DNA from: Dictyostelium discoideum
Taxonomy: Eukaryota
Direction: 5' to 3'
Length of the DNA: 64,000 bases
Assembly: GCA_000004695.1 (NCBI GenBank)
Contig: CM000150.2
Span: 1,440,001 to 1,504,000 of the forward strand
Shown here: positions 1 through 64,000 of the stretch, in pieces
How positions within the stretch are numbered: position 1 is the first letter of the stretch
Layout of the letters: each line of letters starts with the position of its first letter
Program-made: the position numbers and the translations under genes
The notes under the pieces: model-generated
Seen by the model: the letters and a program-made list of their open reading frames with translations, nothing else
What the model was told of the DNA's origin: nothing
The model's database searches: none

Positions 1-158
1 CAATAAATTGATTAATAGGAAATTTCTATTATTTTGATTTTACAAATGTTTCAGTATATTCACCAGATGTTTTTTGATTTGGATTTGAAGAAGTTATTAA
101 ATCTACATAAGTGAGTGATGATGGATTATCACGATTTAAATCCCAAGATGAAGTGAAA

Positions 159-849
159 CTAATTGAATTTGATTTTGCAAAATGTTGAAATTTTAGCAGC
201 ATCATCAATGGTAAACATACTAAGATCATCATTTAAACCAATCATTGGAGTAATAGCAACTTTTCCATATGCTTCAGAATCACTTAATGATGGGTAAACG
301 GTTTTCAATTGATTTTTAATACTAGTTACACATTGAATTGCAGCCTCACCCATATCGTCTTTCCATTCTTCCATATAATAATCCATTGCCATACCATTAA
401 CTATGAAATTAAGTCCTTGATCTTTGAATGCATTTACACTTTCCAATCCTTTTGATGTTAAACCAGTTGGCAATGTTGGAAGTGTTAAACTTATTAAAAG
501 AGTGGGATTCTTTGATTGAATACTTTTCAAAGCTAATGCAATATTCTTATCATTGAATAAAGAATTCTCTAAATCAAAATCTAATCCATATGCATTATAA
601 ATAGTGACCACGGTATTATAAGTCTCAATCAATTCTTCAACTGAAAATCTACAAGAGATATCTTGATTAGATGCACCACCAAATGAAACTATAACTTTTT
701 TACCATTCTCTTGAATGTCTTTTGCCAATGGCAATGCCCAATCAAGTGGCATTGTTGGTTGTGCTGCCCCTAATTATATTTTAAAAAAAAAATAATAAAA
801 ATAAAAATAAAAATAAAAAAAAAAAAAATAAAAAAAATAAAACATTTTA

Positions 850-892
<43 letters not shown>

Positions 893-1186
893 TTCTTTAA
901 AAAAATAATTAATTAATTTAGAAAACTTACAACATGCAGTATTATCAGAAGAAGATAATGTAATGAAGCCAAATACTAAACCAAAAACATTATAGTCAAT
1001 AGCTTGTTTTGAATAAATTGGATTTGGTCTTCCACTTGGATAGTTTTGCCCTATTTAATTTAGAATTTCAAGTAATTAATTAATAAAAAATTCTTTTTTA
1101 TAATTATTTTAAATTTTTTTATGTGTACACTTACAATCAGACCAATCAGCATTAACAGAAACATCAATAAATGGTATATGTGACAT
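159..1186 (-). CDS. Glycoside hydrolase family 18 (class III chitinase / hevamine-like) protein; 3 exons: 1186-1135, 1050-931, 769-159
   Basis: ORF 159..752 contains the GH18 catalytic motif GLDFDLE (DxDxE) and an SFGG motif. Upstream exons were found by hand: ATG at 1186 with donor GTAAGT at 1134, and a middle exon 1050..931 (WQNYPSGRPNPIYSKQAIDYNVFGLVFGF, like hevamine GQNG...NIAFL) with donor GTAAGT at 930. The split-codon phases (T|GG = Trp at both junctions) are consistent. The C-terminal end is ambiguous: ORF 29..232 in the +1 frame carries SWDLNRDNPSS. Confidence 0.65.
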
Positions 1187-1514
1187 TTTTAATTTGATTT
1201 TATTATTATTATTTTATTATTTTAATAAATGAGGAATAATTAATTATAATATTAGAAAAGAAAAAAAAAACCATTTTATATTTTTTTGGTTTGAGAAAAA
1301 AAAAAAAAAAAATAAAAATTAAAAAATTATATTAAATAATTTGTTTTTTTTTTTTTACTTCACCCCATAAATGAGATTTCAATTTTTAAAATCTTTTTTT
1401 TTAAAAAAAAAAAAAAAAATGAAATATTGTTGGAATGGGCAAAATGATTGGTGGTTAAAAAAATTTTAATCCCCAACAGACAGATTATTCAAATCATTTT
1501 TAAAATTATTTACT

Positions 1515-1547
<33 letters not shown>

Positions 1548-2027
1548 AAATAAATATTGTTCAATGGGTTTTGAAAAAATTTTACTTTTATTTTTGTTGA
1601 ATGTTCACCAACCTCCAATTATTTTTTATTTTATTTTTCAATCAAGCCCCTGCAATTATTTTTAGGTTTTTTTTCAAATAATTAAACTAAAAGATTGAAA
1701 AAATCTTTTGATATTAAAAAAAATAAAACAATTATAAATTGGAATTAATTTATATTTTTGATATTAAAAAAAATAAAAAAATTATAAATTGTTTAAATTA
1801 ATTTTTTATTTTTTTTATTTTAAAAAAATAAAAAAAAAAAGAAAAAGAAAAAATTAATTTAATTGAATAATGAAAAAAAAAAAAAAATCTCTAGAAAATT
1901 TGATTTCAAAAACACTTTTTTATTTTTTTTTTTTAATTTTTTTGTGATTAAATTATTCCAATAATTTATTTTTAGGGATTTTGTAATAAACAATGAACTT
2001 TAATTTTTTTTTTTTTTGTCTTTATTA

Positions 2028-2128
2028 TTTTATTTTATTTTATTTTATTTTTATTTTAATTATATTTTATTTTATTTTATTTTATTTTATTTTATTTTAT
2101 TTTATTTTATTTTATTTTATTTTATTTT
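2028..2128. repeat. (ATTTT)n pentanucleotide microsatellite
   Basis: The unit ttattttattttattttatttt... is repeated about 18 times with one interruption. Confidence 0.85.
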
Positions 2129-2563
2129 GTTTCTTTTTTTTTTTCCATATTCATAATTAATAATTAAATTAACTCATTGTATTTTATAATTTTTTATTTT
2201 TTTTATTTAGTTATAAAAAAAAATAAAAATAAAAATATTGTGTAGACCACTGTCGTGGTTAGGTTATAACCAAAGTCTCAAAAAAAAATCCTATTTTTTT
2301 AATTTTTTTAATTTTTTTTTATTTTTTTTAATTTATTTTTTTTTTTTTTTAAAAAAAATTTTTATTTTAATTTTATTTTTCTGAAAAATCTGTGGAAAAA
2401 AGAAAGATTTTGTATTTTTTTTAATTACTTTCCAACAAATAATCGTACATATTTAGGTAAATATTTATTTAAAAAACAACAATTTTCATACACCAATACC
2501 CTTTACTTTTTTGGGTACAACAATAACATAATCACAACACTGAATTGAGTATTTATATATAAC

Positions 2564-2597
<34 letters not shown>

Positions 2598-2686
2598 ATA
2601 ATCTGTGTAACGGGACAGAGAGGTCAAAAAAAAATAAAAATAAAAAAATAAAAAAATAATAAAATTATTTATTTTATTTCATACCA

Positions 2687-2707
2687 CACACACACACACA
2701 CACACAC
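2687..2707. repeat. (CA)n microsatellite
   Basis: The run cacacacacacacacacacac (about 10 units) sits in a poly-A/T intergenic region. Confidence 0.9.
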
Positions 2708-3156
2708 TACAAACTACAATTAAATATTTAATTAATAATTGTTGTGTGCTTTTTATATTTTAATTCACTTTTTAATTTTTTTTTTGTTTAAAATTTTTTT
2801 TTTTTTTAAAATAAATAAAACTACTTCGATTTTATCATAAAAATAAAAATAAAAAAAACAAATTAAATAAAAAAATAATAAAAAAGAAAAAAATAAAAAA
2901 ATAAAAAAAAAAATAAAAAAATAAAAAAAACACACGCACTCACGAATACTCTCCGACATTAAACTAACTGTATTTTAGTTTTTTTTTTTTTTATTTAAAT
3001 ATATAAAGTTTTTTTTTTTTATTTATTTATTTTTTATTATTATTATTAGTGCTCTATACGAATAATATAATTATATATATATATATATATATATATTTAT
3101 TTAATTACTAGAATATATATATATATTTATAGTCAAACATATTTTACAATTAAAAA

Positions 3157-4614
3157 ATGGCACAAGTATTTCCTGATGTAATTGAAGAAAAGATTCAAGA
3201 TGATGATAAATTTTTTGGACAAACAAGATTAAAAAACGATGATATAGATTTCAATGATCCAGATAATGTTTTAACAATGAAAAATATTCATAAAACTTAT
3301 TTATTAGGTATTGAAGGTGTACCTGCACTAAGGTTTGTATAAATTATATAAATTTTATAAAAATTAATTAGTGTGCGCTAACATATAAAAAATTATATCA
3401 TTTATTTTCAAAAGAGGTGTTTCAATGGCAATTAAAAGAGGAGAATTTATTTGTATTTTCGGTACATCTGGTGGTGGTAAAACAACAATGTTAAATATTA
3501 TTGGTACAATCGATAAACCTACAAAAGGTGAAATGAAATTATGTGGTAAAAGTAATTATTATTATTATTTTATATATTTTATATATATTAAATAAATACT
3601 AATATTTAATTTTTATTATAATTAAAGCAATTAATCATAAAACAACTGATAAAGATTTAGCATTTTTAAGATTAAGAAATATTGGATTCGTATTTCAAAC
3701 ATTTAATTTATTATCATCATTGACAGCATTGGAGAATGTTGAAATGCCAATGATTTTATTGGGTGAATTATCAGCAAGTGAAAGAAGAGAAAGAGCAATT
3801 TCATTATTAACAAAAGTAGGTATGAAAGATCGTTTAGATCATTTCCCATCCCAACTATCTGGTGGTGAACAACAACGTGTTACAATTGCACGTGCTATTG
3901 CAAATAATCCAGATGTTTTATTATTAGATGAACCAACGTAATGTATATTTTATCATATTATTAATTATTATTATTAATAATTATAAGTATCGCACGAGCG
4001 CTAACTTTAAATTATTTATTTATATATATATATATAAAAATAGTGGTGATTTAGATACAGTAAATACATCAGTGATTATGAAATTGTTAACAGATTTAAA
4101 TAAACAAGAGAATATAACATTAATTATGGTAACACATGATGTTGGTTTAAAAATGTATTCAGATAGAATCATTTGGATGAGAGATGGTAAAATTCAAAGA
4201 ATTGAAACCGTTCAAGAACAATCAAAACGTGAACATTATCAAAAACTATATAAAGAATGCGAATTAATTAATCAAAATCAAAAGAATGGTGTAACTAGTG
4301 TTTTCAAAAATGATGATGATAATAAAAATATTAAAAAGCAAGGTACTTTAACTGAGTTTAGAAGACCAACTGATTATAAATCAATTGCAAGTTATAATAA
4401 TAATAATAGTAATTTAAATAATAATAGTAATAGTAATAGTAATAATAATAGTAATAATAATAATAGTAAAAATTATGCATCATCATCATCATCATCAAGT
4501 GTATTAAATGGAAAATTAAGCCAATCAACTGTAAACAATTCTTCAATTTATAATCATAATAATGATTCTCCATTTTTCAATAGTAATAATAATAATAATA
4601 TCAATAATAATATC

Positions 4615-4705
<91 letters not shown>

Positions 4706-4962
4706 GTAATAGTAATAATAATAATAGTAATAGTAATAATAATAATAATAATACAAAGAGTAATAATAATAATAATAATAATATATTTGATATAGCATCT
4801 TCATCATCATCTTATAGTAATAACAATAATAACAGTAAGAATAATAGTCTTATTGATGATATTTACTTGGATATAAATGAAGGTAGCTCATCAAATTTTT
4901 CAAATAATGATAATTTTAAATCGGTAGATCAAATTACCAATGACCTTAGCCGTATTTTATAA
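3157..4962 (+). CDS. ABC transporter ATP-binding protein, bacterial LolD/MacB-like NBD-only type (abcH-like) with long poly-Asn C-terminal tail; 4 exons: 3157-3332, 3415-3545, 3628-3937, 4044-4962
   Basis: Walker [11 protein letters not shown]-loop FVFQ, signature LSGGEQQRV, Walker B LLLDEPT, and an H-loop MVTHD after splicing (EPT|GDLD). Donors AG|GTTTGT, G|GTAAAA and AC|GTAATG pair with acceptors giving in-frame junctions (R, A, T). Strong similarity by eye to LolD ([26 protein letters not shown]). The C-terminus is an (AAT)n-encoded poly-N stretch. Confidence 0.8.
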
Positions 4963-5228
4963 AAAAAAAAAAAAAGATTTCATAGTAATATTACTAAAAA
5001 TAAAAAAAAATATAAAAATAAAATATATATATAAAAAAAAAAAAAAAAATTATCGTTTATTTGAGCATGTTTAAGAAATGAGATATTGTTTCTTTTCTTT
5101 TTTTTTTTTTTTTTTTTTTCTTTTCTTTTCTTTTTTTTCATATCCATGATTGTCTTAATAATACTTTTAAAAAGTAAAAATAAGTAAAATTGATGCAATT
5201 AACTTTTTTTTTCCTATAATTATCTTTA

Positions 5229-5868
5229 CTATTTTTGTTGAAATTTGTGAGTTGGAGTCTTAAAGCTAAGAGACTCAATTGATAAAATTTGAGACTGATA
5301 TTCAGAATCATCAAATTCAATGACTTTTACATTTGAAATTATTTCTGCTAAGATTGATGATATTTGATGTTTACACTGTTCGGTTTTTATTAAAACAAAT
5401 CTGTATTAGTAAAATGACAAAGAATCTAATAATAGTGCATAAAAAGGTACATACATAAACTGAATCAGATTTTAAAAGTACAGAGAAATTAAAAGATGGG
5501 CAACTACAATAATCTCCTTGAATTAGGCACATGTATTTTGCACCTTTTCTACCTTCAACCACATAAAAATATCTATTGGATGGTTGAAAAACATATTTGG
5601 TTATAAGTTCTTTATCAATTAACTCTAATGATGCAAATATTGTTTGATCGAAAATATAATATAAACTTAATAGTGTTTCTTCTGATACTAAATAAAATAT
5701 TAAAATGTATAGTGATGTGTTAATAATAGTTTTGTATAAAAAAAAAAAATAAAAAAAAATAAAAAAAAAAAACTTACTTGTATTGGTTTTATTATTTTCA
5801 AATATTATTTTTAATATGTCAAGCAATTTAACAGTGTTTTTATTACTTGTATTTATAGTGGTTGCCAT
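5229..5868 (-). CDS. Small SWIM-type zinc-finger protein (ZSWIM7/Sws1-like); 3 exons: 5868-5778, 5687-5455, 5375-5229
   Basis: ORF 5371..5868 is interrupted by a poly-T intron (donor GTAAGT at 5777, acceptor TTTAG before 5687; 90 nt). A second intron (GTATGT at 5454, ACAG before 5375) joins CSCPSF... to CKHQISSILAEI, completing a CxCxnCxH SWIM motif. Stop TAG falls at 5231-5229. Size of about 156 aa matches the Sws1/ZSWIM7 family. Confidence 0.5.
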
Positions 5869-6438
5869 TATTATTAATAATTTATTATTTTTTTTTTTTT
5901 TTTACATTGCTTTTGGATTGTGTTGAAAAAAAAAAAGAAAAAAAAATAAAAAATAAAAAATTGACACTTTCCTTTTTTTCTTTTTTTTTTATTATTTCAC
6001 AGAATTTTTTTTTTTATTTTTTTTATTTTTTTTATTTTGTCTTAATTAAATCTCAACATTACCTTTTTATTTGTTTTTTTTTTTATAAGTTTAAATTTTT
6101 TTATATAAAAAATTAGTATTTTTGAAATAAAATTAACTGTTTTCGGGGATATCTTTTTTTTTTTTAATTTTTTAATTTTTTTATTTTTTTTCTCTTTTAC
6201 CTTTTGAAGATTTCAATCGGCAATGGTTTTTAAAAATAAATTTATTTGAAAAGCACCAAGCCAGATGCTAGTTATCAAAAAAAAAAAAAAAAAAAAAAAA
6301 AAAATGAAAAAAAAAATAAAAATAAATTTTTTTCTTATTTTGTTTTTTTTTTTTTTTTTTTTTTTTTTAATCAATACCTAAAGATAGAACGCACACACAA
6401 ATTTTTTGATTATTTAAATTTTTTTATTTTATTTTGAG

Positions 6439-6482
<44 letters not shown>

Positions 6483-6576
6483 GAAAAAATAAATTAAAAA
6501 TAAATAAAATAAAATTAAACAAACCACCATAAAAAAAATTATATATATACAAAATATTTACACAGAATAAAAAAAA

Positions 6577-7370
6577 ATGAAAATTAAAATAATATTTTCA
6601 ATTTGTTTTATTTTAACTTTTATTCACAGTAAATTATTTGTAAAATCATTATTTAATTCAAGTAATATTTGTTTCAAAAGTTGTAGTGAAATTGGAGAAC
6701 AATGTATAACGGATAACCAATGTTTCGGAGATTCAAAATGTTTAAAAAAGATTCCGTCATATCAATTTGGTCACAATGAATCAACTTCAAAATGTTCAAT
6801 TATTAGAAATTTAAATGAAAAATGTAATGAAAATCAATGTTCCTCGGGACTATTTTGTGAATTTGAATGGTTTTATAGTAGTGAAGGTGGATCTTGTAGG
6901 AATACTCGTTTTTCATTGTAAATATAAAAATAAATAAATAAATAAAAATTAATAAATAAAAATGGAAATGGAAAAAAAATAAAAAAAAAAAATAAAAAAA
7001 ATTAACATCGGGATTATTATTTTTTATTTTTTTTTTTTTAGAATTGATGAAGATTGTTCAAGTTTTAGAGATTGTAGTAGTTTATTTGCAGATTGTATAA
7101 ATGGAAAATGTAAATCAAATCAAAATAAATGTTTTGTTGATTTTGATTGTTCATCAAATCAGTATTGTAATTCAGATATTGGAAAATGTGAAATATTTTC
7201 AAAAATTAATCAACCATGTAATTCATCGTTACCCCAATCATGTGAATTTGGTTCATTTTGTTCAATAAATTCAAATATATGTCAACAATCATTTTCATTA
7301 AATCAAGGTGACAAATGTAATCCTCAATCTCAAACTGATTGTAAATTAAATTATTACGTAAGTAGTAGTA

Positions 7371-7422
<52 letters not shown>

Positions 7423-7961
7423 TATATTTAATAATAATTTATTTATTTTATATTAAATTTTAATTTTAGTGTTCATCATCAGATGGAATTTGTGTAGAAT
7501 ATGAAGCAAATAAAAACAATTGTAATGGTAATGAAAATATATGTGATTCTAGTTATTCAGTTTGTGGTTGTGATTCACAATGCCATTCAGTTGTAAATGT
7601 AAATATAAAATCAAGTAAACCATTAACAGATTTAAGAGATTGCTTAATAAAATATAATATTTCAATAGTGAGAAATAGTAACAGTGAGAATTCAACAATT
7701 TATAAAAAATGTTCAAAAGAATATTGTCAATATTTAACAATGTTATCAATTGATAATAATGATAACAACTATTTTCAATGTACAAATAAAACATCAACTA
7801 ATATAATATCAAATTTACCAATTTGTTTAAAAGCCAATAATAATAACAACAACAATAATAATATACCACCATCATTAAACCACTCTAATAGAAATATATA
7901 TATAAATCACTATTTATCTATTATTATTTTATTTTATTTTATTTTTTTTGTAAATAATTAA
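6577..7961 (+). CDS. Secreted cysteine-rich repeat protein with signal peptide and C-terminal hydrophobic tail (possible GPI/TM anchor); 3 exons: 6577-6917, 7042-7357, 7470-7961
   Basis: N-terminal MKIKIIFSICFILTFIHS signal-like segment. Repeated CxxxxC / DCSS..C spacing runs across all three exons. Donors TT|GTAAAT and TAC|GTAAGT pair with acceptors TTTAG|A and TTTTAG|T, and the phases are consistent (TT+A = Leu). It ends in a hydrophobic stretch LSIIILFYFIFFV. Confidence 0.6.
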
Positions 7962-8031
7962 TAAAATAAAACCCATCTTGTATACTTTTATTTTTTTTAT
8001 TTTTTTTTAAGTTTATTTATTTATTTATTTA

Positions 8032-9229
8032 TTAAAATGATTCATCATCAGTGGCATCATCTCCATATTTACTACTGTCACTATCAGTATCAGTAGTACC
8101 ATAGGGATCCTCAGGTAAAATCCACTCTATGTTATTCTTTGATTGATTATTTATAGATGATTTTAATCGATTGAAAATTTTTAAACGATTATGGTAGCAA
8201 TCTATTACAACTTTTTCTAATGAATTTAAATGATGTTCTAAGAATGGTTTTAAGAAATCAGTTTCATTTTTCATATCCCGATTCCAGTCAATATAAAATC
8301 CAATTGAGAATCGTTTAACCCCACTACTACCACCACCACCACCATCATCAGCACAACTATTATCATTAATTTTAATATTTTTGAAATTTTCTATTAATAT
8401 ATTTGTAAATAAATCTTGATAATTTGAAGAGTATACTCCATAATATTCATCAATAGTGATACTTTGTAATGATGGCATTGGTGGTGGATAAATTAAATAT
8501 CCACTTGAATTGATATCGTGTCTATAGGTTTTATCTTCATTAAAAACTTTATTGTTAGGACAACAACAAAATTTGAATTTTCTTAAAGTGCTATCACTTA
8601 ATATTATATCATATTCATCAGTTTTTAAATAAAATGATTCAATTCTTGAGAATAGCAATTCAACAAATTGTCTACTACTTGAGTATGGTATTAATCTAAT
8701 TGAATTATAATCGAAATATAATGGTGGTTGTTTAATTAAACTGAATTGGCTATCATTGTCGAACTGTATCATTGATTTCTTCCATTCAAAATATTCATTA
8801 TTTAATATTTTTGATAATACTTTAAAGAATTGTTTTGAAACTAATGCAAATGATAAAAGATTATCATTTATAATAACTTTGTCCATTCTATCATCAATAT
8901 ACCATAATGAATCTCTAATTATCTTTTCAATCACTATATCTGGTAGTATGAATGATTTCATTTGTTCTTTATTTATTGTAAAATGATTGTTGTTGTTGTT
9001 GCTGTTTCTGTTTTCTCTATTACTATAGGTTGAACCATCACTATAATACCCAAAACTTTCAAAACCATCTAAAATCCTATCCTTAATATTCTTGTATACA
9101 ATATCATGTAAACGATTGATATCATATTGATATGGTGATAATTCAAACTCTTCTTCCATAATTGCTAATCTATTTTTTAATTGATCATTATCATTCTCGT
9201 ATAAATCTATAAACCATTTGTTAAACTAT

Positions 9230-9273
<44 letters not shown>

Positions 9274-9683
9274 TTGCTATTATTATTAATGTCAGAAAAA
9301 TAAAAATAATTGATGACACTTACTCTTTTATCAATAAGTAATTTTTTATAAAGTTTATATTTAAAATAACTAAATTTAATTGTGTTTGTTATTTTTTTAA
9401 AAACATTGAATGAATTATCAAAGAATATATTTAAAATGAAATCAATATATCCTTTTTTATCAAAATAATGAAAATATTTATTTTTATGATATTTGTTGAA
9501 ATAATTTATTGATTTAATTTTAATTTTTTCATTTTCTTTATTATCATTAAATATCTTTAAAATATTAATTAGTTCTAAAAATGTTTTTGGTTTTTCTTTT
9601 ATTGATTTTATTATTTTATATGTTTCTGTTTCTATTTGATTGTTTGTTGCTATCTGTTCTTCAAACTTTCTTTTTTTATTCAT
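8032..9683 (-). CDS. F-box-like domain protein (hypothetical); 2 exons: 9683-9324, 9225-8032
   Basis: ORFs 9207..9683 and 8032..9159 are joined by an intron made of a poly(A/T) tract (donor AGA|GTAAGT at 9323, acceptor TATAG before 9225; 99 nt, phase 0). An F-box-like segment LPDIVIEKIIRDSLWYIDD...LLSFALVSKQFFKVL is present. A Gly run and an acidic C-terminus follow. Confidence 0.5.
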
Positions 9684-9844
9684 TTTTAAAAAAAATCTGT
9701 AAAAAATTGATAAAAAATAAAAAAAAATTCACTTTTTTTTTTTTTTTTTTTAAAATTGTTAATCCCATAAAAAATTTTAAATAAAAATAATTAAGAACCA
9801 AAGTTTAATTTTTAAAATAGGTTGATGTGTTTCCCAACATATAA

Positions 9845-9907
9845 GTTGACCTTACAGCAATCTAATCACAAATTTTTACTTCACAAAAAAAAAACCCCTT
9901 CGTCAAC
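9845..9907 (+). ncRNA. Candidate Dictyostelium Class I non-coding RNA (about 63 nt)
   Basis: The sequence gttgaCCTTACAGCAAtctaatcac...ccccttcgtcaac contains the 11-nt CCUUACAGCAA motif characteristic of Class I RNAs. The 5' GUUGAC and 3' GUCAAC are perfectly complementary and can form the terminal stem. The locus is GC-richer than its poly-A/T intergenic surroundings. A DUSE-like TTCCCAACATA lies only about 10 nt upstream, which is not the canonical -60 position. Confidence 0.5.
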
Positions 9908-10371
9908 TGTCTTTTTGTAAAAAAAAAAAAATCCGAACTTCACTTTTCCATGGAAATAATTTGGTTTTTGAGAAAAAAAAAATATTACTAAATCATTTAA
10001 TTATTTTTTTAAAAAATATATTAAGGAATTATTATTTAATAAATTTATTTAATTTCAATATTATCACACTTAAAATTGTGTACCTCAAATAATAAAAAAA
10101 TTAAAAAATAACAGTTTGAAAATTTAAATTTAAAATAATAATTGCTTTACAATTTTAAAATTAAAGTTCATAAATAAACTATTAATAATAATTATTGTTT
10201 ATTTCTTTAATTGGTAAAATTGATTAATCTATATAAAACAAAAAAAAAAAAAAACCACCTTTCCTCCACTCACCAACCTCTCTACCTTCAAATTTTTCGT
10301 TTTATTCCAAGCTCAATCTTAACTCTTTACAAGATTTTAAATAAATATACATTTTATATATTTTTTTAAAA

Positions 10372-10417
<46 letters not shown>

Positions 10418-10676
10418 AGTATTTGTATTTTTAACTGATGAGAACAACATTAACAATTAAAGATTGATATTATTCAAATAAATATATTAGTTTCAAATTA
10501 AAGAATTGTACAATAAGAATAATAACTATTTTACTTTTTTTTTTTTTAGAATTTTATTTTATTTTTTTTTTTTTATTTTTTTTTTTTTATTTTTTTTTTT
10601 TTATAGGTGAATGAAAGAAATAGATAATTTAAACATGATTTAGTGATGAATGATGAATTATTATTAGCAGATTAAT

Positions 10677-12718
10677 TTATTTTTTTGATTTTTTTGATTT
10701 TTTTTCTTCTGGTTCTTCATCTCTATCCTTTCTCTTTTTATCTTCTTTTGATGATGATTTCTTTTCTTTCTTTTCTTCTTTTTCTTTTTTATCTTCTTTT
10801 GATGATGATTTCTTTTCTTTCTTTTCCTTCTTTTCTTCTTTTTCTTCTTTCTTTTCTTTCTTTTCTTTTTTATCTTTCTTTTCTTCTTTCTCTTCTTTCT
10901 TTTCTTTCTTTTCTTTCTTTTCTTCTTTGGCGACTGGAGTTTCTTCAGTCTTTTCTTTCTTATCTTTCTTTTCTTTCTTTTCTTCTTTTTTATCTTCTTT
11001 TTCTTCTTTCTTTTCTTTTTTATCTTTCTTTTCTTTCTTTTCCTCCTTTTCTTTCTTTTCCTCTTTGGCAACTGGAGTTTCTTCTTTCTTTGATTTCTTT
11101 TCTTTCTTCTCCTCTTTGGCAACTGGAGTTTCTTCTTTCTTTGATTTCTTTGATTTTTTTGATTTTTCTTCTTCAGAGGAATCAGAATCGGATGATGAGT
11201 CAGAGTCAGATGATGAGGCTTCTTCCATTTTAACGTCTTGTTTCTCTTGTTTAATTGATGATTCTTTTGAGGATTTAGTGGCAACATCTCTGGTGGTATT
11301 TGTAGTGGCAGATTTAGTATGATCATATTTGGCGACATTACCAGATTTCTCTGGTTTGACGGCATTTAATGATTTTCTAACTTCACGACCTTCAATAGCA
11401 GCGGCTCTACGATCAACAGCACCTTTGTAAGCGATACCATAACTTGTATCACTGACTTCACAGAGAGCATCGAAACGAGCGGATAAAGCAGCTTTAGCGG
11501 CGAGAACTCTAGACATTTTACCTTTGTTCTTTAATGAAGCTTCACCGACGATCTTGGCATTATAGATGAGACCATATTTTGGAGTGTTATGTTTAGTTTT
11601 AAGGGCACGGAAGAGGGCTTTTTCAGCACCGAGAATTTGAATGGTTGAAGCTGGATATTTGGCTAAATTCATCAATGAACCAGCACGACAAATTAAACGA
11701 GCACCAACGATTTCACCAACTAAAATTGTAAGATTTGGAGCGATAGCTTCCATACGAGATTTAAGGTACTCGGTTAATTCGGTGTGGTAAGCTTGAATGG
11801 AAAGGAATTGATCGCAAAGGGCAAAGATATGATCGAGATCCTCTGGTGAAATTTCAGTACCCATAGAGATTTGAGCGGCTTCTTTAACTTCTTCGGCAAC
11901 TTCCTCTGGGAGGATATCGGTGAAATCGGTATCGACAGCAGACTTTCTGTTACCCATTGCCTTGATGGCGTTGGCGTATTGGGTATGATTGGTGATCAAT
12001 TTACCCAACTCTGGGAAATGCCATCCGTACCATTCACGAGCTCTCATTGCGTAAATGTTGATTTCGGTAGTCAAATCATCCAATAATGAGATGGCTTGAA
12101 CGATCATTGTATCGACCTTATCTGGTGAGAACTTTAATTTATATCTACTGTATGAATGTGATAAACCAATTGACATGGCATTCAAATCTTGTTCATTTGC
12201 ATTGACCAATGATTTCAATTGTAAACGAATACCTCTAATCAACTCTTGAGTAGTATCATCACATAAAACTTTGATATTTAATGCGTCCTTGATTGCATTA
12301 CCAAATTTACTATCACTAACAATTAATTGTTCATTTAATTTCTCACTAACAACATTCTTTTTTAAAAAGTTTGATAATGATTCTGGAACTTTACATTCTG
12401 CAATTGCAGTTTGTGCTTCTAATGCATCTAATGTACCATCAAATTTATAAAATTTCTTTAATGAAACACTATTTTTTTAAAAAAAATAAATAAATAAAAT
12501 TTATTAATATTTATTTTTAAAATTTAAAAAAATAATAATAATAATTGTTGAAAAAAAAAAAAAAAATAAAAATAAAAAAAAAAAAAAACTTACAATGAGG
12601 AAGCTTTTTCTGGGGTTTCGAAAAAGTTATTGATGTCAACTGGTTTTGATTTCATTTTACCTTCATCCAAAACCTTGAATAAGGCAAAACCTGCTGATGT
12701 TTCAAATAATACTAACAT
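10677..12718 (-). CDS. nop58: Nucleolar protein NOP58 (box C/D snoRNP core protein); 2 exons: 12718-12594, 12468-10677
   Basis: Exon 1 MLVLFETSAGFALFKVLDEGK matches the NOP58 N-terminus (MLVLFETSxGYAIFKV). Main ORF 10677..12242 carries the NOSIC/Nop domain (AMRAREWYGWHFPELGK, ILGAEKALFRALKTKHNTPKYGLIYNA). The C-terminal KKE/D repeat tail is typical of Nop58. Donor TT|GTAAGT at 12593 and acceptor AATAG before 12468 are in phase (TT+T = Phe). Confidence 0.9.
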
Positions 12719-12990
12719 TTTATAAATATATAATCCAGTTATAGCCTAATTTAATGCTACCTTTATTTATATGTTAGTTATCGTTTTTTTGAAAAAAAAA
12801 AAAAAATAAAAAAAAAAAATTCGAAAAAAAATTTGTCAAAAAAAAAAATAAAAAAAATAAAAAAAAAAAAATAAAAAAAAATAAAAAAAAATAATAAAAA
12901 AAATGAAAATAAATAAAAAAACGAACGAATCAAAAAAAAAAAAAAAAAAAAATAAATAAATAAAATTAATGATTTAAAAAGTTTTTTTTT

Positions 12991-13031
<41 letters not shown>

Positions 13032-13035
13032 ATTT

Positions 13036-14418
13036 TTAAAATTTACAATAATTTTGATGTCTTGGAATTGGAATTACATCTTTTATATTTTGTAAACCAG
13101 TAACAAATTGTAAAAATCTTTCAAAACCTAAACCAAAACCACCATGTGGTACAGTACCATATTTCCTTAAATCTAAATACCAAGAGTATTGATCTTTATC
13201 CATACCCATTTCATTGATTGTATTTAATAATTTATCATATCTTTCCTCTCTAATACTTCCACCAATTAATTCACCAACGGTTGGTACTAATAAATCCATA
13301 TTTGAAACGGTTGGCATTATATTTGAATGGTCGGTTTGTTCATTTTCTCTCATATAGAATGGTTTAATTGATTTTGGCCAATTGATTACGAAAACTGGAA
13401 TTTCGCCAAAATGAGTTGTAATGAATTTCTCTTGTTCTCTTTGAATATCGTCACCCCATTTTATTGGATGATTATTGTTTTGTAATAGTTGAATAGCATC
13501 TTTATACTCCAAACGAATGAATGGGGTTGATAAAGTTTTTTCAAGTCTTGATAGTAGATTGGTGTCGATTCTCTTATTAAAGAATTCGATATCCTCTTTA
13601 CAACTATCCAACAGATTTCTAATTAAATACTTACAAAAGTCCTCAGCAATATCTAAATTATCATTTAAATCAATGAATGCCATCTCTGGTTCTATCATCC
13701 AAAATTCTGATAAATGTCTTGGTGTATTTGATTTCTCTGCTCTAAAAGTTGGACCAAACGTATAGACTCTGGAATGCGAGCATGCGTAGATCTCTGCCTC
13801 CAATTGGCCCGACACTGTAAGGAACGAAGGTTGTCCGAAAAACATGGACTCTTTGGTGTCCAATGATGATTTGATTTGAAATTGCTCGCCACCACCTTCA
13901 CAATCGCTCGCGGTGATAATGGGCGTGTGCACATTGATGAATCCATTATCATTGAAATATTGATGAATTAATTGGGTTGACTTATTTCTAACTCTAAGTA
14001 ATGCACCAATGGAATTACCTCTACTACGAATGTGCGCTATATCTCTAAGGAACTCAAATGAATGGTTCTTTGGTTGCAATGGATAACAGTCTGGACAATT
14101 ACCAATTAATTTGTATGGTTCAGTTAATTGAACCTCGATTGCTTCCTTATCATTACCCAAACTATTAATTAATTTACCATTTACTTCAATTGATGACCCA
14201 TATTTTAATTTCGAAAAACTGTCTTTATCTCCCACAATCTGTAAACCCTTTATTGATGATCCATCACCCAATTCAATAAAACTAACACTCTTTTGATTTC
14301 TAATATTCCTAACCCAACCTTTAACTTTAATTTCTTTACCAATTAAATCTTTATTATTTTTATTAATTTCATTAATTCTAATTGGCCATTTATAAAATCT
14401 TTTAATTATATTATTCAT
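13036..14418 (-). CDS. Asparagine--tRNA ligase, bacterial/organellar type (probably mitochondrial); single exon
   Basis: A 460-aa intronless ORF carries class II aaRS motif 2 (TFGPTFRAEKSNTPRHLSEFWMIEPE, nearly identical to E. coli AsnS RHLAEFWMLEPE) and motif 3 (GGFGLGFERF). An N-terminal anticodon-binding OB fold (KVKGWVRNIRNQKSVSFIEL) is present. Confidence 0.9.
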   Translation of the reverse strand: MNNIIKRFYKWPIRINEINKNNKDLIGKEIKVKGWVRNIRNQKSVSFIELGDGSSIKGLQIVGDKDSFSKLKYGSSIEVNGKLINSLGNDKEAIEVQLTEPYKLIGNCPDCYPLQPKNHSFEFLRDIAHIRSRGNSIGALLRVRNKSTQLIHQYFNDNGFINVHTPIITASDCEGGGEQFQIKSSLDTKESMFFGQPSFLTVSGQLEAEIYACSHSRVYTFGPTFRAEKSNTPRHLSEFWMIEPEMAFIDLNDNLDIAEDFCKYLIRNLLDSCKEDIEFFNKRIDTNLLSRLEKTLSTPFIRLEYKDAIQLLQNNNHPIKWGDDIQREQEKFITTHFGEIPVFVINWPKSIKPFYMRENEQTDHSNIMPTVSNMDLLVPTVGELIGGSIREERYDKLLNTINEMGMDKDQYSWYLDLRKYGTVPHGGFGLGFERFLQFVTGLQNIKDVIPIPRHQNYCKF

Positions 14419-14971
14419 TTATTATTATTACTTGTTTAAAAAAAAAATAAAAAAATAAAAAAAAAAATTTAATTTAAAAAAAATAAAAAAATAAAAAACT
14501 CGAGTTTTTTTTTATTTAAATGATTATTTTTTTTTTTTATTCATTTTTTTTTTTTTCTTTTTTTTTTTTTTAAAAAAAAAATTATTTAATTTTTAATAAT
14601 GAAACTAATGTCTATAAAAGTAGATTTTAAAAACTGGGATTAATAAAAAAAGAAATAATAAAAAAAATATATATTTAAAAAAAAATTTTATTTTTTTTTT
14701 TTTATTTTTTTATATTTTTTTTTTTGAAAAAATTTTTTTTTTTGTTTTTTTTTTATTTTTTTATTTTTTTTTTTATTTTTTTTTTATTTTTTTTTTTTTT
14801 TTTATTACACCAAACAAACTTGATTTTAAAAAAAAAAACAACAAATATATATTTATATATATATTATATCTGTTGTTTTCATATTAGTCCCAAAAACATT
14901 ATTTAATTAATTTAAATTCTTTTTTTTTTTTTTCAATTTTTTTTATTCTTTTTTTTATTCATTTATATATT

Positions 14972-15026
<55 letters not shown>

Positions 15027-15101
15027 ACAACACAAGAACAACAACAAAAAATAAAAAATAAAAAATTTAAAATATAAAAAGATACTCACACACAAAAAAT
15101 A

Positions 15102-20921
<5,820 letters not shown>

Positions 20922-21474
20922 AAATAATTTGTTGGAAAATTTATTAATAAATTTAAAAATATAAAAAAAAAAAAAAAAAAAAATTTTTTTAATCATTGTT
21001 TATTGTGTTTAAAAAATAAAATAATTTCAAATAACAAATAACAAATGTTTGGATTTTATTTTGAATTTTTAAAAAAAAGATTTTTTTTTTTTTTTGTTTT
21101 TTTTTATTTTCCCAAAAAAAAAGTTTTAAAATTACAAATTTGCCTGGTCAGATTGAAATTACCCACCCCACACATTGTGGGTATATAAAAATTTATATAT
21201 ATATAGAATAATAAATAATGGTTTAAAAAGATAAAAAAACTGAATATGAAAAAAGAAAGAAAAAAAAAAAAAACATTTGCCAATTGTGATATTATTTTAT
21301 TTTTTATTTTTTTATGATTTCTTTTTAAATTTCACACAATTTTTTATTTTTTTTTTTATTATTTTCATTTTTTTTTAAATTGCAATTTTTTTTTTTTTTT
21401 TTTTTTTTCTTTTTCATTTTTTTTTTTTTTTTTTTTTCTTTTTCAATTTCATCATTTTCCCATTAAAACAAACA

Positions 21475-21532
21475 ATGTCTTCATCAAGATTAATTAAATG
21501 TTTAAGTTCAAACAATTGTTAGTATTGAACAA

Positions 21533-21563
<31 letters not shown>

Positions 21564-21880
21564 GAAACTTAATAATTTATTAATATATTTTTTTCTTTTC
21601 TTTTCTTTTTTTTTTTATTATTTAATCAATTTTATCTTTTTAGATATTGTTAGATCTTTCTCAAAATCATCAATTCCAACCACACCAACACCAGATTTTC
21701 CAGGTGAATATAAAGAACCAATTGTAAAGACACAAATCCCAGGTCCACAATCTAAAGCTTTAATTGAAAGATTAAATAAACTCCAAGATCCAAGAGCTGC
21801 TCATTTCTTTGCTGATTATGCGTATGTATAAAATAGTATTATATTTGATTTTTAAAATTTTTAAAAATATTAATATAAAA

Positions 21881-21912
<32 letters not shown>

Positions 21913-23206
21913 TTATAAAAAAAATTAAAATATAAATAGAAATTCAAGAGGTAATTATATTTCAGATGTTGATGGTAATATTTTATTAGATTTATATTGT
22001 CAAATTGCATCAATTCCAATTGGTTATAATAATCCAGAATTAATTAAAGCAGCAAAATCTGATAGATGGGTATCAGCAATTATTAATCGTCCATCATTGG
22101 GTGTACTTCCACCAAAGGATTGGCCAGCATTAATTGAGAATTCATTTATGCAAGTATCACCAAAAGGTTTGAATCAAGTATTCACAGCAATGTGTGGATC
22201 ATGTGCAAATGAATGTGCCTACAAAGCAGTTTTCATGCATTATCAACATGTTAAACGTGGTGGTAAACCATTTACACCAGAGGAGTTATCATCATGTATG
22301 AAGAATCAAGAGCCAGGTTCACCATCACTTTCAATTCTCTCCTTTAAGAAGGGTTTCCATGGTCGTACTTTTGGTACACTCTCAACCACTCGTTCAAAGG
22401 CAATTCATAAACTCGATATTCCAGCTTTCGATTGGCCAGCTGCAACCTTCCCAGATCTTAAATATCCATTGGCTGAACATGCTAAAGAGAATAGAGAAAT
22501 CGAAGATAGATGTTTACAAGAGGTTGAACAACTCATTAAAACATGGCATATCCCAGTCGCTGGTATCATCGTTGAACCAATTCAAGCTGAAGGTGGTGAT
22601 AACTATGCCACTCCTTACTTCTTCCAAGGCTTAAGAGATATCACCAAGAAACATGGTGTCTCTATGATCGTCGATGAAGTTCAAACTGGTATGGGTGCCA
22701 CTGGTAAATTCTGGGCTCACGAACATTGGAATCTCACCTCTCCACCAGATATTGTCACCTTCTCAAAGAAGATGCAAGCCGCTGGTTTCTATCATAATTT
22801 GGATTACCGTCCATCCGAATCCTATCGTAACTTTAACACTTGGATGGGTGATCCAGTTAGAGCTCTCGAATTAGAGGTTGTCATTGGTGAAATCAAAAAG
22901 AATCATCTCCTCGATAATGTTGTCATCACTGGTAACTACCTCAAGGATGGTCTCTTTGATATTGCCGCTCGTTATCCAGGTTTAATTCAAAATATTAGAG
23001 GTGAAGGTACTTTCTTGGCTATTGATTTCCCAACACCAGCTGAACGTGATCGTGTCATCTCTCACATTCGTTTATTAGGTGTTGAAATGGGTGGTTGTGG
23101 TGAAAGATCAATTCGTTTCCGTCCAATGTTAGTTTGTCAACCATCTCACATTAATCAATTCCTTAATCGTTTCGATCAAACAATGAAAGAATTATATAAA
23201 AATTAA
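21475..23206 (+). CDS. gabT: 4-aminobutyrate aminotransferase (GABA transaminase, class III PLP aminotransferase), mitochondrial; 3 exons: 21475-21517, 21644-21821, 21940-23206
   Basis: Exons 2 and 3 align residue-by-residue by eye with animal ABAT (PGPQSKALIERLNKLQDPRAAHFFADYA|NSRGNYISDVDGN...; SILSFKKGFHGRTFG; IVEPIQAEGGDN; VDEVQTGMGATGKFWAHEHW; TFSKKMQAAGF with the PLP lysine; GEGTFLAIDF; GGCGERSIRFRP). Donor GC|GTATGT and acceptor ATAG|A are in phase. A short first exon MSSSRLIKCLSSNN is a plausible mitochondrial presequence but uses a weak GTTAGT donor (lower confidence). Confidence 0.85.
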
Positions 23207-23478
23207 AAAAAAACAACCATTTTGATGAAATAATACAATATTATTTTTCTTTTTCAATTATTTTCATCACAATTGTATTATTTAATATCTATAAATATTT
23301 TTTTAAATTTAAATTTAAATTTAAATTTTATATATAAAAAATAAAAAAATAAAAAATAAAAAAAATTAGAAAAACTATATAATAAATAAATATATTTTAT
23401 ATATATGAATAATTTTTTTTTTTATTAATTTTTTTTTTTAATTTAAATTTATATATTAAATTTTTTTTTTTTTTTTTT

Positions 23479-23865
23479 TTATGAATAAGTTATTGATTTC
23501 ATTGTTAAATTAACTTTTTCAATACCAAATACAATAAAATAAAATATATGAGAACTATAAGAATCAATTGAATTTGTTCCAGATGGTAAAGTTAGTTCAC
23601 CATTTGGTGATAATTTAATATTCCAAATTGAATCAATATCACGTAAGCAAAATGTATAATCTGTTGAAATTATTATTGATTTAATAATTTTTGGAGAATT
23701 GTTGAAAATATTAATTGAATATTGTGTAATAATTTGACCATCTTGTTCCCAATTTCCAATTGCTTTTTGTGTAATAATACAGTTTTCAAATTTATTCAAT
23801 TTTTCAGTTTTTGATGAAACAATTGCAATAAATAATAATATAACACAAACTATTGAAACTTTCAT
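23479..23865 (-). CDS. Small secreted protein (128 aa) with signal peptide; possible carbohydrate-binding-like beta domain
   Basis: Single ORF with MKVSIVCVILLFIAIVSS as an N-terminal signal. An alternating polar/hydrophobic pattern (W.QDGQIITQYSINIFNNS..IKSIIIS...W.IKLSPNGELTLPSG) is typical of small Dictyostelium secreted beta-sandwich domains. No paralog is present in the window. Confidence 0.45.
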   Translation of the reverse strand: MKVSIVCVILLFIAIVSSKTEKLNKFENCIITQKAIGNWEQDGQIITQYSINIFNNSPKIIKSIIISTDYTFCLRDIDSIWNIKLSPNGELTLPSGTNSIDSYSSHIFYFIVFGIEKVNLTMKSITYS

Positions 23866-24451
23866 TTTATACTATTATATTTTTTATTAATATTCTTTTA
23901 ATAGTTTTTATTATAAAATTATTATTTTAAAATTTTTTGTTTATTATTTATTATAAATTTTTTGGTTTAAATGACTGCTATTATTTTTAAATTTATTTTT
24001 AAATTTTTTTTATTTTTTTTTTTTGGGGTTATTACTAATATTTTTTTTTTTTGTGTTGTTACCAATATTTTTTTATTATTTTTGTTTGAATTCCTCATAC
24101 ACTATATTATGTAACTCTTATTATTAAAAATTCAAATAATTATTAGATTAAAAGAAATAATAAAAATATTTTTAATTTTTTAAATTACAAAATAATACTC
24201 TTTCATTTAAAATGTACCACAATTAATTAAAAATTATTTGTAGAGGAATAATTATGTACAAATTAGTTTATTATAAAAAAAAAAAAAAATAATAATAATA
24301 ATAAAAAAAAAAAAAAAAGATAAATTACAATTAAAATAATTTTTTTTATTTTATTTATTTAATTGTTTTAATAATTTTAAATTTGATTCGAATTTTATAT
24401 TTGTTTGGTAAAACTTCTAATTGATTGTAGTAATAATTCATCATCTACCTT

Positions 24452-24660
24452 TCATAATGTCAAAGTGCATAGATAAATCTTTCCTTTCTCTGGCAATGGA
24501 TAGGCAGTGATTTTTATTAAATTCTACATATTTCTTTTCAAAAGGAAATTGCTTGAAAATTAGTTTTCTTTTTTTAAAATTATTTTAATAGTTGTATTAT
24601 AATGGACCATTAACCTTTCAAATGATATAGTGCATAGATAAATCTTTCCTTTCTCTATCA
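24452..24660. repeat. Pair of about 43-nt direct repeats (about 85% identical) separated by about 115 nt
   Basis: cctttcataatgtcaaagtgcatagataaatctttcctttctct (24452-24495) and cctttcaaatgatatagtgcatagataaatctttcctttctct (24612-24655). Their composition is unlike the surrounding poly-A/T sequence. Confidence 0.7.
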
Positions 24661-25334
24661 TTTTTGTGAGGCTTTGATACATTTAATCTACATTTTAAAA
24701 TTTTTAAAACTTTTTTTATTATTAAAGTTAGAATTATTTTTATTTAAATATATATTTTTATTTATTATTTTTAATATTTTACCTTTATTTATTTTTAATT
24801 GTTTATATTTGTTTAGAATGATTTTTTTTTTTTTTTTCAAAAATTTAATCTATTTATACTTTCCCATTTTTTATTAAAATTTTAAATTATAGATTTAGAT
24901 GAAATTTAAAAATTAATTTTTACTCTATTTATCAAATCCGATTGCAAAATAAAAAATTACCTAATTTAGAATTATTTTAAATTCCAAAAATGGTAAAACG
25001 GGATTTTTTCATTTTTTTAATTAAACCCATGTTTCTCTTTTATTTTTTTTTAATAAAATCCATTTTTTAAAAAAAAAAAAATAAATATAATAAATAGAAA
25101 AAAAAATAAATCAAAATAATTTTAATTGTTTTATATTTTATATTAACACCAAAAATATCCAGTTTTCAATACTCGAATTTTAAAACGGGCTCCCAAGATG
25201 ATGTTTTTTCGAGTTTTAATAAAGCCCGCAAAAGATAATTTTTTTTTATTTTTTTTTAAAAGAAAAAAAAAAAAAAAAAAAAATTAAAAATCAAAAACCA
25301 AAAATCAAAACCAAAATATATTTGTATTTTCAAA

Positions 25335-25767
25335 ATGAATAAATCAATTTTTTTATTATTCACTTTAATTAGTTTTGTATTTTCTCAACAATTATTTGAA
25401 ATTAATTATTATCAATATGAAGAAGGCCAATGTGATGGAAGCCAAGATGGTAGTGGATCTTTAGAAGCTTGTGGCCACCCAAGTAATATTGTAAGCACAG
25501 CATATGCCAAATTTGAAGAATGTTTACTTTTCAATGTTTGTATTCAATTTAATTTTAATTTATTGCTTGTAGTAAATTTATTTATTACAACAAAAAAAAA
25601 AAAAGTTATTAATATTTATAATATATTAAATTTAGGGTGGTTTCTCAAGATTAAGTTTAGTTTCTTCAAATACAGTAAACTATACAGTATTTTATCATGG
25701 TTGTGATGAGTAAATATATTAATATATATAAATAATTTAATATAAATTACAATCCACTAACAATTGG

Positions 25768-25798
<31 letters not shown>

Positions 25799-26195
25799 AG
25801 TACAACAAAGTGAAATTATAGAAATTGGATCATGCTATGCAAATTGTCAAGATGCAGCTGCTCAAAATTCATTTTCAATCTCAATTATTGATGAATCATC
25901 AGTTGTAATTCCAAATTCAAATTCTTTTGCAACTATTTATTATGGTGGAGATTGTAATGGTGATTGGAAATCCAATTATACTTTTATTGAATTTATGAAT
26001 ACTAATATATGTGTAAATGAAGGTGTTTATGGTTCGTTAATGTTAAAGTGCAATCCAATTATAAACCAACTCACTATTCATTCTTATGATACACAAAATT
26101 GTGAAGATCAATTATCAGCAACTGAAGTTCCATTGTCACTAGAAAACTGCAACTATTTTAATGATGACATGAATATGGCATTATATTGCAATTAA
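25335..26195 (+). CDS. Secreted cysteine-containing hypothetical protein (about 226 aa); 3 exons: 25335-25535, 25636-25709, 25796-26195
   Basis: Signal peptide MNKSIFLLFTLISFVFSQQ. Donors AAT|GTTTGT and GA|GTAAAT and acceptors TTTAG|GG and TAAAG|AG link ORF 25335.. with ORF ..26195 in phase (GA+A = Glu). Paired cysteines are spread through the protein. The product identity is unknown. Confidence 0.45.
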
Positions 26196-26528
26196 TAAAA
26201 TAAAACTAAAACTAAAAATATTATAAAAATTAAACATAAAGATGATATATTATAATTTAATTGATGAATGTATAAAAAACAAGAAAATATATATTTTCAT
26301 TTTTTTATTTTAATTTTTTAAATTGAAGATAAAGAATATTCTCTTACTCCCTTTATAATTGATAATCTTTCACCTAATGATTTTATTCCAATCTCTTTTA
26401 AATGATTCTCTGTTAATAAATGAAAAACTGTTGAATCAATTTCCTCTTCTATAAATCTATTTACATATTTTGACATTCCAATACTATTTAAAAAATATTT
26501 TACATCTATTTAAAACAATAATAAATAA

Positions 26529-26825
26529 TTAATATTTGAAATAATAAAACCAAAAAGCTATAATAATAACAACAATACCTTTTTTTTGTGATTCAGTTAA
26601 ACAACTATCTCTATATTTATCACTTTCTTTCCTATTATTTATATTATTTATATTATTATTATTATTTTCATTATTCTTAAAGGATGGAAATTGTGGTAAA
26701 ACTGTATGATTATTATTTTCTATATTCTTTGATTTTAATTGTATGTTTGCAGAAATTTGAGAAAATGAATTTTTTATATGATCTAAATTTCTATTTGTTC
26801 TTTTATTATTATTATTATTATTTGA

Positions 26826-26876
<51 letters not shown>

Positions 26877-28004
26877 TACAATTGGTATATTAATTATATT
26901 TTGAGTTGGTATTGATTTAATTAAATGTCTATTTTTATATAATAATTCTAATTGTTCTAAATTATCCATAATTAATAATTTTTTTAAACATTGTACACCA
27001 TTACCACCACCAAATATTAAAAGTTTATTTTTTACTACAGTTGCAGAATGAGCACAACGTGCATCTGGGGCATTTACAGTTCTTAATTTCCACCATTTCC
27101 AAACTCGAGTATCTAAACCATAGATATCATTAATTACATGACCATCACCACCACCAAATATAATCATATGTGGACCAATCATATTGGCAGAATGACCTGC
27201 CCTTGGTAATGGTGTATCATCACTATCAGTCGAAAATAAAGTTTGATGTCTCCATTCATTGGTTTCAACATTAAATAAATGGAGATCATTTATCCTTTTT
27301 GTACCTGCGTGACCTGCAAATAATATTAAATGTTTACCATCACCAAAATCTACCATTGTATGACCCCATCTTGCAGACGGTATTAAATTATCATTATTTT
27401 CATTATTTTTATCATTTTTATTATTATTACTATTGATATTATTATTATTACTATTATTATTTTCTTGATTTATCTTTTTCCATTCATACTTTAATAAATC
27501 TAAACAATACATATCATTATATAATCTAATACCATCACCACCACCAAATATATATAATTTATCACCTAATAATGTTGAGGAATGTTTTGATCTACCAGAT
27601 GGTATATCACCTGTAGTATTTATACAATTCCACTCAACAGTTTCTAAAGAAAGGAAAAAAAAAAAAATATTAATATTATTATTATTGAATTTTTTAAAAT
27701 AATAAAGTACTTACTTGGATCAAAAATGAATATATCATTTAAAAAACCAGAAAATGAACCACCACCAAATACAATTAATTTACCATTATAAGAATTTAAT
27801 GAATGACCATTTCTTGGTGTTATGAAATTATTTTCAACTTTAACTTCTTCCCATTCCCATGTTTCTATATTCAATTTAAATAAATCATTTAACATTTCAT
27901 TATCATCATTCCAACCACCAAATACATATAATTCACCATCTATTGTCTCTGATTGATGGGCACATCTTGAATTGGGTTCATTTTTAATTTGTTCAACTCT
28001 CCAC

Positions 28005-28006
<2 letters not shown>
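26529..28006 (-). CDS. Kelch-repeat (beta-propeller) protein with internal poly-Asn insertions; 2 exons: 28006-27715, 27643-26529
   Basis: Repeated Kelch blades (W..v...P.R.gHs....g.klyvFGG....lNDl; for example ELYVFGGWNDDNEMLNDLFKLNIETWEWEEV, KLIVFGGGSFSGFLNDIFIFD, DKLYIFGGGDGIRLYNDMYCLDLL, HMIIFGGGDGHVINDIYGLD). Donor A|GTAAGT at 27714 and acceptor TTTAG before 27643 are in phase (A+AA = Lys), giving FDPSK|TVEWNCINTTGDIPSGR. Confidence 0.8.
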
Positions 28007-28053
<47 letters not shown>

Positions 28054-28202
28054 TTGAAACTACTATTATTATGTGTAAAATATTTTATTTATTACTATTT
28101 TATTTATTAAAATTTCGAAAAAATCATTATAACTAATTTTTTTTTTTACATTTATAGTGGTTTAAAAAAAAAAAAAATTAAAAAAAAAATAAAAAAATAA
28201 AA

Positions 28203-28237
<35 letters not shown>

Positions 28238-28364
28238 AAAATACCATTTATTTTTTTAGTGGTTTCGTTGAAACTACCAAAAAAAAAAAAGCCAAAAATA
28301 AACCCATCTCGACCCTTTAAAGATTATAATAATAAAAATATATAAAAATAAAAATAAATAAAAA

Positions 28365-28964
28365 ATGTCAAGAAAAAGTTCATATAAAGAAAGAAATCAA
28401 CCATTAGAATATACAAAAGTTGTACCAAAATTTTTAGAAAATTTAAAAAAACAAACAGAGGTTGACATAAATGCAAAATTTGAAAATTATATGAATAAAG
28501 AACGAGAAGAGGGAGAGAATAAAGATAACACAGACGAAAAAGATGATTTTGAAAAAGAAGCTATAGAAAGAGCAATTCAAGAACAAAATAGATTAGAAAA
28601 GAATTTTAATGATAATGAAAAACAAAAACAAGAGGAACTAAGAAAACAATATGAAAAAGAAAGAGAACAAAAAATTAAAGATGACCAAATTGAAGATGAA
28701 AAAGCAAAATTAGAAGGTAGAGAAAGAAAAATAATTTTTCAAAAACCCACACATTTAAATAATAATAATAATAATAAAAAAACTGATAATTCACAAAATG
28801 ATTTAAAAAAACAAGCTGAAATTGTAAAAAAAACAATAATTTCAAATAATAATAATAATTCAAAACTGAATTCAATTAAAAAAAAGGTTGAAAAGAAAAA
28901 AACAAATACAAAATTATTATCATTTGATGTTGAAGAAGAAGAAGAAGAAGAAGAAAAAGATTAA
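28365..28964 (+). CDS. Charged coiled-coil protein, KIAA1143 homolog (DUF4604-like)
   Basis: A 199-aa single ORF. The N-terminus MSRKSSYKERNQPLEYTKVVPKFLENLKK parallels human KIAA1143 ([23 protein letters not shown]). The C-terminus ...KKKTNTKLLSFDVEEEEEEEEKD parallels KIAA1143 ...KNSSLLSFDNEDENE. The middle is K/E-rich. Confidence 0.55.
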   Translation: MSRKSSYKERNQPLEYTKVVPKFLENLKKQTEVDINAKFENYMNKEREEGENKDNTDEKDDFEKEAIERAIQEQNRLEKNFNDNEKQKQEELRKQYEKEREQKIKDDQIEDEKAKLEGRERKIIFQKPTHLNNNNNNKKTDNSQNDLKKQAEIVKKTIISNNNNNSKLNSIKKKVEKKKTNTKLLSFDVEEEEEEEEKD

Positions 28965-29083
28965 TAATTAAGAATAAATTATAATATTGTACATAAAAAA
29001 AAAAAAAATACTATTATATTTATATTTATTTATTTTTTTTTTTATTTATTTTTTTATTTTTATTTTTTTATTTTTTTATTTAT

Positions 29084-32000
29084 TTATTTTGCATCATACC
29101 AAGTTTTAGCATATCTACAATCAACAACTAAATCAATTAATAAAGGAGTTGTTAAAGGATTACTCATTAAGTTCATCATGATTGAACGAGCTTCATCTGC
29201 ATGTTGTTCAGGACCTTCCAAGATGAGTTCATCATGAATTTGCATGATTAATTTGAAACCTAATTCTTTTAGACGTTTATTATCTTCAATGATGAGCATT
29301 GCTTTCATTACGATATCAGCTGCACCACCTTGAAGTGGGGTATTGATTGAAGCTCTTTCAGCATGACCTTTCATACCTTTGTTACCTTTTATATCGGGTA
29401 ATTGACGATATCTACCCATTAGAGTTCTAGTCCAACCATATTTATGAGCGGTTTCAATGGTTTTTCTTTGCCAAACTAAAACTTCTGGACGATCTTCATA
29501 CCAACGATTGAGGGTTTCTTTAGCCTCATTTAGGGTTACACCCCAATCTTGTGATAGACCATGAGCGGTTTTACCGTAGGCGATTGAGAAATTCAAAGTT
29601 TTAGCTTTACGTCTTTCAGAGGCATAAACATTTTTAAGGAGTGGTTTTGGTGGCTCACCCTCTCCATCCCATTCTAACAATACCTCTCCTCTATCGATTG
29701 CTTCTTTAACATGTGGATACATACCCATTGCGGTTCTACTATGAAAATCACCACCCACTTGGAATGCTGTTATCATACTTTTACAATTAGTTATGTGAGC
29801 TAGTAGACGTAACTCCAATTGACCGTAATCGGCCACGATCAATGTGTTGCCAGGTTCACATGTAAATGCTTTTCTAATTTTATAACGATCCTTTTCAAGT
29901 GCTGGTTGATTTTGAAGGTTTGGTTTCTTTGATGATAATCTACCAGTTTCTGTATTTACATTGATTGATGTATGAAGACGTGAATTTGAGTCGGCTAATT
30001 TCTGTAATGGTATTATAAATGTATTCAACAATGTACCGATACTACCAAGCTCTAACAAAGCATTGATCGCAATTGATGCTTCCCTACCCATTTGTTCACG
30101 TTCTTCAATTGGTAAATCTTTATAACATTCATTTTTGGATTTCACAAAGAAATCATAAGCTGAGCCGTACTTCCCATCGATTGGATTTTTACCTGCCAAT
30201 TCTCTAAGTGACGATGAATCCACCGATGGCCAGCCATTTGTAGTTAAAGACTTAGATTCCATGCCAATACCTCTTAAATAAAATGTTTTCTTTTTCTTTG
30301 GTTTAGTTTTACCAACTTCAATTGTACCATCTAAATTATCACATTCGAAATCTTTTTCCAATGGTAAAGATTCTTTGGTTTTCTTATTTTGAACGGGTGC
30401 GAAAAAGAGTTGTTGAATTTGAGCATCACTAACTGGATTCATATTTTCAGCATCTGGTGAATGGGTTTTTGCCCAATTTAAAAACACCTTTCTATTCTCC
30501 TCCATGTCGGTATAGGCTTTCTCTTCCAAAGATTTCAAATAGTCAATATCCACTTTTAGCCCTCTTTGCTCCATTTCAGTCAATAGATGTCCAAATGGTC
30601 TCCACATTAGGTAGTAGAAATCCCACATTGTAGTACCTTGATTCCATTCCATGTCTCTCAACTTGATATGAATATTTTCACGAAGTAGCCAAGTCAATTC
30701 AGAATCCAATGATGAATATTCTATCCAATTCAATATGAATTTGCTATCACGTTGAATTCTTTCCAATGGTGGTATAACTATGGATTTACCTTCTTCGCCA
30801 TCAGCTTTAATTTTCCTTGTACCAAATAAATCCTTAATTGGAACCTTTGGTTTATTTAATAATTCCTTACTTAGGGCCTCCAATGAATAGCCGCCAGAAT
30901 TCATTCTAGAAGCATTCCACAATCTTGCCATATGTAATGTATCACCACCGAAGCCTTTGACGTTGATACCATGGTTATAGAAAATATGTCTATCGAATGC
31001 ATAATTATGCCAAACTTTTAATATTGACTCATCTTCAAAGTATTCTTTAAAAACTTGTAAAATCTCATCACCCTCAATATCATCCATAACATCAACCCAT
31101 ACTCTCGAATTACCATCATGAAACTTAACTTGTGGTCCACAATAAATACTAAAACAAATCATTTTACCATGTCCAATTGGTGAGAATTTCTTTAAATCAA
31201 TATCAATAACCTCTGTATCACATGCATGAAATCTATCTTTTTGTTTCATTAAAATCGATACTACCATTCTTGCTGTTTCAACATCTCTAACCATTGTTAC
31301 ATTCTTTGGTTTTAATTGATTAATTTCTTCATTTGAAATTTCATCAAATTTAATATTTTCATCATCAATATAATTAAATTCAACTTTTGAATAATTTTTT
31401 TTAATTGTTTCTAAATTTGTTGTTGATGTTGATGTTGTTATTTCTTGATTATCACTAAAAAGTTTATTTAATTTTTCAACTGAACTTTTAATTGAGGTAA
31501 AATTATATTTATCTAAAAAATTATAAAACTAAAAATAAATATTAATATTAACCATTTTTTTCATATGTGTGTTTTTTTTTAAAAAATTAATTAACTTACT
31601 TTTGTTCTATCAATTGGTTTATATTTAATATCATCTAAATTTAAATTTATTGAAACATTATCATTTAATTTTGCTAATTGATAAGAAATTCTTAATTGAT
31701 CAATTGATGACCTAATTGGTTCAATGAATTTTTGAGGTAATTGATCAATATTTTCAATGATTGAATTTAGGTTACCAAATTTCTTTATGATATCAGTTGC
31801 AGTTTTTTCACCAATTCTTGGTATACCTGGGATGTTATCAACTTTATCACCAATTAAACTTTGAAAAGTTACAAATTTATTTGGTTCAAACCCAAATTTA
31901 TCAATGACACCTTGTTTATCTACCATTGATCCTCTTCTAGTACTGTAGACACTTACATTATCATTAACCAATTGATAAATATCTTTATCATCGGTCACTA

Positions 32001-32613
32001 TTGTAACTTGTGACCCATTGAATCTATTACTCTCTGGATGCGTTGGATCATACTGGTCATTGCCCTCAATGAATTTGTTGCCTTCTTGAGTGGCAAGTTT
32101 TGAATAGGTTGCTAATAAATCATCACATTCATAACCATCGACTTTTGTGAATGCAACATTTATTGAATCTGTGACTTCGGGTATTAGTAAAAGTTGTTGT
32201 AATAATTCTGGTGGTGTTGGTGGTCTATTGGATTTATATTCTGGATATAAATCACGTCTAAAACTACTTCCACCTTTTGGATCAAAACAAACCACTATAC
32301 TATCAATTGGTTTCAATTCATCAATAACCTTTAACATTGATCTCATAAATCCATATAAAACATTAACATTCATACCTTCATTAGTTAATGATGGTGTCGT
32401 TGCATTTGCCTTATATGCCATTAATGTACCATCAATTAATACAGTATGTTTTTTTCTTTTTTCAATTTTAATATCTTTTATTGTTGTCATTGTTGTTGTC
32501 ATTGTTGTTGAAGTTGTAGTAGTAGTATCACCTATTATTGGTACATTATTATTATTTACATTATTTTCAATATTATTTAATATTGAATCTTTTTTATTAT
32601 TTACATTTATTGT

Positions 32614-32648
<35 letters not shown>

Positions 32649-33273
32649 TTATTTGATTAACTATATTTTCAAAATTCATTTGTTCAATTGAGTGACGATG
32701 ATGATGATTATTAGTATTAAAAGTATCTTGACCATAATTATAACTATTAAATTGAAAGTCAGTATCTATTATAGGAGAATCTACAATTTGTGGATGTTGT
32801 TGAAATGGCATTTGGTAATCATTTAAAACGAATGATGATGGTATTTGTTGAATAGTTTTCTTTATTACATTAGTTGGCTTTTTAAAATAAATCTTTTCAC
32901 CATTTGATAATGATAAATATGGAACATTGGATTTAATTTTAATTTTCATTTTTTTAGTTTTCGGTATTTCTTTTTTGATAATATTTATGCCATCATTTTT
33001 TATATCATTTTTTATATCATCACTATTATTATTATTATTACTATTATTACTATTGTTATTATTATTATTACTATTATTACTATTATTACTATTATTATTA
33101 TCTAATTGGTTGGTTATTGGATTTATTATTATATTATCATTAGTAAAATATTTATTATTATAATTATTATAATTATTAGAAAATGAATTTATGAAAAAAT
33201 TTGTAATTAAAGGTGTTTTTAAATTATTTAGATTTTTTTTATATTGTTTTGATATCGTTATCATTTTTAACAA
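29084..33273 (-). CDS. DNA polymerase I-like (family A) with intact 5'-3' exonuclease, 3'-5' exonuclease and polymerase domains; probably organellar; 2 exons: 33273-31600, 31528-29084 (about 1372 aa)
   Basis: ORF 31591..33273 holds the Pol I 5' nuclease domain (VLIDGTLMAYKANA; CFDPKGGSSFRRDLYPEYKSNRPPTPPEL, compare E. coli [27 protein letters not shown]; helix-hairpin-helix IPGIPRIGEKTA). It ends at a GTAAGT donor (AAA|GTAAGT at 31599). A 71-nt intron then joins in phase 0 to TTTAG|TTTTAT at 31528. ORF 29084..31294 extends upstream to that acceptor and carries 3'-5' exo motifs (ACDTEVIDID) plus polymerase motifs A (DYGQLELRLLAH), B (RRKAKTLNFSIAYG) and C (QIHDELILE). Confidence 0.85.
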
Positions 33274-33866
33274 TTTAATAATCTAATTTATTTTTATTTT
33301 TTTTTTTTTTTTTTTTTTTTATTTTTTGGAAATAAATTAAAATAATGAAAAAAAAAAAAAAAAAAAATTTTGAAAAAAACGAATTGAACAAATCTAATAT
33401 TAAAATTAATTTTAATTTTAATTTTTATTTTTTTTTTGGGAATTGATTTAATTTGGGGTGGTTGTGAAATTAAATTTATTTAAAGATTTGGATTTAGTTC
33501 AAGCTCTAAATAATTTAAACTATGAAATCCATACATTAGATGAGAAACCGTGAAAATAATAAAAATAAACATAAAAATAAAAAAAAATAAAATATAATAA
33601 AAATAGTAATAATAATAATAATAATTTTAAATCAAATATTAAATTTATTTTTTATTTTTTTTTATTTTTTTTTTTTTCCAAATATTTTAATCATTATCTG
33701 TTTAATTCACAAACAAAACTTTTTTTTTTTTTTTTTTTTTTTATTTTTTTTTTTTTTTTCATCAAAAAATTTTCACAAAAACGACTTTTTTTTATTTTTT
33801 TTATTTTTTTTTTATTTTTTTTTCATATTACACATATCTGCATATTTATACCTATATATACATAAA

Positions 33867-34392
33867 ATGACTAAAAACGTAATTGGTTCAATAACAAAGA
33901 ATTTAGAAACAGTATTTGGAACTTTAGCAAAAAGAAAGAGTAAAGGTGAAAATTTATTAGATGTTTGTTTTTCATTACCAAGTAGAGGTGTTGGAAATAA
34001 ATTTGCTAAAATGGGTTGGACTGAAAAAGATACATATTGGACCGTAACAAAAACAAAATTTAATAGTATTACTGTATGTCATTATTTTTTTTATTTTTTA
34101 TTTTTATTTTTATTGTACTTTTTATTTAACACATTCAAAAAAAAAAAAAAATAAAAAAAATAAAAAATAAAAAATATATTAGTGTACAAATTCATCATTA
34201 AAAGGTCAAGCATATGGTATTTTAACATGGGGTGGTAAAACAGATACAAAAGAAAGAAAAATTGATGATGCTTTTTCAAAAGATTGGACAATTTACCCAG
34301 CTATTAAATTTCCAGCTGCAGCTGAACCAGTTGTTGAAACTGTTATAACTGAAGAAAATCCTCAAACTGAAGAACAACAACAACAAAACTAA
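33867..34392 (+). CDS. Small hypothetical protein (about 138 aa); 2 exons: 33867-34073, 34183-34392
   Basis: The ORF 33867.. ends at ACT|GTATGT. A poly-A/T intron leads to TATTAG|TGT, giving the in-phase continuation CTNSSLKGQAYGILTWGGKTDTKERKIDDAFSKDWTIYPAIKFPAAAEPVVETVITEENPQTEEQQQQN. No family was recognised. Confidence 0.4.
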
Positions 34393-34441
34393 AATAACAC
34401 TAATAATAACAATATCAACAACAATAATAATAATAATAACA

Positions 34442-34475
<34 letters not shown>

Positions 34476-34649
34476 CAACAACAAACATCAACATTTAGCT
34501 TATATATAACTTTTTTTTTTTTTTTTTTGGGTGAACTTTTTTTTTTATTCAATCATTCTTCCTTCTTGTCAAATAAATCAACTTTCCATTATTCATCAAC
34601 CAATTAAAAAAAAAAAAAAAAACAAAACAAAACAAAACAAAACAAAGAA

Positions 34650-34729
34650 TATAAATAATTACAACAATAAACGCAACTAAATTATAGGGATTAAAGAAAT
34701 TAATAATTGGATAAAGTTTATACTTTAAT

Positions 34730-34773
<44 letters not shown>

Positions 34774-34896
34774 ATGACAGTCACCACTTGGATTTACAAT
34801 AGCTATTATTAATACAACTCGTTTGTTTGAGTTGGAATTTAAGATTTGAGACTTGAGATATCCTGTACTTTAATATAAGTTTTGTACTTTAGCGAG

Positions 34897-34943
<47 letters not shown>

Positions 34944-35160
34944 ATACCAATAATAACAGCAAAATGAATAAATGCAACTATAATATAGGATAAGAAATTG
35001 GATAGAGTTTATACCTTAATTAATTATTGATTTTTTTTTTTTTTTTTCCAAACTGGGTTTAATAACGCCATGTGAGAGCTATTATTATTATTTCTAATGG
35101 AAAGCAGTAATTACATTAGTTTGTTTGAGTTGAGATTGGAGATGGAATCATATGCAATAA
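34650..35160. repeat. Diverged tandem duplication of a roughly 250-bp non-coding unit (two copies, about 70% identity)
   Basis: Copy 1 is about 34655-34900 and copy 2 about 34955-35165. The shared blocks are ...aaa(c/t)gcaacta(a/t)a(t/a)tatagg(a/g)t(t/a)a(a/g)a(a)att..gata(a/g)agtttata(c)tttaatta.., a poly-T tract, ..gagctattatta.., and ..agtttgtttgagttg(g/a)a(a/g)tt..agat.. followed by a poly-A tract. Confidence 0.6.
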
Positions 35161-35253
35161 TCCAAAAAAAAAAAATAAAAGATAAAAAATTAAAAATTAA
35201 AAAATTAAAAACTAATACACTATATATATATTAAACTATTATTATTTTATTTT

Positions 35254-38148
<2,895 letters not shown>

Positions 38149-38643
38149 TTTTATCTATCTACATGTGTGTGTTATCTTTTATTACATAATAAAATAAAAA
38201 AATGATGTGAAAAGAAAAAATAAAAAAAAAAAAAAAAAACTAAAATAAAATAAAATGAAATCTGAAAATAAAAAAAAAAAAATAAAAAGGTTATAAATTA
38301 AACGAATTTTTAAAAAAAAAAAAAAATAAAAAAAAAAATTAAAAAATTGCATCATGATTAAAATAAGTTTTTTTTTTTTGTTTTTTTAACACAATCCCAA
38401 ATGTTTTGAAAATGTTGTAATTGAAAATTTTTATATAGGAAAAAGTAAAAAAAATCATTACCAGAGTGTTAATTTTTAATCATTTTTTTATTTTTTTTTT
38501 GGCTGACTACCGCCATTTTTTTTTTTTTTCTCTACTCAAAATTATAAAATTTATTATTAATTTATATTTTTTAAAAATAAAATACAACCAAAATATAATT
38601 ATAAATTTATATTTTATTTTTTTTCTTTAAATTTAAATAAAAA

Positions 38644-38855
38644 AGGGGGTGAGGCGCACTCTCGTAAATCTCTGAAGTTGTGCAATACAGAGCGAATGCG
38701 TAGAGGTCGAATGATGCAAGCACCAAACATATGACCTCACCTCGAAGAAAAATAAGTTTAATCGAATATGCACATCAACGTGTGATGGCAGAAAGAGATT
38801 AAGCTTTTTAGAACAGATACTACACATGATCAAAGCGAGACGCTTCAAGAAGGTA
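38644..38855 (-). ncRNA. U2 spliceosomal snRNA gene (copy A, minus strand)
   Basis: The reverse complement reads ...GCUUUGAUCAUGUGUAGUAUCUGUUCU..., matching the universally conserved U2 5' region including the branch-point-binding GUAGUA. An Sm-site-like AUUUUUC is present. The 3' end GCAUUCGCUCUGUAUUGCACAACUUCAGAGAUUUACGAGAGUGCGCCUCACCCCC resembles the human U2 3' stem-loops. A T-run follows. GC content is far above the surroundings. Confidence 0.85.
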
Positions 38856-38907
38856 CCTTTTCAAAATGAAAAAACTACTCTTTTGTATTTAAATATATAA
38901 TTTTTTA

Positions 38908-38916
38908 TTTATGGGT
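38908..38916 (-). promoter_or_regulatory. DUSE (Dictyostelium upstream sequence element) ACCCATAAA upstream of U2 copy A
   Basis: The reverse complement of tttatgggt is ACCCATAAA. It matches the [A/T]CCCA[C/T]AA consensus and lies about 55-60 nt upstream of the inferred U2 5' end. Confidence 0.6.
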
Positions 38917-38957
38917 TTTTTTCTTTTCGTGAAAATAGTGAAGTTAAAAATTTATGA

Positions 38958-38999
<42 letters not shown>

Positions 39000-39133
39000 T
39001 AAAATATTTTTAGAAAATTTTCTTAACTCAAATCATGGTGTTATTAATAATATTAAATGATGTATAAAAAAAAACTTTATTTTTATTTTTATTTTGAATA
39101 TTGTTTTTTTTTTTTTTTCAAGAATTCATGAGG

Positions 39134-39142
39134 ACCCATAAA
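39134..39142 (+). promoter_or_regulatory. DUSE ACCCATAAA upstream of U2 copy B
   Basis: The sequence gaggACCCATAAAaat lies about 55-60 nt upstream of the copy B 5' end, mirror-symmetric to the copy A element. Confidence 0.6.
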
Positions 39143-39195
39143 AATAAAAAGTTAATACTTTTAAATAAAAAAAGAAATAATTTCATTTTGAAAAG

Positions 39196-39407
39196 GTACC
39201 TTCTTGAAGCGTCTCGCTTTGATCATGTGTAGTATCTGTTCTAGAAAGCTTAATCTCTTTCTGCCATCACACGTTGATGTGCATATTCGATTAAACTTAT
39301 TTTTCTTCGAGGTGAGGTCATATGTTTGGTGCTTGCATCATTCGACCTCTACGCATTCGCTCTGTATTGCACAACTTCAGAGATTTACGAGAGTGCGCCT
39401 CACCCCC
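39196..39407 (+). ncRNA. U2 spliceosomal snRNA gene (copy B, plus strand)
   Basis: An exact inverted copy of copy A (arms 38641-38870 and 39181-39412 are reverse complements). Same conserved U2 features. The two genes are divergently oriented around a spacer of about 310 bp. Confidence 0.85.
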
Positions 39408-39678
39408 TTTTTTTATTTAAATTTAAAGAAAAAAAAAAAAAAGTAATAATTTAATAACAAAATTTAAGAAATAAAATTAAATAAAAAATTAAATTTATTT
39501 ATTTATTTATTTATACATGAATAATAAAAATAAGAAAGGGAGATAAGAACCTGTTTTATTTATTTTTTATTTTTATTTTTTTTTTTTATTTTTTTTTTTA
39601 TTTAATCAATGTAAATGGATATATTGACTAGAGTCATCGTTTTAATTTATAATTTAATATTTATTATTATTTTTAATT

Positions 39679-40043
39679 TTATAAAAGCATTTTATTTGCA
39701 CACCAAATTCTTTGTAAAATATCATTTTGTACATCATTTAAAGAACTCCAAAGTTCTCTTTGAATTGCAGGTAAACCATTAACTTCTTTTCTTTCACAAG
39801 CGATTAATAGGTTGTTTAAGATTGCGATAGTTTCTTCAGACAATTCAGAACCTGCACTATATTGAGAATGTTGTTCATTTATATCATTTACTAATTTACT
39901 AAGTTGTGCTTGTGATTTTGAAAAACTATCTTGTAAAATATATAATAAAAATAATGATACACGTGTTTCAATTAAAATAAATGGATATAATGACATACTA
40001 ACTGATGATGGTAATATTGTATTATTATTTATATTATTATTTA

Positions 40044-40080
<37 letters not shown>

Positions 40081-40888
40081 GTTATTAATATCATTAAAAA
40101 AATTATTATGATTACTATTATTATTAATTTGATCAAAACTACTATTAGTTGTTGTATTTAGTAATGATAATTGATTCATTCTAGATTCTAATGGTTGTGT
40201 TGTTTCACCTGCAATATTTACAATTAAATCTAAATAATCACAAGCACCCTTATAATCCCATTCCATAATTTTACAATATGCTGCTTCTTTTAATGAGTTG
40301 ATTGCACTTATTGGACTTTCTGTCCTTTGAATTTCTGCTGCCTTTTGAAAATATTCTGCACCTTCTTCTAATTTATTTAATCTTTTTAATATTGATGCCA
40401 TTTCAAAATATAATGTACCCATTATACTAAATCTTTTATAATTTTGATAAATCTTTTTTTTTATAAAAGTAAATAAAAAAAATAAAAAAATTAATATTAA
40501 TAAATATATATATATATAATAATGATGTTTTTTTTTTTTTAAAATTTACTTTTATAGCTAATAAATAACAATTAATTGCTTCAGGTATATTCTCTTCAAA
40601 TGATATTATTTCAGATTCATTTGTTGAAATTTCATTTTCCCATATTAAATAACCAGCATCAATATAACATGAGGCTTCTGCTGATGATGAAGCTTTAATT
40701 GCTTGTTCACATCTACCAATTGATAGACAACAAAATGCTGCATATATATTATTACCTTCACGTTTAAATGAATTCATTACTTGTGTATATTGATCAACTG
40801 CTTCTGAATAATTTGGTTTCCTCATTGGAAACTTTTTTTTTTTTAATTTTTGTGATATTAATTTATAAGAATCTATTAAATGACTCAT
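39679..40888 (-). CDS. Soluble NSF-attachment protein (SNAP)-like TPR protein, probably gamma-SNAP-like, with poly-Asn insertion; 2 exons: 40888-40550, 40452-39679
   Basis: Exon 1 (EASCYIDAGYLIWE...EAINCYLLAIK) parallels alpha-SNAP (DAATCFVDAGNAF...EAINCLMRAIEIY). Donor AAA|GTAAAT at 40549 and acceptor ...AAAAAG|ATTTAT at 40452 are in phase 0, continuing IYQNYKRFSIMGTLYFEMASILKRLNKLEEGAEYFQKAAEI (TPR-like A..Y.KAA). The acceptor is unusually A-rich, so the junction is less certain. Confidence 0.55.
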
Positions 40889-41291
40889 TCTTATTTATTA
40901 TTTATTATTATTATATTATTATATTATTATATTTTAAAATTGGGAGGGGGTGAAAAGGGAATGTTGATTTGAAAAAAAAAAAAAAAAAAAAAAATTTGAA
41001 AAAAAAAAAAAAAAAGGAAAAAAAAAGAAAAAAAAAAATAATATTGTTGTCTGGTTATATATAACCATATAATTTTTTAAAGAAAAAGATTTTATAAATA
41101 ATAAAAAAAAAAAAAAAAAATAGATTATTTCAGTTTACCCAATTTTTTAATATTTTTAATAAAAATTCTATTTATTTTTATTATTATATTTTTTTTTAAA
41201 AAAAGAAATCAGGGTTTTTTATTTTTTTTTATCTTCACAATTTTTTAAATTAATAAAAACAAAAAAATAAAAATAAAAATAAAAATTTTTT

Positions 41292-41344
<53 letters not shown>

Positions 41345-41368
41345 CATTTAAAAAATAATAAATAAAGA

Positions 41369-43750
41369 ATGAATTTTAAAATTATATATTTTATAATTTT
41401 ATCAATAATAGTTTCATATTTTTCAAAGATTGGTATTGATTATTATTTTAGTAGTGATGAAATTAAAGAGAGATATTCATTATTTGAATATGTTGTAAAT
41501 GATCAAATAATAAAATTTGGTAGTAATAGAGATAGAGATCTTTTTGATAGATCACATTATAATGAAGAAGTATTTTATAATATAAAGATATCAAAAGAAG
41601 TTCAAGATGCACTTAGATATGGTAAACCAATCGTATCATTAGAGTCTACAATTATTTCACATGGTATGCCATTCCCACAGAATTATGAAACTGCATTGGA
41701 GGTTGAATCAATCGTTAGATCATATGGTGTTATTCCAGCAACTATTGCAATTTTAAATGGTACAATTCATATTGGATTAACCGAGAAAGAGATTCACTAT
41801 TTAGCAACGGTTGGTAAGGATGCAATTAAAACGTCACGTCGTGACATTGCCATGGTGACATCGATGGGTAAGACAGGATCTACCACGGTTTCAGCAACTA
41901 TTTTATTCTCAAATTTAGTGGGTATCAAAGTGTTTGTCACTGGTGGATTGGGTGGTGTTCATAGGGGTGCCGAAACAAGTTTAGATGTGAGTGCAGATTT
42001 AACAGAGTTGGGTAAGAATGGTGTTATGGTAGTTTCAGCAGGTGTAAAGAGTATATTGGATATTGGAAAGACTTTGGAATATTTAGAGACTCAAGGTGTT
42101 ACAGTGGTGACTTTTGGTTCTGATGAATTCCCAGCATTCTTTACAAAACATTCAGGTGTAAAGACACCAAATCGTTTGGATACCGTTGACCAATGTGCAA
42201 AACTTCTCTACTCAAATCAGTTACTTCAATTAAAGAGTGGCATGGTCGTTGCCGTGCCACCACGTGATAATGAACATTCTGAGCTCATTGACCGTGCAAT
42301 CAAAGAATCAATTGAACAATCAAAAGTAGATGGTATTTTGGGTAAAGATATTACACCCTATCTCTTAAAGAAAGTAAATGAAAAAACTGGTGGTAAATCA
42401 TTAGAATCAAATATTGAATTGGTTAAAAACAATGCTAGAATTGGTTCACAAATTTCTAAACATTATTATAATTTATTAAAAAATAAACAATCACCAACTA
42501 GTAGCACTACTACCATTAAAGGTGATGAATTAGTTTTCAACTATTTTGACCAACGAGTAAATACTTTTCTTAGAAATTATTTTAAAACATTATCAGCAGA
42601 GACTTTGTTATTAAATGGTCCAAATAAATTAAAAGGTTTAAATGGACCAAAACCAAATAAACAATTGGCTGATAATCATATTGAGTATGATATTGTGGTG
42701 GTTGGTGGTGCAGTGATCGATATGATTTCTCATCCATTTAAAGAGAGTGGTTTCCAAATGGAAACTTCAAATCCGGGTGCTATTTCAATTAAAATGGGTG
42801 GCGTTGGTCGTAATGTTGCAGAGGTATTATCAAGATTACAAATGAATTCATTGTTTATTAGTTTGGTTGGTGACGATGTTCACTCTGGTCTATTGATGGA
42901 ATCATTTCAAAAAATGAATTTATCATCCAATGGTGTTGGTATCAAGGTTGGTAGTAAAACTGCAATTTACAATGCAATTATGAATGATCGTGGTGATTTG
43001 GCAGTTGCAATAGCTCAAATGGATATTTTCGATGAGATTACACCTTCCTACATTTCAAAATTTGATTTAACCTCAAGTAAACTTTTAGTTTTCGATGGTA
43101 ATATTCCAATTGAATCAATGACTTATTTAGCTCAACTATCAAGATCAAAAGGTATTAAACTTTGGTTCGAACCAACAAGTGTCTATAAATCTTCAAAAAT
43201 CGTTGAATCATTCATTTTATCTTCAATTACCTATATTTCACCAAATAGAGATGAATTAATTAAAATTTCAAATGAAATTATTAAAAAAGGTTTAATTAAA
43301 TTTGAAAATATTATAAATAATGATATAAATGGTAATTAATTAAAATTTATTTATTTATTTAGATTTATTTATTATATATTTAATTTTTATTAATATTATT
43401 TATTTATTTATTTAGATTTAGAAAATATTAAAAAGCATAGTATAATTTTAATTGAATCTGGTATAAAATATATTATTACAAAGATGGGATCAAAAGGAGT
43501 ATTATTAGCTTATAAAAAAGATGATGGAGAATTTAAATTTGAATTATTTTCAGCACCAGAAGTACCAGATAACAAGATTGTAGATGTAACAGGTGCTGGT
43601 GATAGTTTAGTTGGTTGTACAATTTATTCAATATTACTTGGTCATAATTTAACAACTGCAATCCCCCAATATGGTACCCCTTGTGCAAAAGAAAGTTTAT
43701 TATCAACAAATCCAGTTTCACCAAATATTAAAATTTCTTTATTTAAATAA
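41369..43750 (+). CDS. Bifunctional pseudouridine-5'-phosphate glycosidase (PsuG/YeiN-like) + pseudouridine kinase (PsuK, pfkB family) fusion; 2 exons: 41369-43331, 43416-43750
   Basis: The N-terminal half matches the PsuG family (PIVSLESTIISHGMPFPQN, GGLGGVHRGAETSLDVSADLTEL). The C-terminal half is a pfkB carbohydrate kinase (VVGGAVIDM..., GGVGRNVAEVL, and the second-exon motif DVTGAGDS). Donor G|GTAATT and acceptor TTTAG|AT are in phase (G+AT = Asp). Confidence 0.8.
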
Positions 43751-43799
43751 ATATTTATTAAATTTTTTATTATTTTTTTCTTTAAAACATTTTTTAAAA

Positions 43800-43870
43800 A
43801 ACGTCTAATTGAACTTTACCATTTTTACCACCATAATATGATAAAGAAACACCACCATTGAATTTTTAGT
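43800..43870 (-). pseudogene. Short fragment of an MRH-domain paralog (remnant)
   Basis: The reverse complement encodes ...NGGVSLSYYGGKNGKVQLD..., a near-identical internal segment of the 45131..45859 gene, with no flanking ORF. Confidence 0.4.
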
Positions 43871-44099
43871 AATTTCACATTAGTCAAAACTATTTGAACA
43901 AGTTTAATCTGAACATTTTAATGAAAAAAAAAAAAAAAAAAAACAAAAAAACAAAAAAACAAAAAAACAAAAAAAAAAAGATCTAATTTAATTTATTAAT
44001 AATTTTAAAATTTTTTATTTATTTATTTAAAAAACAAATTCACATTCCAAGTCAATTGAGTTACTTAAAAGTTTTTGAAAATTCTTTCTATGTAAAACT

Positions 44100-44700
44100 T
44101 AAACCTTTATTATTAATAGTGCATTAATGTTTTGGACTTGTAGGACTTGGTGTTGGAGTTGGTGTTGGTGTTAGTGTTGGAGTTGGTGTTGAATTAATTG
44201 GACAAGCATACATTGAACTCATTGAACATTTATATATTGGAACTAATGAATTAATTCTGATACAGTGATTGGTATTTAAAATAGCTGATGGTTCACAGTA
44301 AAAGTCTAATTTAACTGTACCATTTTTACTACCATTATATGATAAGGAAACACCATTTGAAATTTGAGTAATTTCACTTTTTTCAATATAAGTCATTGGT
44401 AAACAGTTTCATTTTTATAAAAATAAAGGCAACTTTGAACATTGGTTAAATTGTCCGTTTCTTTAAACTATTGCATTTTGGACAATATCCACAAATATTG
44501 AAAAAAAGGAAGAGCATTAATTCTCCATAAGGAATGTCGGAGATTGATCGTGTATAATAATAATCTCCTTTTTTAGTCAATGGTGATAAATCGATTAAAC
44601 CTTGAGCTGTGTTTAATTTACAAACATTATTATTACAATATCCAAATGAAAAATTTAATAAATAACTTAAAGTTAAAAAAATAATAATTTATTCATTTTT
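44100..44700 (-). pseudogene. Decayed MRH-domain paralog (frameshifted/interrupted copy)
   Basis: ORF 44124..44396 covers only the C-terminal half of the domain (EKSEITQISNGVSLSYNGSKNGTVKLDFYCEPSAILNTNHCIRINSLVPIYKCSMSSMYACPINSTPTPT...). Recognisable N-terminal pieces (MNKLLFFLTLSYLLNFSFGY..., LIDLSPLTKK, FNICGY) lie upstream in other frames with stops. Confidence 0.55.
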
Positions 44701-45130
44701 TTTATATTTATTGAATGATGAAGAAAAAAAAATTGTATAAATTGATAATTAAAATACTTAAAAATTTATTTAAAAAAAGATTAAATAAAAAATTAATTAA
44801 AATTCTGTTTTTTAAACACTTACTCCAATTGGTTTTTTCGATTGTGATAGTTTTTTTTTTTTTTTTAATTTTGACTAAAAAAGGTAAGGTATTTTTGTGA
44901 ATCATTATTAATATTAAATTATATTACATCTTTGTTTTTGTTCACTTGGGTTTTTTATTGTTTTTGTTTTTTTTTTTTTTTTTTTATTTTTAAAAAATAT
45001 AATAAACATTTATTTACTGATAAAAATTGTTCATAAACACCAAATAAAAGAAAAAAAAAAATACCAAAGTAAACAAAAAAAAAAGATGTAGTATAATTAA
45101 TAAATAATTTTAAATTATTTATTTATTTAT

Positions 45131-45859
45131 TTAAAAAACAAATTCACATTCCACGCCAATTGAATTACATAAAATTTTTTGAGAATTCTTTTTATAATTA
45201 CAAGTAATTGAACTATTTGATGTAAAACTTAAACCTTCATTATTAATAATACATTTATGTTTTAGACCTTCTGGTGTTGGTGTTGAGCTTAAGGTTGGTG
45301 TTGGTGTTGAGCTTAAGGTTGGTGTTGGTGTTGAGGTTGGTGTTGAGGTTGTAGTTGGATTAATTGGACAAGCATGCATTGAATACATTGAACATTGATA
45401 TAATGGAACATATGTATTAATTCTAATACAATCATAGATGTTTAAAGTTTTAGCGGATGGATCGCAGTATATGTCTAATTGAGTTGTACCATTTTTACCA
45501 CCATAATATGATAAAGAAACACCATTTGAAATTTGAGTAATTTCACTTTTATCAGTATAACCCATTGGTGGAGCAGTACCATCTTGTGGATAAAAAGCAC
45601 AACTTTGAGCATTGGTTAAATAGTTGTTACTTCCTAAACTATTACATCTTTGTGTATATCCACAAATATTGAAAAATAGTGAGAATGATTTTGGTGGATA
45701 ATCAATGAATGATCCTGAAAAATAACCACCATTTGGTAAAGTCAATGGTGATAAATCAATTAGACCTTGCTTGGTGTTTAATTTACACACATTATTACTA
45801 TAACCAAATGAAAAATTAAATAAATAACCTATAGTTAAAAAAATAATTATTTTATTCAT
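45131..45859 (-). CDS. Secreted MRH (mannose-6-phosphate receptor homology) domain protein with Thr/Pro-rich linker and small Cys-rich C-terminal module (intact copy, 242 aa)
   Basis: Signal peptide MNKIIIFLTIGYLFNFSFG. The MRH-like Cys framework and motifs are present: CKLNTKQGLIDLSPL, Y.FSLFFNICG, CNSLG, SCAFY, VSLSYYGG, LDIYCD, CIRIN, Y.CSMYSMHACP. A TPTPTLSSTPTPT linker and a C-terminal CIINNEGLSFTSNSSITCNYKKNSQKILCNSIGVECEFVF follow. The MRH call is from the motif pattern, not a search. Confidence 0.7.
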   Translation of the reverse strand: MNKIIIFLTIGYLFNFSFGYSNNVCKLNTKQGLIDLSPLTLPNGGYFSGSFIDYPPKSFSLFFNICGYTQRCNSLGSNNYLTNAQSCAFYPQDGTAPPMGYTDKSEITQISNGVSLSYYGGKNGTTQLDIYCDPSAKTLNIYDCIRINTYVPLYQCSMYSMHACPINPTTTSTPTSTPTPTLSSTPTPTLSSTPTPEGLKHKCIINNEGLSFTSNSSITCNYKKNSQKILCNSIGVECEFVF

Positions 45860-46654
45860 TTTTTTAATATTTATTGGGTGATGAAGAAAAAAAAAGTAAA
45901 GAAAAAAAAAAAGAAAAAAATAAAAGTTTAAAAAAAAAAAAAAAAAAAATTTCCCGAGTCACTAGGAAAAAATTAAAAAAAAAGAAAATTATTGTTTTAA
46001 TTTAATTCTTAAGAAAATTTTTTTGAAATTTTTATGGGTGGTGGATATTGGAAAAAAAGGAAAGAAGTGGATGAAAATATATTAAAAAATAAATAGAAAT
46101 AATAAAAAATAAAAAATGAAAAAAAGATTAAATAAACAATTAAAATTCATAAAAAATAAATTAAAAAAGATTAAATAATTAATTAAATAATATAATAATT
46201 AAATATTATTATTATTATTTTTCTCTTTAATTATTTTTTTGTTCACTTGTTATTATTTTCGTGTTTGGTTGTAATTATTTTTGTTTGAGGGGTGATTATC
46301 ATTTTTGTGTTTGGTTAAAATTATTGGAGGGTTATATATATATTTTTTTTTATTTTTTTTATTTTTTTATTTTTTTAAATCACTTTTCAAAAAAATTTAT
46401 TAAAATAAATAGAAATTAATAAAATAATATAAAAAAATTATTAAAAAAGATTTTTTTTTTTTTTTTTCTTTAAATTGATTGTGTTTAATTGGTATTTTTG
46501 ATTGTGAATAGTTTTTTTTTTTTTTTGTTTTAAAAATTATTAAAATAAAAAATAAAAAAAAAATAAAAAAGATAAAATAAAAAAATTAAAATCCAAAAAA
46601 AGATTAAAATAAATATTTAAAATTAAATAATATTTTATTTTAATGATTGGTTTA

Positions 46655-46800
46655 ATGATTAATTGGACATTAAGCATACATTGAACATTTATATATACTG
46701 GAACTACTGAATTAATTATAATACAGTCATAGATGTTTAAGCTTTTAGCGGATGAATCACAGTATAGTTACACCAGTATTACCATAATACGATAAGGAAA
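46655..46800 (-). pseudogene. MRH-paralog fragment (remnant)
   Basis: The reverse complement reads ...NIYDCIIINSVVPVYKCSMYA..., homologous to the C-terminal part of the MRH domain and truncated on both sides. Confidence 0.45.
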
Positions 46801-47040
46801 CATCATTTGAAAATTTTTGGGTGATAGATATTGGAAATTTTTCTGACATTTTATTTGAAATGAAACTAATTTTATAAATTAATAGAAAAAAAAAAAAATA
46901 AAAAAGATTAAAAAAAAATTAAAATCCTTTAAAAAATAAAAAAAAAAAAGACTAAATGAATAATTAATTATTTATTATTTTTATTATATTTCTCTTGGTT
47001 GTCATTATTTTGTTTTTAAACGAATGGCTGAGAATTTGGA

Positions 47041-47541
47041 TTAATTGGGGCAAGCATACATTGAATACATTGAACATTTAAATACTGGAACTACTGAATT
47101 AATTCTAATACAGTCATAGATGTTTAAACTTTTAGAGGATGGATCACAGAGTATGTCTAATTGAGTTACACCAGTATTACTACCATAATATGATAAAGAA
47201 ACACCATTTGAAATTTGAGTAATTTCACTTTTATCAGTATAACCCATTGGTGGAGCAGTACCATCTTGTGGATAAAAAGCACAACTTTGAGCATTGGTAA
47301 AAAAGTTGTTACCTCCTAAACTATTACATTTCTTTGCATATCCACAAATATTGAAAAGTAGCGAGAATGATTTTGGTGGATAATCAAAGAATGATCCTGC
47401 ATAGTAACCACCATATGGTAAGGTTAATGGTGATAAATCAATTAAACCTTGAGCTGTGTTCAATTGACAAACATGATTACTATAACCAAATGAAAAATTT
47501 AACAAATAGCTAAAAGTTAAAAAAATAATTATTTTATTCAT
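47041..47541 (-). CDS. Secreted MRH-domain protein, short paralog (166 aa, MRH domain only)
   Basis: About 85% identical by eye to the N-terminal 165 aa of the 45131..45859 gene, including the signal peptide and all MRH Cys positions. It ends ...SMYSMYACPN-stop, with no linker or C-terminal module. Confidence 0.6.
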   Translation of the reverse strand: MNKIIIFLTFSYLLNFSFGYSNHVCQLNTAQGLIDLSPLTLPYGGYYAGSFFDYPPKSFSLLFNICGYAKKCNSLGGNNFFTNAQSCAFYPQDGTAPPMGYTDKSEITQISNGVSLSYYGSNTGVTQLDILCDPSSKSLNIYDCIRINSVVPVFKCSMYSMYACPN

Positions 47542-48239
47542 TTTATAATATTTAAAAATGTATTTTTTTTATTGAATAATGAAGAAAAAGAAAAGAATAA
47601 ATAAGAAAAAAAAATAGAAAAAAAAAAAGAAAAAAGAAAAAAAAATAGAAAAAAAAAAATAAAAAAAAAAATAAAAAATATATATTTCCCGATTCCCTAG
47701 GACAAAATCAATCAAAATAGAAAGTCAAAAGGAGATTTTTTTTTTTTTTTATTTATTTTATTTTCATTTATTTTGTCCTAGGAAATTGGGTGGTTTGATA
47801 CAATGATTGGAAATTACAAATCAATTTTGTACGATTTTTTTTTTTTTGAAAAGATTTTTTTGTTTTGTTTTTCTGGTAATTTTATTTTTTTTTTTTTTTA
47901 ATTTTTTTTAATTTTTTTTAATTTTTTTTTTTAATATTTGTGAGGACTTTTGGAAATTGAAAAGTAAAAAAAGGTGTTTTGGGTTGGTAAAAAAAATAAA
48001 AAAAAAATAAAAAAAATAATGTTGCCCCAGGCAAACCCAAAACACTTTTTTTTTGACACCTAAATTTTTATTATTCACAAATTTTGGAATTTCTAATATT
48101 TTATTATTTTATTAAAAAAAATAAAAAAAAAGAGAAAAAATAAATAAAATTGAATTCAAAATTGAAAATGTTGTAGCCGAACTTGGATTAGGAGGAGTTG
48201 TGGGAACTAAAGTTTGACAGTAAACTTCAAATTGGTCAA

Positions 48240-49005
48240 TCATGAATCCAGTACTATTAAAACATTCCAATTTAATATTTTCAAAAGCATTTGAACAAGT
48301 TTTATCTGTAAATAAAAACAGTTGAATTTCAAAAGTATTTTGAAATCTGTTGGTAAAATTGAAATTCTTTCAAAATCACAAAGATTCATACAATTTCCTA
48401 CTGTTACATTATAACCACTTGTTGGGCATAGATTACCAAAAAATTTGAAACTATTATAAATAATATTTGAAGGATTTGAGGTTGGATTTGGAGAAGGGGT
48501 AAAAGTTTGAGTTTGAGTTTGAGTTGGAGTAGTAGAAGGGGTAATAGTTGGAGAAGAAGTAGGTGAGATAATTGGACAAGCATACATTGAAATCATTGAG
48601 CATCTATATAAAGGAACTACTCTATTTATTCTAATACAATCATAGATGTTCAATGATGTGGCGTGGGTCACAATAAATTTTAAATTGAGCTGTACCATTT
48701 TTACCACCATAATATGATAATGAAACACCGTTTTTAATTTCAAACAGTTCACTTTTGTCAATATAACCCATTGGTGGAGCAGTGTCATCATTTTGATAAA
48801 ATGCACAACTTTCTGCGTTGGTGTTTTTAGTATTATTACCTAAGGAATTACATCTCGTTGCATATCCACAAATATTGAAAAGTAGTGAGAATGATTTTGG
48901 TGGATAATCAAAGAATGATCCAGCATAATAACCACCATTTGGTAGAGTCAATGGTGATAAATCAATCAATCCACCAATGTTTGCAAACATTATTATCATA
49001 CCCAA
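48240..49005 (-). pseudogene. MRH-domain paralog with frameshift and lost start (pseudogene)
   Basis: Two overlapping ORFs in different frames (48640..49005 and 48240..48806) together cover the MRH domain, a linker (TSSPTITPSTTPTQTQTQTFTPSPNPTS) and a C-terminal Cys module. There is no signal-peptide start. The reading frame breaks near 48700. Confidence 0.55.
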
Positions 49006-49511
49006 AAGAATTATTTACAAAGTAAAAAAATGTAATAATAATAAATAATTTAAACATTTGATTTAATATAGCTTTTTTTTTACTAATTATTATTATTTAA
49101 AACACTTTCAAATAAAAATAAATAAATAAAAAAAAAAGATTAAATATTTTTTTATGTATTTCAAAAAAAAAAAAAAAATGGTTATAAAAAAAAAAAACCA
49201 AAACAAAAAAAGTCTTTTCTAAAGATTTTGTATCGCCATTGCTATTGGTGATTTTTTTTTTAAAAATTTTATTTTTAATTATTTTTTTTTTATTTTTTTT
49301 TTATTTTAATGGACAGGCAATCGACCAAACTGGAGTTTAATAAAAAAAAATATAAAAAGTTTGTGGTAACTTTTTGGAATTAAAGCAAATTGTGGCAGCA
49401 TAGTAAAAGTGGAAAGAAAAAAAAAAAAATTAAAGCTGGAAAAAAAAAAAAAGAAGAAAAAGATAATTTTATTTTTTATAGTTTTTTTTTTTTTTTTTTT
49501 TTACTTTAAAC

Positions 49512-51326
49512 TTATAATATATTAATATTATGATCTTTTAAATGAGTTTGAATGATTAAATCAGAATTCTCTAAAAATCTATTATTTGAATAGATTACTT
49601 TTGGTTGATAATAAACTTCACGACCAAATTGTTTCTTACAAAAGATTTCACCATGTTGATTCTTTAAAAACATTTGAGTTGTATCAGGATTTTCAAGAAA
49701 AGTATCATGAACTACAGTACAAGTGTTTATGAAATTCTCTTCATTTGTTGTTGAAACACCACCAGATACAGCCATACTAGTTAGAGAATCATATGATAAG
49801 AAATGAAATCCATTCGATGGTGAAATGGTTGTACTGTGTAATATTGTTGGTGGTGAAGGTCTATTGTCAAACGATTGCTCTAAATCTTTTGATAGTTGTA
49901 ATATACGATTATTATGATTCAATCTAATCTTATTAAATTCTAAATGAATTGTAAATTGTGTATTTGGATTTATATCTGTTAATAATGCAATAGTTAAATC
50001 TGTCCAATAAATTATTAATAATTTAACTGCAATATATTCTGTTTCATTCTTTTTATCATTATTATTATTATTATTATTATCATTATCATTGTTATTATTA
50101 TTGTTATAATTATTATAATTATTATAACTATTATTTGATTGATGATGATGATGATGATGATGTTGTTGTACATTATTTATATTAAAAACATTATTTTGAT
50201 TTTGATTTATATCAGTATTAATATGTTTATTTTTTAAATTTGTATATTCCTGTGGTGATATATAAACAGTTTGATGATAATCTTCAGGAATGTAAAGTGG
50301 TGGTGCATTACCATTTGAATTATTTGAATTGTTTAAATTTGAACCACCAGAATTTAAACCACCAATATTTGAAGAACTATCTTTACCTAAACCAGAGGAT
50401 GAACTTGACATGTTCAATGGTGATTGTAATGGTGATTGTGGTTGTGATGATTGTTGTTGTAATATTAATGGATTAGTTGCATTCTTTCTACTATATTCAA
50501 TTTTATCCAATATGAATTTAGTTGTAGTTTTCAATTCGAAATTACTATATAATACTGTATTTCTAAAGAATATTGCACCTCCTAAATGATCATTTTGTGA
50601 TATACTATCAATTAAATGTGATGCTTGTATAAAAAATCTTTGTGATCTCTAATAATAATAATAGTATTAGTATTATACACCATATGTATATTATACATAA
50701 TAATAATAATATTTACATTTGGTAATGGTGTATATGGTAATGGATTAAAAGGATTCATTATATTTTTATATATATTGTTTGTTACAATTTGCATTAATTC
50801 ATTTAATTCGAATTCGAGTTTCTTTTTTTCTTTCTTTTAAAATTTTGATATTAAAAAAAAAAAAAAAAAAGTATTACGATTAGTATATACGTATATGTTT
50901 TTAAAATTATAAATTATATATACTTACAGAAATTGTACCTAAAGTTTTATAAAAAAAAGTTAAAGCTTTATAAATATGATTTAAATGATTTGAAACTGTT
51001 GATGGTGCAATATCGATATCAGTGCATAATACCATTGTATAACGATCAACTAATTTTAATGATAGGACATGTCTTTCTAATGTGATATAATCGATTGGTG
51101 ATGAAGTGAAGAAATCACCACTAATACCTGACATTGAATGAATACCACCACCAAAATTAACTTTCATCATATTATTAACATGAGGAATATCTGGATAAAA
51201 GTAAATTAATTTCTCATTTTGATCTGCACTCTCATCATTTTCAAATTCTTCATAAATGCAAAATAATATTTCATCACTCTTTAAAAAATGTAATGGTGTT
51301 AATGGTGTTTCGCTGTAATGTGCCAT
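49512..51326 (-). CDS. CCZ1-like (CHiPS/longin-domain) protein, putative Mon1-Ccz1 GEF subunit, with poly-N/poly-H insertion; 2 exons: 51326-50928, 50648-49512
   Basis: The N-terminus ...DQNEKLIYFYPDIPHVNNMMKVNFGGGIHSMSGI parallels CCZ1 (EENKILFYHPNEVEKNEKIRNVGLCEAIVQF). Donor TCT|GTAAGT at 50927 and acceptor TTATTAG before 50648 are in phase 0 (279-nt intron). The C-terminus FLKNQHGEIFCKKQFGREVYYQ parallels CCZ1 DYWVVGKKSDRRELYVIL. The family assignment is from recalled alignment and is moderate. Confidence 0.55.
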
Positions 51327-51380
51327 TTTTTTTTTTTAAGATATATAATATCTTTTTTTTTTTTTTTTTTTTGTTGGTGG

Positions 51381-51435
<55 letters not shown>

Positions 51436-51471
51436 CAGAAAAAAAAAAAAAAAAAAAAAAAAAAATAGAAA

Positions 51472-51797
51472 TGAAAAATGAAATTTCTCTACATTTTTTA
51501 AATTTATTTATTTTATTTTTATTTTTAAATTTTATTTTTATTTTTATTTTATTCACTAGGATATATGATGAGATATTGGATATACTTTTTCAATTATCAT
51601 TAGATAATTTTGAAGAGGTTTTTAAAAATAGATTTAATGAAGAAACAAGCTGTGTAGATTATGAATCTCCAGATGTTGGTCTGGCAACAATTACAATGGT
51701 AGTTGATGAATCGGAGCAGCAAATTACGATTCCATTAGATGAAGATGTCAAAAACATTTTATACAGTGAGAAAAAGGGTAAATCTACTCTTAAATGA
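51472..51797 (+). CDS. Small hypothetical ORF (108 aa), weak
   Basis: ATG after a long poly-A tract, with a hydrophobic low-complexity N-terminus. Coding-like composition appears only in the C-terminal 75 aa (IYDEILDILFQLSLDNFEEVFKNRFNEETSCVDYESPDVGLATITMVVDESEQQ...). It could instead be a 5' UTR or exon of something else. Confidence 0.25.
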
Positions 51798-52030
51798 AAA
51801 AAACAATGGCAACAAAAAAAAACAATTTTTTTGATTTTTTTAGATTTTTTTTTTTGGTGAAAGTATACTTCTCTTTTTTTTCCATTTTTTTTTGATGAGA
51901 GTATACTTCTCTTTTTTTCATTTTTTTTTTTTTTTGTAATTAATTTTTCTAAATGCAAATAGCTTTTTTTTTTTTAAAACAAATTTCTTATTTTTTTTTT
52001 TTTTAATAAATTTTTAAAAAAAAAAAAAAA

Positions 52031-53941
52031 ATGGAAAAATATTTATTTGATTGGATTAAAAATTCAGAGAGTGATAATAAATCTAATAAATTATTGGATT
52101 CAATTTTAATTTTATCACTCAATGGTTTATTAATATCATGTGAACCACTTATAGAACTCCATAATAAATTTATAAATAATAATAATAAAAATAATAATAA
52201 TATTGAAAATTCATTTTATGGATTAAATTCAAAACAATTAATATTACTAGGTGATCAATTAAAATTATTAAAAAAAAAAAATAGTAATGAAAAAATTATT
52301 GAAAAAATAAAAAATAATTGTGGTTATAATGCAAATAAATTTAATATTATAATTGAAAATAATTTAATATATAATTTAAATAATAATAATAATTTAAATG
52401 ATAAAATTAATAATTGTAATAATAATAATAATAAAAATAATAATAATAATAATGAAATTGATTTATTTTTTAAAATTTGGAGAAATAAAATAATTAAAAA
52501 AGAAATATTATTTCAAAATAGATTATTTAATATTCATTCTTGTCAAATTAAAATGACAATAAATCAACTTTTAAATTATAAATATAAAGAATATTTAAAA
52601 TCAATTTTAATTACAACTAATACTACAACCAATATGAATAATGATGATGGTGATGGTGATGAAATATTGGAACAAAAAGATGAAATTATATCAAGAGGAA
52701 TGATACCAAATAATATTGAAACACTTGAATTTGATTATAATTTAAATCCAATAATACAAGAGAATAGTTTACCAAATTCAATTGAAACATTAATATTTAA
52801 TAAGGGTTTTAATAGGGAATTAATGAATTTACCAAATCAATTAAAAACACTTGAAATTGGTCAATCATTTACTCATACCATTAAACCCGGTCAATTACCA
52901 CCAACTTTGACAAATTTAAATATTTCAAAAACTTTCAATGGAATAATTATACCAGATGGAGCAATACCAAAATCAGTTACAAGTGGTAATGTTTTTCACA
53001 AATTTGATTCATTTGGTAATAAATATAGAATCAATACAGATATTAGAGTACCTAAGAATTGTACATCCTTAAAGTTTGATAGATTCTTTAATCAGTTTTT
53101 AAAAGTTGGTGATATTCCATCCAATGTTCAATCAATAAAATTTGGTTATCACTTTAATAATTGTTTAAAAGAGAATGTTTTACCAACATCATTACGTACT
53201 TTAAAATTTGGATCATGTTATAATGTTGCATTTGATGAATATAATAAAACATTACCCGAGGGTTTAGTTAATCTCGAATTCTCATCTTACTGGAACCAAG
53301 ATTTAAAAGATTGTCAAATTCCATCAACACTTGAATCAATTTCATTTGGTTCAACATTTGATAGAGAAATTCAAGGTTTAAGTAAAAGTAATTTAAAATC
53401 TTTAAAATTTCATCAACTTGGATTTTTTGATAAACCAATTTCAATCGATCAATTACCATTTAAATCATTAACTTCTTTAAGTTTGGGTGGGTCTTTTAAT
53501 CACCCAATTAAGGGTTGGTTAAATAAATTAGTAAATTTAATTCATTTAGATTTAGGTACTGCTTTTGCTCAACCAATTGAAAATAATGATTTACCAATGT
53601 CCGTAACATCATTACGTTGTTTATTCCAACGTCAAAAAATTTTAAATAATTCAATTTTACCTCCTTTAAAAAAAATGATATTCCCTTTTGGAAATAATGG
53701 AAATAATAATAATAACTATAATTATTTAGATTTATCAAAATTACAATTACAATCACAATCAATACCATTATTACCGAATACCTTAGAGATTTTAGATATT
53801 GCTAATTGTAGAGTATCTTTCTCATATGAAAATTTACCACCAACTTTAAAAATAATTTATTATTCAAATTCTGATATTGATTATTTAAATTCAATTGATG
53901 ATAATTTATTTACAACTTATTTTAAATTATATAATAATTAA
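52031..53941 (+). CDS. FNIP-repeat-containing protein (Dictyostelium-expanded family), 636 aa
   Basis: A single ORF. The C-terminal two-thirds consist of about 22-residue FNIP repeats (LP.SIETLEF...FN..I....LPNSIETLIFNKGFN; LP.SL..LKFG..YN; LP.SL.SISFGSTFD etc.). The N-terminus is poly-N/K-rich. Confidence 0.85.
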   Translation: MEKYLFDWIKNSESDNKSNKLLDSILILSLNGLLISCEPLIELHNKFINNNNKNNNNIENSFYGLNSKQLILLGDQLKLLKKKNSNEKIIEKIKNNCGYNANKFNIIIENNLIYNLNNNNNLNDKINNCNNNNNKNNNNNNEIDLFFKIWRNKIIKKEILFQNRLFNIHSCQIKMTINQLLNYKYKEYLKSILITTNTTTNMNNDDGDGDEILEQKDEIISRGMIPNNIETLEFDYNLNPIIQENSLPNSIETLIFNKGFNRELMNLPNQLKTLEIGQSFTHTIKPGQLPPTLTNLNISKTFNGIIIPDGAIPKSVTSGNVFHKFDSFGNKYRINTDIRVPKNCTSLKFDRFFNQFLKVGDIPSNVQSIKFGYHFNNCLKENVLPTSLRTLKFGSCYNVAFDEYNKTLPEGLVNLEFSSYWNQDLKDCQIPSTLESISFGSTFDREIQGLSKSNLKSLKFHQLGFFDKPISIDQLPFKSLTSLSLGGSFNHPIKGWLNKLVNLIHLDLGTAFAQPIENNDLPMSVTSLRCLFQRQKILNNSILPPLKKMIFPFGNNGNNNNNYNYLDLSKLQLQSQSIPLLPNTLEILDIANCRVSFSYENLPPTLKIIYYSNSDIDYLNSIDDNLFTTYFKLYNN

Positions 53942-53943
53942 AA

Positions 53944-53982
<39 letters not shown>

Positions 53983-54430
53983 GTGTTGAAAAAAAAAAAA
54001 AATATCTTTATTTTCGATTTCATACCTTCACAAAAAAAAAAAAAAAAAAAAAAAAAAAACTATTTTTAAATATTTTCAAAAAAAATAAAAAAAAAAATAA
54101 AAAAAATAAAAAAATTATTAAAATTATAAATAATTTTTTTTATTGTAAAACCACACTTTTCTTATTATTATTATTATTTTTAATTAATTTATTTTTTAAT
54201 TTATTTTTTTCATCTTAATTTTATTTACAATAATAAATTAAAAGCTAACTTTATTATTAAATTTTATTTTTAATTAATTTTTTTTTTTTATTTTTTTTAT
54301 TTTTTTATTTTTTTTATTTTTTTTTTTTTCTATAATTTTTTTTTAAATTTTTTTTTTATTTTATTATAATATAATAAATAATAATAAAATAAAAAAATAA
54401 TAGAAATAATAATAATAAATAAATAAAGCA

Positions 54431-64000
<9,570 letters not shown>

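Follow-up and report, generated by a model that had tools for sequence, protein, structure and literature searches.

Introduction

The closest described relatives of the locus analysed here are the Class I ncRNAs of Dictyostelium discoideum, a group of about 40 RNAs of which DdR-28 is one. The group is represented in Rfam by the family RF01414 (Dicty_Class_I_RNA), and the literature gives its members a length of about 42-65 nt and a GC content of 32-41%, clearly higher than in the intergenic DNA around the genes. As described (Aspegren 2004; Avesson 2011; Kjellin et al. 2021), these RNAs begin with a 5' G and have a 6-bp terminal stem, the motif CCUUACAGCAA adjacent to it, a variable A/U-rich loop and a CUG end, and their genes lie at intergenic sites with an upstream DUSE. 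[quoted passage not shown] At the level of the class rather than of DdR-28 specifically, the literature reports a cytoplasmic location, and the knockout of a single Class I gene led to aberrant early development. The functional data concern DdR-21, for which binding by Rnp1A was reported.

The organization of the genes was studied by Kjellin et al. 2021 (Genome Res 31:436, PMC7919456). They found Class I genes to be frequently clustered, and T runs lie downstream of many of them. Every expressed gene had its DUSE at the right place, and candidates that scored highly but lacked the element were silent. In many of the D. discoideum genes the DUSE is located about 60 nt upstream of a second element, the TGTG box, and not of the mature 5' end. 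The box has the consensus AAATGTG and its distance to the mature 5' end varies between genes (Kjellin et al. 2021, PMC7919456).

Our analysis followed up one candidate in a 64-kb stretch of DNA, which we call the window throughout, where a preliminary description made from the raw sequence had proposed a Class I ncRNA gene. We find that window positions 9845-9909 on the plus strand are almost certainly the already published and expression-validated Class I RNA gene DdR-28 (r28). The gene is thus not new, since a GenBank accession, dictyBase curation, the Rfam family model and RNA-seq validation all precede this work. A lineage-specific ncRNA class could nevertheless be recognised from raw sequence, and the promoter assignment that came with it can now be corrected. 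The comparison of the promoter with those of related genes also showed that the TGTG box is often followed by its own complement.

Results

Identity of the locus

A covariance-model search, which the preliminary description had suggested as a check, gave a match to RF01414 at 9845-9909 (+) with 53.1 bits and E = 1.9e-7. This passes the curated threshold of the family, a gathering score of 41.5 bits, and the match spans the full model (1-56 of 56) with all 6 stem pairs standard. Among the Class I sequences that Kjellin et al. 2021 curated for D. discoideum, DdR-28 matches these 65 nt at 65/65 positions. The published annotation of r28 is class_I_RNA, DDB0232428:1449845-1449909 (+), DDB_G0295487, GenBank AJ699389, with a classifier score of 69.1 and a CM score of 50.2 from the authors' own model (Kjellin et al. 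2021, PMC7919456). Subtracting exactly 1,440,000 from the published position gives 9845-9909. The published DUSE with its 10-nt flanks, AAATTGTTAA TCCCATAA AAAATTTTAA in the authors' MEME output, is identical to window positions 9753-9780. By this agreement of coordinates and flanks the window is D. discoideum DDB0232428:1,440,001-1,504,000. We take DDB0232428 to be chromosome 1 of strain AX4.

The identification is firm because the sequence, the coordinates and the flanks all agree with the published gene, and we see no difference between the DdR-28 of the literature and the element in the window; they are one gene. The proposal of a Class I ncRNA gene is therefore borne out, both by the RF01414 score above threshold and by the 100% identity to DdR-28 with matching coordinates, and the strings on which it was based (GTTGAC, the 11-nt motif, GTCAAC, TTCCCAACATA and GTTGATGTG) are all located where it had placed them. 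It had put the length at about 63 nt, but the mature RNA, which ends in CUG, is 65 nt long and thereby at the top of the published range of 42-65 nt. The features of the locus and of those compared with it are collected in Table 1.

Table 1. Features of the DdR-28 locus, of other genes in the window and of the loci used for comparison. Positions are those of the window unless another assembly is named; for inverted repeats at other Class I genes the gene names are given.
Feature	Position or gene	Strand	Basis or remark
DUSE TCCCATAA, putative promoter element of DdR-28	9763-9770	+	Exact WCCCAYAA match; same site in Kjellin et al. 2021
TGTG box, variant TGATGTG	9823-9829	+	Tables S2/S3 of Kjellin et al. 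2021; positions checked in the window
Inverted repeat, potential leader hairpin	9825-9842	+	RNAfold; arms ATGTGTT (9825-9831) and AACATAT (9836-9842), loop TCCC
Mature Class I RNA DdR-28, 65 nt	9845-9909	+	RF01414 match, 65/65 identity, annotation
5' arm of terminal stem, GUUGAC	9845-9850	+	Pairs with 9902-9907 in the Rfam structure line and the RNAfold MFE structure
Conserved 11-nt motif CCUUACAGCAA (DNA CCTTACAGCAA)	9850-9860	+	Exact match
3' arm GUCAAC (9902-9907) and conserved 3' tail	9902-9909	+	Pairing in Rfam and RNAfold; RNA ends ...CUG
T-rich tract TCTTTTT, probable Pol III-type terminator	9910-9916	+	Read from the sequence; function proposed from it
Neighbouring gene, 517-aa hypothetical protein	start codon 9683	-	Divergent; 162 nt from 9845
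Nop-domain gene (PF01798)	10677-12242 and beyond	-	Pfam, E = 7e-83
U2 snRNA gene	38649-38856	-	Rfam, 91 bits; divergent from the second U2 gene
U2 snRNA gene	39196-39403	+	Rfam, 95 bits; divergent from the first U2 gene
Three r28-like genes, assembly GCA_054859385.1	3763-3828, 3230-3295, 2695-2760 of the fetched locus	- (all)	RF01414
Inverted repeat AAATGT-gtaaa-ACATTT	r21, r24B, r49, r51, r52, r62		MEME site table (supplement)
Inverted repeat TAAATGT-gcaa-ACATTTA	r26		MEME site table
Inverted repeat TAAATGT-gtaa-ACATTTA	r24A		MEME site table
Inverted repeat AATGT-N5-ACATT	r23A, r23B, r23C, r46, r50		MEME site table
Inverted repeat TGTGA-taaa-TCACA	r34		MEME site table
Inverted repeat TGTG-caaaaa-CACA	r59, r60		MEME site table

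The mature RNA

The region reads ...GGTTGATGTGTTTCCCAACATATAA / GTTGAC CTTACAGCAA TCTAATCACAAATTTTTACTTCACAAAAAAAAAACCCCTTC GTCAAC TG / TCTTTTTGT..., with the slashes at 9845 and 9909. All the features listed above for the RF01414 family are common to DdR-28, from the 5' G, the stem and the adjacent motif to the A/U-rich loop, the CUG end, a GC content of 34%, the intergenic site and the upstream DUSE. Among the 34 distinct D. discoideum Class I sequences, 24 start with GTTGAC as DdR-28 does, 27 carry the identical 11-nt motif at the same position and 25 terminate in GTCAACTG. The first C of the motif is also the last base of the 5' stem arm, and the rest of the motif is predicted to be single-stranded in the MFE structure. 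At the other end the RNA finishes in ...GUCAACUG, showing the conserved CUG(U) end, and is directly followed by TCTTTTT. Its GC content is 33.8%, compared to 13.8% and 15.4% in the 500-nt flanks.

The preliminary description had itself named chance occurrence of the motif as what could undo the proposal, so that the motif and the complementary hexamers would be accidents of spacer DNA with no RNA gene behind them. Parts of the data are what such an accident could produce. The minimal structure consists of one 6-bp stem, which RNAfold gives as both the MFE and the centroid structure at -3.83 kcal/mol (z = -1.78), and a fold at least as stable is reached by 12 of 200 shuffles. The folding energy is a weak signal, and this is expected since the stem is the only structure the RNA has. 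Similarly, when one mismatch is allowed the motif has 0.30 expected occurrences in the window and finds a match in 25 of 100 shuffles, so the motif alone is not significant and it is the composite architecture that carries the signal. In its exact form the 11-mer CCTTACAGCAA has a single occurrence in the window, against an expectation of 0.02, and is present in 2/100 dinucleotide-preserving shuffles. Together with the RF01414 E-value of 1.9e-7, above the curated threshold, this stands against chance, as do the correctly spaced DUSE and TGTG box and the conservation and duplication of the gene in other strains described below. The identity to DdR-28 and its published read counts already refute a chance origin, to which we give a vanishingly small probability.

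A full-text search of the literature for the motif CCUUACAGCAA returned no match, and a metagenome scan for GTTGACCTTACAGCAA-N22-50-GTCAACTG gave 0 matches.

Genomic neighbourhood and paralogues

DdR-28 is intergenic. On one side of it is the start codon (9683) of a minus-strand gene, and on the other the Nop-domain gene, whose stop is at 10677. The distance of about 160 nt to the neighbour's start codon given in the preliminary description agrees with the 162 nt we measured from 9683 to 9845. The label of F-box gene that it attached to this neighbour is unsupported, since a Pfam search of the pieces of the open reading frame and of the 517-aa protein gave no match at E <= 10, F-box included, and the sources say hypothetical protein only.

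Whereas Class I genes are frequently clustered (Kjellin et al. 2021, PMC7919456), DdR-28 is solitary in the window: a sensitive Rfam scan of the 64 kb found no other Class I-like element at E <= 1. No tRNAs were found in the window. The closest paralogues, DdR-59, DdR-31, DdR-33 and DdR-60, are 80-85% identical to DdR-28 and have the same stems and motif. With three of them (DdR-31, -33 and -60) it also has the loop core ...CAAAUUUUUACU...AAAAAAACC... in common. The loop of DdR-28 differs from those of its paralogues in being 4-6 nt longer and in having CUUCAC at its centre where they have CUGAUU.

Promoter elements

Counted from its first base, the DUSE precedes the mature 5' G by 82 nt and the start of the TGTG box by 60 nt. 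For r28 the published tables give the DUSE TCCCATAA a score of 13.88, the distance between the elements (inter_dist) as 59 and the distance from the box to the start (TGTG-box_dist) as 14 (Kjellin et al. 2021, PMC7919456). Within the family the r28 box, TGATGTG, is a rarer variant that is common to DdR-33, and it scores 0 in the authors' FIMO column.

A useful comparison is offered by the pair of U2 snRNA genes in this window. Their DUSE, ACCCATAA, starts at -60 in one gene and at -62 in the other. If this spacing of 60-62 nt is added to 9763 the result is 9823-9825, which falls on the r28 TGTG box. Both the U2 genes and r28 have the element [AT]CCCA[CT]AA upstream, and an AT-rich spacer of about 52 nt comes after it. 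In the U2 genes the 60-62 nt lead from the DUSE to the mature 5' end; in r28 they lead to the TGTG box, with the mature 5' end another 20-22 nt downstream. The RNA products are unrelated. DUSE matches are not above chance in the window (8 compared to 9.4 expected); among these 8 only the r28 and the two U2 DUSEs precede an AT-rich spacer and a GC-richer product.

These comparisons revise the promoter of the preliminary description, which had pointed to TTCCCAACATA (9831-9841, at -13) as a DUSE-like element and regarded the spacing as unusual. That sequence does not match WCCCAYAA, and the published DUSE is at 9763-9770. With the published element in place the geometry is not anomalous, as the distance from the DUSE to the TGTG box is canonical.

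Comparison between strains and species

The corresponding loci in other assemblies were fetched via relatives of the neighbouring protein. In the D. discoideum assembly GCA_054883475.1 r28 is identical, together with 665 identical surrounding bases. The D. discoideum assembly GCA_054859385.1 is divergent, with a neighbouring protein that is 85% identical, and its equivalent intergenic region contains three tandem r28-like genes of 66 nt each (54.5-55.3 bits), the repeat unit being about 534 bp long. [quoted passage not shown] The T run reads T8-T9 where the window has TCTTTTT. Upstream of the RNA, G9821 is replaced by A in all three copies, and one of them, copy C, reads ATTAAT with ATTAATGTG.

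The four r28 copies compared also bear on TTCCCAACATA as a candidate DUSE, which we rejected: its CCC varies among the copies (TCCC, TCCA, TATA), while none of the four shows a change in the true DUSE.

The syntenic locus of D. citrinum, which has the same Nop-domain gene and neighbour, lacks a Class I gene and the 11-nt motif. At the locus fetched from D. firmibasis there is no Class I gene either, and the neighbours there differ, which makes its synteny doubtful. These findings agree with the literature, which describes the conservation of individual Class I genes between species as rare. As an r28 orthologue is missing both from the syntenic site in D. citrinum and from the site fetched in D. 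firmibasis, the gene is young and possibly redundant.

Extent of the RNA

The preliminary description had also suggested that GTTGATGTG (9821-9829) might hold a second 5' arm. A functional RNA would then be about 89 nt long and begin at 9821, with GUUGAU (9821-9826) in place of the canonical arm. This hexamer can indeed form 6 pairs with GUCAAC at 9902-9907, one of them U.G, and 9823-9825 is where transcription would begin if it started about 60 nt past the DUSE. A start there would, however, remove part of the proposed arm, and published RNA-seq puts the starts of D. discoideum Class I RNAs at the conserved G. The alternative stem is weaker, at -1.82 compared to -3.63 kcal/mol for the canonical one, and is never picked by RNAfold, which instead folds 9825-9842 as a hairpin of its own. 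The strain comparison points the same way: the three copies in the divergent assembly all have A for G9821, and copy C has ATTAAT, which breaks the arm, whereas the canonical arm is invariant. We consider the longer RNA very unlikely, and GTTGATGTG contains instead the published TGTG box (9823-9829).

Expression

The 65 nt could still belong to a Class I-like pseudogene or to a copy that is silent. Such copies exist, as the D. discoideum candidates r45, r57 and r54 are unexpressed despite good CM scores, and a gene without an orthologue at the fetched D. citrinum and D. firmibasis loci could be one of them. The silent copies, however, either have no good DUSE at the appropriate distance or are lower-scoring, whereas the r28 DUSE is top-scoring (13.88) and correctly spaced. 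The raw RNA-seq counts of DdR-28 were 142,863 and 152,307 at 0 h, 180,531 and 247,812 at 4 h, and 198,466 and 206,232 at 8 h, and the gene was validated by coverage and flagged as expressed (Kjellin et al. 2021, PMC7919456). The accession AJ699389 given with its annotation is that of a GenBank cDNA. With 1.4-2.5 x 10^5 reads per library, and an identity to its closest paralogues of at most 85%, which limits cross-mapping so that the reads can be specific to DdR-28, we regard a silent copy as extremely improbable.

An inverted repeat at the TGTG box

The r28 TGTG box overlaps an inverted repeat (9825-9842), after which AA and then the mature 5' G directly follow. RNAfold forms a 7-bp hairpin with one G.U pair from these bases in every putative precursor that we tested, but on its own the hairpin is weak, at -3.4 kcal/mol. 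Among the four r28 copies the arms of the repeat are invariant and its loop is variable. Both of the sequences that puzzled the preliminary description, TTCCCAACATA and GTTGATGTG, fall in this one hairpin.

Inverted repeats are also found at the TGTG boxes of other Class I genes (Table 1). We counted unique box-plus-flank sequences, using 10-nt flanks for the other loci, and as the loci are paralogous these counts are not independent: of the 17 unique TGTG-box sites, 8 have a perfect complement of 4 bp or more within 10 nt, 7 of them one of 5 bp or more, while a different 7 sites have a stem score of 0 within 10 nt. A qualifying complement was found at none of 114 NNNTGTG background sites in AT-rich parts of the window. 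In 2,000 shuffles of the flanks the mean numbers were 1.39 (at least 4 bp) and 0.33 (at least 5 bp), and the maxima were 6 and 3. In this count r28 itself scores 3 bp, because its stem contains a G.U pair and reaches past the 10 nt of flank. The register of the pairing differs by subfamily, being AAATGT/ACATTT, TGTGA/TCACA, TGTG/CACA or ATGTGTT/AACATAT. The words hairpin, palindrome and inverted repeat are absent from both versions of Kjellin et al. 2021; the literature covered here is that from 2020 onwards.

Two types of model could account for the repeat. In the first, which we put forward only tentatively and hold to be rather less probable than a coin toss, the TGTG box would be the 5' arm of a leader hairpin, AUGUGUU-UCCC-AACAUAU-AA at r28, whose repeat begins precisely 60-62 nt from the DUSE, the canonical distance to a start, and the Class I genes that have a box would be transcribed from it, with the leader then removed to give the RNA that starts with G. 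In the second the repeat would be a palindromic DNA site for a dimeric factor, and this fits the data equally well. From these patterns we infer that the inverted repeat may have a function at r28. The role of the TGTG box was left open by Kjellin et al. 2021, and the finding that its own complement often follows it turns the question into a testable hairpin or protein-site model.

Discussion

The elements described above suggest how DdR-28 could be made and used. The DUSE at 9763-9770 would drive its transcription, the polymerase would probably be Pol III, and termination would probably take place at the T run after 9909. Transcription may start at the mature G (9845), in which case the TGTG box would act as a proximal promoter element. 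Alternatively, the start may lie in the TGTG box, around 9823-9825 and at the canonical 60-62 nt from the DUSE; a 20-nt leader would then have to be trimmed. By either route the 6-bp stem GUUGAC/GUCAAC is predicted to close the 65-nt RNA around a largely unstructured loop of 51 nt, with the single-stranded CCUUACAGCAA displayed at the 5' edge of the loop. The exposed motif could serve as a recognition surface and the stem may protect the ends of the RNA. By analogy with DdR-21, DdR-28 may be part of a cytoplasmic RNP with the RRM protein Rnp1A (CIBP) and help to control early multicellular development. As there are many similar genes and the copy number varies between strains, what DdR-28 contributes by itself is probably quantitative or redundant. 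The copy number of r28 is 1 in two assemblies and 3 in the divergent one, and the syntenic D. citrinum locus has none, which illustrates the rapid birth and death reported for Class I genes.

Variation of r28 between strains and species

The copy number of r28 (DdR-28) differs between the D. discoideum assemblies that we compared. The gene is single-copy in AX4, and in GCA_054883475.1 at the same site, and three r28-like Class I genes lie in tandem at the corresponding locus of the divergent assembly GCA_054859385.1 (JBTAPF010000019.1; locus positions 2695-3828, minus strand), where the repeat unit that carries them measures about 534 bp. The triplet has the look of a polymorphism in copy number or of a tandem amplification that happened recently, though it may also be an artefact of the assembly. 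The GC-richer block that follows r28 is kept in all three of the repeat units (2602-2694, 3136-3228 and 3671-3763), and this block may be a mere component of a young duplicated unit.

The intergenic region that is syntenic in D. citrinum (GCA_054859145.1; locus positions 3486-4000) is bounded by the Nop-domain gene and the orthologue of the 517-aa neighbour, and it holds a lone AAATGTG with no DUSE upstream. Because neither a Class I gene nor the 11-nt motif occurs in this region, r28 appears to be restricted to D. discoideum at this site.

Features of the window discussed in this part
Feature	Position	Strand	Remark
Gene for 517-aa hypothetical protein	8032-9683	-	"F-box gene" of the preliminary description
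GC-richer block ATCCGAACTTCACTTTTCCATGGAAATAATTTGGTTTTTGAG	~9930-9975	+	shortly past the probable r28 terminator
Nop-domain ORF	10677-12242	-	PF01798, E = 7e-83
U2 snRNA gene	38649-38856	-	Rfam RF00004, 91.1 bits
U2 snRNA gene	39196-39403	+	Rfam RF00004, 95.4 bits

Neighbouring genes and sub-threshold matches

The F-box label given to the upstream neighbour was not borne out, as Pfam returned nothing for its product, even with the cut-off relaxed to E <= 10. The family of this protein is small and specific to dictyostelids; D. discoideum has paralogues (among them DDB_G0268388), and relatives occur in D. firmibasis, D. citrinum and D. dimigraforme and, at a greater distance, in Heterostelium album. 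On the other side, the Nop-domain ORF, whose 3' end faces that of DdR-28, has a long KKE/D-rich tail; it probably represents the final exon of a gene for a snoRNP protein of the Nop56/Nop58 type.

Elsewhere in the window, Rfam matches to mir-598 (35 bits, gathering score 69) and SymR (28 bits, gathering score 61) at 18390-18573 on the minus strand are sub-threshold. The region in which they fall is coding-like and richer in GC and A, and chance almost certainly accounts for both.

TGTG box and DUSE

At 9825-9842 (plus strand), and often among the MEME-3 sites in supplementary file 27 of Kjellin 2021, a TGTG box has its own reverse complement within 4-6 nt; this holds for 8 of 17 unique sites compared with 0 of 114 in the background. 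This complement, which follows the box and goes unmentioned in Kjellin 2021, may form a leader hairpin with it or make up a palindromic DNA site. The DUSE-to-start distance was calibrated internally on the two U2 genes of the window, which are divergently oriented with 339 bp between them and carry the DUSE ACCCATAA at -60 or -62.

Follow-up and report, generated by a model that had tools for sequence, protein, structure and literature searches.

Two open reading frames (ORFs) of 560 and 736 amino acids (aa), found in a 64,000-nucleotide stretch of Dictyostelium discoideum chromosome 1 (the window, to which all positions refer), form one nuclear two-exon gene, polA. We consider it highly probable (about 90%) that its product is a family A DNA polymerase of the POP type (plant and protist organellar polymerases), to whose N-terminus a Pol I-like 5'-3' exonuclease / flap endonuclease is fused. 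The spliced 1369-aa product exactly matches XP_647557.1 / UniProt Q8I7W9, the D. discoideum AX4 entry named "mitochondrial DNA polymerase A". Because this exact protein is already in public databases, the gene model is known and correct and nothing in the identity of the gene is new; no change in annotation follows, since the reference model is already the spliced 1369-aa protein. An earlier note on this DNA had presented the gene as a complete Pol I of bacterial architecture. This description did not hold as stated: the protein had not escaped notice, being already annotated as a mitochondrial polymerase, and its polymerase half is assigned to the POPs.

Gene structure and intron of polA

The earlier proposal that the two ORFs belong to one intron-containing nuclear gene was borne out by the 71-nt, phase-0 GTAAGT...TAG intron and by the exact match to XP_647557.1. 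Read directly from the sequence, exon 1 ends with ...ACA AAA at 31600 and the donor GTAAGT starts at 31599. The predicted spliced junction 31600|31528 reads GATAGAACAAAA|TTTTATAATTTTTTAGAT, and exon 2 continues in phase 0 from 31528 in frame with the 736-aa ORF, while the unspliced frame runs into V-S-stop right after exon 1. In the junction proposed earlier, 31599/31528, the second position is indeed the first base of exon 2, but 31599 is the first base of the intron and the last exon base is 31600. The GC content of the intron is 12.7%, compared with 24% and 33% in the exons. The gene start placed earlier at 33273 is a mechanical TTG start of the ORF, from which the spliced coding sequence would measure 4119 nt; the start codon is the first ATG, at 33264 in the context AAAAATG, and the resulting 1369 aa agree with the predicted length of about 1370 aa.

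Table 1 Coordinates of polA and its encoded features, as positions in the window
Feature	Position	Strand	Remarks
polA gene, ATG to stop	29084..33264	-	2 exons and 1 intron; product 1369 aa; in-silico splicing
Exon 1 CDS, aa 1-555	31600..33264	-	
Intron, spliceosomal	31529..31599	-	71 nt, GTAAGT...TTTTTAG, phase 0, 12.7% GC
Exon 2 CDS, aa 556-1369, with stop codon at 29084-29086	29084..31528	-	
N-terminal extension, aa 1-267	32464..33264	-	basic, acid-free first 42 residues (putative mitochondrial presequence), then poly-N/S/T low complexity; no Pfam domain
5'-3' exonuclease / flap endonuclease, PIN-like N-terminal part, PF02739 best stretch, aa 274-398	32071..32445	-	carboxylates D278, D328, E379, D381, D382
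5'-3' exonuclease, H3TH / SAM-fold part, PF01367, aa 460-553	31606..31887	-	D473, D476; last helix of domain encoded in exon 2
3'-5' proofreading exonuclease, PF01612, aa 656-842	30668..31228	-	Exo I D659/E661, Exo II N730/D734, Exo III Y826/D830
Family A polymerase domain, PF00476, about aa 855-1367	29093..30631	-	motif A D1122/E1127, motif B R1194/K1198/F1202/Y1206, motif C H1320/D1321/E1322
POP-specific insertion 1, about aa 932-973	30275..30400	-	lysine-rich, thumb; absent from bacterial Pol I
POP-specific insertion 2, about aa 1002-1040	30074..30190	-	thumb
POP-specific insertion 3, about aa 1168-1190	29624..29692	-	fingers, RGEVLLEWDGEGEPPKPLLKNVY; gap in Taq; common to plant and oomycete POPs

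The same stretch could be read as two separate genes of a plant-like kind: the 560-aa ORF would encode a stand-alone 5'-3' exonuclease comparable to OEX1, and the 736-aa ORF, from its ATG onwards, a POP. Each ORF is open alone and the second starts with an ATG, a prokaryote-style gene caller divided the gene in just this way, and plants have OEX1 and POL1A/B as separate proteins. However, the 234 nt from the intron acceptor to the second ATG stay in frame; the final helix of the 5' nuclease domain is encoded there, and it aligns with Taq polymerase and bacterial Pol I. In addition, three dictyostelids share a canonical GTAAGT...TAG intron at one phase-0 position (71 nt in D. purpureum and 69 nt in P. 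violaceum), transcripts without introns from other amoebozoans code for the fusion in one piece, and the fusion is the reference annotation. We regard two separate genes as very improbable, and retain the single two-exon gene.

A warning that automated annotation might split the gene at the intron proved apt: on a genomic Logan contig, in which the intron is kept, a prokaryote-style ORF caller had split polA and the 736-aa call is present, whereas the reference annotation itself is unsplit. This genomic, intron-containing contig was the sole one found in Logan, where no D. discoideum transcript across the junction was found, and an exact-protein lookup with the 1369-aa product returned no contig on record. 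The locus has a Dictyostelium-like composition of 22.6% GC, and its flanking synteny is conserved with D. purpureum and P. violaceum. In three species, polA and a mitochondrial ribosomal protein gene are arranged head-to-head.

Domains, catalytic residues and POP membership

The three Pol I domains predicted earlier were all recovered in the HMM search, with Pfam matches far above cut-offs (PF02739, 9e-40; PF01367, 7e-27; PF01612, 8e-10; PF00476, 9e-79). Sequence alignments with PDB entries matched both halves of PolA to Taq and Klenow structures; together with the Pfam matches, they fix the folds. The Taq alignment is continuous over the exon junction (DRTK|FYNFLDKYNFTSI versus DRERLRAFLERLEFGSL), as is the alignment with 10 bacterial Pol I. 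The 5' nuclease motif YKSNRPPTPPEL occupies aa 343-354, and was compared with the 12-residue motif of a Pasteurellaceae Pol I. Checked against Taq, the 5' nuclease residues D278, D328, E379, D381, D382, D426, D428, D473, D476, Y343, K344 and R347 are all present, D426 and D428 being located just downstream of the PF02739 best stretch. The carboxylates correspond to Taq D18, D67, E117, D119, D120, D142, D144, D188 and D191, and the remaining three to the Y, K and R of the YKxxR motif. These residues are kept in all 10 bacterial Pol I and in every fused POP covering the position (21 fused homologues were compared; three of these do not reach D278 because of an N-terminal truncation). The Exo I-III residues and polymerase motifs A-C are likewise intact in PolA and in 21/21 fused homologues, and D659/E661, N730/D734 and Y826/D830 are invariant among 48 aligned POPs. 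All checked catalytic residues of PolA are thus intact.

The Klenow-like half of PolA shares 47-65% identity, at about 100% coverage, with POPs of plants, oomycetes, red algae and Blastocystis, and 25-28% with bacterial Pol I; in round figures, about 50% with the plant, oomycete and red-algal enzymes against about 27% with the bacterial ones. Pol theta chains matched PolA only at about 1e-23. By definition, the polymerase domain of POPs contains two insertions in the thumb and one in the fingers that are specific to the family (PMC7699545). PolA has all three blocks, which in our alignment are present in POPs and gapped in 10/10 bacterial Pol I. A phylogeny had been proposed in the earlier note and was run by neighbour-joining: the polymerase half is split from the bacterial outgroup with 100% bootstrap, and it is with the POPs, not with bacterial PolA, that it groups. 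These sequence comparisons assign the polymerase half of PolA to the POPs and not to bacterial Pol I, Pol gamma or Pol theta.

PolA resembles other POPs (Arabidopsis POL1A/POL1B, Cyanidioschyzon POP and Tetrahymena POP; CDD cd08640) in the three insertions and the catalytic motifs, but adds the N-terminal 5'-3' nuclease and a long poly-N/S/T leader. It departs from the typical POP architecture, which has no 5'-3' exonuclease domain, since PF02739 and PF01367 are present; the 5'-nuclease-POP fusion is a minority POP architecture accounting for about 8% of POP sequences (Czernecki 2023, PMC10201439), and is not grounds for exclusion. POPs are also characterized biochemically by high processivity and phosphonoacetate sensitivity (PMC4166229). 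With bacterial Pol I (E. coli PolA and Taq), PolA shares the order of 5'-3' nuclease, 3'-5' exonuclease and polymerase, the carboxylates, Exo I-III and motifs A-C in a colinear alignment. In contrast to these enzymes, to which it is about 25-30% identical overall, it has the POP insertions, an organellar-like leader and a spliceosomal intron, and the whole protein does not fall within bacterial Pol I, its polymerase half grouping with POPs outside the sampled bacterial sequences.

The domain order of E. coli and Taq Pol I, and an identity of about 36-41% between the 5' domain and the N-termini of bacterial Pol I, might suggest that a whole bacterial polA was acquired by recent horizontal transfer or is a contaminant, with one bacterial ancestor for all three domains. 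The spliceosomal intron, the Dictyostelium GC content and the conserved eukaryotic synteny at the locus argue against this, as do the POP-only insertions of the polymerase half and its identity of about 50% to plant enzymes. The closest Pol I also differ between the 5' domain and the Klenow-like half (rank correlation of bacterial scores, rho -0.47), a comparison that is biased because the two sets were selected by different criteria. A bacterial gene taken over as a whole is extremely improbable, and we keep to a POP with a fused 5' nuclease.

Spread and origin of the fusion

The 5'-nuclease-POP fusion was found across Amoebozoa, in Dictyostelia, Variosea, Tubulinea and Discosea, including transcript-derived fused proteins ("ORF type: complete") of Cochliopodium, Copromyxa, Protostelium, Rhizamoeba and Pyxidicula. 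The 5'-3' nuclease domain is missing in 105 of the 120 best POP hits, and a profile search of these 120 at E<=10 matched only the 15 known fusions and no remnant in non-fused POPs. The architecture, singled out earlier as unusual for a eukaryote, is indeed that of a minority, but it was already recorded and is widespread in Amoebozoa, and rgPolA/CmPolI, rdxPolA and eugPolA are known as eukaryotic organellar family A polymerases with a 5'-3' exonuclease domain (PMC4166229, PMC10877234). The breadth of the fusion (Tubulinea, Discosea and Evosea) is an incremental point; the literature found goes no further than "singular cases" or about 8%. When a giant-virus source was sought for one densely packed metagenomic homologue, IMG/VR gave no match.

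Like PolA, rdxPolA, rgPolA (CmPolI) and others (Harada et al. 2024) are organelle-targeted family A enzymes that retain the 5'-3' exonuclease domain, but they form separate clades from specific bacterial Pol I lineages, whereas the polymerase half of PolA is a POP. Plant OEX1/OEX2 have the same PIN-like and H3TH domain type, and presumably act in organelles alongside polymerases of this same family. OEX1 is, however, a separate polypeptide interacting with POL1A/B, while the Dictyostelium 5' nuclease is covalently fused; the likeness is at the level of domain type.

Among named bacteria, the best matches of the 5' domain were Rickettsiales and other Alphaproteobacteria, although scan patterns and AT-rich composition may bias matches that way. 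This hints at a possible alphaproteobacterial affinity of the 5' nuclease, an incremental point. In neighbour-joining trees of the 5' domain, the subclades match those seen in the polymerase tree; when random bacterial Pol I and stand-alone exonucleases were included, the deep nodes were unsupported. With labelled alpha- and non-alphaproteobacterial Pol I, monophyly of the fused POPs received 62% (20-state) and 26% (Dayhoff-6) and the non-alpha clan 69% and 47%, respectively; because these trees are unrooted with three groups, they do not rank the closest pair. A word-indexed search with the 5' domain alone retrieved 65 short stand-alone exonucleases, mostly unnamed, and is silent on origin because even the dictyostelid orthologues were missed. 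PolA might be a chimera of an alphaproteobacterial-type 5' nuclease and a POP with another ancestry, joined in the ancestor of Amoebozoa, or the fusion might be the ancestral POP state, later lost or split elsewhere; with the alphaproteobacterial matches and the matching subclades in their favour, we put these forward as tentative and rather doubtful. Were it a chimera, the 5' nuclease would possibly be a relic of a proto-mitochondrial Pol I, rdxPolA-like. If either were true, the plant OEX1 + POL1 "holoenzyme" would have a natural counterpart on a single chain in Amoebozoa, and Amoebozoa would represent a living intermediate in the replacement of the original polymerase of the mitochondrion. 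In any event, PolA is a reminder that Amoebozoa have a POP that has kept, or regained, the Pol I 5' nuclease.

Proposed function and predicted localisation

We propose that the polymerase and proofreading domains, working with the Twinkle-like primase-helicase Twm1, would carry out replication and repair of the mitochondrial genome, and that the tethered 5' nuclease would strip RNA primers and the 5' flaps arising from strand displacement (nick translation). In animals, primers and flaps are removed by other nucleases. In plants, they are removed in trans by the separate OEX1, a function only recently assigned there. D. discoideum PolA could serve as a tractable single-polypeptide model of primer and flap removal by organellar replicases. 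A literature search for functional work on Dictyostelium PolA (localisation, activity or knock-down) found only a remark in the Twm1 paper that one laboratory had attempted, and failed, to purify PolA in soluble form.

The presequence-like character ascribed earlier to the N-terminus agrees with its residue composition, from which the putative presequence was called: the first D/E is residue 43, and the first 40 residues contain five K+R. The Dictyostelium-style poly-N/S/T low-complexity inserts, also anticipated, are present. The basic N-terminus is predicted to direct import of PolA into mitochondria. As a nuclear or cytosolic repair polymerase, PolA would be just as real a protein, and its 267-aa low-complexity N-terminal extension is unusually long for a presequence; the literature search turned up no localisation experiment. 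We nevertheless consider a nuclear or cytosolic role very improbable, since POPs are described solely as organellar in the literature surveys consulted and Pol gamma is not reported beyond opisthokonts. A separate family A enzyme, abanPolA, for which a nuclear location has been proposed, exists in Amoebozoa (PMC10877234). The mitochondrial assignment is further favoured by the head-to-head arrangement with the mitochondrial ribosomal protein gene and by basic N-termini, acid-poor or acid-free by composition, in 12 PolA orthologues.

The polA gene and its intron

The composition of the window (22.6% GC, with poly-N coding) is typical of Dictyostelium, and its ORF list enters the two halves of polA separately, at 560 and 736 aa. 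Four independent lines of sequence evidence indicate that these ORFs are one intron-containing gene, as the earlier note had proposed. The alignment to Taq polymerase (1bgx/1taq; aa 271-568) is unbroken over the exon boundary, as is that to ten bacterial Pol I sequences, and a two-gene model would leave the 5' nuclease domain without its last helix. An intron lies at the identical codon boundary in D. purpureum (PIDKTK/FLNFLEKY, 71 nt) and Polysphondylium violaceum (PINRAN/FVKFLEKF, 69 nt), the intron sequences of these orthologues being unrelated despite their common position. Transcriptome-derived complete ORFs of other amoebozoans encode an uninterrupted fusion. Finally, the spliced product equals XP_647557.1 (EAL73185.1; UniProt Q8I7W9), named 'mitochondrial DNA polymerase A [Dictyostelium discoideum AX4]', at every residue, with the gene on a 4,923,596-bp contig.

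The junction was read directly. Exon 1 ends ...GAT AGA ACA AAA at 31600; the donor GTAAGT begins at 31599, and without splicing the frame reads V-S-stop. The AT-rich intron of 71 nt (12.7% GC versus 24% and 33% in the exons) ends TTTTTAG at 31529, and exon 2 continues from 31528 in phase 0 (FYNFLDKYNFTSIKS..., 78 codons up to the ATG of the downstream ORF), which confirms the in-phase join described previously. The ORF-list start is a TTG; the first ATG, at 33264 (context AAAAATG), gives 1369 aa, in agreement with the expected size of about 1370 aa.

Because this product matches XP_647557.1 residue for residue, the reference annotation already has the spliced polA model. Of the splitting by automated annotation against which the earlier note warned, one case was found, a 736-aa call on an intron-retaining Logan contig; an exact-protein lookup of the 1369-aa product gave no contig, and so no D. 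discoideum transcript across the junction. This contig (SRR26869256) corresponds to window 29061..32642, with 3579/3582 bases identical. Prokaryote-style gene calls cut its polA into a 349-aa fragment and the 736-aa protein P0122, which now shares a 90% cluster with true full-length PolA and exemplifies how intron-blind ORF calls get into protein databases. The P. violaceum locus (L003) has a second intron at 3324..3399, inside the H3TH DNA-binding motif (GDKVDN/I/PGIP), which is missing from the D. discoideum and D. purpureum orthologues; comparison of these loci shows intron gain or loss in polA among dictyostelids.

Features of polA and its neighbourhood (nucleotide positions are those of the window)
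Feature	Position	Strand	Detail
Upstream ORF	31591..33273	-	560 aa
Downstream ORF	29084..31294	-	736 aa
PF02739, 5'-3' exonuclease, N-terminal	aa 274-398		E 9e-40 (Pfam)
PF01367, 5'-3' exonuclease, C-terminal	aa 460-553		E 7e-27 (Pfam)
PF01612, 3'-5' exonuclease	aa 656-842		E 8e-10 (Pfam)
PF00476, family A polymerase	up to aa 1367		E 9e-79 (Pfam)
5' nuclease residues			D278, D328, E379, D381, D382, D426, D428, D473, D476; Y343/K344/R347
Proofreading exonuclease residues			Exo I D659/E661; Exo II N730/D734; Exo III Y826/D830
Polymerase residues			motif A D1122/E1127; motif B R1194/K1198/F1202/Y1206; motif C H1320/D1321/E1322
Insert in 5' nuclease	aa 400-419; 32008..32067	-	~20 residues, IEGNDQYDPTHPESNRFNGS
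polA/MRP-S34 spacer	33265..33866		602 bp, 11.8% GC
MRP-S34 orthologue (mitochondrial ribosomal protein)	33867..34386	+	two exons
Kelch-repeat gene	26529..28006	-	two ORFs; presumed intron between 27512 and 27644
Lysine/glutamate-rich ORF	28365..28964	+	199 aa

A polymerase of the organellar (POP) type with an added 5' nuclease

All Pol I domains claimed for the product were recovered by HMM search, and all checked catalytic residues were found in an alignment of 58 sequences (21 POPs carrying the 5' domain, 27 other POPs and 10 bacterial Pol I; POPs are plant and protist organellar family A DNA polymerases), including those of the 5' nuclease on which the earlier claim depended. The Taq counterparts of the 5' nuclease carboxylates are, in order, D18, D67, E117, D119, D120, D142, D144, D188 and D191. 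The aa 400-419 insert interrupts the PIN-like nuclease domain, with the EcDD metal-binding motif on one side and the DDKD motif on the other; the Pfam match is broken in two there. It has a counterpart in D. firmibasis and none in D. purpureum, other amoebozoans or Taq, and is probably a surface loop.

With full-length PolA as query, the first matches were dictyostelid orthologues, followed by bacterial Pol I at 25-28% identity. The Klenow-like half (3'-5' exonuclease and polymerase domains) alone matched POPs at 47-65% identity across ~100% of the query: oomycete POPs, plant 'DNA polymerase I A/B, chloroplastic/mitochondrial', Cyanidium, Blastocystis 'mitochondrial DNA polymerase', diatoms and haptophytes. 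The phylogeny proposed earlier, built by neighbour-joining on 595 columns, split off the bacterial outgroup with 100% bootstrap but left the deep POP branches without resolution. In addition, every POP has three blocks (~aa 932-973, lysine-rich; 1002-1040; 1168-1190) where all the bacterial Pol I show gaps; the blocks match the three POP insertions described for AtPOLIA/B (PMC7699545). The identity, tree and insertions therefore indicate that PolA is a POP that carries an added 5' nuclease, and not a whole preserved bacterial Pol I. The earlier note was right on gene structure and domain content and wrong in seeing an overlooked bacterial-type enzyme; both the gene model and the fusion architecture are already known.

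Spread and origin of the fusion

Hirakawa and Watanabe (PMC6523293) described POPs without a 5'-3' exonuclease domain, and Czernecki et al. (PMC10201439) found an N-terminal fusion in ~8% of POP-cluster sequences, terming these 'singular cases' and citing Moriyama 2008. Besides the six dictyostelid orthologues that the full-length search had found, 15 of the 120 best POP matches carried PF02739 + PF01367; a profile of the fused domain found no remnant of it in the other 105. Named fused POPs represent all three major amoebozoan branches: Evosea (Synstelium, Planoprotostelium and Protostelium), Tubulinea (Copromyxa, Rhizamoeba and Pyxidicula) and Discosea (Cochliopodium). The architecture, which the earlier note called unusual in a eukaryote, is indeed a minority among POPs overall, but it is documented and is the norm in Amoebozoa; the POP papers surveyed do not describe so wide a taxonomic range. 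Subclades of the 5' domain tree recur in the polymerase tree, a pattern that long joint inheritance of the two parts would produce.

A GC-rich, intronless fused homologue (P0160, 1152 aa) is encoded on a metagenome contig (L084 3001-6459, JGI 3300056827; also L085). The contig is very densely packed, with Rio2 kinase and ankyrin-repeat genes as neighbours; an IMG/VR scan gave no viral relative, and the source could be a compact eukaryote.

For the origin of the nuclease module, HMMER was run exhaustively with the 5' domain of Dictyostelium: dictyostelids ranked first, followed by a flat plateau of matches at 34-43% identity, mostly of Pol I length. All three named clusters looked up from it were Rickettsiales, whose scores with this query AT-rich composition could raise. 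In a GTDB pattern scan, about three-quarters of the best 80 of at least 600 matches, confirmed against the Cochliopodium domain, were Alphaproteobacteria, which the pattern (EADD[LI][IL]A[TSA]Y) may in itself favour. Neighbour-joining of the 5' domain gave a non-alpha clan at 69% (20-state) and 47% (Dayhoff-6), and fused-POP monophyly at 62% and 26%, respectively. Bacterial Pol I scoring highest against the 5' domain score lower against the POP half, and those that match the POP half best do less well against the 5' domain, a contrast that is only suggestive, the two sets having been chosen by different criteria. Published work puts POP outside the Pol I of Alphaproteobacteria and traces plant 5'-3' exonucleases and rdxPolA back to that group; the fused enzyme may therefore plausibly be chimeric in origin.

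Probable mitochondrial role and neighbouring genes

PolA is nuclear-encoded, and the residues of all three of its active sites are intact. Its N-terminus is basic and acid-free up to the first D/E at residue 43, similar in orthologues, and looks like the organellar presequence noted earlier. From family knowledge, we infer that PolA would be imported into mitochondria and replicate mtDNA with Twm1, a primase-helicase. The study of Twm1 (PMC6299598) names PolA as the suspected mtDNA polymerase and reports that its purification in soluble form failed; our literature search found no experimental study of Dictyostelium PolA. The 3'-5' exonuclease would proofread, and the tethered 5' nuclease with strand-displacement synthesis would remove primers and flaps, the task that falls in bacteria to the 5' domain of Pol I and in plant mitochondria to OEX1, a separate exonuclease.

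polA stands head-to-head with the gene for MRP-S34, whose orthologue in the window has, by tblastn, 56% and 43% identity to pieces of the D. purpureum gene. Because this divergent pairing of presumed mitochondrial genes recurs in D. purpureum (L002) and P. violaceum (L003), the two may have a common bidirectional promoter. ARAGORN found no tRNA or tmRNA genes in the whole 64-kb window. On the 3' side of polA lie the 199-aa ORF, with a sub-threshold DUF4604 match (20.6 bits vs a cut-off of 28), and the Kelch-repeat gene; the downstream order is the same in D. purpureum, with a 194-aa gene (no recorded Pfam match) and a Kelch gene.

Follow-up and report, generated by a model that had tools for sequence, protein, structure and literature searches.

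Head-to-head U2 snRNA genes in Dictyostelium discoideum: probably separate promoters and evidence for concerted evolution of the coding arms

U2 snRNA is a polymerase II product in most eukaryotes. In metazoan (PSE/DSE) and plant (USE + TATA) snRNA promoters, a compact element sits upstream at a fixed position, about -55 to -70. Divergent, 5'-extended variants of U2, marked by an extra 5' stem-loop, were reportedly described by Hinas et al. in 2006. When repeated genes evolve in concert, paralogues are closer within a species than orthologues are between species, as a result of gene conversion or unequal exchange. In human Y-chromosome palindromes, plastid inverted repeats and the yeast 2-micron plasmid, intramolecular recombination keeps the inverted arms identical, and a crossover inverts the unique spacer between them.

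The human RNU2 tandem array is an snRNA family under concerted evolution (PMC3795722). For D. discoideum, descriptions of the U2 genes and of the DUSE promoter date from 2004-2006 (Aspegren et al. 2004; Hinas et al. 2006; cited by PMC3188802 and PMC7919456), and expressed U2 is reported in the literature that these articles cite. Eighteen rnu genes are recorded in dictyBase (supplement of PMC3188802). Many D. discoideum ncRNA genes carry the DUSE, [AT]CCCA[AT]AA, about 60-63 nt upstream (PMC3188802, PMC7919456). The two genes analyzed here come from the same organism (strain AX4), match the U2 model over its full length and have a DUSE about 60 nt upstream, without any substantive difference from the described D. 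discoideum U2 genes. The pair is an already known kind of feature, as would be reported in routine genome annotation.

Two U2 genes on chromosome 1

A stretch of 64,000 nucleotides of D. discoideum AX4 chromosome 1 (GCA_000004695.1 CM000150.2:1440001-1504000), referred to below as the window, was scanned with cmscan against Rfam 15; positions are counted from its first base. Two matches to RF00004 (U2) were obtained, both covering positions 1-192 of the 192 in the model and both above its gathering score of 46 bits:

38649..38856, minus strand: U2 copy A, 91.1 bits, E 8.4e-17, on the side of a 964-aa ORF
39196..39403, plus strand: U2 copy B, 95.4 bits, E 7.7e-18, on the side of a SNAP/TPR-like gene

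The original prediction of two divergently transcribed U2 genes, placed head to head, was thus confirmed by the covariance model. Its statement that the copies are nearly identical was also borne out, with 207 of 208 transcribed bases alike in a base-by-base comparison. The transcribed parts differ only at U2 position 49, where copy A has A (38808, minus strand) and copy B has G (39244, plus strand). The inverted repeat was called perfect, which is too strong: in addition to this coding mismatch, the repeat search gave arms of 306 nt (38605-38910 and 39142-39447) that are 92% complementary, and in the AX4 arm alignment identity falls off fast beyond about -15 and about +35. With 42% G+C, the genes stand out as islands from the spacer and outer flanks (11-14%).

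Both genes are almost certainly among the 17-18 annotated D. discoideum snRNA (rnu) genes. They appear to be canonical U2 genes and not the 5'-extended variant, because position 1 of the Rfam model lies 60-62 nt past the DUSE; unlike the variants mentioned above, both lack the extra 5' stem-loop. No further U2-like sequence was found in the 64-kb window by a low-threshold Rfam scan at E values up to 0.1.

The only extra match in that low-threshold scan was a sub-threshold mir-598 match within an ORF. The Rfam scan also placed a Class I RNA gene of the D. discoideum type at 9845-9909 of the window. Four ORFs in the window were identical to the AX4 proteins DDB_G0268096, mitochondrial asparagine-tRNA ligase, DDB_G0268570 and part of mitochondrial DNA polymerase A.

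Comparison of the arms among related genomes

The syntenic interval was located through its neighboring proteins in seven further assemblies, which together with the AX4 window gave eight genomes and 16 genes. Three of the assemblies are D. discoideum (GCA_054859355.1, L001; GCA_054859385.1, L007; GCA_054883475.1, L008), one is D. cf. discoideum (GCA_054859205.1, L004), two are D. citrinum (L002 and L006) and one is D. dimigraforme (L005). A head-to-head U2 pair was present between the SNAP/TPR-like gene and the large ORF in all seven. The syntenic interval of D. purpureum contained no U2, which means that the pair either arose at this site no earlier than that split or was lost afterwards. 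A metagenome scan with GATCATGTGTAGTATCTGTTCT returned 95 loci of 37-64% G+C that matched only the universally conserved 5' part of U2, with no dictyostelid and no pair among them.

The 75 nt upstream of the genes fall into two types across species, type A adjoining the large ORF and type B adjoining the SNAP-like gene, and both are recognizable in D. discoideum, D. citrinum and D. dimigraforme. Within a genome the two types show 27-30 differences, versus 19 within a type when AX4 is compared with D. dimigraforme. Because the promoters group by type across species, the two-copy state is older than the species, and the duplication predates the divergence of these three.

The coding arms gave a different picture from these promoters in two old types. 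They are identical to each other within six of the eight genomes, and nine coding columns have lineage-specific states common to both arms. Both arms of D. dimigraforme have the private changes C18T, a deletion at column 85, G121A, C152T and C153T; both arms of D. cf. discoideum have G122A, T127C and C181T; and D. citrinum and D. dimigraforme both have an inserted A at column 125 in each arm. The 3' tails likewise contain variants common to both arms, CCACCCC in assemblies FIR and FIY and ATTAAAATTT in FIY. The AX4 copy B sequence equals both copies in FIR and FIT, and copy A in L001 (FIW). The original prediction noted that the pairing would allow a test of gene conversion between the copies, and on these comparisons the outcome was positive: the coding arms are, as far as their sequences tell, under concerted evolution. 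Coding changes confined to one arm were also observed, one in AX4 copy A and three in copy B of L001. Since such changes exist, homogenization would be episodic, with the arms drifting between events.

Differences between the arms resume at -3, -4 and -7 on the upstream side and from about +10 to +35 on the downstream side. The homogenized tract would therefore cover roughly the transcribed part and a few tens of bases beyond it, leaving out the promoters. As in the human RNU2 array, paralogues are more alike within a species; here there are two copies, inverted and not in tandem, and the tract is about 210 nt of transcribed sequence plus those few tens of bases.

The spacer of the D. cf. discoideum assembly (L004) differed in orientation. 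In this genome the type B promoter lies at the gene adjoining the large ORF and the type A promoter at the gene adjoining the SNAP-like gene. Its 301-bp spacer aligns to AX4 only when reverse-complemented (score 206.5 vs 89), whereas the L001 and L007 spacers align in the syntenic orientation (258 vs 85-90), and the outer flanks of L004 stay syntenic. The spacer of D. citrinum has the AX4 orientation, so the inversion in L004 is probably the derived state. It is a candidate crossover product of the inverted arms, seen in a single assembly (GCA_054859205.1), and as such it would demonstrate arm-to-arm recombination. Under this mechanism the arms would stay nearly identical through gene conversion, and some exchanges may end in a crossover, which would invert the promoter spacer.

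Ectopic conversion by a third U2 locus at another genomic site, acting as a master copy, could also homogenize both arms. The 18 rnu genes in dictyBase (supplement of PMC3188802) mean that other U2-type loci exist, and this gives the master locus some plausibility, although we consider it unlikely. The breakpoints of the L004 inversion are within the arms and require direct arm-to-arm recombination, the 339-bp proximity of the genes is generally expected to favor exchange within the locus, and the scan of the 64-kb window (E up to 0.1) yielded no other U2 that might act as a donor.

Direct exchange between the arms agrees in principle with the Y-chromosome palindromes, plastid inverted repeats and 2-micron plasmid, in which identical inverted arms are likewise accompanied by flipping of the spacer. 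The U2 pair differs in its tiny scale, its arms being about 270-300 nt long and its spacer about 230-340 bp, and no dedicated recombinase is implied. The flip is also a fixed difference in one assembly and not a set of coexisting isomers. We give an even chance to the fuller reading in which the pair is a miniature recombination-active palindrome, its arms of about 270 nt being converted across the D. discoideum complex while the promoters keep separate histories and crossovers, as in L004, swap promoters between the genes.

Promoter elements, spacer and 3' flanks

The DUSE matches and the other elements of the spacer in AX4 are as follows, with distances counted from the start of the Rfam alignment, which was taken as the U2 start in place of mapped 5' ends:

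38857..38871, minus strand: start-proximal element TTTCATTTTGAAAAG of copy A, -15 to -1, identical in both arms, a putative promoter element
38909..38916, minus strand: DUSE (ACCCATAA) of copy A from the motif search, first base at -60
38917..39133, no strand: central spacer between the DUSEs, 217 bp, AT-rich, with a 33-nt T tract at 38961-38993
39134..39141, plus strand: DUSE (ACCCATAA) of copy B from the motif search, first base at -62
39181..39195, plus strand: start-proximal element TTTCATTTTGAAAAG of copy B, -15 to -1, identical in both arms, a putative promoter element

The upstream element predicted at 38908-38916 (minus) and 39134-39142 (plus) was found exactly there as ACCCATAAA, with its first base at -60 and -62. 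Both genes thus agree with the published DUSE motif, read on the gene's own strand, and with its published distance. The window shows no enrichment of the motif [AT]CCCA[AT]AA (16 observed vs 20.8 expected), and a single occurrence is therefore uninformative; the weight is on position and conservation. A lone ACCCATAA at 46032-46039 has nothing RNA-like downstream.

The comparison across genomes supplied that conservation. Every one of the 16 U2 genes in the eight genomes has ACCCATAAA unchanged at -60 to -62. Only one other block is conserved in the upstream 75 nt, TTCATTT[T/A]GA..AG, which adjoins the start and is kept in the 14 aligned copies; the rest has diverged, including -16 to -50. 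An invariant block amid diverged upstream DNA would lend indirect support to a role of the DUSE in U2 transcription. From this footprint we infer a two-part promoter for each gene, consisting of a DUSE at about -60 and a 15-nt element abutting the start.

The Class I RNA gene promoters share the 8-mer [AT]CCCA[AT]AA with its CCC about 60 nt upstream (PMC7919456), as does the Class I gene at 9845-9909 of the window. The U2 genes differ in having no TGTG box, and in its place TTCATTT[T/A]GA..AG lies beside the start. The polymerase probably differs as well, Class I genes being thought to be transcribed by polymerase III and U2 most likely by polymerase II. The likeness to metazoan and plant snRNA promoters is in a compact element at a fixed distance that sets the start of a small RNA gene; the DUSE sequence is unrelated to theirs, and an enhancer-like distal element is not conserved at the U2 pair.

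The distance between the U2 5' ends was measured as 339 bp (38857-39195) and not the roughly 310 bp first proposed. The spacer had also been described as symmetric, which holds for its outer ends, where a DUSE and a 15-nt start-adjoining element are found on each side, but not for the 217 bp between the DUSEs, in which the arm alignment found no arm-to-arm homology. In the relatives the spacer is 301, 309, 339-344, 560 or 621 bp long and aligns poorly between species. Because the DNA between the DUSEs is unsymmetric and the spacer as a whole varies in length and aligns poorly, the spacer is best read as two probably independent promoters placed back to back, with the DNA between the DUSEs as likely unconserved filler and no shared regulatory core.

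The description of the spacer as a compact bidirectional promoter was accordingly an overstatement. That the 339 bp form one shared promoter with common elements for both genes is, in our judgment, quite improbable. The test for such a promoter found no conserved common elements and no arm symmetry between the DUSEs; each gene has a separate DUSE and a separate start-proximal element; the spacer ranges from 301 to 621 bp in relatives with poor alignment between species; and, if the L004 inversion is real, it functions in either orientation. These points weigh more than the short distance of just 339 bp with its symmetrically placed DUSEs, or the long T tract in mid-spacer, which might exclude nucleosomes from the region to the benefit of both genes.

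Downstream of each gene, the end of the U2 RNA (...CCUCAC) is followed by a similar series of short blocks, and the arms are alike to about +35:

38617..38648, minus strand: 3' flank of copy A, with CCCC, T6, ATTTAAATTTAAAG (38625-38638) and an A run
39404..39442, plus strand: 3' flank of copy B, with CCCC, T7 (39408-39414), ATTTAAATTTAAAG (39415-39428) and an A run

Most of the 16 copies keep this block, which has degenerated in copy B of both D. citrinum and D. dimigraforme. It may be a region of 3'-end formation, a candidate held with low confidence. A metazoan-type 3' box in ATTTAAATTTAAAG was considered and set aside, since the likeness is loose in an AT-rich genome and two relatives have a degenerate block in copy B; it is kept only as a low-confidence candidate. 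The run of six to seven T after each gene would suit a polymerase III terminator. The T5 within the Sm site would carry a risk of premature termination under polymerase III and so counts against that polymerase.

RNA structure, constraint and coding potential

The GUAGUA branch-point region, Sm-like site and U2 3' stem-loops named in the original prediction were all present in the Rfam alignment, which shows the invariant consensus stretch GUGUAGUAUCUGUUCU for branch-point recognition. In copy B the branch-point recognition sequence GUGUAGUA (GUAGUA) lies at 39227-39234, in the single-stranded region after stem-loop I. The Sm-like AUUUUUC occupies U2 positions 104-110 (39299-39305 in copy B), unpaired between stem-loops IIb and III, with C after the U run instead of the usual G. 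Structure mapping on RF00004 showed that stem-loops I, IIa, IIb, III and IV are all formed in copy B.

Over the 45 model pairs and six distinct sequences, 86% of the pair cells were standard pairs, compared with 36-54% when the partners were slid by one to three columns. One compensatory change, G-C to A-U, was seen in stem III of D. dimigraforme. The variation, 12 variable coding columns, is too slight for a covariation statistic, and the structure statistics are not significant alone; the U2 identification is therefore carried by the covariance-model score. The predicted product of each gene is a U2 RNA of about 208-212 nt that contains GUAGUA, the Sm-like site and all five stem-loops. From what is established for U2, this RNA would be a capped, Sm-assembled polymerase II product that pairs with intron branch sites.

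The A at position 49 of copy A breaks the G49-C66 pair of stem-loop IIa, at a cost of 4.3 bits. In assembly L008, whose intergenic sequence departs from that of the window at just 3 of 1530 bases, both copies carry G at this U2 position. Because of this near-identical assembly, the A at 38808 is probably either a mutation private to AX4 or a reference error, and this lone difference between the AX4 arms is flagged on those grounds.

The variation among the coding copies also bears on whether strong purifying selection on U2 alone, with no recombination, could have kept the arms alike. U2 is highly constrained, and only 12 of 209 coding columns vary among the 14 copies whereas the flanks diverge freely. 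We nevertheless regard selection alone as a very unlikely explanation. It would have to account for the nine coding columns and the several 3'-tail variants in which both arms have the same lineage-specific state, even though the promoters indicate that the arms parted before the lineages did, and for single-arm changes that do arise (one in AX4 copy A, three in copy B of FIW). Recombination between the copies is favored because purifying selection cannot make identical new states in two old paralogues.

The ORFs over the U2 genes were dismissed as artefacts in the original prediction, and we agree: they are 71 and 80 aa long, begin with TTG and are mirror images through the repeat, and the 80-aa ORF had no relative among 5.8 billion predicted proteins. 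It is scarcely credible that one or both copies are silent pseudogenes or that the region encodes these overlapping small proteins, since the A49 behind the stem IIa mispair and the 4.3-bit lower score of AX4 copy A is absent from the near-identical L008, neither copy is truncated and each keeps an intact, correctly spaced DUSE in eight genomes, and mirrored ORFs of 80 aa or less with TTG starts, the longer of them without relatives, do not support a protein-coding reading.

Taken together, the locus very probably consists of two canonical U2 snRNA genes on chromosome 1 of D. discoideum AX4, divergently transcribed from a head-to-head arrangement, with their own promoters and with arms homogenized by recombination. 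Concerted evolution of snRNA genes and the conversion and flipping of palindromes are classical phenomena; we have not seen their occurrence in this inverted U2 unit described, and the point is an incremental one. The footprint over 16 promoters points to a minimal U2 promoter, comprising the DUSE at -60 to -62 and the 15-nt element, which may guide the design of small-RNA expression cassettes in Dictyostelium. The pair would provide a clean two-copy case of concerted evolution limited to the transcribed region, together with a candidate flip of a promoter spacer mediated by an inverted repeat. If both orientations coexist in populations, it would be a tractable, very small system for studying how palindromes behave in a eukaryote that is haploid and open to genetic manipulation.

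Sequence and orientation of the U2 arms

The two head-to-head U2 snRNA genes differed in their coding sequence at a single site, window position 38808, where U2 position 49 was A instead of G and one pair of stem IIa was disrupted. In a near-identical D. discoideum assembly (L008, GCA_054883475.1), G was found at this position in both copies; the A is therefore either a private mutation of AX4 or an error in the reference.

The promoter spacer between the genes was reversed relative to AX4 in a single assembly, one from D. cf. discoideum (L004 5927-6227, GCA_054859205.1), and was likewise opposite in orientation to that of two other D. discoideum strains and of D. citrinum. The outer flanks of the L004 pair kept their place despite the inversion. 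Inversion of the spacer between unmoved flanks, as seen in this one assembly, implies a putative crossover between the inverted U2 arms.

Other RNA gene matches in the window

A Class I RNA gene was also detected, with the same layout as the D. discoideum Class I genes described in PMC7919456 and a T run 3' of its end (window region 9763-9916).

Promoter elements, Class I RNA gene and further matches in the window
[quoted passage not shown]
9845-9909, plus strand: Class I RNA gene, matching Rfam RF01414 at 53.1 bits
18390-18534, minus strand: sub-threshold mir-598 match in Rfam, scoring 35 bits (E 0.0013) where the gathering score is 69
46032-46039, minus strand: third exact ACCCATAA, ~170 nt before the ATG start codon of ORF 45131-45859

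The isolated ACCCATAA is probably a chance match, since the motif was not enriched in the window. At 60 nt downstream of it there was no RNA-like sequence; a short GC-containing stretch was followed there by a long T run. The mir-598 match, which falls within the long ORF 17802-20921, was taken as chance.

Neighboring genes and the D. purpureum interval

Protein-coding genes beside the U2 pair
35254-38148, minus strand: 964-aa ORF
39679-40422, minus strand: SNAP/TPR-like gene

The orthologue of the 964-aa ORF in FIW, another D. discoideum assembly (GCA_054859355.1), is 885 aa long and has no Pfam domain on record. The two proteins differed mainly in the unequal lengths of two poly-asparagine tracts, with ~2% substitutions in addition, a divergence that seems large for two assemblies both named D. 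discoideum. When the SNAP/TPR-like protein was used as query, the top match was from D. citrinum (93%), and no 100% AX4 match was found in the protein collection, although the window is from AX4; the AX4 model of this gene may be different or may not be in that collection.

The D. purpureum interval adjoining the SNAP/TPR-like gene (GL871199.1, L003 11179-13312) contained no U2 gene, and its downstream neighbor was different, a LIM domain gene. Because this syntenic interval is without U2, either D. purpureum has lost the pair at this site or only the D. discoideum/citrinum/dimigraforme group has it there.

Follow-up and report, generated by a model that had tools for sequence, protein, structure and literature searches.

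A tandem cluster of divergent MRH-domain paralogs, intact and decayed, on chromosome 1 of Dictyostelium discoideum AX4

P-type lectins proper are type I membrane proteins that have a cytosolic sorting tail and bind Man-6-P, and in domains of the CI-MPR type the cysteines pair as 1-2, 3-4, 5-7, and 6-8. Sugar-binding members of the MRH family include the MPRs, OS-9, GIIbeta, and GNPTG. The Dictyostelium surface glycoproteins PsA and gp80/csaA combine a Pro/Thr-rich O-glycosylated stalk with a GPI anchor. A Gln/Arg/Glu/Tyr tetrad that hydrogen-bonds mannose is conserved in the MRH family and is required for the sugar site (PMC9388126), and carbohydrate is bound by only 4 of the 15 MRH domains of CI-MPR (PMC7481795). 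Precedent for non-lectin MRH domains is provided by IGF2R domain 11, which binds IGF2, and by other CI-MPR domains without sugar binding. The closest outside relatives of the family described here are dictyostelid multi-repeat MRH proteins, namely CYY_005925 and CYY_007853 of Polysphondylium violaceum and the metagenomic protein P0012 (seven repeats). These proteins have 4–7 tandem repeats each, in contrast to the single domain of the family; their repeats are 24–31% identical to it, with the IDLSPL and QSC motifs common to both, and they keep the canonical Cys, Gln, Arg, and Tyr in aligned repeats and the Glu by reading of the sequences.

The window analyzed here comprises 64 kb of chromosome 1 of D. 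discoideum AX4. Between 43.8 and 49.1 kb, its minus strand carries four paralogs of gene size and two fragments, all of a single family, so that two intact genes, two pseudogenes, and two fragments are packed into ~5 kb. Using the 242-aa product of DDB_G0268434 as the query, tblastn returned 45134-45859 (100% identity, E = 5e-160), 47047-47541 (82%, E = 8e-91), 48664-48972 (79%, E = 1e-50, with more pieces in two other frames), and 44030-44688 (split into three pieces, each in a different frame, E = 2e-49), together with two fragment-length matches at 46672-46767 (E = 3e-7) and 43797-43865 (E = 2e-5), and found no further match elsewhere in the 64-kb window. A DNA repeat comparison places the copies ~1166–1171, 1682, and 1524 nt apart from start to start; inter-copy DNA identity is 76–91%, and the fragments are 89–93% identical to the genes over 71–76 nt. 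The original prediction of a tandem family with two orphan fragments at this location is borne out by both tblastn and DNA repeats, for the family far above chance, with its three gene-like copies corrected to four gene-sized ones. Every segment recurs without a single difference in a second assembly, L002 (GCA_054883475.1), which is possibly not independent of AX4. The cluster genes are intronless, and every copy begins with a hydrophobic leader ending in SFG, which makes the predicted secretion plausible.

A family profile built from 11 small-paralog domains matches a Limulus CI-MPR-like protein (E = 2.2e-4 among 1.84e9 sequences) as well as dictyostelid multi-repeat proteins (E = 1e-22 to 9e-45); one of the latter, P0012, scores above the Pfam cut-offs for both CIMR and ATG27. 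Alignment to MRH with hhalign gave probabilities of 90% and 87%, and the widened profile matched CI-MPR at 7.8e-76; a second word-index search with the widened alignment added only one new protein. An AF2 model from an alignment including the multi-repeat relatives (pLDDT 89.8; a shallow 11-sequence alignment gave pLDDT 38 and an unusable model) predicts a flattened beta-barrel fold of ~150 residues, for which Foldseek ranks 1–45 are all MRH-domain proteins, with CD-MPR the best (7e-8). In UniRef, the two intact genes already go by the name "MRH domain-containing protein". Profile, hhalign, structure model, and UniRef name thus support the MRH homology originally proposed, and no HMM search placed the domain in a different fold family.

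In two independent alignments the Gln of the tetrad is replaced by Ala69 and the Arg by Gly105, and these replacements are seen in all small paralogs. The Glu position is occupied by Thr/Ser/Lys/Ala/Gly and the Tyr position by Tyr/Phe/His, both according to the less certain HMM alignment only, and the C-terminal third, expected to carry these two residues, is remodeled. Of the canonical cysteines, 1, 2, 3, 4, 6, and 8 can be aligned; the pair that braces the sugar site, Cys 5 and 7, is absent, and new C125 and C137 occur in the C-terminal third. Compared with MPR domains, Gln/Arg have become Ala/Gly and a new Cys pair probably takes the place of one canonical disulfide, and the Pfam CIMR and Man-6-P_recep models miss the cluster proteins. 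The proteins further differ from the CI- and CD-mannose-6-phosphate receptors in being single-domain proteins with a signal-peptide-like leader, and their ORFs, which stop with the domain, with a small Cys tail, or with a short hydrophobic GPI-like tail, show neither an internal hydrophobic stretch nor a cytosolic tail, which sets them apart from P-type lectins proper. Unlike IGF2R domain 11, no protein ligand is indicated for them.

Two alternative readings concern the fold and the ligand. Pfam models, including those that the original prediction proposed for the translated copies, gave no match on five window ORFs even at E ≤ 10, and the small-paralog profile alone found no match among PDB sequences, as would be expected if the domain were not MRH and merely had a chance Cys-rich pattern. 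We find this scarcely credible, because every significant match beyond the family and low-complexity Thr/Pro sequence, whether by sequence or structure, is to an MRH protein (the CI-MPR profile match, hhalign, and Foldseek). If the fold is MRH, the intact products might be true lectins whose canonical pocket binds N-glycans of the mannose or phosphomannosyl type, and the multi-repeat relatives with their retained tetrad residues and the alignment of Tyr or Phe with the canonical Tyr speak for this. However, Ala and Gly stand in for Gln and Arg in every small paralog, the Cys5-Cys7 pair is missing, and the sugar site is reported to depend on the tetrad residues (PMC9388126); we therefore regard lectin activity of this kind as unlikely, and the glycan binding originally predicted is left unsupported by these replacements and the remodeled C-terminal third. 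A modified sugar site may nevertheless exist, since the Glu and Tyr positions are not reliably alignable. Based on the loss of Gln, Arg, and, probably, the disulfide, we posit that the proteins are most likely binding modules that act outside the cell or are displayed on its surface and make no use of the canonical mannose or Man-6-P pocket.

Both intact genes lie on the minus strand. DDB_G0268434 (45131..45859) encodes a 242-aa protein, 100% identical to P0001, with a signal peptide, the MRH-like domain, a Thr/Pro/Ser linker, and a 4-Cys tail. DDB_G0268122 (47041..47541) encodes 166 aa, matches P0004, and consists of a signal peptide and the MRH-like domain only. The expectation that full copies end in a 6-Cys module holds only for the copy type at 48–49 kb and fails for the 45131 gene, and C-terminal additions are not shared by both intact copies, the 47041 gene being a naturally short form. 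The dN/dS of DDB_G0268434 against its ortholog is 0.29 (p = 0.02), which shows that this gene is under purifying selection; that of DDB_G0268122 is 0.78 and indistinguishable from neutrality. For reference, a neighboring PfkB-family gene has an omega of 0.06 and a dS (~0.08) equal to that of the cluster genes. All four species examined have the DDB_G0268434 architecture, and the 166-aa form is intact in three genomes (AX4 plus orthologs in two others). Our literature search returned nothing on DDB_G0268434 or DDB_G0268122; the sole Dictyostelium "MRH domain" paper found concerns another gene, DDB_G0283243. An 18-nt upstream motif is common to both intact genes; we make no claim that it is regulatory, because it recurs only once outside AX4-lineage assemblies, in L003 with three mismatches. 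Two candidate relatives were set aside: the 4-Cys tail resembles a Cys-rich region of Tieghemostelium P0016 by eye, with BLASTP matching low-complexity sequence only, and the match to P0011 is a spurious one to low-complexity Thr/Pro sequence.

The remaining two gene-sized copies, also on the minus strand, are pseudogenes with reproducible frame-disrupting lesions that splicing does not remove. psiC (48112..49057) is of the long type, with a signal peptide, the MRH-like domain, a Thr/Pro linker, a 6-Cys module, and a hydrophobic GPI-signal-like tail. Its alignment to the intact ortholog at L001 8001-9106 is ~97% identical apart from indels and reveals frame-breaking deletions at ~48984/48977 (8 nt in total), 48663/48662 (2 nt), and 48345/48344 (1 nt), in addition to an in-frame loss of 87 nt from the linker at 48554/48553. 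The psiC counterpart in another strain is an intact 352-aa ORF, tblastn with P0007 breaks psiC into four frame segments, and the identical sequence in L002 is annotated as split 116- and 118-aa genes. psiA (44027..44696) is an old pseudogene of the DDB_G0268434 type, to which it aligns and from which tblastn gives the three frame pieces; codon 5 lacks 1 nt, an in-frame TAA stands at 44124-44126, 26 nt have been deleted from the tail, and there are several more indels. Its ORF at 44124-44396 (90 aa) is annotated in AX4 as DDB_G0268120 (= P0015), its dN/dS of 0.85 is not significant, and tblastn detected no psiA counterpart in L001 or L003. The dead copies had been described as frameshifted or lacking a start: the frameshifts are present, within the first 5–30 codons, and the starts are not missing, with ATG at 49057 and 44696 and a signal-peptide-like beginning retained in both.

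The orphan fragments are again on the minus strand. Fragment 2 (46657..46860), found by both tblastn and blastn, partially duplicates the 3′ half of the DDB_G0268122 domain; its 71-nt match to 47079-47149 is 93% identical, and its reading frame is broken in translation. A fragment occurs at a similar place in D. cf. discoideum (L003 10451-10579), and no counterpart was found in L001. Fragment 1 (43797..43915) is a mosaic of 76 nt of domain (43803-43878; by blastn-short 89% identical to 45473-45546, E = 2e-19) and 20 nt resembling the psiC 6-Cys module (43892-43911; 95% identical to 48289-48308, E = 1.5e-4).

Outside D. discoideum, the cluster turned up only in D. cf. discoideum, D. citrinum, and D. 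firmibasis. In six Dictyostelium genomes the locus is syntenic, with the same flanking genes (two conserved single-copy genes), 3–5 domain copies, varied C-terminal ends, lineage-specific duplicates, and independent truncations, including truncation of the long member in one of the two D. citrinum assemblies. These differences in copy number and architecture support the birth-and-death evolution originally suggested. We consider it quite probable that the locus as a whole is explained as a lineage-restricted tandem cluster of divergent MRH domains with interchangeable C-termini, subject to turnover and with the canonical pocket lost. Each gene encodes a divergent MRH domain, the flattened beta-barrel of P-type lectins, in a small protein that starts with a signal-peptide-like leader; to this may be added nothing, a Thr/Pro stalk and 4-Cys tail, a stalk with 6-Cys module and GPI-signal-like tail, or a stalk and GPI-signal-like tail. 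The layout of the long type, with a globular N-domain, Thr/Pro stalk, and hydrophobic C-terminal signal, looks like that of PsA and gp80/csaA; however, the globular domain is unrelated to theirs and GPI anchoring of the long type is predicted from its sequence. Turnover proceeds by tandem duplication, partial duplication, deletion, and pseudogenization, presumably through unequal crossing-over, and the AX4 lineage has kept two intact genes, recently lost the long, probably GPI-anchored member (psiC), and retained the old psiA wreck and two scraps.

Two further readings bear on this account of decay. Dictyostelium DNA is AT-rich and homopolymer-rich and short introns are common in its genes, so that psiC and psiA might be artefacts of sequencing errors or copies restored by splicing or frameshifting. 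The lesions are not introns, however, because in the intact ortholog the coding sequence runs uninterrupted across these sites: the 8-, 2-, and 1-nt losses of psiC leave no intron to remove. psiA has an in-frame stop and a 26-nt deletion besides, and the lesions are reproduced letter for letter in L002, with the possible dependence on AX4 noted above. We judge an artefact very improbable, and splicing into intact ORFs, which the original prediction had named as evidence against decay, is not what was found. The opposite possibility, that the whole cluster is drifting to loss in AX4 and that the "intact" genes are nonfunctional and merely unbroken so far, draws on the omega of DDB_G0268122, on the two of four copies already dead, and on the silence of the literature. 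The purifying selection on DDB_G0268434 argues against it, as does conservation of its architecture in four species and of the 166-aa form in three genomes, and we give general drift little credence.

The cluster is a gene family in turnover, well documented and in part annotated before, but of an ordinary kind, and it does not overturn current understanding. Its main yield is tidier annotation: DDB_G0268120 is an ORF within a pseudogene, a long family member dead in AX4 is intact in other isolates, and several gene models in newer Dictyostelium assemblies fuse adjacent paralogs. More speculatively, and in our view rather improbably, the genes may encode rapidly evolving MRH-fold proteins, secreted or GPI-anchored, in which the pocket was repurposed for a non-mannose ligand in cell–cell, matrix, or prey recognition; if so, presence or absence of the long member would lead to phenotypic differences between strains. 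The cluster provides a compact example of the MRH fold without mannose-binding residues set on a mucin-like stalk. How Dictyostelium uses phosphomannosylated lysosomal enzymes, for which we know of no receptor, is an old question, and it is to this question that the dictyostelid multi-repeat MRH proteins keeping the sugar residues are relevant.

Searching the window with the 242-aa product of DDB_G0268434 by tblastn returned four gene-sized and two short matches, all of them minus-strand and lying within 43.8–49.1 kb, and no further match elsewhere in the 64 kb. DNA repeat families cover these copies, with start-to-start spacings of about 1166–1171, 1682, and 1524 nt and copy-to-copy identities of 76–91%. 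The tblastn copies and the repeat spacing and identity together confirm the tandem paralog array of the original prediction, which had counted its two short fragments correctly but gave three gene-like copies where four of gene size are present. The G+C content of the window is 17–31%, its encoded proteins match those of D. discoideum AX4, and ARAGORN found no tRNA genes in positions 1–64000. Two copies are intact. DDB_G0268434 (45131–45859, minus strand) is an ORF of 242 aa composed of a leader (MNKIIIFLTIGYLFNFSFG), an 8-Cys domain of about 147 aa, a Thr/Pro/Ser linker, and a 4-Cys tail, and DDB_G0268122 (47041–47541, minus strand; 166 aa) has a leader and the domain but nothing further. In UniRef the two are called "MRH domain-containing protein," so an automatic MRH label already exists, and our literature search found no paper discussing either gene. 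Both intact genes have an 18-nt motif, CCTAG[G/T]GA[A/C]TCGGGAAAT, about 105–160 nt ahead of the ATG (47684–47701 and 45949–45966, minus strand), whereas the two pseudogenes lack it upstream; it is also present in L002, an assembly nearly identical to the window, a variant with three mismatches precedes the 166-aa gene of D. cf. discoideum, and it was not found in the remaining species.

The other two gene-sized copies are pseudogenes. For the copy at 48112–49057 (minus strand; psiC), the ortholog in a second assembly labeled D. discoideum (L001, GCA_054859385.1) occupies the corresponding position and is intact, reading as one uninterrupted ORF of 352 aa; psiC aligns to it with about 97% identity. 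Relative to this ortholog, psiC has deletions of 8 nt directly after the signal peptide (about 48984–48977), 2 nt (48663/48662), and 1 nt (48345/48344), and an additional in-frame loss of 87 nt of linker. The frame thus shifts three times, and it might be supposed that introns account for the changes; this is ruled out, because each falls in sequence that codes without a break in the ortholog, and splicing therefore does not restore an intact ORF. The second pseudogene, psiA (44027–44696, minus strand), is of the DDB_G0268434 type and is a much older wreck: in the alignment codon 5 has lost 1 nt and the tail 26 nt, and there are several more indels and a TAA at 44124–44126. Its longest ORF (44124–44396, minus strand) is annotated in AX4 as DDB_G0268120, a "hypothetical protein" of 90 aa whose model begins at an internal Met and does not include the leader or the N-terminal half of the domain. 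Both pseudogenes carry an ATG and a leader, contrary to the suggestion that dead copies are frameshifted or lack a start insofar as the start is concerned. Fragment 2 (46657–46860, minus strand) partially duplicates the 3′ half of the domain in DDB_G0268122, its frame is broken, and D. cf. discoideum has a similarly placed fragment; in fragment 1 (43797–43915, minus strand), 76 nt of domain sequence are linked to a 20-nt remnant of the 6-Cys module. All six family segments are exact substrings of L002 (GCA_054883475.1), which matches the window at 99.6% identity across 11 kb, so the predicted decay, with its frame-disrupting indels in psiC and psiA, is reproduced exactly there; psiC is annotated in L002 as two split genes.

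The Pfam search proposed for the translated copies gave no match to any curated model even at E ≤ 10, and a narrow family profile had no match among PDB sequences. Run exhaustively against 1.84 billion representative sequences, the same profile matched dictyostelid multi-repeat proteins from Polysphondylium violaceum and metagenomes (E 1e-22 to 9e-45), of which a seven-repeat metagenomic protein, P0012, passes the Pfam CIMR and ATG27 cut-offs. It also directly matched (E 2.2e-4) a 2055-aa protein that is a 15-repeat CI-MPR by Pfam (863 bits) and whose cluster mate is annotated as Limulus CI-MPR-like. In hhalign comparisons the family aligned with this protein at 90% probability and with three sugar-binding CI-MPR domains at 87%. 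AlphaFold gave a pLDDT of 38 with a shallow alignment and 89.8 (pTM 0.85) with 26 single-repeat sequences, and Foldseek ranks 1–45 were without exception MRH-domain proteins, the best being CD-MPR (7e-8). Given these profile comparisons and the predicted structure, we consider the MRH assignment of the original prediction solid, albeit for a somewhat aberrant family.

Possessing the fold does not by itself make a protein a lectin, as only 4 of 15 CI-MPR MRH domains bind carbohydrate (PMC7481795). A Gln/Arg/Glu/Tyr tetrad is conserved in MRH proteins, and the sugar site requires it (PMC9388126). An HMM alignment and an independent profile–profile alignment both show Gln replaced by Ala (SCA versus CQ) and Arg by Gly in the small, single-domain paralogs, which also do not have the canonical Cys5–Cys7 pair adjoining these positions; their remodeled C-terminal third contains two new cysteines, and the Glu and Tyr positions there are not confidently placed. 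From these substitutions, canonical mannose or Man-6-P binding by the small paralogs appears unlikely, and the implied glycan binding is not upheld. In contrast, the multi-repeat dictyostelid relatives keep the canonical Gln, Arg, and Tyr in the repeats aligned and, by reading of the sequences, the Glu. Four such proteins encoded outside the window (P0012, P0013, P0014, and P0017), from P. violaceum (CYY_005925 and CYY_007853) and metagenomic sequences, have 2–7 tandem MRH repeats and are, judged by sequence, candidate CI-MPR-like lectins of social amoebae.

In six genomes the cluster is bounded by the same two genes, one of Intu_longin_1 type and one encoding an Indigoidine_A/PfkB fusion. Part of the former, which is about 550 aa in the other genomes, is the upstream neighbor at window positions 49512–50534 (minus strand), where Asn, Gln, and His form long homopolymers of the kind usual in Dictyostelium; the latter (41369–43750, plus strand) is strongly constrained and seems to contain a short intron at about 43340–43483. 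Intact-looking domain copies number two in the AX4 lineage (with two pseudogenes and two fragments), three in L001 and in D. firmibasis (no others in either), three in D. cf. discoideum (with one fragment), and five in each of two D. citrinum assemblies. Each copy consists of one ORF that begins with a separate leader, and the C-terminal ends follow five layouts; the 6-Cys module, predicted for full copies generally, exists but is confined to the long type. In a neighbor-joining tree the long type forms a single orthologous clade and the other types show species-specific duplicates. One D. citrinum assembly (L004) encodes a long type of 214 aa (4445–5089), truncated after the domain and before the 6-Cys module, and its counterpart in the other (L006, 6125–7273) has 382 aa; the truncation parallels the loss of the long member in AX4. 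Another L006 copy (10406–11131) has an in-frame deletion of about 10 aa within the domain. Three annotated models look wrong: those of 328 aa in D. firmibasis (L005 8001–9392) and 464 aa in D. citrinum (L006 9261–11131) each fuse two neighboring paralogs that have a separate ATG, leader, and stop, and the 334-aa model in L001 (8001–9106) has an intron that excises a hydrophobic GPI-signal-like tail kept in the continuous 352-aa ORF.

Measured against the orthologs in L001, DDB_G0268434 has an omega of 0.29 (p = 0.02), DDB_G0268122 one of 0.78 (not significant), and the neighboring PfkB-family gene, whose dS (about 0.08) is as in the cluster genes, one of 0.06. This coding dS between L001 and AX4, with about 83–95% identity in the surrounding blocks, seems a wide divergence for one species. 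The differing copy numbers, species-specific duplicates, and truncations at a syntenic locus constitute a textbook case of birth-and-death evolution, here in a family under weak constraint, and the earlier reading of the cluster is supported apart from the implied glycan binding. Its value is mainly for annotation, and it gives a modest starting point for studying roles of the MRH fold other than as a lectin.
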